Source: Candidatus Hodarchaeota archaeon
GTDB lineage: Archaea > Asgardarchaeota > Lokiarchaeia > Sigyniarchaeales > SOKP01
Assembly (NCBI GenBank): GCA_048887225.1
Contig: JBHLJY010000002.1
Coordinates: forward strand, 160,001-224,000
DNA: 64,000 nucleotides
Direction: 5' to 3'
Part shown: positions 1 through 64,000 of the stretch, one piece after another
How the letters are laid out: every line of letters starts with the position of its first letter
How positions within the stretch are numbered: position 1 is the first letter of the stretch
Notes under the pieces: model-generated
What the model was told of the DNA's origin: nothing
What the model saw: only the letters and a program-made list of their open reading frames with translations
Database searches by the model: none
Program-made: the position numbers and the translations under genes

Positions 1-30
1 AAAAGAGATTTTAAAATTTACTTTTCTAAT

Positions 31-687
31 TTAATAGACCCAACCAAAAATTCCCATAAAAATAACGTTTAATATTATCGCTATGGCAAAAATGATTCCT
101 ATTGCCATCTTCTTTTGCTTATCGTCTTTCAATCGAAGCACTAGAATTATTGCTACAAAAAAATGGAAGTAACCGATTAAAAATATCAAAATAACTCCCC
201 ACGGTGACAAATTCCACCATGGATATTCCTATATTAACAATCCGCCAATATTCAGAAGGCATTCAATAAATAAGGCAAAAGCAGCAAAAAATATTGCCAA
301 AAACCAGCGATTAGGAAGTCCTAAGATCTTCTTGTCTTTATCTTCGTAAAGAGAATAGTAATAAACGATTCCTGCTATTGAAAACATAAATATAATCTCT
401 AAATTCCAACCAACCATAACTCTTAGTGCTGTATCTCCTGGAGTAGTCCAAAAAGCAGAATGCTGAGTGGCTGCAAAGACCATACCGTTCCACGTCTCGT
501 TGATAAAATCCATACCAAAAAGAGTTAAACCAGCGTAAATGGGATCCCAATTCCCGGTTTCTCGAGCCTTATGGATCTCTTTCATATAAATATAAAGAAC
601 GATTACTAGTAGAGGGATCGCATACCATTTCATCATAGTAAGGTTCCGAAGTCCATCGAGGGCCTGCCTTGATGCTTCCGTTACCAT
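31..687 (-). pseudogene. Multi-pass membrane protein (about 218 aa) interrupted by one in-frame TAG at 229-231
   Basis: The 229..687 ORF continues in frame past TAG (LLI*EYPWWNLSPWGVILIFLIGYFHFF...GWVY) for 65 more hydrophobic codons to TAA at 31-33. Confidence 0.6.
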
Positions 688-833
688 CTTTTTTCACTTT
701 TTTATTATATTTTTTAATTTAGTTTAATTTAAATTTGCTTTAAGAGATATTTATACCTTATTGGACAATTGTTTATATATGATTGAAATTTAATCAATTT
801 GTATATTATACAATTTGAGGTGATATATCTAAC

Positions 834-1469
834 ATGAGTTTTAAAAAAATGATGGGAACCATTTCAGATAAGTTAAAGATTTCTGGAGGAGTTATAAGAG
901 ATGCTATTAAACAAAATAAGGATTATATAGACGCTGAATTAAGAGTTGTAAAAATAGCTCAAGAAGGTATTAATGCATTAAAATCTTATGCTGAGGCTGA
1001 AACGCCAAGCTTAAAAACATCTGTGAACGCATTAGCTAAAAAACTTGAAAGTATAGAAAAAGCAAGAGAAGAAATGGCAAATCAATTGCAAGAAAAATTT
1101 ATTGGCCTTCTTAATGAAGTTGCGGAAGAAGAAAAAAATTTGAGTGAGAAACTCAGGATAGCTGACGATGCTCAAAAAGACTTGGCAAAAGCAGAAAATA
1201 AACTTGCAAAACTAGAATCTAAACCAAAAGAAAAGCTAAAACCTGAACAAATTGATGAGGCTAAGAGCGCTTTAAAAAAAGCTGATGGAACTTACCGGGA
1301 AGCTGAGGCTGAAGCTAATGCTGTAGCCAATGCTTACAATAAAAAAAAATTGGATTTAACGAAATCTATATTAAAGAATATAGAAGATATCGAAAGAATA
1401 TATCATGATAAGGCTTTGAAGCAAATTGGAGCTAAAAAAGAAGAAGCAATTAGTGTTTCAGATGAATAA
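834..1469 (+). CDS. All-helical BAR-domain-like protein (FAM92/sorting-nexin BAR-like)
   Basis: 211 aa, three long amphipathic helices; ETPSL...LESIEKAR...EKFIGLL and KKKLDLTKSILKNIEDIERIYHDKAL resemble FAM92 BAR from recall; GAGGTG RBS upstream. Confidence 0.55.
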   Translation: MSFKKMMGTISDKLKISGGVIRDAIKQNKDYIDAELRVVKIAQEGINALKSYAEAETPSLKTSVNALAKKLESIEKAREEMANQLQEKFIGLLNEVAEEEKNLSEKLRIADDAQKDLAKAENKLAKLESKPKEKLKPEQIDEAKSALKKADGTYREAEAEANAVANAYNKKKLDLTKSILKNIEDIERIYHDKALKQIGAKKEEAISVSDE

Positions 1470-1721
1470 AAAGTAAAATGACTTTTTATATCTCAATATT
1501 ATGTATTAATAAAAAATTATTAGAAGTTTATCTTTTTTTTAATTATTTATTCATCAATTTCGTCATGGGTATAAGAAAATGTTTTAGAGTCATAAAAGAA
1601 ATAATTTTATAAATGCTACTTTTATAAATATCTTTGATTAGGTAATTATTTTAAAATCTAACTTTAAAAAAACACAAAATTAAAAATATTTTATTTTTAT
1701 AAGCAGATTGGGGGGTTCTAA

Positions 1722-2801
1722 ATTCCTCGTAAAAGAGTCAAAAACTGGTTTCGATCAATTAGAAATTTTCTTCTTAACAAATTTACCGGGAAAAAAATTC
1801 CATATTCCGCCCAAATAGAAGTAAATTTAAAATGCAATGCTAAATGCCCATTCTGCGCAATTGATATATTACCGGAGTCTTATGTTAATAATGAGATGAC
1901 AACAGAACAGATAAAGTTATTAATTGATCAGTTAGCTGAAATAGGTGTAAATGCGTTATCTCTCACGGGAGGAGAGCCAACTTTAAGGAATGATCTGCCA
2001 GAACTCATTTATCACATGGGCATTGTTCATGATTTTTTTAATGGCATAACTAGTAATGGATTTTATCTACCTGAATTGATTCCTAAATTTGAAGGCTTAG
2101 ATTATATATTAACTTCGCTTGATTATCCTACGGCTGAATTACACGACAGAATAAGAGGAATAAAAGTTTTTGATAAAGTCATTAAGTCTATTCATTTAGC
2201 TCATAAAAAGGATATAAACGTTGTAATCAGTACGGTTGTTATGAAGGATAATTTAGATCTATTAGAAGATCTCTGTGAATTAGCTGAAAATTTGAATTGC
2301 GCAATCGAATTATATCCCTGTGAAGATATTATTTGGAAAATTTCCAATCAAAGTTATCGAGTTAATGGCATTAAAGATTTAATACCTAACTTAACACTCT
2401 GGGCTAATAAAATTAGAGAGCTAAAATGCAAATTCAAAAATCTTCTCACAGATACAGTAAGCGTTGAAATAATTGAGAAGGGTGGTTTTGGAGGTAATCC
2501 TCATTTTTACCAGGATATATTGCGATGCCATGTCGCCGAAGCTTACATGTTTATACGTCATGATGGTGTTATTGATTATCCTTGCAAAATAAATCCTCTA
2601 AGAAGTTTTAATGCGTTTAAGTATCCTCCTTCTAAAATAATTAATTGTAAGGAAGTAAGAGAGATTATGGAAAAACACGACGATTATAGTTTTTGTAACG
2701 GTTGTCGACTAGGATGTGCCATAATGTCTTCAATACCAACTAGATTGAAAACATTTTACGCAAAATACGTCCGAGGTTTCTTAGATGGCAATTTAGGATA
2801 A
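1722..2801 (+). CDS. Radical SAM protein with SPASM/twitch-like C-terminus; probable ATT start
   Basis: CNAKCPFC (CxxxCxxC) at 1833-1856 lies upstream of the ORF-track ATG (1896), in frame; GGEP motif; C-terminal Cys cluster; frame open back to TAA 1719-1721. Confidence 0.85.
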   Translation: MPRKRVKNWFRSIRNFLLNKFTGKKIPYSAQIEVNLKCNAKCPFCAIDILPESYVNNEMTTEQIKLLIDQLAEIGVNALSLTGGEPTLRNDLPELIYHMGIVHDFFNGITSNGFYLPELIPKFEGLDYILTSLDYPTAELHDRIRGIKVFDKVIKSIHLAHKKDINVVISTVVMKDNLDLLEDLCELAENLNCAIELYPCEDIIWKISNQSYRVNGIKDLIPNLTLWANKIRELKCKFKNLLTDTVSVEIIEKGGFGGNPHFYQDILRCHVAEAYMFIRHDGVIDYPCKINPLRSFNAFKYPPSKIINCKEVREIMEKHDDYSFCNGCRLGCAIMSSIPTRLKTFYAKYVRGFLDGNLG

Positions 2802-2914
2802 TTTTAAATAAAAGTTTCTATTAAAAATAAGTTTCGTTTAGACTCCTAATTATAACTCCTTTAATATATAAAAAAATTTAATTAAAATTCAAATTTTCTT
2901 AATATAGTGATATT

Positions 2915-3535
2915 ATGGAACCAATTACTCCTGATATAATAATTCAACTTATGTTTATCGCCTTTGTGATGGTTTTATTTAGTATATTGTTGAATAAAAT
3001 TCTTGGATTAAAACCCTCAAAAATGAAAGAAATTAGAGATAAAGCACAGAATCTAAGAGAAAGGGTGCGACAAGCTGAGATTTTAGGAGATACTATATTA
3101 ATGCAACAATTACAAGTTGAAACAATGCAAATGATGAAAGATATGTTAAAAAAACAATTGGTTCCAATGTGTATTAGATGTTTGATTTTTATCGGAATTT
3201 TTATTGTTATTTCTATATTTTACGGTCAATACGAGTATTGGTTTTGGATTTATTTCTTGTTCTCTTTTAGTTTTTCAATGATAGCAATGGGCTTAAGCTA
3301 TGCTTATAAAAAGGTAAAAAGGAAAGAAGATAAAAGAAAAATTTTTGCTAAAGAAATTATGGAGTCTATTTATCCATCTCAACAACTCCAACTTCAAGGT
3401 TCGGGCTTTCATTTAACAGGTCATCCTGCAACAGAATCCCAAGACTCTACTAATTTTCAAGAAAGCCCTAATGCAAAAGAGGAGAACCAAAAAGTTGAAA
3501 AGTCTGATGATTGGAAAGATCGAATGCAAAATTAA
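2915..3535 (+). CDS. EMC3/TMCO1/Get1-like (DUF106, Oxa1 superfamily) membrane insertase
   Basis: TM1, cytosolic coiled-coil, Met-rich MMKDMLKKQLVPM segment, then two TMs. Confidence 0.7.
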   Translation: MEPITPDIIIQLMFIAFVMVLFSILLNKILGLKPSKMKEIRDKAQNLRERVRQAEILGDTILMQQLQVETMQMMKDMLKKQLVPMCIRCLIFIGIFIVISIFYGQYEYWFWIYFLFSFSFSMIAMGLSYAYKKVKRKEDKRKIFAKEIMESIYPSQQLQLQGSGFHLTGHPATESQDSTNFQESPNAKEENQKVEKSDDWKDRMQN

Positions 3536-3594
3536 ATTTAATTATCCTTCAAGCTTTCTCTATATATATTAATTTTATTATAATCTAAACGCTT

Positions 3595-3882
3595 ATGAAA
3601 CGCAATATTATAGTTCTTAATATTTTTTTTATAACTTTATTCGTTATATTTTTAATTTTATCATTGTTCTTCTGGTTCTTTTTATTAATCCCTTTTTTCT
3701 TTTTGCCCATTATATGTTATTTACCATTTGCTTTTAAAGGGAAAAAGAGAAGATTGGAACCATTATTAGATATTGACAGTCAAATTCCAAAAATAAGAAA
3801 ATGTCCCGTGTGCGGGGGCGAGATTAGAGAACCAATAGCTCAGTACTGTTATCACTGTGGTTCTAAACTAAATAAAGAATAA
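3595..3882 (+). CDS. Small membrane protein with C-terminal zinc ribbon
   Basis: Hydrophobic N-terminal half; CPVCG...YCYHCG. Confidence 0.75.
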   Translation: MKRNIIVLNIFFITLFVIFLILSLFFWFFLLIPFFFLPIICYLPFAFKGKKRRLEPLLDIDSQIPKIRKCPVCGGEIREPIAQYCYHCGSKLNKE

Positions 3883-3888
3883 AAACGG

Positions 3889-4395
3889 TTGAAATTCATG
3901 GAAGAAATTAACGAAATTAAAAAAGTTGATGATATCAGAAAACAAATGATTCTCTATTTCTTATTTGCTATAGCTATGATTCTGTTGAATTATTTAATCC
4001 AAAAACTAAATCAATTATTATTTGCGCCATATATTTGTCAAAATTTTGGAGCTTCTTCTCTCATTCAAACTTTCTATTGTTCAACTAACCCATATAACCT
4101 ACCTGAATTAATTGGCTCTATTTTCGCAGTTGGAATTACTTACATAACAAAATTTATTTTAGATAAATTTATTGTTTTCAAACAGACAAAGATCGAGTTA
4201 AAAGAAACTTCTAAAGAATTCTTTAAATATTTTGGATTTGCCATCATTACTACAATAATAAACATTGGTATTCAATTTATTTTAACAAACTTTTTTAAGA
4301 CACCATTAGAAATTAGTGTTATAGTAGCATTATCAATAGGATATTTCCTGAAATTCTTATTGGATCGTAAATATGTTTTTAATAAAGAGTATTAA
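3889..4395 (+). CDS. GtrA-family membrane protein
   Basis: Four TMs with duplicated KFILDKFIVF / KFLLDRKYVF and FFKYFGF motifs. Confidence 0.75.
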   Translation: MKFMEEINEIKKVDDIRKQMILYFLFAIAMILLNYLIQKLNQLLFAPYICQNFGASSLIQTFYCSTNPYNLPELIGSIFAVGITYITKFILDKFIVFKQTKIELKETSKEFFKYFGFAIITTIINIGIQFILTNFFKTPLEISVIVALSIGYFLKFLLDRKYVFNKEY

Positions 4396-4487
4396 ACAAG
4401 ATTAGAATTACTTCAGAATAATAAAATTTAATAGATTAAATTGCGTTTCAACTATTAAATAAAAAAAATAAAAGATCAAATTGCTTT

Positions 4488-5819
4488 ATGCCAAAAGATC
4501 GTGAAGAAGACGATAAATCAATCGTTGACGCTCTTTCTGCTCTAGGATGGGTCGAAGAAAAAGAAGAAGGCGAAGAGTCAACAGAATTAGAAGAGGACCT
4601 TCAAACTCAACTTAATTTCTTTAAAGAACAATATAGACAATTAACTGAAGACATAAAAAAGCTTACTAGAGAAAAAGATGAGTTGATGAAAAAGAAAAAC
4701 GAATTGTCAAGAGAAAATGAACAACTATTACAAATGACTCTTACCGAAAAAAATAAGACCGATGACGTCCAAGCTGATAATGAATCTATAAAAGAAAGAG
4801 ATCAAATTATTGCTGATAAGGATCGATTAATAGATGAATTGGAAACGAAAATTCAAAAAATGACTGAAAAAATCGATAGTCGTGGACATCAGATTGCGGC
4901 AGTCCAAGAATTAAAAGACATTATAGCCCAGAAAGACCAAGAGATTGAAGAAAAACAACATTATATGCATCAACTATATTCTACAATCAGCGAGAAAAGT
5001 TTCGAAATTGAAGAAAAAACTCAAGAGATACTGGATATGGATAATAAAGTTAAAAATTTAGAAGAGAAAATATCCCATTACGAAGATTTAACTCCAATTA
5101 TGGAGGAACAAAATCAAAAAATAAAAGATTTAGTCTCTCAAATTGACAAACAGAAGATTGAACTCGAGAGCTTACAAGAAAAGGATAATAAAATAAGAGA
5201 ATTAGAAGAGCAAATTCAGTATCTAGAAAATGAGATGAAACTTGATACAGTAAAAAAATCAAAATATGAAAAAATTAGATTGCTTGCGGAAAAAAAAGAC
5301 GAAATTATAACAGAAAAGGAAAAAGCGATTTTTGAAGCTGAAAATTCCTTAAAATTATCAAATCAAAAAATTAATGATTTATCACAGCAATTAGAAACTT
5401 TTAATCTTGTTAAAAAAGATTTGGAGAAAAAAGAAGAACGCATTAAAACATTAGTAATTGAAATTGAAGAAAAAATTCAAAAAGAGCTTGCAAATAAGGA
5501 AACAATTAAAAATCTTGAAGACAAACTTGAAAAGGCTCAAAAATCTAGTGCTAAATATGAAATACAATTTAATAATAATGTAAATTTACTACAAGAAAAA
5601 GAAACAGAGTTAAAGAATTTAAATAGTAAAATTAAAGAATTAAACAATAAGTTAACTGAAGGAGAAAAAATCGAGGATAAGCTTTTAAACGATATCCAGA
5701 AGATTAAAGATGATAAATTAAAGCTTGAATCAGAGCTGGAAAAAAAGGATGCGGAGTTAGTAGAACTAAAGAAAAAAATAAAATTAATGCGTAGAGAAAT
5801 ATCAAAATCTAAAAAATAG
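4488..5819 (+). CDS. Long coiled-coil protein
   Basis: 443 aa, nearly continuous E/K/Q-rich heptads. Confidence 0.8.
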   Translation: MPKDREEDDKSIVDALSALGWVEEKEEGEESTELEEDLQTQLNFFKEQYRQLTEDIKKLTREKDELMKKKNELSRENEQLLQMTLTEKNKTDDVQADNESIKERDQIIADKDRLIDELETKIQKMTEKIDSRGHQIAAVQELKDIIAQKDQEIEEKQHYMHQLYSTISEKSFEIEEKTQEILDMDNKVKNLEEKISHYEDLTPIMEEQNQKIKDLVSQIDKQKIELESLQEKDNKIRELEEQIQYLENEMKLDTVKKSKYEKIRLLAEKKDEIITEKEKAIFEAENSLKLSNQKINDLSQQLETFNLVKKDLEKKEERIKTLVIEIEEKIQKELANKETIKNLEDKLEKAQKSSAKYEIQFNNNVNLLQEKETELKNLNSKIKELNNKLTEGEKIEDKLLNDIQKIKDDKLKLESELEKKDAELVELKKKIKLMRREISKSKK

Positions 5820-5882
5820 AATTTTTGCTAATTAAACCTATTTCTATATTAAAAAAGATAAAAATAAAATAATTTAAATTTA

Positions 5883-6881
5883 CTATTTCTCCCTCCAAAC
5901 GACCCCACAGAGGCCGCATTTATATTTCTTGCCGTACATTCTAGGATAATCAAGAATAATGTTGGTCTTATCTATCGATTCGTGAATCAAGCTTTTATCT
6001 TCGTTATCGCATTTTGGACATTTTCTGCGTCCTTCGACTTTTTGAATTGTCATAATTGATTCATCGACTTGTCCTGGCATACCAGGAGCTGCACTTGAAG
6101 ATACTTCTGTTTTTATCTCGGGAGTTACTTCCTCCTTAAACTCTGCTTTATGTTCTGGTTCAATAGCTGCAGTAACTTTATCTGCTTCAGTTTCAGGCTC
6201 TAATTCTGACTCTGCTCTTAATTGAACGGCATCTGATTCTTTATAATCCTCACCTTTTTCTAAGGCAGCTAAAAACTCAGCATCATCTCCTTCTTCAAAT
6301 ATTACCTCATTTTGATCACCTGCTCGATCGGCATCAATACTTCTAGCCCATTGACCTGACTTTACCTTCTCTTTTACACTACAGGTTGTTCCCTGCCATA
6401 TATAAATTTTCGTTCCCAAATCTGCAACAAAACAATCTTCAGAATCTAAAGAATCCTTGGAAAAAGGGACTTGAATCATTTTCATAGAATTAATGTCTTC
6501 AAATTCTTCAGAAGATATTCTATATAAAACATTTTTATGTTCAGCAAATTGACCCCAATCCCCAGTTACAACGTCTTTTAACATAGTCTTAGCGATATTT
6601 TGTTCAACAATCTTCATTGCGCCCATGGAAGCGATGAGTTTCAAAAATTCTGGTGTCTCTTGACCTTGATCAACGGTAATAATTTTTGCTGCCCCGCCCC
6701 TCTCCTGGTCTAACCTACGAGCATTGGCTGCACCTGTAGTCTTCTCGTCAACGCTACATTTACTTCCAATCCATATATAAATAGTTTTTTCGTCGTCAAT
6801 AAGATACACATCGCCAGTAGAGAACACTGTATTCTTTATTTCGTTAAGCTCCCCCTTGTTTATTAAATATAATTTAACCAT
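5883..6881 (-). CDS. Two-domain gelsolin-family actin regulator with C-terminal zinc ribbon
   Basis: FSTGDVYLID...IYIWIG...DQGQETPEF and LDSEDCFVAD...IYIWQG...EEGDD gelsolin repeats; acidic linker; CPKC...CGLC. Confidence 0.9.
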   Translation of the reverse strand: MVKLYLINKGELNEIKNTVFSTGDVYLIDDEKTIYIWIGSKCSVDEKTTGAANARRLDQERGGAAKIITVDQGQETPEFLKLIASMGAMKIVEQNIAKTMLKDVVTGDWGQFAEHKNVLYRISSEEFEDINSMKMIQVPFSKDSLDSEDCFVADLGTKIYIWQGTTCSVKEKVKSGQWARSIDADRAGDQNEVIFEEGDDAEFLAALEKGEDYKESDAVQLRAESELEPETEADKVTAAIEPEHKAEFKEEVTPEIKTEVSSSAAPGMPGQVDESIMTIQKVEGRRKCPKCDNEDKSLIHESIDKTNIILDYPRMYGKKYKCGLCGVVWREK

Positions 6882-7012
6882 TCTAAATCACCAATTTACT
6901 TTTATTTTTTTAGTTTAAGTATTTTGATTATAGTGTATATTTATAAAAATCTTTAGAATCATTTTTATATATTTTTATAAAAAAAGAATTGAAAATAAAA
7001 AAACTATTTAAA

Positions 7013-8392
7013 TTAAAAATCCTTAAGAGCCAAATTAATTCTGTTTATAAACTCTGGTATTTGTTGTATGTCAATAGAACAATAAGCAATTCGAATACCA
7101 TTAATATTATCGTTTATTTTCTCAATAGGAATTACTCCTACTTTATATTTCTTTAATAAATGGTCTGCAAATTCAGTTGCTCTAATTTTATATGGATTTA
7201 GGTTTACAAATAAGAAAAATCCCCCAGAATTAGGATCAACTGTAATATCTGGATCATTTATTTGTGCCAATTCAGAATTTATTTTTTCATATCTTGTTTT
7301 AAGTAGATGTTTAACCTTATCTCTCTCTGCTATAATTTGGTCTATCCCATTTTCTTGTAGCATTTTTTGAGTTATAGCTTGATAAAAGTGGTTACAATTT
7401 GATACCGTACTCCGATTCATTCCCTCTAATTTATTATCGATCTCTTTTTTCAAAATTTCTAATTCATCGTCTTTTGCTACCCAATTTGGTTTTATACCTA
7501 TAGTAACGAAACCTATTCTTCCACCATACATCAGAAGCTCTTTTGTTATTCCATCTAATTTAATAGGAATAATATTTTCGTCTAACTCGTGTAGATCGTA
7601 AAACATAGAGATATTTATATTTTCCTCATTGTAGACGTAAGATTCATACGCGTCATCTACAATAACTATAATAGTTTTTTTCAGGGAACTATGTATTTCT
7701 CTTAGCAAATCAATTATCTCTTTAGCTTCTCTGAAAGTTGGCGTATAACCCGTTGGATTATTTGGGAAGTTTAAAATTGTGACTATTTTTTCTTGCACTT
7801 CGGAAACTTCTAAAATTGCGTCTTTTAATCCTTGTAGATTAATCGTATTATCCTTAAAAAAATCGAAAGATTTAATCTTAGCACCTATATGTTTTACGAT
7901 AACATTATCGTAATTTCCCCATCTTTTATTCGGAGAAACAATGTATTCTCCAGGATTTAAAAATATAGCACAGCATAAATAAATCCCGTTTGTTACACCC
8001 GAAGTTATAATTGGTGTCGTAATATACATTTTAAGTCTTTTAATCTTTTTTTTTTCTATATCTTCCTTATACAGAGATTTTTTAATTATCCACTTTTTCC
8101 AAACATCTCTAGTGTCAGCAAGGCCACCAATGGAAGCATAAGGAACGATTTGCTTAATGTTTATGTTTGTATAATTTTTAATATCCTTAAGATAACATGG
8201 AACCCATTCGTTAGATCCGCCGTCGATGAAATCTTTTTCAAAACCAAAAGCAGAGCCTATTGTCCCGATGATCTCAGCTTCTTTTTTCGCTCTTCCTGAC
8301 CAATAAAATATTCCCTCTGGTAAAAAAATCCGTTTTCCTAACTCCGAGAACGTATTATATAGGGGAGTTTTCTGAATATACTTAAATTCCAT
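7013..8392 (-). CDS. PLP-dependent aminotransferase class I/II
   Basis: NFPNNPTG, DDAY, GITKELLMYGGRIG, GIRIAY. Confidence 0.9.
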   Translation of the reverse strand: MEFKYIQKTPLYNTFSELGKRIFLPEGIFYWSGRAKKEAEIIGTIGSAFGFEKDFIDGGSNEWVPCYLKDIKNYTNINIKQIVPYASIGGLADTRDVWKKWIIKKSLYKEDIEKKKIKRLKMYITTPIITSGVTNGIYLCCAIFLNPGEYIVSPNKRWGNYDNVIVKHIGAKIKSFDFFKDNTINLQGLKDAILEVSEVQEKIVTILNFPNNPTGYTPTFREAKEIIDLLREIHSSLKKTIIVIVDDAYESYVYNEENINISMFYDLHELDENIIPIKLDGITKELLMYGGRIGFVTIGIKPNWVAKDDELEILKKEIDNKLEGMNRSTVSNCNHFYQAITQKMLQENGIDQIIAERDKVKHLLKTRYEKINSELAQINDPDITVDPNSGGFFLFVNLNPYKIRATEFADHLLKKYKVGVIPIEKINDNINGIRIAYCSIDIQQIPEFINRINLALKDF

Positions 8393-8476
8393 ACTATCTG
8401 GGGAAATCTATTAAAATTAATTAATTTTTCTAAAAAAGTAAAATTTTTTAATATAATCGAAGGTATATTTAAAATT

Positions 8477-8941
8477 ATGAGCAATGAAAATAATTCTGAA
8501 AAGGAAAAGGAAAATATTATTACGAAAGGCTGGAACGATTTCGTTTCTGGACTAAAAGATGGATTTGAAAAATTTAAAACCAATCTAGAGGGCCAATCTC
8601 GTAAAAATGTTGAGAACTGGGAAAAAGCTAAAGGAAAAGTTGGAAATTTTTTCGAAAAAATGAATACTAATTGGGATATACAAGTCAAAGAATGGGAGGA
8701 GGGGATAAAAGAAATTCAAGAAAAAAATAAAGAACAGTGGGAAGCGAGAAAAGAGAGAATTAGAGAAGATTTTGAAAAATGGCAAGATAATATACGACAA
8801 GACTGGAAAGATGGAGTTAAATCATGGAATAGGGGGATGATAAAAGGAGCCTGGATATTCCTTATTGTTATGATTCCCATAATTATCGTTTTATTCGTTA
8901 TTGTTTATATATTTCGAATGTTAATGGAAGCTGTCCCGTAA
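8477..8941 (+). CDS. Tail-anchored membrane protein with Trp/Phe-periodic amphipathic helices
   Basis: Recurring W/F at 7-11 aa spacing; single C-terminal TM. Confidence 0.7.
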   Translation: MSNENNSEKEKENIITKGWNDFVSGLKDGFEKFKTNLEGQSRKNVENWEKAKGKVGNFFEKMNTNWDIQVKEWEEGIKEIQEKNKEQWEARKERIREDFEKWQDNIRQDWKDGVKSWNRGMIKGAWIFLIVMIPIIIVLFVIVYIFRMLMEAVP

Positions 8942-9061
8942 CTTACAAGCAATTTCTATCTCTTTTTCTTCTAAAATATTTATACCTTTGAATGAAAAAA
9001 TCTAAATTCTATTAATTTTTAATTCAATCATAATAAGTTTATTAACCGTGATGATTTCCTT

Positions 9062-9853
9062 TTGAGAGTATTTCCTTCAGATAATAAGAAAATCGTGATT
9101 AAAGTTTCAACAAATATGATTACGGATGGTGTTGATACTATTTATTTAGATAAAGTTCAAGCATTTGTAAAAGAAGTAGCAGAATTAATTAAGGACGGTA
9201 AATCCATAATAATTGTAAGTAGCGGAGCTATTGGTTGTGGGCTCGCAAAACTTGCTATTAAAACTCGCCCAAAAGAATATAAACTACTTCAAGCTTTAGC
9301 ATCTGTGGGTCAGATTCATCTAATGAGTATCTACCAAGAAGAATTTAATAAATATGGCTTAAATGTAGGCCAAATATTACTTACTGCTGATGATACTAAA
9401 GATTCTACTCGAAGAGCTTATGTAAGGAATACTCTAGAAGTTTTATTAGAAAAGGGGATTGTTCCAATAATTAATGAAAACGATTCTGTTGCAATAGAGG
9501 AAATAAGATATGGTGATAACGATACTCTTTCGGCTTTGGTGGCAATATTACTATTCGTTGATCTTTTAGTATTACTAACCGATGTTGAAGGTCTCTATGA
9601 TAAAAATCCTAAGATCCATTCTGACTGTAAATTAATAAAACAAGTAGATATTATCGATGAGGATTTAGAAAAATTAGCAGAAGATATTGATTGTGGAATC
9701 ACATTCGGTGGAATGACTTCGAAGATAAAAGCAATAAAAAAATTAACCAATATTGGAATTCCAGCCATAATCACGTCGTTTAGTAATAATAATATTTTAA
9801 AAAGACTCTTAAATGGAGAAGAGTTAGGGACTTATTTTATACCACATAAATAA
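9062..9853 (+). CDS. proB: Glutamate 5-kinase (no PUA domain)
   Basis: VSSGAIG, PIINENDSV, GDNDTLSA, LLTDVEGLY, GGMTSK. Confidence 0.95.
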   Translation: MRVFPSDNKKIVIKVSTNMITDGVDTIYLDKVQAFVKEVAELIKDGKSIIIVSSGAIGCGLAKLAIKTRPKEYKLLQALASVGQIHLMSIYQEEFNKYGLNVGQILLTADDTKDSTRRAYVRNTLEVLLEKGIVPIINENDSVAIEEIRYGDNDTLSALVAILLFVDLLVLLTDVEGLYDKNPKIHSDCKLIKQVDIIDEDLEKLAEDIDCGITFGGMTSKIKAIKKLTNIGIPAIITSFSNNNILKRLLNGEELGTYFIPHK

Positions 9854-10127
9854 ATTTGAGTTTATTTAATTAATAATTAAAATCTTATATGGTGCTGAAA
9901 TAACAAATTCCTTCTTTTTGTTGAAATAATCAATTCAATGTTATCAGGTTTTTAACATTCAGAGAAAAAATTATAAGCCAGTAAATCTTACTAAGGCTAA
10001 GAAATTAATATTTTTTTAAGATAATTAATTATATCTACTTATATAATTATTTAATAATGAGAGAATTTTTATACTAATAATAGAATATAATCCATTTTTT
10101 TAGACTATTTAAAAAAGCAAATTTTTT

Positions 10128-13100
10128 ATGATATTTTATTTACCTTGGCTACCAGATTTTTCATATTTTGAGCATAAGATAAAAAGTCCATTTAATCTAG
10201 ATAAGGCTTTAGGTTTTTTAAAGCGAAAAATTAGTGATGATGAAATTTTTCAGTCAAATGAATATCTCTTCTGGATCCTTATCTTATTATCTCATATTGA
10301 TAAATTAGATTTAGTAGATGAAAAAGCAATTAAAAAATACATCTCAGGGTTAAAATATCACAAAGGTGGATATAAATTTTCAGACAAATTTGAGGAACCT
10401 GATATATGGAGTACTTTTTATTGTATAGCTAGCTTGAAATTATTAGAACTTGACGATCTTATAGAAGATGATAATATAGAATTCATTAAGAAATCTCAAA
10501 GTCTTGGATCTGGAGGTGATGGCGGATTCTTTCATTGCAGCGCTAGAAACTGTTATATTAAATGTGATAGAAAAACTTCAGTGAAATCTAGTTTTTTTGC
10601 GCTTTCAACTTTAAAATTATTAGAGAAATTAGATGAAATTGACAGAGAACAATTAATTAAGTACCTGAAGAAAAGTACTTTAAATAATATAGATTTAATT
10701 TATCAAATTTTAAGCCTAAAAATTTTAAACGCGATAGATAATAATATTTTGAAGAAAGAAATTCCAATTATTCTCTCATGGCAGAAATTAAGAAGTGGAT
10801 TTGCAATTGAAAGTAAAGTTCCTTCAATCGAAAATAATTTTTGGCCACTAATTTGTCTCGAGTTCTTAAAGAAATTAGATTTAATTGATTTTGGAGGAGT
10901 ACTAGGTTTTATAAGATCTATGGAAGAATTTAATGGTGGGTTCACAGAACAATATACCAGTCTTAGTCAAAATGTACCAAATATACGGAGTACTGCCCAA
11001 GCTCTTCTTTGTATACTTTTTGTTTGGAAAAGGCTTATTGAATTAATTGAAAATGAAATTCTTATCCAATTAAAAGACTCATCTGAAATCGACTTGACTC
11101 TTATCAGTGATAAATTTTCGATACCTGTGAAATTCGTAAAGGATATTGCAGATTGGATGATAACAAACAAATGGATTGATGGAAAAATATTTAATAGAGA
11201 AAAAAGATTTAACAGTTATTTTAATAGGCAGAATGCGATTACTCAAGAAATTATTAATGAAATTATAGGAATTTTCAAAAATAAGCCAGAACAAAAAAGA
11301 CTTAATTTAATTGAATTTAGCAAGAGTTTCGACTTTTCTAATGCATTAGAACGAGTTAAATTGGTGGTTAATGATTTAATTATTAATAAATTTTTAATAG
11401 GTAATATAACAACACAAAAAAGGGAAACTTTTCTTGATAATGTTTTAGTCCTTAGAGAATACATTCGTCTTAATAAGCCTATTACTACTTATGTTGAAAT
11501 AATGGATGAGAAAAAAAGGTTGGAAGATGCAAAAGATAATTTATTAAATTTACACACAAAATTAACCAATTTTTTACGAAAAAGCTCAGTTGAGTTAAAA
11601 ATACTTATTGATCAAGAAAAAATTTCTGATACAAAAAAGAAATTTCACGATAATTGTGAATACGTTGATACTCAAATTCAAAAATATGAGAAGTTAATAA
11701 ATCAAATTAATTCTGATCATATATTTATTAATTCTAAATTATTAAATCTCAAATTTGATAAATATTGGCCTTTCATTAACAGTTCTATAGAGAAATGCTT
11801 TTCAACATTTAAATCAGAAATAGATGAAAAAATCAAGAAAAAAGAAGAATTTATTACTGAACGGCTTGAAAAGGCTAGAAATCAAGAAGCAATAAAATCA
11901 GTAGAGAAAACTTTACATGATATTGAAATAGAATTAATTCAATATGGTGTTCAAATAAAGGATTTCTTCCAAAAGAATTATACAAATCACAAAAAAGCGC
12001 TTTCACAAATTAAAACCATATCAGATTATATTAAGAAATCAGATTCTTCATTAAGATCAAAAATTTCAAAGAAATCTAATATTATTAAATTCGATGAATT
12101 TAAAAAAGAACTCAATGAATTAAAAATCTTGTGGACGAAAAGACGTAAGGAATCAAAGAAAGTTATTCAATTTTATCAAAATATAATAAATAAACGAGAA
12201 GAATTAGAAAAATATATTGCTGATAACGTTTCCCTTCTTCAAAAATTTTCTGATGATGTAAATAAACAAATCACCAGTTTGATAAAAAAGAATGAAATAG
12301 AAGAAGCCTCCAATATTTTAAATAAAAGTATCAAGGAATTCACCGAAATGTCCTCAAATAAAAATGAAATTTTCTATGTGTCTGTAGATCAGATAAATCA
12401 AGAAATTTCTGAATTTCCAAAATTTTCTTCGGATATTAAAGCATTGTGGAATAAAAAATTAGAAGATCAGAAAAGTAAATGGGCTAATGTGACTTTAGCG
12501 TTAAAAAAAAACCTCTATTTAGGAAAGGAATCTGATAAAAAAGATGAATTGGAACAAGATTTAAAAGAGAATATCGGAGATATTAAAGATTTTGTTGAGA
12601 ATATAAAAAAAGTTACACATGAATTAATTAAAAAGAAATATATAACTGATGCTGAAAACAAAATCCGTGAAACTTATATAAAAATAACTAAAAAAATAGA
12701 TAATTACAATCAAAAATTTAAAGATTTTATTAAAACATCCACCACTGAATTTAAATCATTTAGAGAAACAGTAAAAGATTTGGTCGAAAATTGGGAAAAA
12801 GAAAAGATTAATTTAATCATACTTTTAAATAAAGCTAGAGACGAGTTGTTAAATGAGATAGAAAACACTACCTCAACTGAAAAAAAGGGAGAATTGCGTG
12901 AATTAATTAAAACTTATGTGTCTAATTTAGAAACCAATATAAATCAATTAAAATCGAGTTATAATCAATTTATTCAATCTGGAAAAAGGTTAAGCGAGTT
13001 TGAATCTAAACTGCAAGCTGAAATGTTTAAAGTAAGAGATTCTCTAAAATTAATTGATAATCAAATAAAAAATTTTATTAAAAAGGAATCTCGAATTTAT

Positions 13101-13868
13101 GAATCATTTCACGAAATAATTGAAGAAGAATTGGAATTATGGAATAATTCTAAATTATCAATAGAAAAAAATTTTGAAACAGTCATTAATCGGATTGAAG
13201 AAGATATATTCATTAATAAACTTCAATTCTTCGTCAAAGCATTCAAAGATAATAAAGTTAGCATTAATTATTTATCTAAAGTACTGAATATGAAGTTAGA
13301 ACCTTTAAAAATGAAATTAATTACTTTCATTTCAAATTCAAAGCTTAAAGGAAAATTAGATTCCAATGCTGATATGTTCATTTTAGAAGAAGAGCTTGTT
13401 CCTAAGGAATTTTCAGTTAAAGGAATAAAAGGCGAAGAGATAAAAGAAGAAATTGATCCTATCAAGCGAGATATTCTAAATTTACGCTATTTAATCGTTA
13501 TTCAAAATAAAATGGGTGCTTCAGTGTTTAATAGAAAATTAGGTGAATGGTATATGGATTCCGAACTTATTGGAGGATTTTTGACAGCTATACAAGATTT
13601 TAGTTCAGAAATAAAGCAAAAGAAAATTCCAATAAAGAGAATGGAATATAAAGATTTTGAAATTATTTTAGAACAGGGAAAGTATACTTTTGCCGCATTA
13701 TTTATTGACGGTGAAGAGACAGACTGGATCCGTAATAAATTACAGTTATTTGTAGAAGAATTTGAAAAAGTCCACGAAAAAAGCCTTAAACATTGGAGTG
13801 GTGAACTTGGGTCTTTTAGAGATTCTAGTTATTTGATTGATAAAGTCTTCGAATTATATCGTTTATGA
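10128..13868 (+). CDS. Multidomain protein: prenyltransferase-beta-like repeats, PCI-like winged helices, coiled-coil and C-terminal longin
   Basis: GGY/GGF...STFYCIASLKLL repeats; VSINYLSKVLNM...LKGKLDS PCI-like helix; DSELIGGFLTAIQDFSSEI...WSGE longin. Confidence 0.7.
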   Translation: MIFYLPWLPDFSYFEHKIKSPFNLDKALGFLKRKISDDEIFQSNEYLFWILILLSHIDKLDLVDEKAIKKYISGLKYHKGGYKFSDKFEEPDIWSTFYCIASLKLLELDDLIEDDNIEFIKKSQSLGSGGDGGFFHCSARNCYIKCDRKTSVKSSFFALSTLKLLEKLDEIDREQLIKYLKKSTLNNIDLIYQILSLKILNAIDNNILKKEIPIILSWQKLRSGFAIESKVPSIENNFWPLICLEFLKKLDLIDFGGVLGFIRSMEEFNGGFTEQYTSLSQNVPNIRSTAQALLCILFVWKRLIELIENEILIQLKDSSEIDLTLISDKFSIPVKFVKDIADWMITNKWIDGKIFNREKRFNSYFNRQNAITQEIINEIIGIFKNKPEQKRLNLIEFSKSFDFSNALERVKLVVNDLIINKFLIGNITTQKRETFLDNVLVLREYIRLNKPITTYVEIMDEKKRLEDAKDNLLNLHTKLTNFLRKSSVELKILIDQEKISDTKKKFHDNCEYVDTQIQKYEKLINQINSDHIFINSKLLNLKFDKYWPFINSSIEKCFSTFKSEIDEKIKKKEEFITERLEKARNQEAIKSVEKTLHDIEIELIQYGVQIKDFFQKNYTNHKKALSQIKTISDYIKKSDSSLRSKISKKSNIIKFDEFKKELNELKILWTKRRKESKKVIQFYQNIINKREELEKYIADNVSLLQKFSDDVNKQITSLIKKNEIEEASNILNKSIKEFTEMSSNKNEIFYVSVDQINQEISEFPKFSSDIKALWNKKLEDQKSKWANVTLALKKNLYLGKESDKKDELEQDLKENIGDIKDFVENIKKVTHELIKKKYITDAENKIRETYIKITKKIDNYNQKFKDFIKTSTTEFKSFRETVKDLVENWEKEKINLIILLNKARDELLNEIENTTSTEKKGELRELIKTYVSNLETNINQLKSSYNQFIQSGKRLSEFESKLQAEMFKVRDSLKLIDNQIKNFIKKESRIYESFHEIIEEELELWNNSKLSIEKNFETVINRIEEDIFINKLQFFVKAFKDNKVSINYLSKVLNMKLEPLKMKLITFISNSKLKGKLDSNADMFILEEELVPKEFSVKGIKGEEIKEEIDPIKRDILNLRYLIVIQNKMGASVFNRKLGEWYMDSELIGGFLTAIQDFSSEIKQKKIPIKRMEYKDFEIILEQGKYTFAALFIDGEETDWIRNKLQLFVEEFEKVHEKSLKHWSGELGSFRDSSYLIDKVFELYRL

Positions 13869-14033
13869 GGTATCCAAATTTTTAATTATTGCTTCTGTAA
13901 GAAAAACCTCAAATAAAAGATAACAAATATGTTAGTCTTTTGAGATCTTAAACTTTCTTTTATAAAGCAAAAAGGATTTATGATATTTATTATAATTGTT
14001 CTTTAAGAAAATAAGAAAATTTTGTGGAATTTC

Positions 14034-15290
14034 ATGACGATTCAGGATTTGATGAAAAAAATTGGAGAAAATGCTCGAAATGCCGCATTTTTTTTAAAAA
14101 ACGTTTCAACAACTTCAAAAAATAATGCTTTATTACGAATGGCTAATGATTTAGAAAAGCAATCAGAAAAAATAATCGAAGCTAATAAAAAAGACTTAGA
14201 ACACGCTAAAAAAATCGGATTAGAGCAAGTAAAATTAGACCGTCTTATCCTAAATTCTGATAAAATTCATAAGATCGCAGAAGGATTGAGGGAAGTTGCA
14301 GCTCAACCAGATCCAATTAATGAAATCGTATCTATGTGGAGAAGGCCAAATGGAATGGATGTAGGCTTGATTAAAGTTCCATTGGGCGTAATTGGCATTA
14401 TATATGAATCACGACCAAATGTTACTGCTGATGCAGCAGGACTATGTTTAAAAGCTGGTAATGCTATAATATTACGTGGAGGGAGTGAGGCAATAAATTC
14501 TAATCTTCTAATTGCGGATATTTTACACGGAGCAGCAGTTAAAGAAGGTCTTCCAGAAAATTGCATTCAAATTATAAGAGATACAAATAGGGAATATGTA
14601 GGGGAGATGTTGAAATTAAAAGATTACATTGATGTAATAATTCCAAGAGGCGGGGAATCCTTAATTCAGAGGGTAATTCAAAATTCAACTGTACCGACTA
14701 TAGAAACTGGCATCGGAGTAGTTAGTATTTTCGTAAATTACGATGCAGATTTTAAGATGGCTAAAAGATTAATTATTAATTCTAAATGTTCTTATCCCGT
14801 AGTATGTAATGCTTTAGATAAAATTCTCGTTCACGAGAAAATTCAAGAAAAATTTATTCCATTTATTGTTGACGCGTTAATTGAAAATGGAGTTGAAGTT
14901 CGGGGCTGTGAAACAACTCAAAAATTAGTAGCAAATGTCATTGCCGCAACTGAAAAAGATTGGAGTACAGAATACTTATCTTTAAAAGTGTGTATTCGAG
15001 TTGTTAAAGATATAGATGAAGCTATAGCCCTTATTACTAAATACGATTCAAAACACACAGAATCAATAATTACAGAGAATTACGATGAGGCAAGGAAATT
15101 TTTATATGAAATAGATGCCGCTGCTGTTTACGTGAATGCCGCCACGCGATTAACTGATGGAGGTGTCTTTGGCCTAGGCGCCGAGATTGGTATTTCAACA
15201 CAAAAGCTACATGCTAGGGGTCCTATGGGAGTTAATCAATTAACCACTACAAAATTTATCATTTACGGTAATGGACAAATTAGAGAATAA
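14034..15290 (+). CDS. proA: Gamma-glutamyl phosphate reductase
   Basis: VPLGVIGIIYESRPNVT, IIPRGG, VCNA, GAEIGISTQKLHARGPMG. Confidence 0.97.
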   Translation: MTIQDLMKKIGENARNAAFFLKNVSTTSKNNALLRMANDLEKQSEKIIEANKKDLEHAKKIGLEQVKLDRLILNSDKIHKIAEGLREVAAQPDPINEIVSMWRRPNGMDVGLIKVPLGVIGIIYESRPNVTADAAGLCLKAGNAIILRGGSEAINSNLLIADILHGAAVKEGLPENCIQIIRDTNREYVGEMLKLKDYIDVIIPRGGESLIQRVIQNSTVPTIETGIGVVSIFVNYDADFKMAKRLIINSKCSYPVVCNALDKILVHEKIQEKFIPFIVDALIENGVEVRGCETTQKLVANVIAATEKDWSTEYLSLKVCIRVVKDIDEAIALITKYDSKHTESIITENYDEARKFLYEIDAAAVYVNAATRLTDGGVFGLGAEIGISTQKLHARGPMGVNQLTTTKFIIYGNGQIRE

Positions 15291-15318
15291 AAAATATTTA
15301 ATATTAGGTTAAAATACT

Positions 15319-15978
15319 ATGCTTGAGATTTTTATTTTCTCTTTTTTAATTGCTCTAACAGGAGCTTTATCTCCCGGCCCTGTTTTAACATTTACAATTT
15401 ATAAATCTCTTAATACTGAAAGAGGCTATTTGGCTGGATTTTTTATTATATTAGGGCATGCTATATTAGAACTCGTGCTCATAACACTCCTCTTATTAGG
15501 AGCGTATTTATTTTTTCAAAATATAATAATCTTAACTGTAATAGGCGTTGTTGGAGGAATTTTTCTAGTGATATTTGGTTGTTTGGTCATAAGAGATGTT
15601 TATAAAGGGAAGTATGAAATTGATTTTTCGGTTTCCGAAGACGATATTAAAGGATTTAAAGGAAATAGTTTTCTAGGGGGTATCTATATAAGCTTATCGA
15701 ATCCTTTTTTTTTAATGTGGTGGGCAATAATCGGTTTGAGTTTTATGCTTAACTTTAATATTAATTTTGACAATCCAATAGGGCTTCTTCTCTTTTATCT
15801 TGGACATGAATTTGGTGATTTTGTATGGTATATTCCGATTTCTATTTTTGCTTATTATGGAGGGAAATCAATCAATTTAAAAGTATATAAATATGTATTG
15901 ATTGGATGTGGACTTTTTATGATTAGTTTTGGACTTTACTTAGCAATAAATATAATTGTCTTCCCTCCAAAACTTTGA
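15319..15978 (+). CDS. LysE/RhtB-family exporter
   Basis: GALSPGP, LGHAILE, SLSNPFFLMWW. Confidence 0.9.
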   Translation: MLEIFIFSFLIALTGALSPGPVLTFTIYKSLNTERGYLAGFFIILGHAILELVLITLLLLGAYLFFQNIIILTVIGVVGGIFLVIFGCLVIRDVYKGKYEIDFSVSEDDIKGFKGNSFLGGIYISLSNPFFLMWWAIIGLSFMLNFNINFDNPIGLLLFYLGHEFGDFVWYIPISIFAYYGGKSINLKVYKYVLIGCGLFMISFGLYLAINIIVFPPKL

Positions 15979-16051
15979 ATGTAATGATCGGATTGAAGGC
16001 ACCTGATTTAGCTTTATGAATAACAATAAACTCTTAAATTTATCCCTTTAA

Positions 16052-17209
16052 TTATCTTTTTCTTTTTTTAAACTCATTGATTACTTCCATGTATTCCCTA
16101 ACGGAAATAATTTTTGGATTTCTCCGAAAACTTGGTGGAATTGAGGCATCACATCGAGAACAAAGAGGCGAAGCTTTTGTCCAATCTTTAAATTCATCTG
16201 CATGAGAGGGATGTCTACAATTCGGACATAAAACAATTCCACGCCTCTGGTCAGAAAGTTGAGGAAGTTGAAAACAAAAAATACACTTAAAATCCTCTAA
16301 TGAGAGGATTCCAGCTTTTGGTTTAAGTTTTTCAAAGCTTGCGCTTACTGCAGATCTTGGCCTACGAACAATTGCTCTTGTGATACTAGTTGTAGAGGGT
16401 TTACGGGCTGTTATTCTTGAAGTAGTTGTAGTGGTTGATCTCTGTGTAGTTGTTCTTGAACTACTCTTAGTGGTAGCTGGTCGAGGTGTTGATCTTACTG
16501 GAGTGAAAGTTACACTTTCTAATCGCCTTCTTCGGCGAGCTATATAATCCTGAGAAACTTCAGGGACGACACGAGCAGACCCAAATATTGCATGTCTAAC
16601 AAATAAATATATTAAAAAAATACTAAAGGATAAAAGAATTATATCTAATTCATAAAAATAAGCACGCTCAATAACAATAAAAAAGTAATTAAGAATAACA
16701 TTAAAGTAAATTATATAAGAAAGAATTCCAATTAAAATTAAAATCGTATAAAATATAACGAATTTACGAGCATTAATAGACCTAGTGCGTATAATATATA
16801 CAATATCAAATTTTTTATAACATGCTCGAAGTGTAAATATTCCATACAGTATATAAGGTAAAGCAAAAATAATTGTCCATGGGCTAACATATAAAAATGG
16901 AACGAAATCCTCCAAGAGGTTATCACCTCCCAATCCAGTGAAATAACCCCAAAAATTAAAAAATAAACCGACCCCTAAAGGACATAATAAAAAGAAGGAG
17001 GTATTTTTGGGGGAGTTATATTCCTTATATTCTTTTCTTTTTTGAATAACTTTTATAGTAAAAACAATCCAGAGTCCAACCAACAGCCAAGAGAAGAATG
17101 CATTCAGTGATTTTAAAAAAAATACTAAATCAATTATAGCAATAGCTGAAAAAATTAATAAAATTATAGCTGTATGCTTTTTAATCAACTTTTTTAAACC
17201 ACCGTGCAT
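16052..17209 (-). CDS. Multi-pass membrane protein with C-terminal RING-like finger (putative E3)
   Basis: About 6 TMs, R/T/S-rich linker, CIFC...CPNCRHPSH...DW...CSRC; last gene of the Ubl operon. Confidence 0.7.
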   Translation of the reverse strand: MHGGLKKLIKKHTAIILLIFSAIAIIDLVFFLKSLNAFFSWLLVGLWIVFTIKVIQKRKEYKEYNSPKNTSFFLLCPLGVGLFFNFWGYFTGLGGDNLLEDFVPFLYVSPWTIIFALPYILYGIFTLRACYKKFDIVYIIRTRSINARKFVIFYTILILIGILSYIIYFNVILNYFFIVIERAYFYELDIILLSFSIFLIYLFVRHAIFGSARVVPEVSQDYIARRRRRLESVTFTPVRSTPRPATTKSSSRTTTQRSTTTTTSRITARKPSTTSITRAIVRRPRSAVSASFEKLKPKAGILSLEDFKCIFCFQLPQLSDQRRGIVLCPNCRHPSHADEFKDWTKASPLCSRCDASIPPSFRRNPKIISVREYMEVINEFKKRKR

Positions 17210-17245
17210 TTATTCATAAAAATTGAAGTTAAAACAGTTTTATGT

Positions 17246-18043
17246 TTAATCCTCGTCGTATTCAAGATATGCAGGTTTTCCTTCTATTATTGGATTCATG
17301 AATTCTAAAATCTCGGGTAGCATCTTTACGTCCAAAGCTCCTTCTATAGTATATGGGATACGAAACCATTTCTTAGTTTTCAAGTCTGCTCTAAAAATTT
17401 CAAAGCCTACAGATGTACCATCAATCTGGTAGGGATCTATTACAAGAGCAACAGCTTTGCTCCATAATTTTTGGTACCTTGATTGAGTTCCAATATCTTC
17501 TGGACTCATCCAAGTTCCATAAGAGGGGTGGGAATGATACCAACCACATATAAATAATTTTTTTTTTTTAATATCCTTAAAAGCTCTAACATAATTATTG
17601 TAATTCTTAATTTCTGCATTGATTGCACTCCCATGTCCCATAGGATACGCATCTTCTATGTGGAGCATAGGCCCGTAATTATATTCTTTTCCCGCGAGAA
17701 GTCCAATAACCTCAATCCATTGTTCTTTTGGAATCTTATGATGAGCATATTTTAAAGCATGACTAGCAATTTTAAGAATTGCTTTAACAGTGATGCTTAT
17801 AGTTTCCTTATCCTCCAATTCCGTTATTGATATAGCTTCAGTTATGGGATCTCTCGTAGATTCAATTGGAGGTGAAGTAGTTTTATTTTTAAGTCGTGTA
17901 GCAATCTCCTCTGTTAAATCATTTTCCTCAGATATTAATTCGTTAAAGATTTCTTCAAGAATTTCTCTTTTTAATTTTTCCTTGATTTTCTTTTTTAAAT
18001 CTTCTTTAATTGAATCTTCACTTGATTCGTCGTTATTGGTCAT
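17246..18043 (-). CDS. JAMM/MPN+ metalloprotease (Rpn11/CSN5-like deubiquitinase)
   Basis: EVIGLL, GWYHSHPSYGTWMSPEDI, ALVIDP. Confidence 0.93.
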   Translation of the reverse strand: MTNNDESSEDSIKEDLKKKIKEKLKREILEEIFNELISEENDLTEEIATRLKNKTTSPPIESTRDPITEAISITELEDKETISITVKAILKIASHALKYAHHKIPKEQWIEVIGLLAGKEYNYGPMLHIEDAYPMGHGSAINAEIKNYNNYVRAFKDIKKKKLFICGWYHSHPSYGTWMSPEDIGTQSRYQKLWSKAVALVIDPYQIDGTSVGFEIFRADLKTKKWFRIPYTIEGALDVKMLPEILEFMNPIIEGKPAYLEYDED

Positions 18044-18062
18044 TTAGTAGTCCTCTTTTAAA

Positions 18063-18590
18063 TTACCATTTCTTATTAGCATATTTTTTGACTAAAAACT
18101 TTACTTTTTTTTCAAATTTTTTAGGATCTCCCATTGCCTCCAGCGCAGCTTTTTTATTAAACACATCAGTAGGATTAAAATATTTCCCTCGAGTATTTAA
18201 CATTGCTGTTATTGCCTGTATTACTGTTGTAATAGTTTTTGAAGGAGACCAACCACCCTTCTTTCCTACATAGTTCGGATCTACAAGAGCAAGACAAATA
18301 TTTCTTTGACCAGGGTATTCGTGAGGTTTTGCCCAAAAATTTGGATGCCATATTGCTGTATGTAAACGTACATAAGGAGGATGATGTGGATAATTAGGAG
18401 GATATTTAATCTCAAGTTTAAACAAACCACCTTGATAAACTGTACTTTTAGGACCTTTTAATGTAACTGCAACATGATCTATACTTTTTTTTTTAGGATC
18501 GAATGGTTTCAATTGCGTAATTACACCACTTTTTAACATTTTTTTCAGAGCTGCAAAATCTTGCGAAATTCTTGTGCTTCTCAGACTCAT
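18063..18590 (-). CDS. E2 ubiquitin-conjugating enzyme
   Basis: GPKSTVYQGGLF, YPPNYPHHPP, WHPN...ICL, WSPS. Confidence 0.95.
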   Translation of the reverse strand: MSLRSTRISQDFAALKKMLKSGVITQLKPFDPKKKSIDHVAVTLKGPKSTVYQGGLFKLEIKYPPNYPHHPPYVRLHTAIWHPNFWAKPHEYPGQRNICLALVDPNYVGKKGGWSPSKTITTVIQAITAMLNTRGKYFNPTDVFNKKAALEAMGDPKKFEKKVKFLVKKYANKKW

Positions 18591-18664
18591 ACTATTCTCA
18601 TACTCTTAAAAATTTTCAATTATAATGTGACTATATTATAATAATAATCGTTTAAATTCTTAAT

Positions 18665-19891
18665 CTAGAGGATTTTTAAATTTATAAAAATTTCACCACC
18701 TTCAAATCCAACTGCCGTAATCAATTCATCGTTTCTCAATTGATTTTGAATAGGTGTAAGATTAAGATCTATTTCATTTATATTCTCAAAATCCATTATT
18801 GTCAATGTTGGTTCTAAATCAGGATTCTTTACGAATCCCATTTTCATCAACGAATAGATAATATCCTCGCAACGTTCATTCTGAGAAATTTCTAAATTAA
18901 TCCGTTTAACATTATCGCCACACTGCAAACAATCTGGATTTCTTTTCTTTTCTATTGGATAAAATTTTAATGTCATCGCATTAAAAATTACATATGATTT
19001 GACTGGCTCTCCTAAGGCTTTATTTCCTTTTAACCAATGTAAAATTTTAATAGTTTCGTGTGATTGAATTGCTGATATCAGAGCGTTAATAGTAATAATA
19101 GCCGGCTCATGGAAATCGATTATTTTTATTATTTCATCTTTTGTAAAAAGTGGTAGAAAATTATGTTTTGTCGCAAGATCATTTGCATAATTTTGAATAA
19201 AATTAACATGTTTAATATTCTTGGGATCTGGATCTTGCTCATCGTTTTCTTCCTTAAAAGCCATATTTCCTTTAAAAATGCAATGAATTCTTTTTCTTGG
19301 AACTCCAACTACCGTACATGCCGCCATATCGTCCATCTCACCAACAGGAAGGGGGTTACATTCATAACAAGCGTTTTTATACGGAAAAACTGTGTATACA
19401 TGACCGTGATATCCCGCAACACCTCCATCGATAAGAGGTTTTTTAAATCGAATTGATTGAGCGTTCAAATTTAACCTAGCATTCATTGAATCTAATCCTC
19501 CAATAATGACATCAGCAGCTTTATATATTGCTGGATCAAGCCTTTCAAGTGAAGTATGGTATCCTTTAACTTTGATATTTGGATTTATTTTTTGCAACTT
19601 GGTAGCAGCCACAGTGGACTTTGGTTCACCCATTACTGCGTCGGCAAAAAGAATTTGCCTATTTAAATTTGAGTGTTCTATTATGTCTAAATCAACTAAA
19701 TCAAGATGGCCAACACCTAACATCGCCAAATTCTTAGCAATTTCACATCCAAGACCACCTACACCGGCAATCAAAACTCGAGAATTTTTAACTAATTTCT
19801 GAGACCATCCTTCAAGACGAAATTGTCTATCGTATAAGTCTCTTTCTTCCGCTGTGAGTTCTTTGCTAAAAAAATCTGAATCTCTTTCCAA
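18665..19891 (-). CDS. E1 activating enzyme (Uba2/Uba3-like)
   Basis: YDRQ, GVGGLGCE, DLDIIEHSNLNRQ, CYEC, catalytic-site-like AACT, HCI, CLQC. Confidence 0.95.
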   Translation of the reverse strand: MERDSDFFSKELTAEERDLYDRQFRLEGWSQKLVKNSRVLIAGVGGLGCEIAKNLAMLGVGHLDLVDLDIIEHSNLNRQILFADAVMGEPKSTVAATKLQKINPNIKVKGYHTSLERLDPAIYKAADVIIGGLDSMNARLNLNAQSIRFKKPLIDGGVAGYHGHVYTVFPYKNACYECNPLPVGEMDDMAACTVVGVPRKRIHCIFKGNMAFKEENDEQDPDPKNIKHVNFIQNYANDLATKHNFLPLFTKDEIIKIIDFHEPAIITINALISAIQSHETIKILHWLKGNKALGEPVKSYVIFNAMTLKFYPIEKKRNPDCLQCGDNVKRINLEISQNERCEDIIYSLMKMGFVKNPDLEPTLTIMDFENINEIDLNLTPIQNQLRNDELITAVGFEGGEIFINLKIL

Positions 19892-19983
19892 TTTTCACAC
19901 CTATTAAATATACTGATACTTTATAAAAAATCTACTATTAAATATTAAAAAAATTAAAAAAAAAAAACAAATTAATTAAATGT

Positions 19984-20331
19984 TTACCCAGCGGTGCTTG
20001 CAGGAATAAGCAAAACCTCATCTCCATCGTCGACACTATATTGGTTTAAAGGTGCATTTTCTTCCATTGTTACACCTCCAGAAGATAGGTGAAAATCGTT
20101 TGGATCTAACCCAAAAATATTCCCAACTGTTTGTTTGATTGCGCTTACTGGATTAGCATCGTCAACAAGTAATTTTTGTCTTTTTTCACCAGGACCAATT
20201 GTTGATAAAAAAAAGAGGTTTATTTTTCTTCCTCCTGCCTCGACGGCAGCAGCAGGAGTTTTAGATTTCATTGGAGATTTCTCTTCAGGCTCTTCTTCTA
20301 AATCCTCATCAAATTCGTCTTCAAAACCCAT
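19984..20331 (-). CDS. Ubiquitin-like protein with acidic N-terminal extension, ending STAG
   Basis: Beta-grasp pattern (PVSAIKQTV...FHLSSGG...LNQYSVDDGDEVLLI); terminal Gly; heads the E1-E2-JAMM operon. Confidence 0.85.
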   Translation of the reverse strand: MGFEDEFDEDLEEEPEEKSPMKSKTPAAAVEAGGRKINLFFLSTIGPGEKRQKLLVDDANPVSAIKQTVGNIFGLDPNDFHLSSGGVTMEENAPLNQYSVDDGDEVLLIPASTAG

Positions 20332-20522
20332 AATTATCAAGCTCCATATTTTTCAAAATTATTATATATAAAATTAATTATTTGCCTTAAGTATTTAATT
20401 ATTTTCTTTCAATAATTTATTAGAAAAGAATTTAGTTAAAATTTTTATATATTTTTTATAGAATAATAATATATGGAAGGTAATTATTTAATTAATCAAA
20501 TTAATTTGTTAGAGTTAATAAA

Positions 20523-21368
20523 ATGAAAGATAAAACTCCTCCAAAATATAATATTAAGGATAAAACGCCAAGTAAAGAAGAAACTGTTGTTCCAAGTAAA
20601 ACGCTGCTTAAGAAGTTGAGAGATGAGCAGATAAATTTAGAAAAAGAAAAGATTGAATGGGAGGCTGTAATTAAAAAAGTTGAAGGATATCAAGTATCTT
20701 TGAAAGATCTGGAAAAAAAGAGGAAAATTCTTGAAAATGATATTAGAAATCTTTTAAATGAGAAAGGCAAGTTAAATCGAGATTTAAACGATTTAAAAAA
20801 GGGGATATCTGACGAAGACAAACGACTTCAAGCTGAAGAACGTAATATTGAGGATACTAAAGATAAACTGCTTAAACAAAATGATGAAATAAATAAGAAA
20901 ATGAGAAATTTGAAAAGAAGAGAAAATGAATTAAAGAAACAGGAGAGATATTTGGAAAACGAAAAAAAATACTTAGAAAGGGATCTAAAAAATGAGCAAA
21001 TTCTTTTAAAAGAGATTAGAAGTAAAATTCCAGGATTAGAAAAAAGAAAAAATTCATTAGAAAACAAGGTTAGAATCCTAGAAAATAAAATGCAAGTGTT
21101 AAAAAACGATACAAAAAGAATCGAAAATGAAAAGAATAGAATAGAATCATACATCCAAAATGAGAAAAGCAAAATAGAAAAAGAAAAAATTAATATTCAA
21201 AACGATAAGAATAATATCAAACGCGAAAGAAATAAATTAGCAAGCGAAAAAGAAAAATTAAGAAGCGATCGTAGTAAATTAGAGGTGGAAATTAGAAAAA
21301 TTAAATCTGTACCTAAACAAAAAATGTTAAAACAAAAAATAAAAACTAAAACTCCACCAAGAGAATGA
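20523..21368 (+). CDS. Basic coiled-coil protein
   Basis: Continuous heptads; KDKTP/KTKTP motifs at both ends. Confidence 0.75.
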   Translation: MKDKTPPKYNIKDKTPSKEETVVPSKTLLKKLRDEQINLEKEKIEWEAVIKKVEGYQVSLKDLEKKRKILENDIRNLLNEKGKLNRDLNDLKKGISDEDKRLQAEERNIEDTKDKLLKQNDEINKKMRNLKRRENELKKQERYLENEKKYLERDLKNEQILLKEIRSKIPGLEKRKNSLENKVRILENKMQVLKNDTKRIENEKNRIESYIQNEKSKIEKEKINIQNDKNNIKRERNKLASEKEKLRSDRSKLEVEIRKIKSVPKQKMLKQKIKTKTPPRE

Positions 21369-21430
21369 TCTCAATTCAATTTTATTGCAATATCCAGATA
21401 ATATGCAAATAAAATTAAATGTGATTGCTT

Positions 21431-23506
21431 TTAATCCTCCTTATATACATCTTCTTGATCAGTATAAATACCTGCGTTTGGATCGAGAAATTGGTTTTGG
21501 CACGCAGGACAGGAGTTATATTTTGATAACCAAAATGCTACGCATAAATAATGATAAATTGCTTCACAAAAAGGACATTTTATTATCTGTTCTTTTGCAA
21601 AATCAAATTTTTTATGACAAACTCCACATTTTATTTTGTCTGAGGTGATCCCTTCTCTAACTTTTACTCTCTCAGATAATGTTATTTCTAAATTAGTTAA
21701 TTCTGTTCGGTATAGATCTATTTCATTACTTAAATTCTTAACTCTTGATTTAATTTCAATTATTCTCTCGTTTAATTCCTCTTCTGTTAATTTATCGAAT
21801 AAAAAGGTTGATAACGCAAAATTTAATGGCATAGTATCAATGGTATCTTTTTGGTCTGTAATTTCTGTTATGCGTTCAAGCATTAAATCTTCTTCCTCAA
21901 TTAGCTCCTTAAAATTTTTAAATAACTTATTAAGTATCATAGACAATAAAAAGGTTAATTGCTGTTTTTTAAAATTGAAATTATCTTCCCATTGCTTAAT
22001 AATTTGATAGATATCGATGTCCTTTTCTTTATATAAATCTATTTTTTTATAAACATCATCCTTAATTTTCTGAATCCTAGATTTATACTTACTAAGAATT
22101 TCACGAATTTGTTTTAATTGAGGAAACTCTTCCCGTACTATTAAAGCTGTTTCATCTTGATATCTACTCATTAAATCATTAACTTCCGAAATCTTTTCAT
22201 AAATAAAATTCCTAACATGATCACGCAATCGTTCTTTTCTAACTGATTTTAAATAATATAAATACTCTTCTTTCCTTCGTGTTATTTCAGTAAGAACATT
22301 ATCAATAATTTTTTCATATGAACTTGTTATTTCCCTGTATGGTTCCAAAGAAGATTCAAAATCTCCGAAATGACGACTTAATTCCTCTAATAACGAATAA
22401 AAGATATCAACTTTTTCAGAATAATACTTAATGACATTTTTAAACTCGTCGTACTCTTTCAAATCGCTAATTGTAGCTTGATATTTCTTTTCTAAACCAC
22501 TTAAGTAATAATCTGCTATTTGGGGTAAATATTGGCTAATTTTTTGTTCTAAAACAGTTTTTAAATTTATTTTCTTTTTACCCTCTTCTAATGTAAAATT
22601 CTTATCTAACTCATTTATTTCAACTAAAATTGCCTTAAATTTATTTTCGATTAGAGATTTAACAATTGGACGAATGAATTTTTTTAATTTCTGAATAATC
22701 TCTTTTCTATCTACAATATTTATATATTCATCGTTATCCTTTCCCTCTTTAAATTCTTCAATTATTGTGTTCTGAAATAGAAGAAAAATTAAATCAGAAT
22801 AAATATCAATTTTCCCGTCTTGTTTTTTGTTATAAAATTGATATATATCAGCAAAATATAATGTTATATATACTCCCTTTTTTTTCTTTTTCTTTTTTTT
22901 ACTAACCTCTTGATTAGAATCTTCAATGAAATCGTAAAGTTCCTTTATTTCATTCCATTTTGTTAACGCACTTGGAAACTCGTTAATCTTTAAGTTTAAA
23001 TTTTTTATTTTATTTGCTTCAATCCAAATATACGAAATATTATCATAAAGACCCTCAAACTTATATTGAGATTTCTCAAGTTCTGAATAAAGTTCATTAA
23101 ATTCATCAATAAGACCTTGAGTTGTTATTAAAAACTCATCTAAAAATGAATTGTGTTTCAAAAATCTCTTAATATTTCGACAATTTAATTTAAGATTTAG
23201 TAAATTATTTGAATAGAGCTTAATCTCTTTTAAAATTCCTAATTTTAAATTATGAAAATTATATTTTTCAGAAATGTCTTTAGGTGTTAAATATATGGCA
23301 GCAAAATCTCTTATTTCTTCAAAATAAATTGAGTAATAATCGAGAATTTTTCTTTGGAATTTTGTCTTTAAAAAATCATCAATCTCAGGTGAATCTGGCT
23401 TTTCTTTCTTAAATTTATCTATACTTCTTTTAATATCTAATATATCTTCTTTAGAAAATCCTTTTATTTCCCGAACATCGTTAAAAACATTATCAGTTAA
23501 TTTCAA
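21431..23506 (-). CDS. Helical/coiled-coil protein with C-terminal RING finger (C4HC3; putative E3)
   Basis: CGVC...CPFCEAIYHYLC...FW...CPAC. Confidence 0.85.
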   Translation of the reverse strand: MKLTDNVFNDVREIKGFSKEDILDIKRSIDKFKKEKPDSPEIDDFLKTKFQRKILDYYSIYFEEIRDFAAIYLTPKDISEKYNFHNLKLGILKEIKLYSNNLLNLKLNCRNIKRFLKHNSFLDEFLITTQGLIDEFNELYSELEKSQYKFEGLYDNISYIWIEANKIKNLNLKINEFPSALTKWNEIKELYDFIEDSNQEVSKKKKKKKKGVYITLYFADIYQFYNKKQDGKIDIYSDLIFLLFQNTIIEEFKEGKDNDEYINIVDRKEIIQKLKKFIRPIVKSLIENKFKAILVEINELDKNFTLEEGKKKINLKTVLEQKISQYLPQIADYYLSGLEKKYQATISDLKEYDEFKNVIKYYSEKVDIFYSLLEELSRHFGDFESSLEPYREITSSYEKIIDNVLTEITRRKEEYLYYLKSVRKERLRDHVRNFIYEKISEVNDLMSRYQDETALIVREEFPQLKQIREILSKYKSRIQKIKDDVYKKIDLYKEKDIDIYQIIKQWEDNFNFKKQQLTFLLSMILNKLFKNFKELIEEEDLMLERITEITDQKDTIDTMPLNFALSTFLFDKLTEEELNERIIEIKSRVKNLSNEIDLYRTELTNLEITLSERVKVREGITSDKIKCGVCHKKFDFAKEQIIKCPFCEAIYHYLCVAFWLSKYNSCPACQNQFLDPNAGIYTDQEDVYKED

Positions 23507-23622
23507 AATAAAGACACCTTAATCAGCAAGATGTTCTATAGCAAAATTGCCGTTAGTTAGTCTAGTAGTGATAAAATGGAAAAATTTTAAATTTTTCTAT
23601 TCAAAAAAAAGCGTTTAAAAAA

Positions 23623-24240
23623 TTATTCCCCAAGTTCTTTAATTTCAATGTGTTTTTCTATGGCTCCATCTTTAGTTATCGTTAAAATATCAATCCCATC
23701 CCCCGACATTGCATCTCGTGCTATCGCTGCTCTAATTGCTTTTTCTACTAATGCTTCACCCGCCTCAACGCTCATATCAGGTTTATATTCAGCTTCGAGG
23801 ATTCCTATTGATAGCAGCATTCCTGTGCCGGCAGTACCATAATCGTCTGGCATTAGCGAGCCAATTGCGTCAAGTGTGTAGAGTTTAGGACCATCTTTGT
23901 CCATTCCCGCAATTACTAAATTAGTATATAGTGGAAACATTTTTCGTGAATATAAATAATTTGAAACTAATTTCCCCATACTCTTTGTTGATATCCTCTT
24001 CCCAGCATCTAATAAATATAAATTAGCTTGTGCCTTCATAATCTTTACTAAAATTTGCCAGTCTCCGATAAGACCATACGCAGCTAAGCCAATATTATCT
24101 GTTATCTTAAATACTTTTCTCGTTGATTTGTTTGCTACTGTATATCCCCACGTCGCTCTATTATCGTTGCCAAGGACAACTCCATCAAGACATTTAATTG
24201 CTACTCCACATGCGCCAGGTACAATAATTTGCTGTGCCAT
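23623..24240 (-). CDS. psmB: 20S proteasome beta subunit, probably non-catalytic
   Basis: DGVVLGNDNRAT, KVFKITDNIG, LYTLDAIGS, GILEAEY, RDAMSGDG; lacks Thr1. Confidence 0.93.
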   Translation of the reverse strand: MAQQIIVPGACGVAIKCLDGVVLGNDNRATWGYTVANKSTRKVFKITDNIGLAAYGLIGDWQILVKIMKAQANLYLLDAGKRISTKSMGKLVSNYLYSRKMFPLYTNLVIAGMDKDGPKLYTLDAIGSLMPDDYGTAGTGMLLSIGILEAEYKPDMSVEAGEALVEKAIRAAIARDAMSGDGIDILTITKDGAIEKHIEIKELGE

Positions 24241-25106
24241 TTTTTTCCACTCTTATGTGTTCAATATCATAAAGTTATTGAAAACATATAAGGTTAATCT
24301 TAATACTCTAAAGTTGTAGAGACTTTTGTGAGTTTGATTTAATTTCTCCAATAATGGTTTGATTAAATCAAGATCATTATTTAATTAATAAAAAAACAAG
24401 TCAAAAGGGCAATTTCTAAGAGAAGAAGAGCCACAAGCGAATTCTCTGATTAAGATATTCATAAATTTTACCTGCAAAAATTAGTAATTTCATTGGAAGC
24501 ATCAATATATCGAAGAATATAACAATATATTAGGCAATTAATAATCTTAAAATCTCATTTACCATTTATTTAAAAGGTCTAATCTTTAGTTTTACTGCTC
24601 AATTTAGTACTTACTCATTGTCTTAGATCAAATTACAAAATATCACAATCATTTCCCTTATTTCTCATTTAGAAATTATTTTTACTTATCATTTCAATCA
24701 TAACATATTTTCAATGATCATAATATTAATGGTATGATATTTTATTACGAATGAAATAATTTTATTCAAAATTTTTTAATTCTCCATAAAATCATATAAA
24801 AACTATAATTAGATATAAATTTATCATAATCAAGATCCCTATTAGTTTTATTGTAAAAAATTTATGTCATCTTTTTAAATTGATCATTGATCGAATAATG
24901 ACAGAGTTTTTTTTAATTATATAGAGGTATCAAAATTTTTGTCGAAATTTTTTTAAGTAACTTCTTCATATTCTTCACGAATATACATAATATTTAAATA
25001 GCACTTCGATTATAATAATAACTAAGAACTTTACAAAAATAATTAAAAAAAAATTAAAAACCTAAATTTTAAAAAAAATTTTACAATTTTAAAGGAGGAA
25101 TAAAAA

Positions 25107-25325
25107 ATGGCTAAAAAGAAACATAGCTTTGCATGGAGTCCAATTCGAAGACTCATGAAGCAACAAGGAGCTAGCATTGTAGCGAGAAATGCAGTCGATT
25201 TATTAATCGATCATTTAGAAAAAACTGCCACTGGTTTAACTGAACAAGCTCGAGCCTTTACCATGCATGCTAACAGAAAGAAAATTACCAAGAATGATCT
25301 CTTATTATCGATTAAATACAAATAG
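25107..25325 (+). CDS. Archaeal histone (HMf-like)
   Basis: PIRRLMKQQGA...HANRKKITKNDL histone fold; AGGAGG RBS. Confidence 0.92.
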   Translation: MAKKKHSFAWSPIRRLMKQQGASIVARNAVDLLIDHLEKTATGLTEQARAFTMHANRKKITKNDLLLSIKYK

Positions 25326-25352
25326 AGATATTTCGTGAGAATTAGCTTTAAT

Positions 25353-25380
25353 TTTATTTATCTTATTTTTTTTTTCTTTT
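25353..25380 (+). terminator. Oligo-T archaeal-type terminator after the histone gene
   Basis: Long T tracts about 30-55 nt after the stop codon. Confidence 0.45.
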
Positions 25381-25527
25381 ATACTTAATTGAAGTTTCTT
25401 AAAGTTATTTCAAAATTAAATAAAAAAAAAATAAGGTTCGATAACAATCGTAAAAAGAGATTTTTACTAATTTTTATTTACTACTTATGTTATATTATGC
25501 TTTGTAGATTTACACTTATCCATAAAG

Positions 25528-25791
25528 TTAATAGCGATAATTTCGTCTACCACCTTTATTATATGGATTATATTGTCGAGGAGCTTTTTCGATAACGACA
25601 ACATTACTCGCTTGTGGCCCTTTTTGACCTTCAACAATATCAAACTCAACCTTGTCATTTTCATTTAGCGCTTTATATTCTTCATCCCCCGCCAATGCTG
25701 AGTAATGAACAAATACATCATTCCCCTCTTCAGAGCTTATAAATCCATAGCCTTTTCGGCTATTAAACCATTTTACTGTTCCTTTTACCAA
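25528..25791 (-). CDS. Cold-shock domain protein with Arg/Tyr/Gly tail
   Basis: [32 protein letters not shown]; TTG start uncertain (25791 or 25803). Confidence 0.95.
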
Positions 25792-25920
25792 ATTTAAAAC
25801 CAAATTTCAATTTTTGAAAAATTAATTTAATTCTCAAAGAATTAATAATGAAAAGAATCTAAGGAAAATAAACCTTTCTATTCAACTTTATTCATTTATG
25901 AATTTTTATTAACCTCGAGA

Positions 25921-25961
25921 GATTAATTCAGCGGTTATCACGTCAATTTGCTGAATTAATC
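25921..25961. repeat. Perfect 12-bp inverted repeat
   Basis: GATTAATTCAGC (25921-32) / GCTGAATTAATC (25950-61), 17-nt spacer. Confidence 0.85.
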
Positions 25962-26069
25962 CATTAGGAAAAAACATTTTTTCCGTCCTTTTTTCGATAT
26001 AAATATTAAAAAGGATTTGAGTTTTAATCTAATTTATTAAAACTATAAAATAAAAATGGAGGTAGAAAT

Positions 26070-26879
26070 ATGGCTTACAAGAATATTTTATATGAAAAGG
26101 AAAACCATGTTGTAATAATAACAATTAATCGTCCAGAAGTCCGTAATTGCATCAATAATGAAACTAATTTGGAATTACAAAATGCTTGGAAGGCTTTCCG
26201 TGATGACGATGATGCTTTTGTTGCTATATACACTGGAGCCGGAGATATCGCCTTTTCTGCTGGATGGGATCTTAAAGACGCCGCAGCGCTTGATACAATG
26301 GCCAACTATGATCAATTTCGAGTTGCTGTTCATAATATTGAAGGGTGGTGTGGATATACTAAAAAATTTGATATATTTAAACCAATTATAGCTGCTGTAA
26401 ATGGTTATACATATGCCGCTGGTCTTGAAAATTGTCTTCTGGCTGACATACGCATTGCTTCTGAAAATGCTAAATTTGGTGCTACAGAAAGGAGATGGAA
26501 TATTGTTGCTGGTGATGGTCTATGTGTGAGATTACCACTTGTAGTTGGATATGCTCGAGCTTTAGAACTCATTATAACAGGTAAAGTAATTGACGCCCAA
26601 GAAGCATATCGTATAGGTTTGGTAAATGAAGTGGTTCCTCTTGAGAAATTAATGGAAAGAGCAAAAGAATTGGCACTATCGATATGCAAATTGCCCCAAG
26701 GTTCAATTCGAACTGATAAGGAGTCTGTAATCCGTTCTATTGGTAGAACAGTCGAAGAGAGGACTTTTATTGAAACCGAAGGAGTATTATCGATGTTTCT
26801 AAGGGGCGACAAACATACTGAAGGTGCTAAAGCTTTTCTCCAGAAAAGAGGTCCTGAATGGAAGGGACATGGATTATAA
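26070..26879 (+). CDS. Enoyl-CoA hydratase/isomerase (crotonase family)
   Basis: ITINRPEVRN, FSAGWDL, KPIIAAVNG, DIRIASENAKFG. Confidence 0.93.
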   Translation: MAYKNILYEKENHVVIITINRPEVRNCINNETNLELQNAWKAFRDDDDAFVAIYTGAGDIAFSAGWDLKDAAALDTMANYDQFRVAVHNIEGWCGYTKKFDIFKPIIAAVNGYTYAAGLENCLLADIRIASENAKFGATERRWNIVAGDGLCVRLPLVVGYARALELIITGKVIDAQEAYRIGLVNEVVPLEKLMERAKELALSICKLPQGSIRTDKESVIRSIGRTVEERTFIETEGVLSMFLRGDKHTEGAKAFLQKRGPEWKGHGL

Positions 26880-26889
26880 ATTATATCCC

Positions 26890-28080
26890 TTATAATTCTT
26901 TATATTCGTCGAGAATCTTATTTGCAACATCTTTAGTATTACCATACTTTCCTTCCTTTCTATATTTTGGTGGTACGGCATCTCTAGGCAAAGTTTTCCA
27001 ATTTTTTTCTACATCAAGCCCTCCAGCTAAAGTATTTTCTAATGCTTTCATTAACTTTTTCGATTCATTTTCAAACCCTAAATAATCAAGCATCATTGTA
27101 GCAGAAATTATGGTAGCAGCAGGATTTGCAATTTTCTTACCGGCTATATCAGGAGCAGAACCATGAGTAGGTTCGAAATATGGGATTTTTGAACCATAAA
27201 CACCCGAGCCAGCAACTCCTAATCCTCCCACTATTTGAGCGGCTTCATCACTCAATATATCACCCATCATATTTGGAAGAACAATAGTATCATGGTAATT
27301 AGGAAATCTAATCAATCTAGCTGCAAAATCATCAACAATATATGTCTCAACTTTTATTTCAGGGAATTCATTCTCAGCTATTTTTCTAATTCTCTTTATG
27401 AACATGCCATCTTGGGTGCGAAATATATTCGGCTTACATACAATTTCGAGCAAGCCTTTTCCAATTCCCTCATTCTTGCGTTTCATACACATTTCACATG
27501 CAACATGCCCTACCCTGTCTGTTGCTTGAGGGGATACTATTCTTAAACTGTATATTGCTTTTTCAGTCCATCTTTCAATATCTGGCTTATAAATTAGTCC
27601 CTTTTTAATCAACTTTGTTAATTTTCCTTCTTTACCAACCGCTGCATAGCTGCCCTGTGTACATTCTCTTATAAAGGTATAATCTATATTTTCAACTAAA
27701 TCTAGTTTGAGATTAGTGTTCATTCCTTTAAAGTATTTAATAGGTCTGATATTGGCATAATTTCCAAGACCCCATCGTAAATATGCAATTACTTGGATAG
27801 CAGTTTCATGGGTAGCCCCAAATAAAACAGCATCACTTTTATCTACTGCTTTCCTTGTTTCTGGGGGAAACGCATTCCCGTGAGTTTCCATGGCACTCTC
27901 TCCACATGGCATTTTTTTTATTTCTAATCCATTAATGTTCATTCCTTCTAAAACGAGAACTGTCGCATTAACCACTGTTGGACCTATTCCATCACCCCCT
28001 AAGGCTGTGACAATCTTTTTTGGTTTATGAATATTAGGACTTTTTAGCACGCTTTTATATTCTCCTGTCATTATTTTCAC
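26890..28080 (-). CDS. Isopropylmalate/homoisocitrate dehydrogenase family
   Basis: GDGIGP, NMMGDILSD, FEPTHGSAPDIAGK. Confidence 0.92.
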   Translation of the reverse strand: MKIMTGEYKSVLKSPNIHKPKKIVTALGGDGIGPTVVNATVLVLEGMNINGLEIKKMPCGESAMETHGNAFPPETRKAVDKSDAVLFGATHETAIQVIAYLRWGLGNYANIRPIKYFKGMNTNLKLDLVENIDYTFIRECTQGSYAAVGKEGKLTKLIKKGLIYKPDIERWTEKAIYSLRIVSPQATDRVGHVACEMCMKRKNEGIGKGLLEIVCKPNIFRTQDGMFIKRIRKIAENEFPEIKVETYIVDDFAARLIRFPNYHDTIVLPNMMGDILSDEAAQIVGGLGVAGSGVYGSKIPYFEPTHGSAPDIAGKKIANPAATIISATMMLDYLGFENESKKLMKALENTLAGGLDVEKNWKTLPRDAVPPKYRKEGKYGNTKDVANKILDEYKEL

Positions 28081-28082
28081 TC

Positions 28083-28613
28083 TTATCTAGCCTTTAATTC
28101 ATCAATTAGTTGCTTTTCTAAACCTCCTTTTTTCAGAAGATCTAACAGAAGTGGATGAATTTTTTTACCTCTTATCTTTTTATCAGTTCTTAAATTAGTT
28201 ATTTCCGCATTAGGGATATTAATTTCAATCTTATCTCCCGTATCGAATTCCTTAGAGATTCCTTCCACCTCCAAAATAGGAAGTGCTCGGGCAAAAGAAG
28301 ATCTATAAAAAATTCGAGCAAATGACTCTGCTACTATTGCTGCTATACCTTTTTCTTGAAGGATAATAGGTGCAGTTTCTCTGCTCGAGCCACACCCAAA
28401 ATTTCTTCCCGCAATAATGATATCTCCATCTTTAACTTGACTCGGAAATTCTTTAATTAAAGTTTCGCAAGTATGATCCAACGTTCCTTGTAAATCATCG
28501 AAATATTTACTAGGTGAAATTGCGTCTGTATCTACATTATCTGGAAAAACCCAAACTTTTCCTTTTAAAATATCTTTATATTCTTTAATTGCTTTTGATC
28601 CCATTATTGCCAT
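28083..28613 (-). CDS. Isopropylmalate dehydratase/homoaconitase small subunit
   Basis: NVDTDAI, GRNFGCGSSRE, ESFARIFYR. Confidence 0.93.
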   Translation of the reverse strand: MAIMGSKAIKEYKDILKGKVWVFPDNVDTDAISPSKYFDDLQGTLDHTCETLIKEFPSQVKDGDIIIAGRNFGCGSSRETAPIILQEKGIAAIVAESFARIFYRSSFARALPILEVEGISKEFDTGDKIEINIPNAEITNLRTDKKIRGKKIHPLLLDLLKKGGLEKQLIDELKAR

Positions 28614-28624
28614 TTAAATCACTC

Positions 28625-29893
28625 TCAATATTCTCTCGGGTCTGTTATTTCTCCTTTCAAAGCCGAAGCAGCGACAGTAGCAGGAGAACCTAAATAAATT
28701 TCTGCTGCTGGGCTTCCCATACGGCCTTGAAAATTTCTATTAGAACTAGAGATACATTTTTCACTTGGAGCAAGAATCCCTCCAAGAGCTCCAAAACACG
28801 CACCGCAACTTGGATTTGTAATGATAGCACCTGCCCTAATTAATGTCTCAGCAACACCGGATTTAGCGGCTTTAAGCCAAATTTGTTGTGAAGCAGGAGT
28901 TACGATCATTCGAACATCGTTATGAATTCTCTTTCCTTCTAATATTTTAGCAGCTATTTCTAAATCTTCGAACCTTGCATTGGTACAAGATCCTAAAAAT
29001 GCTTGGTTGATTTTAGTTCCTGCAACTTCAGAAACTGGTTTTACATTATCTATAGTATGTGGACAAGAAATCTGGGGTTCCAAATCACTAACATCCATTT
29101 CATATATCTTTTCATATATTGCGTCAGAATCTGGTTTAACTAATTCACAACGTTTGGAAGTTCTTTCTTTAATCCAATCCACAACTTTTTGATCAGGAAC
29201 TCCAAAAGCAAACTTCGCGCCCAATTCAAGAGCAAAGTTAGAAATTGTCATTCTTGATGCGATGCTTAGGTTTTCCATAGTGTCACCTGTAAATTCTATG
29301 GATTTATATGTTGCAACTTCAGCGGAATAATCACCTGCTATTTTGATAATTATATCCTTGCTCATTACATTATCCGGCAGTTCACCTGTAATATTAAATT
29401 TAATTGAGTGAGGCACTCTAAACCATAATTCTCCTTTTACATATGCGTAAAAGAGATCTGTATTACCAAGACCGCAACTAGCAGCATTAAAAGCGCCATA
29501 TGTAGTAGTATGACTATCACCACCAACTATCAACATTCCAGGTCGTATGTGTCCTTTTTCAGGTAAAACTTGATGACAAATTCCTTCCTTAATATCATAA
29601 AAATTTTTGATTCCTTGCTTTCTGACGAAATTTCGAATAAGATCATGAACTGCTGCCCATCTTTCAGAAGGGGCTGGATTATAATGATCAAAAATTACAA
29701 TGATTTTATTTGGATCGAATACCTTTCGTTTTTTAGAAGGTCTTATCTTATTAAAATCCAACACAACTTTCCCAGTTCCTATATGACTCATTATTAAATC
29801 AAGCTTCGCGATAATGATATCTTCTGGTTTAATATCGCTTCCAGAAAGAGAATGAGCCCCTAAAATTTTTTCCGCAATTGTTTGACCACTCAT
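28625..29893 (-). CDS. Isopropylmalate dehydratase/homoaconitase large subunit
   Basis: FDH, GICHQ, GDSHT, GSCTN, CGAC, NRNFQGRMG. Confidence 0.95.
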   Translation of the reverse strand: MSGQTIAEKILGAHSLSGSDIKPEDIIIAKLDLIMSHIGTGKVVLDFNKIRPSKKRKVFDPNKIIVIFDHYNPAPSERWAAVHDLIRNFVRKQGIKNFYDIKEGICHQVLPEKGHIRPGMLIVGGDSHTTTYGAFNAASCGLGNTDLFYAYVKGELWFRVPHSIKFNITGELPDNVMSKDIIIKIAGDYSAEVATYKSIEFTGDTMENLSIASRMTISNFALELGAKFAFGVPDQKVVDWIKERTSKRCELVKPDSDAIYEKIYEMDVSDLEPQISCPHTIDNVKPVSEVAGTKINQAFLGSCTNARFEDLEIAAKILEGKRIHNDVRMIVTPASQQIWLKAAKSGVAETLIRAGAIITNPSCGACFGALGGILAPSEKCISSSNRNFQGRMGSPAAEIYLGSPATVAASALKGEITDPREY

Positions 29894-30058
29894 TTAATTC
29901 CCTCGAAAAAAAATTATTTAAGATAATTTAAGTTCAAATTTTAACCTTATAGATCTATTAGAAATATATTTATTTTTTCAATTAATTTGAACCATAATAT
30001 ATTTTTTGATAGCATCCTTACATATATTGTATCTTATTAAATCAGAATAGGATTAAAA

Positions 30059-30697
30059 ATGTCCGAAAAAAATACTGCGCAAGTAAATAATAGTGCCAGA
30101 CGTGTTCTTTTTCAATCCATGGATCGTATCTTGACCAATCTTAGGGATAATATGGAGCATCTTAGTAAACCGAAATATTTCAAATATACTCAGAGATTTA
30201 TTGATTTAGTCTACGATGGTCTAAAGAATAAGAGAAGATTCTTTTTATTGGCTTCGGGCAGAAGTGCCTTCATATTACAATGTTTTGCTACAAGATTGGT
30301 TCATTTAGGTGCAGAGGTATATATGATCACGAATTTAGCAAGTATACCAGCATTAAGGAGAAAAGATATATTAATAGTACTATCTGGATCTGGTACAACC
30401 AATATTGTGGTAAGTTTACTTGAAACATATGTAAATACTGTAAAACCTTATGGAATTGTTGCGATAACATCTCATCCTGATACTATTATAGGGCGAATTG
30501 GAGATATAACGATAAAACTCAAAGGTCGAACAAAACGGGATAAAGGAAAAGAGGCTGAAGAGGCCATCCTTACTCCTGAAGGAACGATGTTTGAAGCCGT
30601 TGCATTTACTTACTTGGACGCAGTCATCGCTGAATTAGCAATAAGAATGGGTAAAGCTAACGATGATTTATTAAAGGCGCACTCTGAAACTATATAG
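30059..30697 (+). CDS. SIS-domain 6-phospho-3-hexuloisomerase-like protein
   Basis: SGRS, FATRLVHLG, SGSGTT, PEGTMFE. Confidence 0.85.
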   Translation: MSEKNTAQVNNSARRVLFQSMDRILTNLRDNMEHLSKPKYFKYTQRFIDLVYDGLKNKRRFFLLASGRSAFILQCFATRLVHLGAEVYMITNLASIPALRRKDILIVLSGSGTTNIVVSLLETYVNTVKPYGIVAITSHPDTIIGRIGDITIKLKGRTKRDKGKEAEEAILTPEGTMFEAVAFTYLDAVIAELAIRMGKANDDLLKAHSETI

Positions 30698-30797
30698 CCT
30701 AAAAATTAAAGATCTTTTTCTTTCTTTTTTCTTTAAGTTTTTAAAAGATTATTGTATTCTTAAGTAAATTTTAAGTATATCAAAATATATACTTATG

Positions 30798-30872
30798 ATG
30801 TGCCCATTTATAGTGTTTCTAAGAGATTAATTTAAAATTATTACGATGAATAGAAATCTCCAATGGGCACAT
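30798..30872. repeat. Nested inverted repeat between convergent genes
   Basis: ATGTGCCCATT (30798-808) / AATGGGCACAT (30862-72), with inner TTTCTA/TAGAAA. Confidence 0.8.
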
Positions 30873-30887
30873 TCTATTCCTAGTAAT

Positions 30888-31772
30888 TTATATGAGAAGG
30901 GCTCCAATCGCACCACAGAATTCTGAATTTTTTAAAAAAATTGCTTTTTTATTGTTAACTTTACAAATCAATGATAACATTTTTTTTAAAACCTTGTTAT
31001 TCCTAAGAAAACCTCCACAGAAGATTAAATTAATTATATCATTGGTTTCAGCCATTTGACACGCAATTATTCCAATATTTTCACCGATCATATTTATTAA
31101 AGAATTTATAATATCTTCTTTTTGAACTGAATTTACGATAAAATAATCGTTAATTTTCCCAAACGATGCAGCAGTGAATTCTCTAAAAATCGAGTCAACC
31201 CGATCGTCTTCGGGTTCATAAATATCCGATACTTTTAAATCTACATTATATCTATCTCCTTTCTTTGATAAATTCATCGCTTCTGGGAAATCATTAAAGT
31301 TAAATAGTAATTTAATTAATCCCATAAATAGGCCACCTCCAAGAGCGGTTCCTCCCAAATGTTTAAACGATTTCTTTTTCAAAATTATGGAAGTTCCCGT
31401 CCCTATAGTAATTATTAAAGAATCTGGTAAAACTTTTTCTTTGTTTAGCAAGTAAAGAGTTTCTATTCCTTTAATATTTGCTTGAAATTCGTTATATAAT
31501 TTTGTTTCTACTTCTTTTGAATACTTATTATGCAAATTGAAAGCTTTACCACCTGTAAAATTAAACTTTTTATAAAATCCTTTTTTTGAATCTAAAAACT
31601 CAATTATTTCTTCGAAATTTGGTTTAGTTAATATTAAATTAAGATATAAATTATCACCTTCGAGATAAACAATTTTTGTTAAACTTTGTCCCATATCGAT
31701 TCCTATTATATTTGAAGGAATTTCAATTTTCGATTGATTTATTCGTATTTTTAATAGGTCAATTTTTGAGAT
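30888..31772 (-). CDS. Type II pantothenate kinase (CoaW/fumble-like); probable ATC/ATT start
   Basis: IIGIDMGQSLTK, TGGKA, IGTGTSI, GGTALGGG, VDLKVSDIY, TAASFGK, GAIGA; the GID strand lies upstream of the ORF-track ATG; exact start uncertain. Confidence 0.85.
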   Translation of the reverse strand: MSKIDLLKIRINQSKIEIPSNIIGIDMGQSLTKIVYLEGDNLYLNLILTKPNFEEIIEFLDSKKGFYKKFNFTGGKAFNLHNKYSKEVETKLYNEFQANIKGIETLYLLNKEKVLPDSLIITIGTGTSIILKKKSFKHLGGTALGGGLFMGLIKLLFNFNDFPEAMNLSKKGDRYNVDLKVSDIYEPEDDRVDSIFREFTAASFGKINDYFIVNSVQKEDIINSLINMIGENIGIIACQMAETNDIINLIFCGGFLRNNKVLKKMLSLICKVNNKKAIFLKNSEFCGAIGALLI

Positions 31773-31870
31773 TTTTTACCACTTCGCTAAAGGTTTAATT
31801 GAAAAATCCATTATAATATTATAAATTTATTTTGAAATTATAAATTAATTCTCTCAGACTATTTGTTAAA

Positions 31871-33241
31871 ATGGATCTAATAAACTCTGAAACTGTTGAA
31901 GTTGCCATAGTTAAAGGTCAGACCCCTAAGGAAACTGTGTTAAATGGAATCGATAAACTCGGAGGGATTTATAAATATATTAATAATGGAGATCAAGTAT
32001 TTATTAAATTTAATTTAAAGCTACCAAATGGTTTTCCGACAAACACCAATTTTGACATACTTAAAGCTTTAATTCAATTATGCAAAAAAGCTGGTGCCAA
32101 AAAAGTCTATGTTGGCAGTTTTCCCTTCAAAGGGATTACAATAAAAGCAATCTCCGACACATTAGGGCTAAGAGAATACTTTGATAGCATTGGGGCAGAA
32201 TTAGCGTTTTTAGATAATAGCAATTATTTCTACTTGAAAAGATTTGATGCTAAGAAATTAAAAGTTGTTAAAAATAGATCATTTTCAAAAGTAAATATAA
32301 AAAACAAGTCATTTATTATTCCTAAGGTAATTCTGGAATCGAATAAACTTATTTCAATTAATCAGGTTAATGTTGATCCTTTATTCTCATTTAGCTTATC
32401 CTTACTTAATTCTTATTCAATCGTTCCAAACAGATATCAGGAAGTTAAAAACATTCTAAAAAAAGGAAAAGATTGCGTACTAAACGACCAATACAAACAA
32501 GAATTAGATTCAAATATTATTGATGTTTTTTCTTTAAAAAAACCTAATTTAATTATAAATGACCTCTTCTATATTTTAGAAGGTGCTGGTCCTTATATAT
32601 ATAAAGATTCAAATCTGAAAAAAACAGGGATAATGGTCCTCGGAAATGATGCCGTTGCTGTAGATATAATCACCACAAAAATATTGAACCTCAATAAAAA
32701 TGCAAAAGACTTAATTTTAAGAGCTGAAAAAAGTAGAATAGGTACTGCTAATATTTCTAAAATTAAAATTGTAGGAGAACATTTTAAAGACATTAATATT
32801 GATATTGAAGAAAGTGCTAATAAGCTTGACAAGATTAAATTACAGAGTTTTTCAATTAAAACAGGTCAATTATGTTCGGGATGTTTTAAACAAGCTTATC
32901 ATCTGTTAAATCTTATGAAAACTAATATGACAAAGGATTTAAAGTACATTACTCCATATAACTCTTTTTTAATAGGAGAAAATCCTCCTGATCCTAATAT
33001 TATAGGCAAGGATAATATTATTCTTTTTGGAGATTGCGCTGTAAATAGTAAAAGATTTAGCGTAAATAAAAAAGTACTAAAACTATCAGGGTGTCCACCA
33101 GATATTATCAAATGCGTGAAATTGATGATAAATTATTACAAAAAAGGCAATGTGCCTATGCTTAATTTATGTTATAAGATAATTGCTTCCTACGCTTCTA
33201 AAAAAATTATAAAAAAATTAAGGATATGGGAGGGATTATAG
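31871..33241 (+). CDS. DUF362 Fe-S protein
   Basis: GDQVFIKFNL, EGAGP, DAVAVD, CSGC, FGDC, GCPP. Confidence 0.85.
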   Translation: MDLINSETVEVAIVKGQTPKETVLNGIDKLGGIYKYINNGDQVFIKFNLKLPNGFPTNTNFDILKALIQLCKKAGAKKVYVGSFPFKGITIKAISDTLGLREYFDSIGAELAFLDNSNYFYLKRFDAKKLKVVKNRSFSKVNIKNKSFIIPKVILESNKLISINQVNVDPLFSFSLSLLNSYSIVPNRYQEVKNILKKGKDCVLNDQYKQELDSNIIDVFSLKKPNLIINDLFYILEGAGPYIYKDSNLKKTGIMVLGNDAVAVDIITTKILNLNKNAKDLILRAEKSRIGTANISKIKIVGEHFKDINIDIEESANKLDKIKLQSFSIKTGQLCSGCFKQAYHLLNLMKTNMTKDLKYITPYNSFLIGENPPDPNIIGKDNIILFGDCAVNSKRFSVNKKVLKLSGCPPDIIKCVKLMINYYKKGNVPMLNLCYKIIASYASKKIIKKLRIWEGL

Positions 33242-34812
33242 CTTTGATTAACGATAATTTTAAGAGTAACTGGTTAAAAATTTTAAATTATAATTCTAAT
33301 GTAGAGATTTTTGACGATGCTAAAAAATTAAAAGAAAGAATTCGAATTCCATTAACTCCAATTAACACTGAGGGATATGTCATATATTATCTTTTTAAAC
33401 TCTTATATCCAATATTCATTAACGATCAACAGAATATCCTTGATGTTGTAATCTCTGACAATGGAAAAGAGATTCTGAAATTATTTTTATATGAAACTAA
33501 AAAAGCAGGAATACATGAATCTTTCCAAATAGTGCCAAAAGAATGGATAAATTTTCAATGGGATGATTTGCATGAGATTAATGAAATTTTTAGTGCCGCT
33601 CAATCGGGTTTAATAGAGAAGAAAAATGTAAGGATCTCATCGCTTCGAATATTCAAAAAAAAAGCAATTAATTATATTAATGATTTTTGTATAGGAATAA
33701 ACGAACTTAATTTCTATGAATTTATGCTACGAATTTTTGATTTAGTACAAAATATATTAGAATACAATGTCTTTTTTATTTATCCGGAGCCTAATATTTT
33801 AAAATTCTTAAAAAAATTAATCATATATTTAAAAGGAATAAAACTTTCTAATATTTTTAAATTCATTGAGGGAAACTTCGATAGTTTTAACGTCTCAATT
33901 GTTTTAAATTCAGAGCAACTAATTTTAATCCTTAAAATTCAAAAAATAAAGTCAAGTTCAGAAAAATCAGACCTCAATTTCAAACTATATACTCCAAGAG
34001 AATTAGGCATTAATGTTGATGGAATAAGTATAACTCACCTTTTAAACAAAATTAAATTTAGATTGAAATCTGAAAAAATTTTTCTTATTAATCAAAATCA
34101 CATACTCTCTTTATTACCCGAAATTTTTGAGTTAGATATTCCTCCAAAAATAGAAAATCTGAAATTAATACTTCAAAAAATTCTATTTGGATTTAGAAGT
34201 TTTGAGAATTTGTGGTATATGGCACCTCGTCCTAAAATTTATAATACATTAAGACGATTTATTGTCAGACTTATAGGACTTAATTTGAATCTTAAGAAGA
34301 TATCTCATTGGGCGTTTCCAGAGTTAATTTCTACTTCAATTGGCTCGAATTTTGGTTTATATTCAAAAATTATGTTTATTTTTACCAATATCTCTAAATA
34401 TAAAAAATTAAAATTGGATGATCTAAAGAAAATTTTTGAATATGCAATACTGATTGAAATCGAGAATGGTAAATTACAAAAAATAATTCCTATTAATAGA
34501 GATGATATTTTCACCAATGGAAAAGCCACCGATTTAGAAATAATAAGATACATAATTTCAGAGAAATATGGATTTGTATCGTCTGTAATTAAAATAGACA
34601 ATTTATTAATAAAAGAAGTTCTAAATAATTTCGGGTCAAATTTGTCTAAATTTAAACCTTTCTCTAAGTTAAAAATACTTAAATTGCTCAAAAATAAAAA
34701 TATCTTTAATATTTATCCTGACTTGCCACCCTTTAAATTGATAACGAATAACGGAGTAAAATATCTTACTAAACTAGTTCTACCAATTTTAATTGATAAA
34801 CATGAATTTTAA
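33226..34812 (+). CDS. Hypothetical protein
   Basis: 528-aa ORF coupled to the DUF362 gene; no family recognised. Confidence 0.75.
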   Translation: MGGIIALINDNFKSNWLKILNYNSNVEIFDDAKKLKERIRIPLTPINTEGYVIYYLFKLLYPIFINDQQNILDVVISDNGKEILKLFLYETKKAGIHESFQIVPKEWINFQWDDLHEINEIFSAAQSGLIEKKNVRISSLRIFKKKAINYINDFCIGINELNFYEFMLRIFDLVQNILEYNVFFIYPEPNILKFLKKLIIYLKGIKLSNIFKFIEGNFDSFNVSIVLNSEQLILILKIQKIKSSSEKSDLNFKLYTPRELGINVDGISITHLLNKIKFRLKSEKIFLINQNHILSLLPEIFELDIPPKIENLKLILQKILFGFRSFENLWYMAPRPKIYNTLRRFIVRLIGLNLNLKKISHWAFPELISTSIGSNFGLYSKIMFIFTNISKYKKLKLDDLKKIFEYAILIEIENGKLQKIIPINRDDIFTNGKATDLEIIRYIISEKYGFVSSVIKIDNLLIKEVLNNFGSNLSKFKPFSKLKILKLLKNKNIFNIYPDLPPFKLITNNGVKYLTKLVLPILIDKHEF

Positions 34813-34842
34813 GTTTATAAATAAAAATAAAAAAATAGAAAT

Positions 34843-35019
34843 TTAAAGTAAATAAAAATAAGCTACTATCGTTAGAAAAACCAGTAAGACGCCCCCTATA
34901 AATAAAAAGACGGCAAATGGTAATAATAATCCCCAATATAAAACACCGATTACAGCAAAAACACACATAAGAATTCCAATAAAAATTAATATTCCTATTA
35001 TTACTCGTTCTAATGTCAA
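34843..35019 (-). CDS. 58-aa two-TM microprotein (absent from ORF track)
   Basis: TTG start after GGTGA RBS; MTLERVIIGILIFIGILMCVFAVIGVLYWGLLLPFAVFLFIGGVLLVFLTIVAYFYLL*. Confidence 0.7.
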   Translation of the reverse strand: MTLERVIIGILIFIGILMCVFAVIGVLYWGLLLPFAVFLFIGGVLLVFLTIVAYFYLL

Positions 35020-35140
35020 TCTAAAAAATCACCATAATTTCTGCATAAGGAATTGTTTTAAGAATAAATTTATATGAGTTTTTATAAATACTTTAACTTT
35101 TAAAAAAATCGTTAAAAATTAGAAGTAAGGAATTTATTAA

Positions 35141-36232
35141 TTATTTTACATATCCTTTAGCCTTTAATAACTCTGCGGTTAATATTGATCCTCCTGCAGC
35201 TCCTCTTACAGTATTATGGCTAAGTGCTACGAATTTATAATCAAATACATTGTCTTTTCTTAATCTTCCAACAGTTACAGCCATACCCTTATCATTATCT
35301 CTGTCTTTTTTCGGTTGTGGTCTGTCAATGTTATTTAAATAAATAATTGGCTGTTTTGGAGCGAAAGGCAAATTTTGTTCTTGTGGAAATGATTTGAATT
35401 CATTCCATATATTAATTATCTCTTCTTTTGAAGGGACATTATCTTTGAATTTCATATTTACACATGCCGTATGACCATCTACTACAGGAACTCGAGTACA
35501 TGTTGAACTTATTTGAATTGAATCGTCGTGGATAATTCCATTTTCTCCGACTTTCCCTAGGATTTTTAGCGGTTCTTGTTCTGTTTTCTCTTCTTCTCCA
35601 CTTATATAAGGAACTATATTATCAACTATATCTAAAGAAGGGACCCCAGGATAACCTGCCCCTGAAACAGCTTGAAGTGTTGTAATGATTAATTTTTCGA
35701 TTTTATATCCAGCAGCCTTTATAGCATAAATTGCTGTTAAATAACTTTGTAAAGAACAATTAGGTTTTACTACAACGAAACCTCCCTTATCAAAACCCCG
35801 GTTTTTTTGCTGAATTGGTATTATATCTGTGTGATTATGGTTAATTTCCCCCATGATCATTGGAACATCTGGAGTCCATCTATGGGCAGAGTTGTTACTT
35901 ACTACAGGAATTCCCCTTTTTGCATACTTAAATTCAACCTCTTTAATTTGGTCTTTTGAGGGCATAGTTATTGCCGAAAATAAAAAACTCAAGTCATCTG
36001 GAATAGAATCATAATCCTGTACGTCCCTTACAATTAAATCTTCAATAGAATCTGGAATTGAGATTGGCATTTGCCATTTAGGGCCAGCTGCTTCTTTGTA
36101 TGTTTTTCCAGCAGATCTAGGAGATGCTGCGATGTCAACTATTTCAAACCACGGATGACCCTGCAATAACCGTAAGTAGTTCTGTCCCACTACACCGGTT
36201 GCACCAAGCACACCAATTTTTATTTTTTCCAT
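35141..36232 (-). CDS. asd: Aspartate-semialdehyde dehydrogenase (archaeal/fungal type)
   Basis: GATGVVGQ, KPNCS, QAVSGAG, RVPVVDGH, HNTVRGAAG. Confidence 0.97.
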   Translation of the reverse strand: MEKIKIGVLGATGVVGQNYLRLLQGHPWFEIVDIAASPRSAGKTYKEAAGPKWQMPISIPDSIEDLIVRDVQDYDSIPDDLSFLFSAITMPSKDQIKEVEFKYAKRGIPVVSNNSAHRWTPDVPMIMGEINHNHTDIIPIQQKNRGFDKGGFVVVKPNCSLQSYLTAIYAIKAAGYKIEKLIITTLQAVSGAGYPGVPSLDIVDNIVPYISGEEEKTEQEPLKILGKVGENGIIHDDSIQISSTCTRVPVVDGHTACVNMKFKDNVPSKEEIINIWNEFKSFPQEQNLPFAPKQPIIYLNNIDRPQPKKDRDNDKGMAVTVGRLRKDNVFDYKFVALSHNTVRGAAGGSILTAELLKAKGYVK

Positions 36233-36369
36233 ACAGATTTAAATGAAGCGATATTGAATAATTTTTCGATTTTTTTGATTAAATAGTCATATTATTAATA
36301 AATTTTTGAAGCAAAAATGTAAAATTCTGTCGTTCTTTTTTTTAATTAATTAATTAATTTTGAAAGTTT

Positions 36370-37413
36370 ATGAAAAATCCTTTTTATCAATTCTATCACG
36401 TTCCGACATCCCAAGAACTATTAGATATAGCATTTAAAAGAGCTATGAAAAGTTCTGCTAAGGTTTCTAAAAACGCTCCAATCCTAATTAAAGCAAAAAA
36501 AAAAGAAACTAAGCGGATAAAGGTTGCAATTAAAGAACTTATTGAGCGGATTCTCAATATTATAAAAATGGTCCCTCTTATTGATGATCTTCCAGATTTC
36601 TACAAAGAATTAGCTTCACTATTGGTAAATACTGATGAATTGAAATTAACTCTGGGAAAATTAAATGGAATTTTACCCGTTTTAAGTAAAATCGAGAGAG
36701 AATATACAAAAAATCTTGGCAAGATTGAAGCCCCGAAAGAAGGGGACCAATTAAGAAGATCTGCTTTCGGTAGGATGTCTTCTATTATAAATAAGCAAAA
36801 TAATAATCTTAAATATTTAAATGATATAAGAGGGAGATTAAGGGAAATTCCTTCAATTGATTATACTATGCCATGCGTTGTAGTTGCGGGATATCCAAAC
36901 GTAGGAAAAAGCAGCATTGTAAAATTGATATCTACTGCAAAATCTATAGAAGTACAAGAATATCCATTTACAACAAAAAAATTAAATTTAGGACATATAA
37001 AGATCAAACGAAGATTTGACGCAATTAAGCTACAAATTATGGATACTCCTGGAATTTTAGATAGACTTATGTCTAAAAGGAATTACATTGAATTACAAGC
37101 GATTTTAACTTTACGATTGATATCTGATCTAATCTTATTTATTTTCGATCCTACTCCGGCATGTGGATATTCAATAGAATCTCAAATAGAGCTATTCAAT
37201 GAAATCAAGGAAAATTTTACTCAAGATGGAAATATTAAAATCATTGTCGTTTTTAACAAGATGGATTTAGCAAGTCCATCTGAAATAAATTTTCTCAAGG
37301 ACAAGTTAAAATTGAAAGAAAACGAATATTTTTTAACCAATGCTTTAACAGGAGAGAATCTTGATAAAGTAGATACTTATTTAAAAAATTGTTATAGTCA
37401 AACCGAATCATAA
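36370..37413 (+). CDS. NOG1-family GTPase
   Basis: GYPNVGKSS, YPFTT, DTPGILDR, NKMD; helical N-terminus. Confidence 0.93.
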   Translation: MKNPFYQFYHVPTSQELLDIAFKRAMKSSAKVSKNAPILIKAKKKETKRIKVAIKELIERILNIIKMVPLIDDLPDFYKELASLLVNTDELKLTLGKLNGILPVLSKIEREYTKNLGKIEAPKEGDQLRRSAFGRMSSIINKQNNNLKYLNDIRGRLREIPSIDYTMPCVVVAGYPNVGKSSIVKLISTAKSIEVQEYPFTTKKLNLGHIKIKRRFDAIKLQIMDTPGILDRLMSKRNYIELQAILTLRLISDLILFIFDPTPACGYSIESQIELFNEIKENFTQDGNIKIIVVFNKMDLASPSEINFLKDKLKLKENEYFLTNALTGENLDKVDTYLKNCYSQTES

Positions 37414-37434
37414 AATAATTTAAAAAGATATTTT

Positions 37435-38058
37435 TCATACACTAAAATTTTCATCTAATTCATGATTTAGGGAAATTTTCTCATCTCTAAATTTTAGAAA
37501 TTCGTTCTTTTTGAATTTTTTTGGAAGATATCTTTTACTTTTTTTTCCTGCTAATTCAATAGAGAAAATTAATATACAACAGATTAAAAGCGCAACCATT
37601 AAATCTCGAAGTAAATATGACTCTATAATATAACTAATAAGAGATAATAGACCAGAAGCTAAAGCAACAATAAAAATGATAATCGTAAATAGGCGCCTAT
37701 TATAAGCCGAATAAATTCTATTATTTTCAATTGTGTTTCTTTTACCAAAATAAACTTTAATTGTTCTCATCAAATTATTTTTAATTATAACATTTTCACA
37801 CGATTTTAATTTAACAAGCGAAATTATAGAATCTTCAATGATTATATTTTGGCATTTATCTAAGATCATAATGCCAATATCAATATTTCTTAAATGAAGG
37901 TACAAATCATCTGTCTTAAAAATTACATTATACGGAAGATTATCATCATCAATAATAAGGGGAGAATCTTTAGTACCTTTACCTTTCCAACCTATTTTTT
38001 CAATATTTGCTTTTAAAAATTCCTTTTCAATGATACTTGGTATTTCCAAAAATTTCAC
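37435..38058 (-). CDS. Short beta-helix (NosD-like) protein with two C-terminal TMs
   Basis: GKGTKDSPLII, CQNIIIED/CENVIIKNN repeats. Confidence 0.6.
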   Translation of the reverse strand: MKFLEIPSIIEKEFLKANIEKIGWKGKGTKDSPLIIDDDNLPYNVIFKTDDLYLHLRNIDIGIMILDKCQNIIIEDSIISLVKLKSCENVIIKNNLMRTIKVYFGKRNTIENNRIYSAYNRRLFTIIIFIVALASGLLSLISYIIESYLLRDLMVALLICCILIFSIELAGKKSKRYLPKKFKKNEFLKFRDEKISLNHELDENFSV

Positions 38059-38165
38059 TTAACACTTAGAAAATATATTTTACAAATCTAATAATTAAAT
38101 ATCATATAGATGGTTAATAAAATTTAGATAAATCACCAATTTATTTAGAACACCGATTATTAATA

Positions 38166-39245
38166 ATGAAAAACCTTATTATATTAGGATTAGATATCGG
38201 TGGAGCTAATACAAAGGCAGCTCTTGTAAAATTTAAAAATTCAGAAATTTCGGAATCATTTTCATATATTGAATCTTTTCCATTTTGGGAAAAAATTATT
38301 GATGAAATTCCACAAATGTTTAAAAAGATTATATCTATTTTATTAGGCAAACATTTAAATTTAAAAGTTATTGATTATATCGCAGTTACTATTACCGCAG
38401 AGCTTTCAGATGCATTTCAAACTAAGCGTGAAGGCATTTTAACAATTCTAAATGCATTGGATAAGGTTTTTGATAAAAAGAAGATGTTTTTTATTAATAA
38501 CTCTGGAAAATTTATAGATTATGCATGCGCAAAATCAGATTTTTCCACTATCGCAGCAGCAAACTGGGTATCTACATCTCTATATTTAGGACAATTTATC
38601 TCTCAATGTATTTTAATTGATGCTGGTTCAACAACTATCGATATTATTCCTATACTTAACTCAATTCCCGTTGCTAAAGGTAATAACGATATATCAAGAA
38701 TAGTGAATCACGAATTAATATATACTGGTGGATTAAGAGCAACTATACCATCAATAACGCATTTTGTACCTTATAAAGGAAAATTAATTCGTATTTCTTT
38801 TGAAAAATTTGCTTTAGTGTCGGATGTCCATCTAATATTAAATAATATCTCTGAAAATGAATACATCAACGATACAGCAGATAGTCGATCGAAATCTATT
38901 GAAGACTGTTATGCTAGATTAGCTAGAATTATATGTATGGATATTGAAACTATTTCTAAAGAAGAATTAAATGAAATTGCAGAATATATTTATAAGCAGC
39001 AATTAGAGCTCATATCAAGTGAGATCCAAGAATTTATGAAATATCTTATTATTAAATATCCTGAATTTAAAGAAAATCCATTATTTGTAATTACTGGTTT
39101 ATCAGCAGATTTCTTAGTTAAAAATGTATTAGAATCATTCGGATATAATAACATTAAGAATTACGAAGATATTACAAAAGTTCCAGACCGTATTAGTTCT
39201 TCAGCTTTTGCAGTGGCGGGTGCTTTTTATTTTCAGAATAAATAA
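38166..39245 (+). CDS. mfnF: Hydantoinase/oxoprolinase-like methanofuran biosynthesis protein
   Basis: GLDIGGANTK, TAELSDAFQTKREG, AAANW, DAGSTTIDIIP; adjacent to mfnE-like kinase. Confidence 0.8.
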   Translation: MKNLIILGLDIGGANTKAALVKFKNSEISESFSYIESFPFWEKIIDEIPQMFKKIISILLGKHLNLKVIDYIAVTITAELSDAFQTKREGILTILNALDKVFDKKKMFFINNSGKFIDYACAKSDFSTIAAANWVSTSLYLGQFISQCILIDAGSTTIDIIPILNSIPVAKGNNDISRIVNHELIYTGGLRATIPSITHFVPYKGKLIRISFEKFALVSDVHLILNNISENEYINDTADSRSKSIEDCYARLARIICMDIETISKEELNEIAEYIYKQQLELISSEIQEFMKYLIIKYPEFKENPLFVITGLSADFLVKNVLESFGYNNIKNYEDITKVPDRISSSAFAVAGAFYFQNK

Positions 39246-39263
39246 GAAAATTATGGTATTATC

Positions 39264-39986
39264 ATGAAAAATATAATCGTTAAAATCGGAGGAAAAATAT
39301 TAGAGGATTCTAAAAGTCTTGAATCTACAATATTTCAATTAAAGGAGCTTTTATTTGAAAAAAAAATTATAAATAATGTAGTGATTATCCCTGGAGGAGG
39401 CTCCTATGCGAATTTAATTAGAGCGATTGATAAAGATTTAAATATTGGGGATGATCTCGCACATTGGATGGCAATTTTTACTATTAATTTTAACGGTATT
39501 AAAATAATTAAAAAATTTCCAGAGATTAAGTGTTTTAAAAATTTTAATGCGTTAGAAGAATCATTAATGGAAAGCAATATTTCATTATTTTTACCATACG
39601 ATTATTTGATTAAAGTTGATGAATTGCCTCATTCTTGGGACGTGACCTCTGATTCAATAACTGTATTTCTCGCATTTAAATTAGGATTAAAATATTGTAT
39701 TTTAATTAAAGATGTGAATGGCATTATAAACGATCAGAATCAAATAATTAAAGAAATCACTGTTAATGAATATAAAAATCTGAAAAAAGCAAATAGATTA
39801 TTAAAAAAAGAAATTAATTCATATAAGGAATCTCAGCCCATTGATACTTATTCCTTAGAATTAATTGAAAAATACAAAATCTCTTGTTTTATTTTAAACG
39901 GTAAAACAGAAAATCGAACAATTATAGATTTTTTTAATAATGCTGAGAGAGAGCATTCTCTTCATACAAAAATCAAATTTAGCTAG
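39264..39986 (+). CDS. mfnE: Amino-acid-kinase-family furan phosphate kinase
   Basis: VKIGG, PGGG, AHWMAI, LPHSWDVTSDSI, KDVNG. Confidence 0.8.
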   Translation: MKNIIVKIGGKILEDSKSLESTIFQLKELLFEKKIINNVVIIPGGGSYANLIRAIDKDLNIGDDLAHWMAIFTINFNGIKIIKKFPEIKCFKNFNALEESLMESNISLFLPYDYLIKVDELPHSWDVTSDSITVFLAFKLGLKYCILIKDVNGIINDQNQIIKEITVNEYKNLKKANRLLKKEINSYKESQPIDTYSLELIEKYKISCFILNGKTENRTIIDFFNNAEREHSLHTKIKFS

Positions 39987-40126
39987 CTTTTTAGTTATTT
40001 AACTTATTCCGTTTTTAATACTTTTTTATTGAAAATAAAAGCAATTAAAGTTTTAATTGAATCAAAAACAAAACTAAATATAATATTCATAAAAAAACTT
40101 TACTTAAAGTCTAAAGTGAAAATAAA

Positions 40127-40627
40127 ATGGATGATGATCAAATAAAGAAAAATGCGGATTTTTTAATTAAAAATCTTGCTGGTATGGAGGTACCTGGATC
40201 GGCGACTGTTAATGTCAGATATAAAAATCTAGTTAATTTTGCGCAAGTTTATGGAATAACAGATCCTAAATATGTTGGATCTGAGGAGCAAGGAATAGTT
40301 GCATGTCACGCATTTGCAAACCATTTTACGATAAAAGCACTATATAAATTGCTACTTGGAAGTAAATTAGAACAAGACGGTGAAATGCGCCCTTTCTTAT
40401 TGAATCCTGGTAAATTATTACATGCAGGTCAAGAATATGATTGGAATGGATGTGTGGATGTTAAACCTGGAGATAAATTGAAAGTAACCGCAAAATGGGG
40501 CAAAGTTTGGGTAGTGGAAAAAAATATGGTTCTTTTCGCAGAATTATTAGTAGAAGTAAAGAACCAAAATGGTGAATTAGTTTGTAAACCACTAGTTACA
40601 GCGGCCGTTAGGCCAGGAGGATATTAA
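40127..40627 (+). CDS. MaoC-like hotdog dehydratase partner subunit
   Basis: FAQVYGITDPKY, LLHAGQEY, VKPGDKL, NQNGELV. Confidence 0.8.
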   Translation: MDDDQIKKNADFLIKNLAGMEVPGSATVNVRYKNLVNFAQVYGITDPKYVGSEEQGIVACHAFANHFTIKALYKLLLGSKLEQDGEMRPFLLNPGKLLHAGQEYDWNGCVDVKPGDKLKVTAKWGKVWVVEKNMVLFAELLVEVKNQNGELVCKPLVTAAVRPGGY

Positions 40628-40644
40628 TTGGAGGTGGATAAAAA

Positions 40645-41193
40645 ATGGTAAAAATTTCAGATATTAAAGTTGGAGATGTTATAAAGAATGAATTTGATGG
40701 CATTACACGAGATTTATTAAAAATGTATGCTAAAGCTTCTGGAGATACCAATCCTATTCATACAAACGATGCAATAGCTGAAAAAGCTGGTTTAAAAGGA
40801 ATTATCGCACATGGGCTCTTTAGTTTTGGATTTATCACAAAATTATTCGAAGATTGGTTAGAACAGGAAAAATTTGGCAAACTTATTGATATTTCAGTTG
40901 AGATGAGGGGCATGGTGAGAGTAGGAGATCTGTTAGTCACAGAAGCGAAAGTAAATAAAATTGAAGGGAAAAGGATATATCTTGATGTAAATCAAACAAC
41001 TATTACAAATGTAGATATTAAGGATAAGGATGGAAATATTGTAAAACAATTTGAGGCTGGAGAGCGTGGTTATATCACAGAAAAAGACATTTCACAAAAT
41101 CTCGTTAAAACGAAGGAAGTTAGTGAGGGGATTTTAACTTATCGAGAAAGAGTTGCAACACCTGGAACTGCTATTGTTGAATTAAACGAATGA
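40645..41193 (+). CDS. MaoC-family (R)-hydratase catalytic subunit
   Basis: YAKASGDTNPIH, IIAHGL. Confidence 0.9.
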   Translation: MVKISDIKVGDVIKNEFDGITRDLLKMYAKASGDTNPIHTNDAIAEKAGLKGIIAHGLFSFGFITKLFEDWLEQEKFGKLIDISVEMRGMVRVGDLLVTEAKVNKIEGKRIYLDVNQTTITNVDIKDKDGNIVKQFEAGERGYITEKDISQNLVKTKEVSEGILTYRERVATPGTAIVELNE

Positions 41194-41225
41194 TTTTTTA
41201 ATATTACAAAAAAAACTGTCTAATA

Positions 41226-41256
41226 TTTTTTCTTTATTTTTTTATTTTTTTTTTTT
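41226..41256 (+). terminator. Oligo-T terminator after the MaoC pair
   Basis: Extended T tract downstream of the stop at 41193. Confidence 0.45.
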
Positions 41257-41341
41257 CCGTTATCCATCAATTTTAATAGAAGATATTTATATGTTTTTAT
41301 CGAAAATATCTTTGAAATAATAAATTTTTAAAATACTAATA

Positions 41342-44287
41342 GTGCTAAAATCATTGACAACATTAACCTTTGATATAAAAAAAATTGAAACGTTAATTTC
41401 TAACGGCAACCATGAAAGAGCCGCGCAAGAAATCCTCGAAATAATAGAAAAATCTACTAATAAAGAATTAATCTATAAAAGTCTAAATCTTCTAAATTTA
41501 ATTTGTGATAAAACACCTTCAATTTCATTGAAAACAATTAAGAATATTGAAAAATTTATTACAGATTCTAATTCTTGGATTAGACTGGTATCTTTAGAGA
41601 TATTATATCAGATTTCTATGTTTCGACCTAATTTATTGATAGATTTAATTGATAAGATCCGAGCACGATTATTTGATCACGATCCCTCCGTAAGAAGAAT
41701 GAGTATTAAAATAATGGGAACTTTAATTTTATCTCTGCACATAGATTTGGACGAACTTCAAGAATTAATTGAAGAATTTACAGGAAAATTAATGGATAAT
41801 GATTGGAAAGTTAAATTTCAAGTTATAAAAATTATTAAAAAGCTTTTAAACCAAGATTATACAAAAATTAGAGATCTTGAACCTTTACTATCGATGGTTA
41901 TAGTCAATCTAAGAGATGAGGACGACGATGTTGCGAGAGCGGCAGCAGATTTGCTAAAATTATTGGGTAATTATTTTCTTTCCAAGGAAAAAATCTTTTA
42001 TATTTTATTGAATCTTCTTTATAACGAAAAACCTAGGGTTAAAGAACTAATTATTTGGTTATTCGGAGAAATTGGTAAAGAAAAATCTTCTGAAATAATT
42101 CAAATCATCCCTAAATTAATTAATCTTCTAAAGGAACACGATTATAGAATTCATTTAAAGGTAGTTGATGCTTTAGTAAGTATAGCTGAAAATAATTTTG
42201 ATCAAATATTTTGTAATTTAATAGATTCTTTAGATACAAGTAATCATGAATATCGTAATAATTTAATTAATGCTTTTTATGCTCTCAGCCAAAAAAATAT
42301 TTCTATCATTTTTCCTTACCTATTTGAAGAAATTGAGAGCCCTTCTGAAAATATTCGAGAAGGAACAGCCTTAGTCTTCAAAAGATTATTTGAAGAATAT
42401 CAAATAGAAATAGAAAATGAAATTACGAAAATCTTATACCATTTAGAATCAAAATATTGGAGAGAAAGAAAAAATACTATAATTTTATTACAAAACATTT
42501 GTTTTATCTTAAAAAATCAGGAATTAGCTGTCTGGATTTCTATTGAATTGAATAGAGCACTAAAAAACGAAGTTGATTCAGATATAAAGGAAGAAATAAT
42601 ATATACAATAAGTAAAATTAAATCTACCTTCAAAGACATTGATAAAAAAATCCAGAAGACGAAAAATCAGTTAAATTTATTAAATAAAGAAATCAATGAA
42701 TTTCAAAAAATTCCAGCTGAATTTAGAAAAAAGTTAAATTCCTATATAAAAGATTATAAATTTAACGATACGGAAATACGCTTGGACAAGGAATACAATA
42801 AAATTCTGAAAAAAATAAACAAATTTCATAATAAAATAAATAATTTTGAATATAAGAGGCTAGCATTTGATTTAATAGAAGAATGGGAAGACACAAGGTT
42901 TCAGATAATCGACGAGCTAAGTATTATAAAAGGTTTTATCTCCAAGATATATGAGGATAAAAAATTAGAATTTATGTCTAATTTAAAAGTGAAAATTCAA
43001 GCACTTGTTGATAGAATCAATGTTTTAAAAGCACAATTTGAAGACATTAAGGACTATGATTTTAATGATAATTTAGAAATATTAATGCGCGATTTTAGCA
43101 GTGAAAACGAGATTTTGGAAGAAAAATTCGCAAATATAACCCAAATAAGAAAGAATTTGTTTAAATTGGATTTAGACATACGAGAACTATTGATTCACAA
43201 TGTAGAGTTTAATGATATTTTCAAGGAACTCATAACAAAATGGGTAAAAGTTAAAATTGAAATTCAAGAATATTTAGTCAATCTTGATAATCAAATTAAA
43301 TTATTAAAAGAACAGATTGCTATTACTTACCCTCAAATTGAAGGTTCAACAAAAGTTTCTAAAACTCTTGATGGATTAACTAATGAACTTGCCTTTCAAC
43401 TCCTGCAAGGTCATATCCAATCAGTTATATCGCAAGCTATAGAAGTTTTCAAAAAATTTAACGATAATTTTGAAGAATTTAATGCAAAGCTAGAACTCTT
43501 CATCAAAAAAAAAGAATTCGACAATGTTAGAAAATTAATAGATATGAAATCTACACAAATTCAAACATTTATCTCTGAGACTGAAAATCAAATTGATAAT
43601 TTAATTGGAAAGGAAAAAATTTCTGAAGATAATAGAAACATATTTAATTTATTTATCAGACCTTACATAGACAAATGGAACGCTTCTAAAGAATTACTTA
43701 TTAATAAATTAAAACATTTTAATAAAAAATATGAGGAAAAGCTCTATCTAAATCAATTCAAGCATTATTTAAAGATAATGAATCCAATCAAACTTGATTT
43801 ACTCTCATCTTATATTGGATTGGAAAAAGAACAATTAAAGGATCTAACTCTAAAATTTATTAATAAGAATAAGCTAAATGTTAAAATATTGAATAATTAT
43901 CTATATTCACAAAAAATTGAATACAATATTACTGATGACAAAAATCTTCTCTTTTTTAAAAATGTTAAGACAATTGGCAATAAAATATATTTATACTTTA
44001 AGTTAAATAATCCATCAAATTTAGATTTTAAAGATTTACATATTTCCTTAAAAACCCCTATATATCTTAAGTTCTTGAAAAAAGAGAGCTATCCTAAACA
44101 CCTTCATATAAGCGAGTTAAAAACAGGAAACGTATTTAAATTCAATTACGTATTAAAGATACGCAAGAATATTAACAGAAATTTGTCCGATCCGAGTGCT
44201 GATGAAATTTCACTTAATCTTTATTATAAGGATCTGTTTGACATACCAAAAAAAACAACAAAAAAAATTAACCTTCTTCTTCCTTAG
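41342..44287 (+). CDS. HEAT-repeat protein with helical middle and probable C-terminal beta-sandwich
   Basis: DHDPSVRR, DNDWKVK, DEDDDVAR, SPSENIRE HEAT repeats; C-terminal alternating beta strands. Confidence 0.8.
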   Translation: MLKSLTTLTFDIKKIETLISNGNHERAAQEILEIIEKSTNKELIYKSLNLLNLICDKTPSISLKTIKNIEKFITDSNSWIRLVSLEILYQISMFRPNLLIDLIDKIRARLFDHDPSVRRMSIKIMGTLILSLHIDLDELQELIEEFTGKLMDNDWKVKFQVIKIIKKLLNQDYTKIRDLEPLLSMVIVNLRDEDDDVARAAADLLKLLGNYFLSKEKIFYILLNLLYNEKPRVKELIIWLFGEIGKEKSSEIIQIIPKLINLLKEHDYRIHLKVVDALVSIAENNFDQIFCNLIDSLDTSNHEYRNNLINAFYALSQKNISIIFPYLFEEIESPSENIREGTALVFKRLFEEYQIEIENEITKILYHLESKYWRERKNTIILLQNICFILKNQELAVWISIELNRALKNEVDSDIKEEIIYTISKIKSTFKDIDKKIQKTKNQLNLLNKEINEFQKIPAEFRKKLNSYIKDYKFNDTEIRLDKEYNKILKKINKFHNKINNFEYKRLAFDLIEEWEDTRFQIIDELSIIKGFISKIYEDKKLEFMSNLKVKIQALVDRINVLKAQFEDIKDYDFNDNLEILMRDFSSENEILEEKFANITQIRKNLFKLDLDIRELLIHNVEFNDIFKELITKWVKVKIEIQEYLVNLDNQIKLLKEQIAITYPQIEGSTKVSKTLDGLTNELAFQLLQGHIQSVISQAIEVFKKFNDNFEEFNAKLELFIKKKEFDNVRKLIDMKSTQIQTFISETENQIDNLIGKEKISEDNRNIFNLFIRPYIDKWNASKELLINKLKHFNKKYEEKLYLNQFKHYLKIMNPIKLDLLSSYIGLEKEQLKDLTLKFINKNKLNVKILNNYLYSQKIEYNITDDKNLLFFKNVKTIGNKIYLYFKLNNPSNLDFKDLHISLKTPIYLKFLKKESYPKHLHISELKTGNVFKFNYVLKIRKNINRNLSDPSADEISLNLYYKDLFDIPKKTTKKINLLLP

Positions 44288-44393
44288 AAAAAAATCCTTT
44301 TATTTTGGAAAATTAATCTAAATATATAATAATTTTATAGATTATTATACAAGAAAAAATGAATAAATTAAAAAATTATATTTGAGGTGTTTA

Positions 44394-45419
44394 ATGGAAA
44401 ATTATCGGTTAACAAAACAAGTAAAGATATTTGGATGATCATGTAAACTTGGAAGCAGTAAACTAAACGAACTATTGAGGAAAGTTGGATTACAAAAAAA
44501 TGGGGATATAGAAGATGCAGCAATTATACCAATACCTAATAGCGATATGGTTCATATAAAAAGCCTTGATATTTTCACACCCATCGTAGATGAACCAAAA
44601 ATAATGGGAGAAATAACCGCTTGCAACGTTACTAATGATGTGTTTGCTATGAACGTTCTTGAAATCTCAGGAATGCTTGCTTTTCTCGCAATAAAAACAG
44701 ATACGCCTATAGAAATTGCCGAAGGTATATTAGAAGGAATGAAATATTTCATGGAAAGAAAAATTAATTCTAAAGTAGTTGGGGGTCACACAATTTATAG
44801 TGAATGGCCTCTAATGGGTGGAGAAGCGAGTGGATTCCTTCATAAGGATAAAGTGATTCGAAAAATTGGCGCGAAAAAAGGAGATAAATTAATTCTTACA
44901 AAGCCTATAGGGTTACAAGCGATTTCAGCGGCATATAGACTTTTAAAAGATATACCTGAGATGTTAGAACAATATTCCTTAAATGAGCTCAAGAATTCAA
45001 TCGATCTAGCAATAGAAATTATGACTACTTCAAGTCAAGATGTAATTAAAACGATACATTCATACAAAGATTTTTCGTTTATTCATGCAATGAGCGATAT
45101 TTCTGGATTTGGTCTTGCAGGCCATTTGCAAGAAATGCTTCAAAGTTCAGAATTATCCGCAATTATAGATACTGTACCATCTATAAAATTTTCTAGGGAA
45201 CTCTCTGACGAGTTAGGCTACGATTTTGAAGGTTGCTTGTGTGCTGAAACTGCGGGAGGTATGTTAATAGCTGTGGATCAAAATAATGTCGAAGAGTTTT
45301 CTAATACATTAAATAGTAACGGTAATAAAAATTGGATTATCGGAAAAATTGATAAGATAAAACCTAAGCTCGTAAAAATTTCAGAAAAAGTCGAATATCT
45401 TGAAATTACGAAAATTTAA
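44394..45419 (+). CDS. selD: Selenophosphate synthetase, selenoprotein (Sec15 = TGA 44436-44438)
   Basis: GAGGTG RBS, ATG 44394, MENYRLTKQVKIFG-U-SCKLG in frame with EDAA, DIFTPIVD, NDVFAM, GGHT, LTKPIG, DISGFGLAGH, ETAGG. Confidence 0.95.
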
Positions 45420-45489
45420 CTCCTTAAAGTATGAATTTTATGTAAAAATATTAGACATAAGATGACTAACCTTGCGATGGTTTATGGAG
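45420..45489 (+). promoter_or_regulatory. Eukaryote-like SECIS element in the selD 3' UTR
   Basis: AUGA(45431-34)-A-UUUUAUGU-[AAAAAUAUUAG]-ACAUAAGA-UGAC(45463-66); outer CUCCuUAAA/UUUAuGGAG stem. Confidence 0.85.
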
Positions 45490-45518
45490 GATAAAACAAA
45501 AGGAAATTATTAAATCTT

Positions 45519-46316
45519 TTATTTATAATATTTTTTAATTTTCCCTTTAAGTTTTAGAACGATCTCTTTTAATTCATTGAGTGCTCTATCAATTAATTCT
45601 TCTCCGTTCTCAACATTAAAAGCAGTAATTGAAATCTCTACTTCAACAGAAATGCCAACTCTCGGATGAGTTTTAATCCATAATTGAGGATTTTTTTTTT
45701 CAATTTCACTAACATAAGGTGCAATTTGGCTTTCTCCAATCCCGGAAAAAATAAATCCTTTTTCTATAAACTTACCCTTTTTTTCTTTTAAAATGGGTAA
45801 AATTACAATGCTAAAAATTTTCTTCATTTCTGCCGGAACTCCTGGTAAGCAATAAATGCTCGTTTTACCTTCTCTAATTTTTACGCCTGGAGCAGTCCCT
45901 CTAAGATTTGGCAATGGTATTGACCCTTTAGGTAAATATGCCATTTTTTTTCTCTCTTTAGTCATCCCCTCAAGTTTTAGAATGCCTTGCTTATAAGCTT
46001 GATTGTAGGCTTTTTTAATCGAATTATATGCTTGTTCGTTAAGTTCTAATTCTCGACCTAACGCTCTCCCAACTCCTTCTAACGTCATATCGTCGAACGT
46101 CGGACCTAATCCTCCTGAGGTTATAATAATATCAGGTTCACGCTTTAAAATATCTCGAAGAGCACTTGAAATTTTTTCTAACTCATCGCCAATTATAGTG
46201 ATCCTTACAAGTTTATGTCCAAATTTTGTTATTCTCTTTGCCATCCAATTAGAATTAGTATCTTGAGTCTTTCCGATAAGAATTTCATTTCCTATTATTA
46301 AAAGTTCAACGTTCAT
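45519..46316 (-). CDS. CinA-like molybdopterin-binding-domain protein
   Basis: IGNEILIG...DTNS, SGGLGPTFDDMT, GTAPG, LPGVPAEM. Confidence 0.92.
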   Translation of the reverse strand: MNVELLIIGNEILIGKTQDTNSNWMAKRITKFGHKLVRITIIGDELEKISSALRDILKREPDIIITSGGLGPTFDDMTLEGVGRALGRELELNEQAYNSIKKAYNQAYKQGILKLEGMTKERKKMAYLPKGSIPLPNLRGTAPGVKIREGKTSIYCLPGVPAEMKKIFSIVILPILKEKKGKFIEKGFIFSGIGESQIAPYVSEIEKKNPQLWIKTHPRVGISVEVEISITAFNVENGEELIDRALNELKEIVLKLKGKIKKYYK

Positions 46317-46404
46317 ATTCCTTTTAAAAGAAATTGTATTATAATTTAGATAATTAATAATTTCATTTTATCTTATCTTTATTAAGACACAGTGATTTTA
46401 AACT

Positions 46405-46977
46405 ATGACAATTCAAATAGATGATGCTGGAACTGGAGATCTTATTGGTGATGCTTTTATCGGTTTATTGAGAAAGGAAACAAGTAAAATTATTTTTAGA
46501 ACCCTTCCAGTGGAATTATTTCAAGAGAAGAATTGGAAAAATAAAATGCCCTTTAAAATCGTTGTAGACTTAGTTAAAGATGGTTTGCGAGAATTAAAAT
46601 TTAATAGAGAATCTGAAAAAATTGAAATTTGCCAAGGAAACATTTTTGAACAAGTAAGAACCTTTTTTGACGAAACTGGGATAAATTATGAATCAGTAAC
46701 TATAGAAGGAAAACTTCAAGATGCCGTTGAAAGTAAATTGGTAAATCATCTTCGTGATTTAGGAGTTAAGTCAAAAAATTTAACGAAAAAATCTGGAGCA
46801 AGACGGTATTTTGTACTTTTTAATTGGCTCTGTCGAGATTTTTATAATAGGGAAAAATACGTAAAAACAGGTTTCAAAAAATGGAATTCAACATGGAGAG
46901 AAAAAGCAATTAGAAGATACAATAAATTTCAACAATCAAAATCTTACAAAAAATCAAAATATACCAAAAATTATTAA
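46405..46977 (+). CDS. RNase H-like fold hypothetical protein
   Basis: N-terminal IQIDDAGTGDLIG resembles the RNase HII DEAGRG motif. Confidence 0.5.
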   Translation: MTIQIDDAGTGDLIGDAFIGLLRKETSKIIFRTLPVELFQEKNWKNKMPFKIVVDLVKDGLRELKFNRESEKIEICQGNIFEQVRTFFDETGINYESVTIEGKLQDAVESKLVNHLRDLGVKSKNLTKKSGARRYFVLFNWLCRDFYNREKYVKTGFKKWNSTWREKAIRRYNKFQQSKSYKKSKYTKNY

Positions 46978-46987
46978 AATAAGTAAA

Positions 46988-47665
46988 TTATTTTAACTCT
47001 GTTCCACAATAAGAACAAATTTTTGTATTTCTTGCTAATTTTGCTCCACATGCAAAACAAATTACATGATCTCTACCAATCTCTGCGTTCTCATCTTTTT
47101 TTTCTTGATTTTCATGATTGTTAGGAACTCTCGTATCTAATTTTTCGCTAAGCTCTTTCATCTTATCAACGTAATTTGGATCGTGTGGTGTTATTATTTT
47201 AAAGTCTTTTGGGGCTGAAATTTCTAAAATCCCTTTTGCTTTACTATCAAATTTCAATTTTTCCACCCAATTATCGCCATCCAAACCTTTTGATGCAACT
47301 TTTTCAGAATTTTTTAGTGGTTGGTTAATTTTTTCAGTTTCATCTAAAATTAATGGTTCAGTTTTTTCGATTTCTAAGGGTTTTTGTTCAATAGATATTT
47401 CTTCTTTATTTTTTATATTTTCAATTATGATTTCTTCCTTTCTGGGTGATTTTAACTCTTTAATATGATCAAGAATTTGTTGTGTCTTAGTTATAAGCAT
47501 ATTTCTATAAGAAAAATCCAATCCCGCGGTTTTTGAAGCAGCAATAGTCATCTCCGATATTTCAATCCATAACTGGACAGCATTTTTCATATCATTTTGT
47601 TTTTCGTAGCTTCTTGCTTTAGCAACTTTAATGCTAAGTTCTTGATTAAATTTAGAAATGTCCAT
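46988..47665 (-). CDS. MIT-like domain protein with C-terminal zinc ribbon
   Basis: KARSYEKQNDMKNAVQLW...KTQQILDHIKELK; CFACG...CSYCG. Confidence 0.65.
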   Translation of the reverse strand: MDISKFNQELSIKVAKARSYEKQNDMKNAVQLWIEISEMTIAASKTAGLDFSYRNMLITKTQQILDHIKELKSPRKEEIIIENIKNKEEISIEQKPLEIEKTEPLILDETEKINQPLKNSEKVASKGLDGDNWVEKLKFDSKAKGILEISAPKDFKIITPHDPNYVDKMKELSEKLDTRVPNNHENQEKKDENAEIGRDHVICFACGAKLARNTKICSYCGTELK

Positions 47666-47857
47666 GGATATCTTTAAATTTTTTATCTTAAAATATGATT
47701 AACAAATCAACTTAAATATATATTAATTGCTAACTTTCTCAAATAAAAGGTAATTTAAATTTTTATTGTAGTCCAATTTCTATAAAATTAAAATCAAAGA
47801 ATACTATTAGTTAAATAAAAATAAAGCATATTATAATTTATTTTAAAATAGTTCCTT

Positions 47858-49735
47858 ATGTCTATTGTAAGACCATTTTCTTCAAGCGAGATAAGCAATT
47901 TAAGAGAAATTTTTGAAAAAAATGGATTTAAGATAAACGGACACATAGAAAACTACTTTCGATATAGTATTTCCACGAGAGATAAGATTCTAATTATTAT
48001 ATTAAAATTTCCTATAGAATTACCTTTAAGAATGAATATTCCTTTTGAAGTAGCTTGTTTTCGAATCTGCATGGTATTGAAATTATGGAACCTTACGCAA
48101 AAAGCTTACAAAATTCTTATTTACTTATTGAAGATGTTGCGTAATTTAGCACTTCAAGTTTCTATGGAACACCATTTTCCAGTCGAGGGATTCCAGAAAA
48201 AGATTGTTAATCTATTAAATATTATTATGCCAGATCTCATAAAAAACGAAAATGAAAAAGCGTGGTTAGCTCGTATTAGAATCTCATTATTAAATAAAAG
48301 GCACAAGTTCGAAGAATTTGAAAACAAGAGTATAAATAACTTAGTCGAAACTTTAAATAAAGCTGGACTAAAACCTACTTTTGAGCAACCATGGGAAATT
48401 AAAAAAGGAATTCCAAAAATTAGAACATCAGAAACATTGCTTTTTTCTAGCGAAGAAGAGCAAGAATTTTTCATTTTAGAAAAAGGATATTTCACTTATT
48501 TTAAAGATTTAGAATATAACAAAATTTACCTAAGATCTTTATTTGAGTCGTATACTCCCTATCTTCTAAGTGATTTATATAGAGATCTTCCCGAATTTAA
48601 AATAGATACATATCTCGAAAATTGGATCAAATTTGCTCGATTACTTTTAAATTCAATGATAGAAATCCTAGATGCGGGAGAGATAAATAAGAGCGAATTT
48701 CTAGATTTTCGTGCAGAGAAGGAATTGGATTCAGAAGATTTCGAATTAGAAGAAAATAATTTTTCATTTTCAGCCCTACATTATGAAAGTCGTATTACAA
48801 AAGATTTGTATCCTCTACATAACGATTTATTTGATAATCCTCCTTCAAATTTTGAAGTTATCGAATCTATTCAAAATTATACTAAAGCAGAGGAGTTAAT
48901 TAAAAATTTTAAATTTAAAGAAGCTTCTGAAATTTTAGACGAGTCCTTGAAAGTTTTTAATAAGTATAAACAGAAGAAAGCTGTTGTTTCAATTTTGTTA
49001 TATCTTAGAAAAATTGCTTCTCTTTTGAATCAAAAAAAAATTACTTTAAATTATTTACAAAATGCTTTGGAAGTTGCGAAAACCGGAGAAGTCCCTAAAG
49101 AATATATCTTAAGAATCCACTATCAGTTAGGGAAAACCTATTTTAAACTTAAAGATCACCATAATGCGCTAAATCATTTTAAGATAATTATTACTTCCTT
49201 AGAAAACGAAAAAGATTCTATAACAAAAGTTGAATATTTAGGAATGGCATCACTCTACATTGGATTAATCTATCTAGAACAAAAGGAAATATCTAAATCG
49301 AAAATCCATTTAAAGAAAGCATTTTATAGTAAATCTGAAAAAGTTAAATTAAAATATCATTTACTCTATGCGAAATATTTTAAGAATAAAGGAAATCTCT
49401 CTAAAGCTCATAAATTGTTAAAGATGGCATTTTCTGAAGTAAATTTAATTGAAGAAAAACACGTAAATCTCCTTATTGATTTAATGTTAGAATTGGCAGA
49501 GTTCACCATTCATTATCGTAAAGCTCCGAAAAAAGCACTACATTACCTTAACGCAATTAAGAGCTCCTTATCCCAAGAGAAAATTTCGGGATTTCAAAGA
49601 ACTTTACGATGGAATTTATTAATGTCGGATTTTTATAAATTAATTAAGGATGATGAAAATTCTGCTCATCATCTAAGACAAGGTAAAACTATAAAAAATC
49701 AATTAAGAGTAATCGGAGTAATAGAACTTGATTAG
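47858..49735 (+). CDS. Protein with C-terminal TPR repeats
   Basis: HYQLGKTYFKLKDHHNALNHF, LYIGLIYLEQ. Confidence 0.8.
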   Translation: MSIVRPFSSSEISNLREIFEKNGFKINGHIENYFRYSISTRDKILIIILKFPIELPLRMNIPFEVACFRICMVLKLWNLTQKAYKILIYLLKMLRNLALQVSMEHHFPVEGFQKKIVNLLNIIMPDLIKNENEKAWLARIRISLLNKRHKFEEFENKSINNLVETLNKAGLKPTFEQPWEIKKGIPKIRTSETLLFSSEEEQEFFILEKGYFTYFKDLEYNKIYLRSLFESYTPYLLSDLYRDLPEFKIDTYLENWIKFARLLLNSMIEILDAGEINKSEFLDFRAEKELDSEDFELEENNFSFSALHYESRITKDLYPLHNDLFDNPPSNFEVIESIQNYTKAEELIKNFKFKEASEILDESLKVFNKYKQKKAVVSILLYLRKIASLLNQKKITLNYLQNALEVAKTGEVPKEYILRIHYQLGKTYFKLKDHHNALNHFKIIITSLENEKDSITKVEYLGMASLYIGLIYLEQKEISKSKIHLKKAFYSKSEKVKLKYHLLYAKYFKNKGNLSKAHKLLKMAFSEVNLIEEKHVNLLIDLMLELAEFTIHYRKAPKKALHYLNAIKSSLSQEKISGFQRTLRWNLLMSDFYKLIKDDENSAHHLRQGKTIKNQLRVIGVIELD

Positions 49736-49751
49736 ATAAATTAATAAATAT

Positions 49752-49955
49752 TTATCTTTTAAATTGACTTCTCTTTGCTCCTAAAGAATCAGTTTGCCCA
49801 CCATACGTGCCCTGAATTATCCTTTTATTGTAAATTTCTCGGAAACGGACTCTGGGGGATTTCTTTTTTTTAGCATTAACTCCTGTTCTATCGACTTTAG
49901 GAGTCTGCATTTTGACCTTTCCAGCTTTAGTTAATGAACCATGCGAACCAGGCAT
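49752..49955 (-). CDS. rps30e: Ribosomal protein eS30
   Basis: MPGSHGSLTKAGKVKMQTPKV. Confidence 0.95.
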   Translation of the reverse strand: MPGSHGSLTKAGKVKMQTPKVDRTGVNAKKKKSPRVRFREIYNKRIIQGTYGGQTDSLGAKRSQFKR

Positions 49956-50201
49956 TATTAGCACAAATTTATTTTTATGTAATTCCTTTAATTAAGAATC
50001 TGTTTTCTTATAAAATTTAATACTTTTAAACTCTTAAATCTTTTTTTCCAATTTTCTTAAATATGTATTGGTTAAATTATATATTATCTTTAATAAGAAA
50101 TTAATGATATTGAATATATTATGGATTAAACTCAAATATTATGTTAGATTAAATCAAAATATATTATCCCTCATTCATTAATATTTAACTGTTAAATTTA
50201 A

Positions 50202-50304
50202 GGGAACTTGGCGAAGCTCGGTATCGCGGCAGGCTCCAGATCCCGTAGGCAAGCAAATGCGAGCAGATACCTGTTGGTCGGGGGTTCAAATCCCTCAGTT
50301 CCCA
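50202..50304 (+). tRNA. tRNA-Trp(CCA) with 29-nt intron at 37/38 (50240-50268)
   Basis: Acceptor GGGAACT/AGTTCCC; anticodon stem GCAGG/CCTGT; CCA at 50236-38; GGTTCAAATCC T-arm. Confidence 0.92.
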
Positions 50305-50390
50305 TTTTTATACGGAATCTAAAAATAGAAGAGATTAAATTTATCTAATAGAATAAATAATAATGAGTAAAATGAGGAGATTTTTTTAAT

Positions 50391-50771
50391 ATGTTTCGAA
50401 TTGAAATCATAGGGGAAAATTGTTTATATATAAAAACCCTAGGGACCTTTCCTAAATCTGTAGCTAAGCGATTCGTAAAAGAATTTGAAGAAAAAACTAA
50501 GGATTATAAAAATTTATGCGCAATCGTAGACAATCTTGACGCAATTTTATTAGACTTAAGATCATTTAATATTATTTTAGATTTATTAAAAAAAAATAAC
50601 CAAAAATTAGGAAGAGCAGCGTATGTTATTTCAGAAAAGAATCTTCCTTTAGACAAAGAAATTCAAATCTTATTGGAAAGAGCATCTTCTCCAAATCGAA
50701 AATTAGTCCATAGCCTTGACGAAGCTAAAAAGTGGGTTGGGCTTAAAGATATTATCATTCAAAAGAAATAA
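50391..50771 (+). CDS. STAS/SpoIIAA-like small protein
   Basis: AIVD...RAAYVI...SLDEAKKW pattern. Confidence 0.55.
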   Translation: MFRIEIIGENCLYIKTLGTFPKSVAKRFVKEFEEKTKDYKNLCAIVDNLDAILLDLRSFNIILDLLKKNNQKLGRAAYVISEKNLPLDKEIQILLERASSPNRKLVHSLDEAKKWVGLKDIIIQKK

Positions 50772-50791
50772 TTTACTTGTATGTTATCATT

Positions 50792-51613
50792 TCATTTTAA
50801 ATTTAATCTTTTTTTGGCCAACTGAATAGCTTTAGGATTATTATCAATACCAATCCACTTTCTTTTAAGCTTTTTTGCGACTACTAATGTTGTACCTGTT
50901 CCACAAAAAAAATCTGCTATAATATCTCCTTCATTTGACGAAGCTAAAATTATTCGTTCGATTAATTCTTCTGGCTTTTGAGTTGGATATCCCAAATATT
51001 CCTTTGACCTTGTTCTTGTTTGGTAAGAATATATATCGTTCCATACATCTCCTACTAAAGTTCCAGGTTTTTCATCAAGGTATTGCTTACCTCCGCGACG
51101 TTTTCTATAGAGTCGACCATTTTCGTCCTCATATCTGAACATTTTCTTTATATATTCTTCTTTGTATGGAATATATTGCTTATTGAACGTGAAATTTTCT
51201 GATTTTGTATAGTATAGGATTGTATCGTGTTGGCGGACCCATCCCTTCACTTGGGATTTGAATCCGGATACGCTGCCAACATTCCAAATTATTTCCCGTC
51301 GAAAATTTTCCTTCTTAAATATTGTGTCGCATAAAGGCTTTAAATCAAAAATGGCACTCGCATCGCAGTGTAAATAGAAAGAACCATTTGATTTGAGAGC
51401 TCGGTGCATTTCCTTTATCCTTAAATCCATAAAATCCAAATAATCGTCTAATGATGCCCATAAATCTGAAAATTCCTTATAATCTATGCCGCTGTGGAAG
51501 GGGGGATCAATATAAATTAAATCAATAAATTCAGAATCGAGATTTTGTAAAAATACCAAATTTTCTGATAAGTAGATATGATTTAATTTCATTTCCATAG
51601 TAAATTTAAACAA
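50792..51613 (-). CDS. Beta-class N6-A/N4-C DNA methyltransferase
   Basis: IYIDPPF, YPTQKPEELIERII, DFFCGTGTT; true start may be the ATG near 51598. Confidence 0.93.
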   Translation of the reverse strand: MFKFTMEMKLNHIYLSENLVFLQNLDSEFIDLIYIDPPFHSGIDYKEFSDLWASLDDYLDFMDLRIKEMHRALKSNGSFYLHCDASAIFDLKPLCDTIFKKENFRREIIWNVGSVSGFKSQVKGWVRQHDTILYYTKSENFTFNKQYIPYKEEYIKKMFRYEDENGRLYRKRRGGKQYLDEKPGTLVGDVWNDIYSYQTRTRSKEYLGYPTQKPEELIERIILASSNEGDIIADFFCGTGTTLVVAKKLKRKWIGIDNNPKAIQLAKKRLNLK

Positions 51614-51751
51614 ATCAAATATAATTCCTTTACTATTAAGAGATTATTTTTCCTACATTTGTGTCTAGAAGTTCCAAAAGTATTTAAAAATAGAAAACAC
51701 AATATTATCAACTTCAATATATGTAGAAAAAGTCAGTGAAGTGAAAAAAGG

Positions 51752-53131
51752 ATGAAATCTATAACAAAAAATAGGATTGTTCTGTTTTCTGTGTTAATGG
51801 CACTCATCTTAACTATTGGGAATGTTAACTATATTCAAAATTCTAATGAAAAAAGTTCCAATTTGTTGGAAGTGGAAACTGAAGAAAAGAGCATTGAACA
51901 AATTGAAATAAAAAGTAGTGGAGATAACGATTTTTCAACATTATGGATTAGTGGTGATATTGGAGCTGTAGAGGCCATAAGTATAGGAGATCAGGATGAT
52001 GACGGGAAAGGTGAGATAATTGTAGGAGCTAATCAATATATTAAAGTGTTTGAATATAATGCTACATATAATAACTACACAAATGTATATACAAGTGAAT
52101 GGATAGGCTCTCCATATGCTGTGTGTGTTGGTGATGATCTTGATCAAGACGGAAAGAAAGAAATTATTGGGGGTCATTTTTCTGCCAATTATTTCAACGT
52201 CCGTGAATACAATGGGAATGATAATGATTATGATATAGTCTATAATAGTGGATTAGGAGGTTCAAGTTTTCTTGAAGATATTTGCATTGGTAATGACCTT
52301 GATAAAGATGGGAGGATGGAAATAGTAATTGGGGATGGGCTTTATTTGAATGTATCGGAATATAATGGTGTTGACAACGGTTATACTAATGTTTGGACGA
52401 GCAATTCAATAGGTATGATACAAGATGTATGTACTGATAATGATCTTGATGAAGATGGGAAAGCGGAAATAATTGCAGTTGCTTCTAAAACCTATGTTTT
52501 TGAAAATACAGGTGCTAATGCTTTTACTGAGGTCTGGAGTACGTCTAATAATGGTTATCATGCCTGTGTTGGTAATGATCTTGATAACGATGGCAAAAAA
52601 GAAATTGTTGTTAGTGCTTTTAATGAAAGCGCAATCATATATGAATACAATGGTACAGATAATGGCTACGACCAGGTATGGAATAGTAGTGGTATTGTAA
52701 GTAACGTATTGACTATTTGCGTAGGTAACGATCTTGACAGAGATGGGAAAAATGAGATAATTACAGGTTCTTCAGATGGAAAAGTAACAATTATTGAATA
52801 TAATGGCACTGATAATGGTTATTCTAAGATTTGGGATAGTGGAACAACTATTAATAAATACGTTGAAAATATAGCTGTAAGTGATGATCTTAATAACGAT
52901 GGTAAAAAAGAATTAATTGCTACCACAAATGACTATTCTCCTAACAGATTGTATATTTTTCAGCATGATGACACAATTTCGCCAACGATTATCATTGTAG
53001 ACGACGATGACGATGATGATGACGATGAAGAAGGTATTTATATATCAACTACAACATTAATTGTTGGAGGGACCATCTCTGCAATTGCAATCGTAGCAGT
53101 TATAATACTTTTAATTAAACGAAAGAGATGA
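51752..53131 (+). CDS. Cell-surface FG-GAP/VCBS beta-propeller protein
   Basis: Signal peptide, 7 x DLDxDGKxEI, poly-Asp linker, C-terminal TM + KRKR. Confidence 0.88.
   Translation: MKSITKNRIVLFSVLMALILTIGNVNYIQNSNEKSSNLLEVETEEKSIEQIEIKSSGDNDFSTLWISGDIGAVEAISIGDQDDDGKGEIIVGANQYIKVFEYNATYNNYTNVYTSEWIGSPYAVCVGDDLDQDGKKEIIGGHFSANYFNVREYNGNDNDYDIVYNSGLGGSSFLEDICIGNDLDKDGRMEIVIGDGLYLNVSEYNGVDNGYTNVWTSNSIGMIQDVCTDNDLDEDGKAEIIAVASKTYVFENTGANAFTEVWSTSNNGYHACVGNDLDNDGKKEIVVSAFNESAIIYEYNGTDNGYDQVWNSSGIVSNVLTICVGNDLDRDGKNEIITGSSDGKVTIIEYNGTDNGYSKIWDSGTTINKYVENIAVSDDLNNDGKKELIATTNDYSPNRLYIFQHDDTISPTIIIVDDDDDDDDDEEGIYISTTTLIVGGTISAIAIVAVIILLIKRKR
53000..53032 (+). repeat. (GAY)9 GAA GAA trinucleotide tract encoding D9E2
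   Basis: gacgacgatgacgatgatgatgacgatgaagaa. Confidence 0.85.
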
Positions 53132-53355
53132 ATTAAGAAAAAATCGTAAGTAAAATATAATTATTTAATTTACATCTTTATTCTAAAATATATTACTAAT
53201 AGACTACTAAAATTTAATTTATCCTCAGTTATTTTTAGGTCTAAAAATCAGAAATTCAATAATGAGAGTATATTTTAATTTTGAGATTATTGAATAAAAT
53301 TTAAAGAGCTCATATTTAAATCTTTAAACTTTATAATTAAAGGTCCAAATTAAAG

Positions 53356-54282
53356 ATGGAATTGTTCCAAGTTTTTCGGGACAATCAAAAGAATTTGTTT
53401 TTCCAGTTTAAAAAGAGTGAAGAAGAAAAACTAAAAATTCTTCCTGAAACGGTAAAACGTGTGAATCTTCGATTTGAAATTAATAGACGAGAAACCTGTC
53501 TTAAAAATCCTCCATCTTTAATTTCTATTAAAAAATTCTATTTCTTCAAGGATTTTATAATCCTTACCATTGATCTAAATGAAATATTTAATCTTGACGG
53601 ATTAATAATAAAAATATTGCATTTAACGGTTTTTTTACAATCAAATAAAAGAATAGAAACTTCATTTGATAGAAAATTTGAATTGTCTGAGATTTGTCTT
53701 GACAAAGATTTCAATTTGGAAGAGAGTAACGAAAATTTCTTTACGCAGGAAAGGATTTATCGTGAACGTAAAACAGATTATAAAAATAATAAACAAAAAG
53801 ATACTTTTATTTATGAAAAGAAAAAATTGAATAGAATTTCCCAAAACAATATTATAATGGCGACAATTCGCGAAAATAATAAAAGATTGAAAAATATAGA
53901 AAGCCAACTAGAGACAGTTAATATAACATTAAAAAATATAACATTTAATAATTTTAATTATGTTTCTCAAGATTCACCAAGGAGAGGTGCACTCCAGAGA
54001 GGAATCGAGAGAATAAAGAAAGTTAGAGGGCCAGTGTCAAACTTAGTTCTAAAACCTCCTGGATACCTGTATTTTTTACCCGAATTAAAGACTCTGGTGA
54101 ATAACAGCGAAAGATTTAAAAATTTCTTGAAACCGATGAGTAATGAAGAATTAAATGCGATTACTCTTGATGATGATGAATTGAATAAGAAACAAATAGA
54201 TTTTTATAATCGCCAAAAAAAAAATACAACAGTCAAGCAAACAAAGCAACTTAAGTTGAAAAACTTAAAAATACCGAAATAA
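53356..54282 (+). CDS. Hypothetical protein
   Basis: 308-aa ORF with a short central coiled-coil. Confidence 0.65.
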   Translation: MELFQVFRDNQKNLFFQFKKSEEEKLKILPETVKRVNLRFEINRRETCLKNPPSLISIKKFYFFKDFIILTIDLNEIFNLDGLIIKILHLTVFLQSNKRIETSFDRKFELSEICLDKDFNLEESNENFFTQERIYRERKTDYKNNKQKDTFIYEKKKLNRISQNNIIMATIRENNKRLKNIESQLETVNITLKNITFNNFNYVSQDSPRRGALQRGIERIKKVRGPVSNLVLKPPGYLYFLPELKTLVNNSERFKNFLKPMSNEELNAITLDDDELNKKQIDFYNRQKKNTTVKQTKQLKLKNLKIPK

Positions 54283-54346
54283 TTGATTCTAATATCAGAT
54301 TCGTTAGTAAATTTAAATAAAAAGCAATTATTTTTAATTATTATTT

Positions 54347-54730
54347 ATGGAGAAAAAGCGATTAAATCAAGAATTCTTGGACGAATTTAAAAATTACGAT
54401 TTTTCAAAAATAATTGAAAATAAAATATACTTAGTAGGCTCAATAACTAAGGCGAAAGATTATTTTATTAAAATTGAATCAATCTTACAAATTATTTATA
54501 AGAAATTGGTTTCAATTTGTTCAGTTGATGGCCTTTCGAATAAAAACTTATTTTCTCCAGATGAGTGGGATAAATTGCAAGCAATAGCCATTAGAAAATT
54601 GAATGATCAAGAAGCAATTTTGGTTTTAGATGTGGAAAATTACTTAGGGGATCAATCAAGAGAAGAAATTGAATATTTTGAAACTCAATTAAAGCGACCA
54701 ATTTATTATTTATCAAATTTAAAAATATAA
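54347..54730 (+). CDS. Nucleoside deoxyribosyltransferase-like fold protein
   Basis: IYLVGS...AILVLDVENYLGDQSREEIEY. Confidence 0.55.
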   Translation: MEKKRLNQEFLDEFKNYDFSKIIENKIYLVGSITKAKDYFIKIESILQIIYKKLVSICSVDGLSNKNLFSPDEWDKLQAIAIRKLNDQEAILVLDVENYLGDQSREEIEYFETQLKRPIYYLSNLKI

Positions 54731-54748
54731 AATATAAGGCGTTAAAAA

Positions 54749-55525
54749 ATTCTATTAAATTATTTTATTGGAACCGCAGGAAGTGGAAAATCTACGCTTA
54801 CTGGGGAATTAAAAGATTATATAATTAATCGGGATCCAGAAGTATCTGCTATAACGTTAAATTTAGATCCTGGTGTCAAGGTTATTCCCTATGCTCCAGA
54901 TATAGATATTAGAGATTTTATTGTACTCGACGAGGTTATGGAAGAGTATGGATTAGGTCCTAATGGTGCGATGATACTGGCCTCAGATTTAATGGTTAAT
55001 TATTTAGACGACTTAAAGGATGAGATCGATGAGTTTAATTCTGATTGGGTTTTAGTTGATACTGCCGGTCAATTGGAACTCTTTGCCTTCAGAGAAACAG
55101 GGCCATTAATAGCAAGTTCTTTAGGATTTGGTGATATACAACGGTCTGTATCTTTCCTTTTCGATTCAAATTTTGTTCTTAGACCAAACGGTTTTATTTC
55201 AACGTTATTATTAGCAGCCTCAGTTCAATTTCGGTTCAGAAAAATTCCCCAGATTAATATTCTTTCCAAAGTAGACTTATTAGATGATGACCAAATAGAA
55301 ATGATCGTTAATTGGAGCCAAGATTTTCAATCTCTGGAAGATTCTACAAGTGAGAGAGAAAAAGGATTAATAAGAGAATTGTCAATGGATTTATCTGAGG
55401 TGTTTATTCAAATGGGATCAACTGCGGAATTAATTCCCTGTACTAATAGAGAAGAAAATGGTCTTGATTTATTATTTGGAAGTTTACAAAGAGTTTTTGA
55501 TTCTGATAAATCGAGATTTTATTGA
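54749..55525 (+). CDS. GPN-loop GTPase; probable ATT start
   Basis: GTAGSGKST (from 54770) and NLDPG are upstream of and in frame with the ORF-track start; GLGPNG, DTAGQLE, SKVD. Confidence 0.92.
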   Translation: MLLNYFIGTAGSGKSTLTGELKDYIINRDPEVSAITLNLDPGVKVIPYAPDIDIRDFIVLDEVMEEYGLGPNGAMILASDLMVNYLDDLKDEIDEFNSDWVLVDTAGQLELFAFRETGPLIASSLGFGDIQRSVSFLFDSNFVLRPNGFISTLLLAASVQFRFRKIPQINILSKVDLLDDDQIEMIVNWSQDFQSLEDSTSEREKGLIRELSMDLSEVFIQMGSTAELIPCTNREENGLDLLFGSLQRVFDSDKSRFY

Positions 55526-55613
55526 TATTATTAATTTTTCTTAAGATTTAAGTAAATTAGATTAATTTCATTAATTAAATTAAAACTTAAAAAGATTCAT
55601 AGCATAAATACGA

Positions 55614-56711
55614 ATGAAAATTATCGGGCCTATCGCTGGAATTGGCTCTAGATTACGTCCCTTTACTTTAAGCAAGCCAAAAGCATTTATTAGAGTTGCT
55701 GGAAAAACGGTTCTTGACCATATTCTTACTAAATTTACAAATACTTTTGAACCTGATACCGAATTAATTATTATTGTTGGATATAAAAAACGGCAAATAA
55801 TAAATTATATCTCCAAAAATTATAGCGATAAATTTAAACTTACTTTTATCGAGCAAATACCTCGAGGTTACACCGATAATGTGCCATATTATTGGGGATT
55901 AGGAGAAGCTGTGTATTTAGCTCATAAAAGATTTGAAGATAAAGAATTCAGTAATTCTGAAGAAGATAAAAGAGAAGGAGCGCTTATTTTTCTAGGTGAT
56001 ATGATTTTACTTGACGAATATTCGTATGTAATGATGAGATATTATGAATCTGATGTGGATGGAATAATAACAGTAATGAAAGTTCCTAAAGAAGACGCAA
56101 GTTCATATGGTGTTGTAGTCATAGATGAAAATAATATTATTACGAAAATGGTTGAAAAGCCACCAACATTCATTTCAGATTTAGCAATCGCCGGTATATA
56201 TGCTTTTTCAAATTCAGCAGCTAAAGCTCTTTTTAAAAATATTAAGAAATATTTGGATCAGAGAACGGAACAGTCAAAAGAAATTTATATGACGGAAAGT
56301 ATGCAGGATTTAGTTGATCAGGGTTTTAAAATCGCAGCAGTAGAGTTAAAAAGGGGGATACTCGATTTTGGAAGGCCTTCAGAAGTGTTAAATGGTAATC
56401 GATTTCTTTTAGAACATCAATCCATTAAAAAAGAAGAATTAGAGACTTTAAATATCTCTGTGGAGAAGAGTTTTATAAAAAATCCAAATTATATTGGAAG
56501 GAATACTAAAATCATAAATTCTATTATAGGCCCATACGTTTCAATAGGAAATAATTGTGTCATTAAAAATTCAATCTTAGAAAGCTGTGTAATAGAAAAA
56601 AATAATACGCTTACAAATATAATAACTAAAAATTCTATCATTGGTAGTAATGTAGAAGTTGAAAATATAAGTAAAGATAATTTAATTATTGGGGATAAGA
56701 GCGCTTTTTAA
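55614..56711 (+). CDS. Sugar-1-phosphate nucleotidyltransferase with left-handed beta-helix tail
   Basis: AGIGSRLRPFTLSKPK, VEKP, IIGPYVSIG. Confidence 0.92.
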   Translation: MKIIGPIAGIGSRLRPFTLSKPKAFIRVAGKTVLDHILTKFTNTFEPDTELIIIVGYKKRQIINYISKNYSDKFKLTFIEQIPRGYTDNVPYYWGLGEAVYLAHKRFEDKEFSNSEEDKREGALIFLGDMILLDEYSYVMMRYYESDVDGIITVMKVPKEDASSYGVVVIDENNIITKMVEKPPTFISDLAIAGIYAFSNSAAKALFKNIKKYLDQRTEQSKEIYMTESMQDLVDQGFKIAAVELKRGILDFGRPSEVLNGNRFLLEHQSIKKEELETLNISVEKSFIKNPNYIGRNTKIINSIIGPYVSIGNNCVIKNSILESCVIEKNNTLTNIITKNSIIGSNVEVENISKDNLIIGDKSAF

Positions 56712-56868
56712 TTATTTTCTAAAATTGGAATTTTTAATAATTGAAAACTACTAATTTTGTTATACTCTTTTAAATTGAGTAAAGTATTAATTTTAGCAAG
56801 ATAAATTTATTAACTAATGACTATAAGTTTTTTTTATTAGAAATCAAAAATAATTCCGATAAGTTATT

Positions 56869-58317
56869 ATGCCTTACAACGTCGCCTTTGATCTATCTCA
56901 TAAGCCTCGAGGAAAAATTGATGAAAACTATACTGAACTCCGAGATCATTTAAATGCAAACGATTTTGTTTGTTATAATTTTTTAGAAACACCTATTACC
57001 CAAGAATCTTTAAAAATTTATGATATTTTAGTTTTTGTCTGTCCCGATTATGCAAAAATAACACCTCCAGAAATATTAGAAATTGTAAATTGGGTAAAAG
57101 AAGAGGGGGGTGGCTTACTTTTACTCTCTCATGCAGGGGGTGATAAAGGCAGAAGTAGTAATTTAAGTGAATTAAGTGAAAATTTTGGTATTTCCTTTGA
57201 AAATGATCAAGTTCTTGATGAGATGAGTAATAATGGAATGGAAAATATTCCAATCATAACTGCTGCTAATTTTACTCCACCACACCCTATAACCAATGGT
57301 ATAAACGAAATTTGTTTCCGCGCCGGGTGTTCACTTACAGTTCTTGGAGGAGCAATTTCTGTAGTTTCTTCAAATGAAACATCTGACCCTTTTTCAAGTC
57401 CGTTAATCTGTGTTGCTGAACTGGAAAATGGTAGAGTATGTGCCACCGGTAGTTATGAAATGTTTAGAGATAGAACTGGAGGAGGATTTCAGACCGATGA
57501 ACATGCTAGATTAGCTTTAAATATTTTTGAATGGTTATTAAGTGAACATAGGAAGGAAATTACCCAATATGGTACAGTTCATGCTGCTCCTACTGCTCCA
57601 GCTCAACCCAATTCAACTCAATTAACAGAGCAATTCACATCACCGTATAGTTCTGATATAGATACACAAAGTATTGATTCTACAACAAAATTTTCCTCAA
57701 AAGAGGAATTAACAAGTCTTTTAAATACATATTTACTTCAAATTAATACTATTAAAAATAACATTAAAGATCTCATCAAAAATATAAATATTTATGGCGA
57801 TGCTATTTTTAAGCAAGGACCACAAACAGATGAAGTAGCAGAAGGTATTCAGGATTCTTATCAAACAATTGAAAGTGGTGAACAGGAAACTAATTCTCTC
57901 TCACCTTTACCAACAAAACCTCCCGACTTAAAGAAAGAAGTCAAAAAGGGAAAAGCAAAATCCAAAGAAGTCTTCATTGGACTGGAACCTGTAGAATACA
58001 AAGAGCGAGATACTATTGAAAAAGTATCAGATATAGCTTTAGCTGAAATAATTAAGAAAAAAAAAAAAAAGAAGGCAAAACCCAAGGATAAAGTTGGGAA
58101 AGCACCTAAGGGTGACAGAGAAAAATTAGAATTAGAATTGGAAGGATTAGAGTCGAAATTAAATTCCGCTTTTAATTTAATAAATTTTATCGAAAAGAAG
58201 CACGAATCCGGTAAATTGGATGATAACTCATATGAAAAACAAACGCGCAAACTTCAAAATGATTTAGAGCAAACTAAAAAACGTATCGCAGAAATTAGAA
58301 ATATTTTAGAAAGTTAA
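56869..58317 (+). CDS. GIFT (IFT52/GldG, DUF4350-like) domain protein with coiled-coil C-terminus
   Basis: VAFDLSH, YDILVFVCP, GGGLLLLSHAGG, FGISFENDQV, GRVCATGSYEMF, NIFEWL. Confidence 0.7.
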   Translation: MPYNVAFDLSHKPRGKIDENYTELRDHLNANDFVCYNFLETPITQESLKIYDILVFVCPDYAKITPPEILEIVNWVKEEGGGLLLLSHAGGDKGRSSNLSELSENFGISFENDQVLDEMSNNGMENIPIITAANFTPPHPITNGINEICFRAGCSLTVLGGAISVVSSNETSDPFSSPLICVAELENGRVCATGSYEMFRDRTGGGFQTDEHARLALNIFEWLLSEHRKEITQYGTVHAAPTAPAQPNSTQLTEQFTSPYSSDIDTQSIDSTTKFSSKEELTSLLNTYLLQINTIKNNIKDLIKNINIYGDAIFKQGPQTDEVAEGIQDSYQTIESGEQETNSLSPLPTKPPDLKKEVKKGKAKSKEVFIGLEPVEYKERDTIEKVSDIALAEIIKKKKKKKAKPKDKVGKAPKGDREKLELELEGLESKLNSAFNLINFIEKKHESGKLDDNSYEKQTRKLQNDLEQTKKRIAEIRNILES

Positions 58318-58330
58318 AATAATTGTTGAG

Positions 58331-59686
58331 CTAAGGATAATTATCTTTAACTACTTTCTCTTGTTTTGGTTTTACAGGGTGGCCATCTGGTATATATGGT
58401 TGAGCATATTTATTAACAATTTCAAAAAAATCCCTGTCAGAAACTCCTCTTGTAATTTTCTTCTGTTCTTCTTTGATTTTTTCAAAAGCTTTTCTTAGAT
58501 CCTCTTTGGATGTTGATTCATGAACAGTTTTTACTTCAGTTACAATCTTATGTATTATTTCTTCTGGTATATCTAAATCCAAAATTTTTAATTTACTCTC
58601 TAATGCATGAATAATTGATTTTGAACCCGAAAATTTCCCTAAATAGAATTTCCTCCTTTTTCCTACTATATGAGGATTAATTGGTTCATAAGTTAAAGGA
58701 TGAGCTAATATGGCGGCGATATGTAATCCACTTTCATGAGAAAAAGCATAATCTCCAACAATAGGTTTGTATTGAGATAATGGTTTACAAAAATATTTCT
58801 CACAAACTTCAGAAAGTTCAGGTAATTGATTTAATTTAATTCCCGTATTAAATCCTAATCGATGTAGGTTCATTACTACTTCATCTAAGGCTGCGTTTCC
58901 GGCTCGTTCACCATAACCATTAATACATGTATGCGGATATTGACATCCATGAAGAACCCCTGTAATTGTATTTGCTACTGCTAAGCCAAAATCATTATGA
59001 GTGTGAATCCCCATATAAATCTTTTCTTTTTGGGGTTCAATCACTTCCTTCATGATTCGATTTACTAAATATCTAGTTGAAAATGGCGTTAAAACACCTA
59101 CAGTATCACCGAGAACTATTCTTTCAGCACCCGCTTCTATAGCAGTTAAAAACACATTTTTTAAATGATCAAAGTCGCAGCGTGTTCCATCTTCAGAAAC
59201 CCAGTTAACTTTAAATCCATTATCCTTTGCGTAATGAATAGCATTTTTTATCATTTCCAATTGAAATTCTTCAGTATGTTTTAACGTTTTCCTAAAAATT
59301 GGAGAGATTGGCATAAATACTACAATTTCTCCGAGATCTGCAGCAATACAAGCGTCTATATCGTCGTTTCTAGGCCTTGCTATACCAAGTATCGTAGATC
59401 TTCTAAAATTTTCGTTTACTATAGCTTTAACAATATTTTTTTCGGATTCTGAAACTGCTGGAAAACCTACAGCTATTAATTTAACACCAATTTCATCCAT
59501 CAACTTTGTTAAATGTATTTTTTCATCAATTGTAAGATATACTGTTGGACTTTGTTCTCCATCTCTGAGTGTTTCATCCCAAATAGAAACTTCCTTCGGA
59601 ACTTTAAAATCAAAAGATTCGAAGGCAATCTTATTATAATCAATAAGTAGCTTTTCGAGTTCTTCTTTGGTAAACTTATAAGACAT
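58331..59686 (-). CDS. Homocitrate/isopropylmalate synthase family (no LeuA regulatory domain)
   Basis: DETLRDGEQ, HTHNDFGLA, GYGERAGN, HESGLH, GKFSG. Confidence 0.93.
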   Translation of the reverse strand: MSYKFTKEELEKLLIDYNKIAFESFDFKVPKEVSIWDETLRDGEQSPTVYLTIDEKIHLTKLMDEIGVKLIAVGFPAVSESEKNIVKAIVNENFRRSTILGIARPRNDDIDACIAADLGEIVVFMPISPIFRKTLKHTEEFQLEMIKNAIHYAKDNGFKVNWVSEDGTRCDFDHLKNVFLTAIEAGAERIVLGDTVGVLTPFSTRYLVNRIMKEVIEPQKEKIYMGIHTHNDFGLAVANTITGVLHGCQYPHTCINGYGERAGNAALDEVVMNLHRLGFNTGIKLNQLPELSEVCEKYFCKPLSQYKPIVGDYAFSHESGLHIAAILAHPLTYEPINPHIVGKRRKFYLGKFSGSKSIIHALESKLKILDLDIPEEIIHKIVTEVKTVHESTSKEDLRKAFEKIKEEQKKITRGVSDRDFFEIVNKYAQPYIPDGHPVKPKQEKVVKDNYP

Positions 59687-59788
59687 AACTAATTCTCCAC
59701 GATGATTAGTTAATAATAGAAATTAAAGAAGTTAAATAAAGTTCATTTTATAAAAGTATAATGGCAAAAAACTATAAGGATTTGGATT

Positions 59789-60289
59789 TTAATTAAAAAA
59801 AAACTTGAAATTTCTTATGCATTTCTTTCCTTCATTCATCAAACAGTTATTTATTTGAGGAGATACATCAAATTTTATACCTAATCCTTCAAACCAGCCT
59901 TCAATTCTGTCATAAATACCACAAATATAATCGTCTAAGACACCAATACGTTTAATCCCATTATAAGCAAAACATTTATGCATTTCAAATGTTAATTCAT
60001 TATCGTTGGAAAATTCGTATGAGAACTTCATAAAATCTGCTTTTACAATATCAACAACCTTATCCATGAAGTTCTTTAATTCTTCCAATGTTTTTATTTT
60101 TTCAATGCCAAGAACTTTTTTGAACCTTTTACACTCAACAAAACCTAGCCCTCGTGAAGCAGCTTTATTGATTTTGTTTGTTTTTTCAATTCCAACCTTT
60201 CTTAATGAATGTAGAAACCACATGCCATCATGAGTCATCCAAGATTTGAATAACAGTTCCTTTATTTCCTTTTCATTTAGAGTTTTCAT
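59789..60289 (-). CDS. DUF6125-like protein
   Basis: WMTHDGMWF, Cys-containing C-terminus. Confidence 0.7.
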   Translation of the reverse strand: MKTLNEKEIKELLFKSWMTHDGMWFLHSLRKVGIEKTNKINKAASRGLGFVECKRFKKVLGIEKIKTLEELKNFMDKVVDIVKADFMKFSYEFSNDNELTFEMHKCFAYNGIKRIGVLDDYICGIYDRIEGWFEGLGIKFDVSPQINNCLMNEGKKCIRNFKFFFN

Positions 60290-60314
60290 TTTTCTTCATT
60301 AGATTTTCTTCTTG

Positions 60315-60767
60315 TTATAAGTAGCGCGCTTCAAGTTGAGTACCACAAGATTTACATATCCTGCCGCGCCAATGAGCTAATGTTTGACATGAAGGACAAC
60401 TATTTAATTCTATAGTTTTAGCAATCCAATCTTCCTTACTATGTTGTTTACGATAATTAACGTCAAATTTAACCTTTTTTATAAATTCTTTAACAGGGAA
60501 ACGTTCTATAATCTTACACGGGAATTCATCACAATCTACGCAACTTTCGTATCCTCTTTTCAAGGCACATGATTTCATTGGACACATCTTGCAAATAAAT
60601 AGCGGTTCTTCAGATCTACATCCTTCACAAATTATTTGGTCTGGTTTAATTCCTATCATTTTTGCGAGTTTTTCTTTCAGTCGTTCATCATTTGTTATGT
60701 AAGCAATTCGGAATGAGCAAACTCTACAATTTGTCCCGCAATATGCCATAAAATTCGGATCTTCCAT
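60315..60767 (-). CDS. DUF3795 Cys-rich protein with zinc ribbon
   Basis: AYCGTNCRVC, CEGC, CVDCDEFPC, CPSC...CKSC. Confidence 0.85.
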   Translation of the reverse strand: MEDPNFMAYCGTNCRVCSFRIAYITNDERLKEKLAKMIGIKPDQIICEGCRSEEPLFICKMCPMKSCALKRGYESCVDCDEFPCKIIERFPVKEFIKKVKFDVNYRKQHSKEDWIAKTIELNSCPSCQTLAHWRGRICKSCGTQLEARYL

Positions 60768-60783
60768 CTTAACTCAATATATT

Positions 60784-61350
60784 TTATTTATTGTTTTTAT
60801 GTAATATAAATTTGAATTCACAGCAATTATCCCCATTAGAAAAACGTTTTACTGGAATTATTTCTCCATTTACTCCCATAGATTCTAACCAACCTCTATG
60901 TCTATGATTACAAGCGCATTTATATTCAGATTCAGCTTTAGATTTCTCTACTTCTTTCCAAATGAAGCATTTATCTACTATACCGACGCCTTCAGTATCA
61001 GAGTGAGCAATAAAACTGAATTTCATAACTTTGGGAATAATAACATCCATAAATGTATTAATAATTTTAATGAGTTCTGGTATTGATGTAATTGATCCTT
61101 TTTTAATACCTAAAGCGTTTAAAATGTGGCGAGCTTCGATTTTTCCCATTGAAAAAATAACCCTTTGGTTTAACTGATTTGCTTGTTCTATTCCATATTC
61201 TCTTTTAGATTTTAAAAACCATTGACCATCCCATTGAGCCATGCATATCTGAAGCAGAAATTTCTGTGTAGCAAGAGCAATATCATATTTTTCTTTTATT
61301 AAATTACTAGAATCATCTCGATTTTTAACTATTGTGGATTTTTCATACAT
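60784..61350 (-). CDS. DUF6125-like protein (paralog of 59789..60289)
   Basis: WDGQWF, KCF, C-terminal CEFKF; ATG 61350 preferred over TTG 61398. Confidence 0.7.
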   Translation of the reverse strand: MYEKSTIVKNRDDSSNLIKEKYDIALATQKFLLQICMAQWDGQWFLKSKREYGIEQANQLNQRVIFSMGKIEARHILNALGIKKGSITSIPELIKIINTFMDVIIPKVMKFSFIAHSDTEGVGIVDKCFIWKEVEKSKAESEYKCACNHRHRGWLESMGVNGEIIPVKRFSNGDNCCEFKFILHKNNK

Positions 61351-61425
61351 ATAAATTCCTTTTAAACTTAATATGATTCGATAATAACAGAGATTCAAAT
61401 ACTTATATAATTTTCCGATTTAAAA

Positions 61426-61518
61426 CAACTTTTTTTAAGTTGAAAAAAAAAAATGCAAAAATTCTAAATAATTTAAAAATAATATTAAGATCAATAGAAA
61501 CTTTTTTTAAGTTGAAAA
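61426..61518. promoter_or_regulatory. Two palindromic operator-like boxes AACTT-N5-AAGTT
   Basis: CAACTTtttttAAGTTG (61426-42) and AAACTTtttttAAGTTG (61498-514) in the divergent promoter of the TrmB gene. Confidence 0.7.
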
Positions 61519-61534
61519 TAAGAATTCATATAAA

Positions 61535-62431
61535 ATGCCCCAAAAAATAATAGAAGATCTAAAGAACTTTTTGAAAAGCGCCAAACTTTCGGGTTATGAG
61601 ATAAATGTATATATAACGTTGTTGCTTTCAAATCATTTGACAGCACGAGAATTAAGCGATAAGTCAAATGTTCCTAGTGGACGAATCTACGAGGTATTGG
61701 AGGAATTAAATGAAAAAGGAATGGTTGAAATTCAAGACTCTCGACCAAAAATGTACAGAGCAAAATCGTTTAATTTAGCATTTAAAAACCTTATTTCTTA
61801 TATAACCACTTTAAACAAGAGGAAAGTTTCATATTTAGTTGATCAAGCAAATTTTCTAGAAGCTAACTTATATAATTCCAATCTTTTGGTCAAGAAAGAA
61901 CCTTCAAGAGTTTTTTGGCAGACTGCTTATGGAGCTCAATCAATCATATCGATGTATGTTAAATACTTTCACGAATTACAAGATGAATTGCTAATGATTG
62001 ATTTTATCAATAAAAATACAGTAAAAATCCTTCCTTATGGCAAGAAATTATTTGAAGCTATCAAAAGGGCTCTTGAGCATGGTGTACGAGTAAAAATATT
62101 ATGGTCCTTTGGATTCGATGATAGACCCCTCTCAGACGATCAAAAAGTAAAAAATTTAATACTTTTTAAAGAAATAAGTGAAAAATTGCTCGGACTTTAT
62201 AATTTATCGACAGAAATACATGAATTTGAAATGAAAATCATCCATAAAAGAATTCCATCTTATTATGATATCTTTGATAAAAAGAGAATAATCTTTAAAC
62301 TTCAAAATCCACTAAATCCTTGGCAGATTTTTGCAAGTATGAACGTGTTAGATCTAACTTTAGCAAAAGATTTAAGAGAAAAATACTATGATGTTTGGAC
62401 TTTTGAAGCTTTTGACGAAAATGCTCAATAA
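61535..62431 (+). CDS. TrmB-family transcriptional regulator
   Basis: LSGYEINVYITL, VPSGRIYEVLEEL, RPKMYRA. Confidence 0.92.
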   Translation: MPQKIIEDLKNFLKSAKLSGYEINVYITLLLSNHLTARELSDKSNVPSGRIYEVLEELNEKGMVEIQDSRPKMYRAKSFNLAFKNLISYITTLNKRKVSYLVDQANFLEANLYNSNLLVKKEPSRVFWQTAYGAQSIISMYVKYFHELQDELLMIDFINKNTVKILPYGKKLFEAIKRALEHGVRVKILWSFGFDDRPLSDDQKVKNLILFKEISEKLLGLYNLSTEIHEFEMKIIHKRIPSYYDIFDKKRIIFKLQNPLNPWQIFASMNVLDLTLAKDLREKYYDVWTFEAFDENAQ

Positions 62432-62460
62432 AAATGAGATATATAAAAAAAGAAGATTCT

Positions 62461-62904
62461 TCATTTAATAACATCCGTAATAAAACAGGTTTCTACAATT
62501 CTTATTCCTTCAATTTGGCTGATTTTATCTTCTATCAAAGGATTAAATTGTTCTATTGAGTTAATTTCGATCATCATAAAGAGGCCACAATCACCGCTTA
62601 ATCTCCAAATATTGCTAATTTCTTCAATTTTGTTTAATTCAGCGACAATCCTCTTAATCTCCTTAAAATCAGGTTCAACTTTGACGGTCGCGCGTGTCTT
62701 TGGTTTCGAGTCAATCGAATATCTTATTGTAAACTTCTTAATTACCCCTTCATCGACTAATTTTTTAACGCGACGGCGAACAGTTGCTTCTGTCTTCCCA
62801 ATTTTTTGCGAGATTTCGTTAAACGATATTCGACTATCTTTTTTTAATTCTTCTAAAATCTTAACATCAATAACATCAACAAGTAATTTTTTTCTTGCTT
62901 CCAC
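62461..62904 (-). CDS. Lrp/AsnC-family regulator
   Basis: DVIDVKILEELKKDSR, EATVRRRVKKL, GVIKKFT. Confidence 0.93.
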   Translation of the reverse strand: MEARKKLLVDVIDVKILEELKKDSRISFNEISQKIGKTEATVRRRVKKLVDEGVIKKFTIRYSIDSKPKTRATVKVEPDFKEIKRIVAELNKIEEISNIWRLSGDCGLFMMIEINSIEQFNPLIEDKISQIEGIRIVETCFITDVIK

Positions 62905-63162
62905 TTCTCAATACCTCTTATGACAGTTTTTTTATAATTGTAAAACTTTATAATAAAAAGTGAAAATTAATAATTAAAATTTATCATTTTACTGTTAGGA
63001 ATTTTTAATTATTTTGTCGATTAATCATTATTTTATTAATGAAACTAGTAATTTAATATAAATTTTATTGCTGAAATTAAAAATTTGTTTTCTAAACTGA
63101 TAAGCAAAATTAATAACTTTAAAACAATAAAATTCTTTAATGTAAAAATAGTAAGTATTAAT

Positions 63163-64000
63163 ATGAGCAATTATTTCCTAGGATTGGACTGCTCAACTCA
63201 GAGTTTAAGAGCTGTTGTTATTGATTTTGATTTGGGAGAAATTGTATATAAAACTAACATTAGCTTCGATAATGAATTACCACATTATAAAACACGAAAT
63301 GGCATTATAATTTTTGAAGATCCTAAGGTTGTTCACTCTTATCCTCTTATGTGGGTTGAATCTTTAGAATTCTTATTCGAAAGATTAGATGATAATTCAA
63401 TAGGAAATATTAAAGCAATATCGGGATCTGGGCAACAACATGGAACTGTGTATTTGAATAATAAATTTGAATCAGTGCTTCGTAATTTAAATCCTAATAA
63501 GCCTTTATTTAAACAATTAGAAAATACTTTTTCTCGAAAAACGAGTCCAATTTGGATGGATAGTAGCACGTCTAAACAATGTAAGGAAATTCGCGATATG
63601 GTTGGAGGAATGGAAGCCATTATTAAAATTACTGGCTCTAATACTTTTGAAAGATTTTCTGGTCCTCAAATTAGAAAATTTTATCAAGAAAATCTCGAAG
63701 CTTATAATAAAACTTCAATAATTCATCTTGTTAGTTCATTTATGGCATCGATTTTACTAGGTAAAAATGCTCCAATTGATCACGGAGATGGTGCGGGCAT
63801 GAATCTTATGAACATTAAAACTAAACAGTGGGATGAAATGGCCTTAAATGCAACGGCTCCTAATTTAAAGCATAAACTTATATCTCTTACCAATTCTTAC
63901 GATATTATAGGTAAAATATCTCCTTATTTTGTAAGAAGATACGGTTTTAATCCTAATACTCTTTTAGTTGCCTGGTCTGGGGACAATCCAAATAGTTTAA
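63163..64000 (+). CDS. xylB: FGGY-family xylulokinase, eukaryotic XYLB/XKS1-like (runs off the window)
   Basis: MSNYFLGLDCSTQ, ISGSGQQHG, PIWMDSST, ERFSGPQIRK, HLVSSFMAS, GMNLMNI, SGDNPNS; not in the ORF track. Confidence 0.88.
   Translation, partial: MSNYFLGLDCSTQSLRAVVIDFDLGEIVYKTNISFDNELPHYKTRNGIIIFEDPKVVHSYPLMWVESLEFLFERLDDNSIGNIKAISGSGQQHGTVYLNNKFESVLRNLNPNKPLFKQLENTFSRKTSPIWMDSSTSKQCKEIRDMVGGMEAIIKITGSNTFERFSGPQIRKFYQENLEAYNKTSIIHLVSSFMASILLGKNAPIDHGDGAGMNLMNIKTKQWDEMALNATAPNLKHKLISLTNSYDIIGKISPYFVRRYGFNPNTLLVAWSGDNPNSL

Follow-up and report, generated by a model that had tools for sequence, protein, structure and literature searches.

The open reading frame at 834..1469 (+ strand) of the window, that is, of the whole 64,000-nucleotide stretch of a Candidatus Hodarchaeota archaeon contig that was analysed here, encodes a 211-residue BAR-domain protein whose closest eukaryotic relative, judged from sequence comparison, is the FAM92/CIBAR family. 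We hold its homology to FAM92/CIBAR and its BAR fold to be nearly certain, modelling predicts that it forms an antiparallel BAR homodimer, and we consider the full model of a FAM92-like BAR dimer, membrane binding included, to be probable. BAR proteins are central to membrane shaping in eukaryotes, and what is at stake here is their origin and the use that Asgard archaea may make of them, together with actin, in forming protrusions.

The frame (protein P0001) begins with an ATG and includes its stop codon within the coordinates given above, and a putative Shine-Dalgarno-like motif, GAGGTGA, can be read at 817..823 (+), 10 nt 5' of the ATG. It is a real gene and more than a chance reading frame, since it has 24 close homologues, since its family comprises 60 representatives at 50% clustering among the 1.8 billion proteins searched, and since its dN/dS is 0.29 against an orthologue that is 89% identical and whose neighbouring genes are 93-97% identical to those found here. 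The gene caller had used Met6 as the start (P0002), whereas most of the 19 homologues in the alignment keep the MSFKK N-terminus, which makes position 834 the likely true start. The gene is flanked on either side by AT-rich gaps. In the earlier note, which was made from the letters of the DNA, this product had been described as a stand-alone helical protein of about 210 residues, and that description holds, with 211 residues, an all-helical single domain, and no conserved operon partner. All the strings quoted there are also found in the protein, namely MSFKKMMGTISDKL at residues 1-14, ETPSL at 56-60, KLESKPKEKLKP at 126-137, and YHDKAL at 190-195.

The kinship to FAM92/CIBAR is carried by several searches with single sequences, family models, and profiles. 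The Pfam FAM92 model (PF06730) matches the protein with 24.7 bits, narrowly passing its cut-off of 23.6, while the BAR_3 model reaches 25.5 bits and stays under its own cut-off. The same FAM92 model matches 15 of the 19 aligned homologues, with a best value of 2.9e-10, and in the genome scan it gave 25.1 bits for the BAR gene and no match in any of 14 control prokaryotic genomes. When the PDB sequences were searched with the single sequence, CIBAR1/FAM92A was the sole match (9.4e-5); the 19-sequence profile (A1) found CIBAR1 at 1.5e-16, pairing positions 11-208 with chain positions 21-216, and the 46-sequence profile (A2) found it at 4.6e-22 over about 190 colinear residues. CIBAR1 was in fact the only strong PDB match of the family profiles, the other BAR families standing at 1.7e-5 or worse, with amphiphysin at 1.7e-5, arfaptin and IRSp53 at about 4e-3, endophilin at about 0.02, and SNX1 at 0.07 with profile A2. 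Two motifs stand out in the alignment: the archaeal Y52-A-x-x-E56-T-P-x-L-K, which pairs with Y-A-S-T-E-T-P-N-L-K of FAM92A, and the archaeal F/Y-H191-x-K-A-L, which pairs with F-H-G-K-A-L. These are the ETP-L and YH-KAL segments in which the earlier note had seen a likeness to the helices of FAM92 and SNX-BAR proteins, and both of them align with CIBAR1 in the profile searches. The FAM92 half of that proposal was thus borne out, but its SNX-BAR half does not go beyond the superfamily level, given the SNX1 value and the lack of a Vps5 match.

Other identities within the superfamily were also considered. An SNX-BAR/Vps5 identity was rejected, as PF09325 has no match in the genome at E values up to 1 and the protein carries no PX domain. 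The I-BAR/IMD identity was likewise rejected, PF08397 giving no match to the protein at E values up to 10 and none from the gene in the genome scan, with weak IMD matches being confined to a few relatives. The host genome, with 3.27 Mb and 98% completeness, contains the BAR gene in a single copy, and the Vps5, BAR, and IMD models detected no other credible BAR-superfamily gene in it; below threshold there is a second FAM92 match at E 0.1 and an IMD match at E 0.27.

The predicted fold agrees with the sequence kinship. The AF2 model built with the family alignment has a pLDDT of 84.7 and consists of three long helices: helix 1 at residues 18-56 (885..1001, +), which forms the core of the predicted dimer interface and ends in the conserved turn Y52-A-E-A-E56-T-P58; helix 2 at residues 58-128 (1005..1217, +), which in the AF2 model extends outwards from the central bundle as far as the distal tip and places residues 59-74 in the interface; and helix 3 at residues 137-198 (1242..1427, +), which in the AF2 and dimer models brings I183 and H191-x-K-A-L195 into the interface. 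With Foldseek, the top 50 matches in the PDB all belong to the BAR superfamily, FAM92A being the first of them; the check proposed in the earlier note, whether the best matches would be BAR domains or a generic coiled coil, was therefore decided for BAR. With VIA-align, arfaptin superposes with Z 16.5 and an rmsd of 2.5 A over 195 residues, FAM92A with Z 16.2 and 2.7 A over 197 residues, and APPL, SNX1, ACAP1, endophilin, and Bin1 with Z values of 14-15.6. The same program superposes I-BARs with an rmsd of 6.4-7.1 A vs. 2.4-2.7 A for classical BARs, which argues that the monomer has the geometry of a classical BAR domain.

A two-copy prediction gave an ipSAE of 0.77 (0.76-0.77 over three runs), and the highest value among three controls was 0.00. 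Of 30 proteins whose solved structures are pairs, 20 attain the ipSAE mark, as does 1 of 23 whose solved structures are single chains; the pass may partly reflect likeness to already solved BAR dimers. The runs share at least 82% of their contacts, and the partner pLDDT is at least 85. The membrane-curving dimer proposed in the earlier note is matched, as regards the pairing, by a predicted homodimer that is symmetric and antiparallel, with clean controls. The interface is made by helix 1 (residues 16-57, with contacts 34:34 and 38:38), by residues 59-74, and by residues 172-199, and the predicted pairing is that of the canonical BAR six-helix core, with the loop 126-137 at the two distal tips. 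Eleven of the 21 residues that are invariant among the 19 homologues fall in this predicted interface (p 0.004). In FAM92A itself, mutation of Y127, F256, or H264 breaks or perturbs the dimer (PMC12269497), and the alignment pairs Y52, I183, and H191 of the archaeal protein with these three residues. The antiparallel dimer is thus supported by the conservation of its interface, by the dimer residues equivalent to those of FAM92A, and by the tandem BAR-BAR proteins that occur naturally in the family.

These tandem proteins are single chains of 450-550 residues holding two complete BAR domains joined by a linker of about 15-40 residues, and such natural fusions support BAR:BAR pairing. Examples are P0037, P0033, P0050, and P0046, and also one from Ca. 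Harpocratesius repetitus (L063); the loci G138:C1:4484207-4485544 and C1:2539872-2541236 encode further ones, and in one sister family within the host's order the tandem predominates. P0037 folds with a pTM of 0.77 and a pLDDT of 85.6 over 451 residues, in a model that suggests an intramolecular BAR pseudo-dimer. The family holds other architectures as well: P0076 (467 aa) combines N-terminal HEAT repeats with a BAR domain at 245-441, and P0080 (321 aa) combines PEGA/PD40-like parts with a partial BAR-like C-terminus.

The distal tip of the predicted dimer is the basic and conserved loop between helices 2 and 3, with the sequence KLESKPKEKLKP (residues 126-137; 1209..1244, +). The basic tip that the earlier note had pointed out is present in the protein as described, and within it K126, K130, P131, E133, and K134 are invariant in the 19 homologues; the segment 119-137 alone holds 7 of the 21 invariant residues (p 8e-4). 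FAM92A binds liposomes via five basic regions on its concave face, and mutation of its central alpha-1 patch (R108, K109, R112, R114, and K116) cut liposome binding by about 90% (PMC12269497). We mapped these residues through the alignment of the 19-sequence profile, with an offset of 65 between the chain index and the mouse numbering that was checked on R108/K109/R112/R114/K116, R201/R203/R205, and H264. In this mapping K126, K130, P131, and K134 of the archaeal tip align with R201, R205, a proline, and an arginine of FAM92A, in its lipid-binding region 2, so that of the three mouse residues R201, R203, and R205 of the distal tip, which here are K126, E128, and K130, two are kept as K or R. 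In region 4 two of three are kept (mouse K169, K183, and K194; here N94, R108, and K119), in region 3 one of three (mouse K176, K178, and R179; here K101, L103, and S104), and in region 1, the central helix-1 patch, one of five, its mouse R108, K109, R112, R114, and K116 being D33, A34, R37, V39, and I41 here. Altogether 6 of the 14 alignable lipid-binding basic residues of FAM92A are kept as K or R. At the central-patch positions the archaeal family has the consensus N-A-x-x-x, with an invariant E35 nearby, and the net charge is +1 for the protein studied here and -6 to +6 across the family.

The N-terminal segment (residues 1-16; 834..881, +), which includes MSFKKMMGTISDKL, is basic and moderately amphipathic, and may be an H0-like membrane-inserting helix. 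For residues 2-15 the hydrophobic moment is 0.50 and the net charge +3, the moment being reached by 205 of 5000 shuffles (4%). An amphipathic N-terminus had been claimed in the earlier note, and the moment and the charge speak for it; against it, the length of the segment varies within the family, where the moments range from 0.21 to 0.57, its helix 3-13 has a pLDDT below 50, and the signal is modest.

As for its distribution, the narrow profile matched 58 and the broad profile 62 of 400 genomes of the Asgard phylum, and all the matching genomes belong to the class Lokiarchaeia, in four families of the host's own order and one family of another order; the remaining Asgard families among the 400 genomes sampled gave no BAR-family match. 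Within the genus, the BAR gene is found in 4 of 9 genomes and is missing from several near-complete congeners, which implies that it is dispensable. The relatives that carry names are MAGs of Promethearchaeota and Promethearchaeia, and Ca. Harpocratesius repetitus. Among the hits of an exhaustive phmmer search, which lists no names, and of a profile word search, whose sole source-given name is archaeal, no protein could be recognised as eukaryotic. The closest named relative (L031; JBHLQY010000001.1), with a protein 89% identical and full synteny, is labelled Candidatus Thorarchaeota, and another relative (L042) is labelled Hermodarchaeota; these NCBI labels look loose, given that the host's order includes Ca. 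Harpocratesius repetitus, a member of the Lokiarchaeia.

The gene order around the BAR gene is kept within the genus only, and across genera no gene recurs beside it and no conserved operon partner was found. Its local neighbours encode a radical-SAM enzyme, an EMC3/TMCO1-like insertase, GtrA, a 443-residue coiled coil, and a protein with two gelsolin domains, and they offer no functional clue that could be transferred to the BAR protein. Some of these neighbours deserve a description of their own. The radical-SAM gene (1722-2801, +) is listed with an ATG at 1896, and its CxxxCxxC motif, CNAKCPFC, lies upstream of this codon in the same frame; the frame opens at 1722, no ATG, GTG, or TTG occurs before 1896, the relatives have open frames of 362-370 residues, and, on these sequence grounds, translation probably starts at a non-canonical codon that precedes 1896. 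The EMC3/TMCO1-like membrane insertase homologue (2915-3535, +) scores 26.1 bits, just below the cut-off, and no Pfam family matches the K/E-rich coiled-coil protein of 443 residues (4488-5819, +); for both genes, synteny with the BAR gene is limited to the genus. In at least two congeners, G174 and G168, which have no BAR gene, a protein of 124-153 residues with a C-terminal zinc ribbon, unrelated to the BAR gene, is encoded directly upstream of the radical-SAM gene (L071:679-1140, +, and L070:745-1119, +). In G174 this small gene has on its two sides the neighbours that the BAR gene has in the window, a membrane-protein gene and the radical-SAM gene, so that the locus is variable. The two-gelsolin-domain protein (5883-6881, -) also ends in a zinc ribbon, GRRxCPKC...KKYxCxxCG; this ribbon is shared with the small protein encoded at that variable locus (E 1e-7), and four or more further long open frames of the host genome contain it too (L074-L078).

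We suggest the following working model for the protein. Each chain is a kinked three-helix bundle, homologous to eukaryotic FAM92/CIBAR, and in the predicted dimer two chains pair in antiparallel fashion through helix 1 together with the first part of helix 2 and the last part of helix 3, giving a central six-helix core with the basic helix-2/3 loops (K126, K130, and K134) at its far ends. Most likely, the two tips of this dimer are its main points of contact with anionic cytoplasmic membrane of positive curvature, with further contacts from the scattered basic residues K101, R108, and K119 of helix 2 and perhaps from the basic N-terminal segment, and the role of the dimer would be to sense or stabilise the curvature of necks, of invaginations, or of the bases of protrusions. 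The classical BAR geometry suits such a positively curved cytoplasmic membrane rather than the inside of the shaft of a protrusion. The homology, the fold, and the predicted dimer are what the analysis shows; from them we infer that the protein binds membrane, which sign of curvature it prefers, and where in the cell it acts, and because the central patch is not conserved and the net charge is near zero, membrane bending should also be read as a conditional part of the model.

Three other readings of the same data have to be weighed against this model. That the protein is a generic coiled coil or helical bundle, owing its BAR likeness to the K/E-rich composition of its helices, seems to us extremely improbable. 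Its composition is indeed rich in K, E, and A, it has weak matches to unrelated coiled-coil Pfam families (E 0.01-10), the profile search also lists haemagglutinin HA2 and designed helical proteins (E about 0.1), and helical models often reach Z values of about 13 by chance; but the CIBAR1 profile match, over its roughly 190 colinear residues, is at least 15 orders of magnitude better than any non-BAR match, the motifs shared with CIBAR1 (Y-A-x-x-E-T-P-x-L-K and F-H-x-K-A-L) are not compositional, the top 50 fold matches are all BAR with an rmsd of 2.4-2.7 A over at least 195 residues, and the dimer is predicted to be symmetric, with controls that score zero. The profile match, the fold matches, and the dimer prediction thus largely refute the coiled coil. 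Like arfaptin and APPL, the BAR protein could also act mainly as a scaffold for other proteins or as an effector of small GTPases, and not as a curvature generator, the dimer then recruiting an Arf-like GTPase or actin regulators with weak or indirect membrane contact. That arfaptin is the top structural match (Z 16.5) agrees with this possibility, and so do the missing central lipid-binding patch of FAM92A with the net charge near zero, the HEAT-repeat fusion known within the family, and a 2026 Lokiactin co-IP of L. ossiferum in which an ARF GTPase, significantly enriched, and two BAR-domain proteins, not significantly enriched, turned up (PMC13716822). We nevertheless regard a mainly scaffolding role as rather unlikely, in view of the invariant basic tip, which aligns with a proven lipid-binding region of FAM92A, of the basic and amphipathic N-terminus, and of the conserved neighbours, among which there is no GTPase or actin gene; moreover, in eukaryotic BAR proteins both roles can coexist.

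The remaining reading concerns the history of the family, which may not be an Asgard heirloom but may have come by horizontal transfer from a eukaryote to the ancestor of the Lokiarchaeia, in which case it would have little bearing on the origin of BAR proteins. The confinement of the matches to the class Lokiarchaeia (62 of the 400 Asgard genomes sampled), their patchiness in families and genus, and the specific affinity to one eukaryotic subfamily, FAM92, and not to BAR domains at large, are all in keeping with a transfer. Its probability is low in our estimate, since the identity of the protein to CIBAR1 is only 17-20%, the archaeal family has diverged internally to 20-25% identity and has architectures of its own (tandem BAR-BAR and HEAT-BAR), and the GC content of the gene (32%) agrees with that of the window (about 29%); as a lead only, eukaryotic FAM92 clusters are seen in chordates as well as in oomycetes, which would make the family an old one among eukaryotes. 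A far-reaching version of the opposite history, in which the Lokiarchaeial family would be the direct archaeal ancestor of FAM92/CIBAR and the founding form of the classical BAR domain, working with Lokiactin at the necks or bases of protrusions, we offer as a speculation that is a little less probable still than the transfer; if it were true, a Lokiactin-linked role at protrusion necks or bases would prefigure what CIBAR does at the ciliary base. The FAM92-like BAR dimer with a membrane-binding tip remains our preferred reading of the protein.

The existence of the family as such is not news, and the protein is a further member of a known but uncharacterised Asgard BAR family. A putative BAR domain protein, the first in any prokaryote, was reported for Lokiarchaeum in 2015-16 (cited in PMC4917890), and Eme et al. 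described Vps5-BAR homologues in Asgard archaea in 2023 (PMC10307638). The ESM Atlas holds a 51-member Promethearchaeota cluster that was automatically named "FAM92 protein domain-containing protein" and has a TM of 0.87 to our AF2 model; a shape search of the same resource beyond this cluster returned F-BAR and then unrelated helical proteins. In the literature searched we found no paper that names the FAM92/CIBAR kinship of archaeal BAR proteins and none with the biochemistry of an archaeal BAR protein. Being small, soluble-looking, single-copy, and confidently modelled, with its interface and tip as targets for mutation, the protein lends itself well to a first test of an archaeal BAR domain at the biochemical level, and its FAM92/CIBAR kinship, together with the missing central lipid patch, sharpens what such a test should seek.

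In comparison with known systems, the protein differs from the Asgard Vps5-BAR proteins in being neither Vps5-like nor fused to Vps28. Arfaptin, APPL, ACAP, amphiphysin, and endophilin superpose on its monomer with Z values of 14-16.5 and an rmsd of 2.4-3.5 A over about 195 residues; with the classical BARs and N-BARs other than FAM92 its sequence likeness is at the superfamily level only, and it carries no SH3, PH, or other appended domain, although its N-terminal segment is possibly comparable to the H0 of N-BARs. In the case of FAM92, the partners CBY1 and DZIP1 and the sites at the ciliary transition zone and the mitochondrial inner membrane have no archaeal counterpart, and the archaeal protein has neither the C-terminal extension nor, with one of five residues kept, the central basic patch of helix 1 of FAM92A, while its tip loop is 3 residues longer than that of CIBAR1/FAM92A through a KLKP insert. 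Nevertheless, CIBAR1/FAM92A and CIBAR2/FAM92B (PF06730; PDB 9uhd and 8ceg) are the same three-helix BAR of about 200 residues, colinear with the archaeal protein over nearly its full length, and CIBAR1/FAM92A shares with it the turn between helices 1 and 2, the motif at the end of helix 3, the basic and proline-containing tip loop, and the dimer positions.
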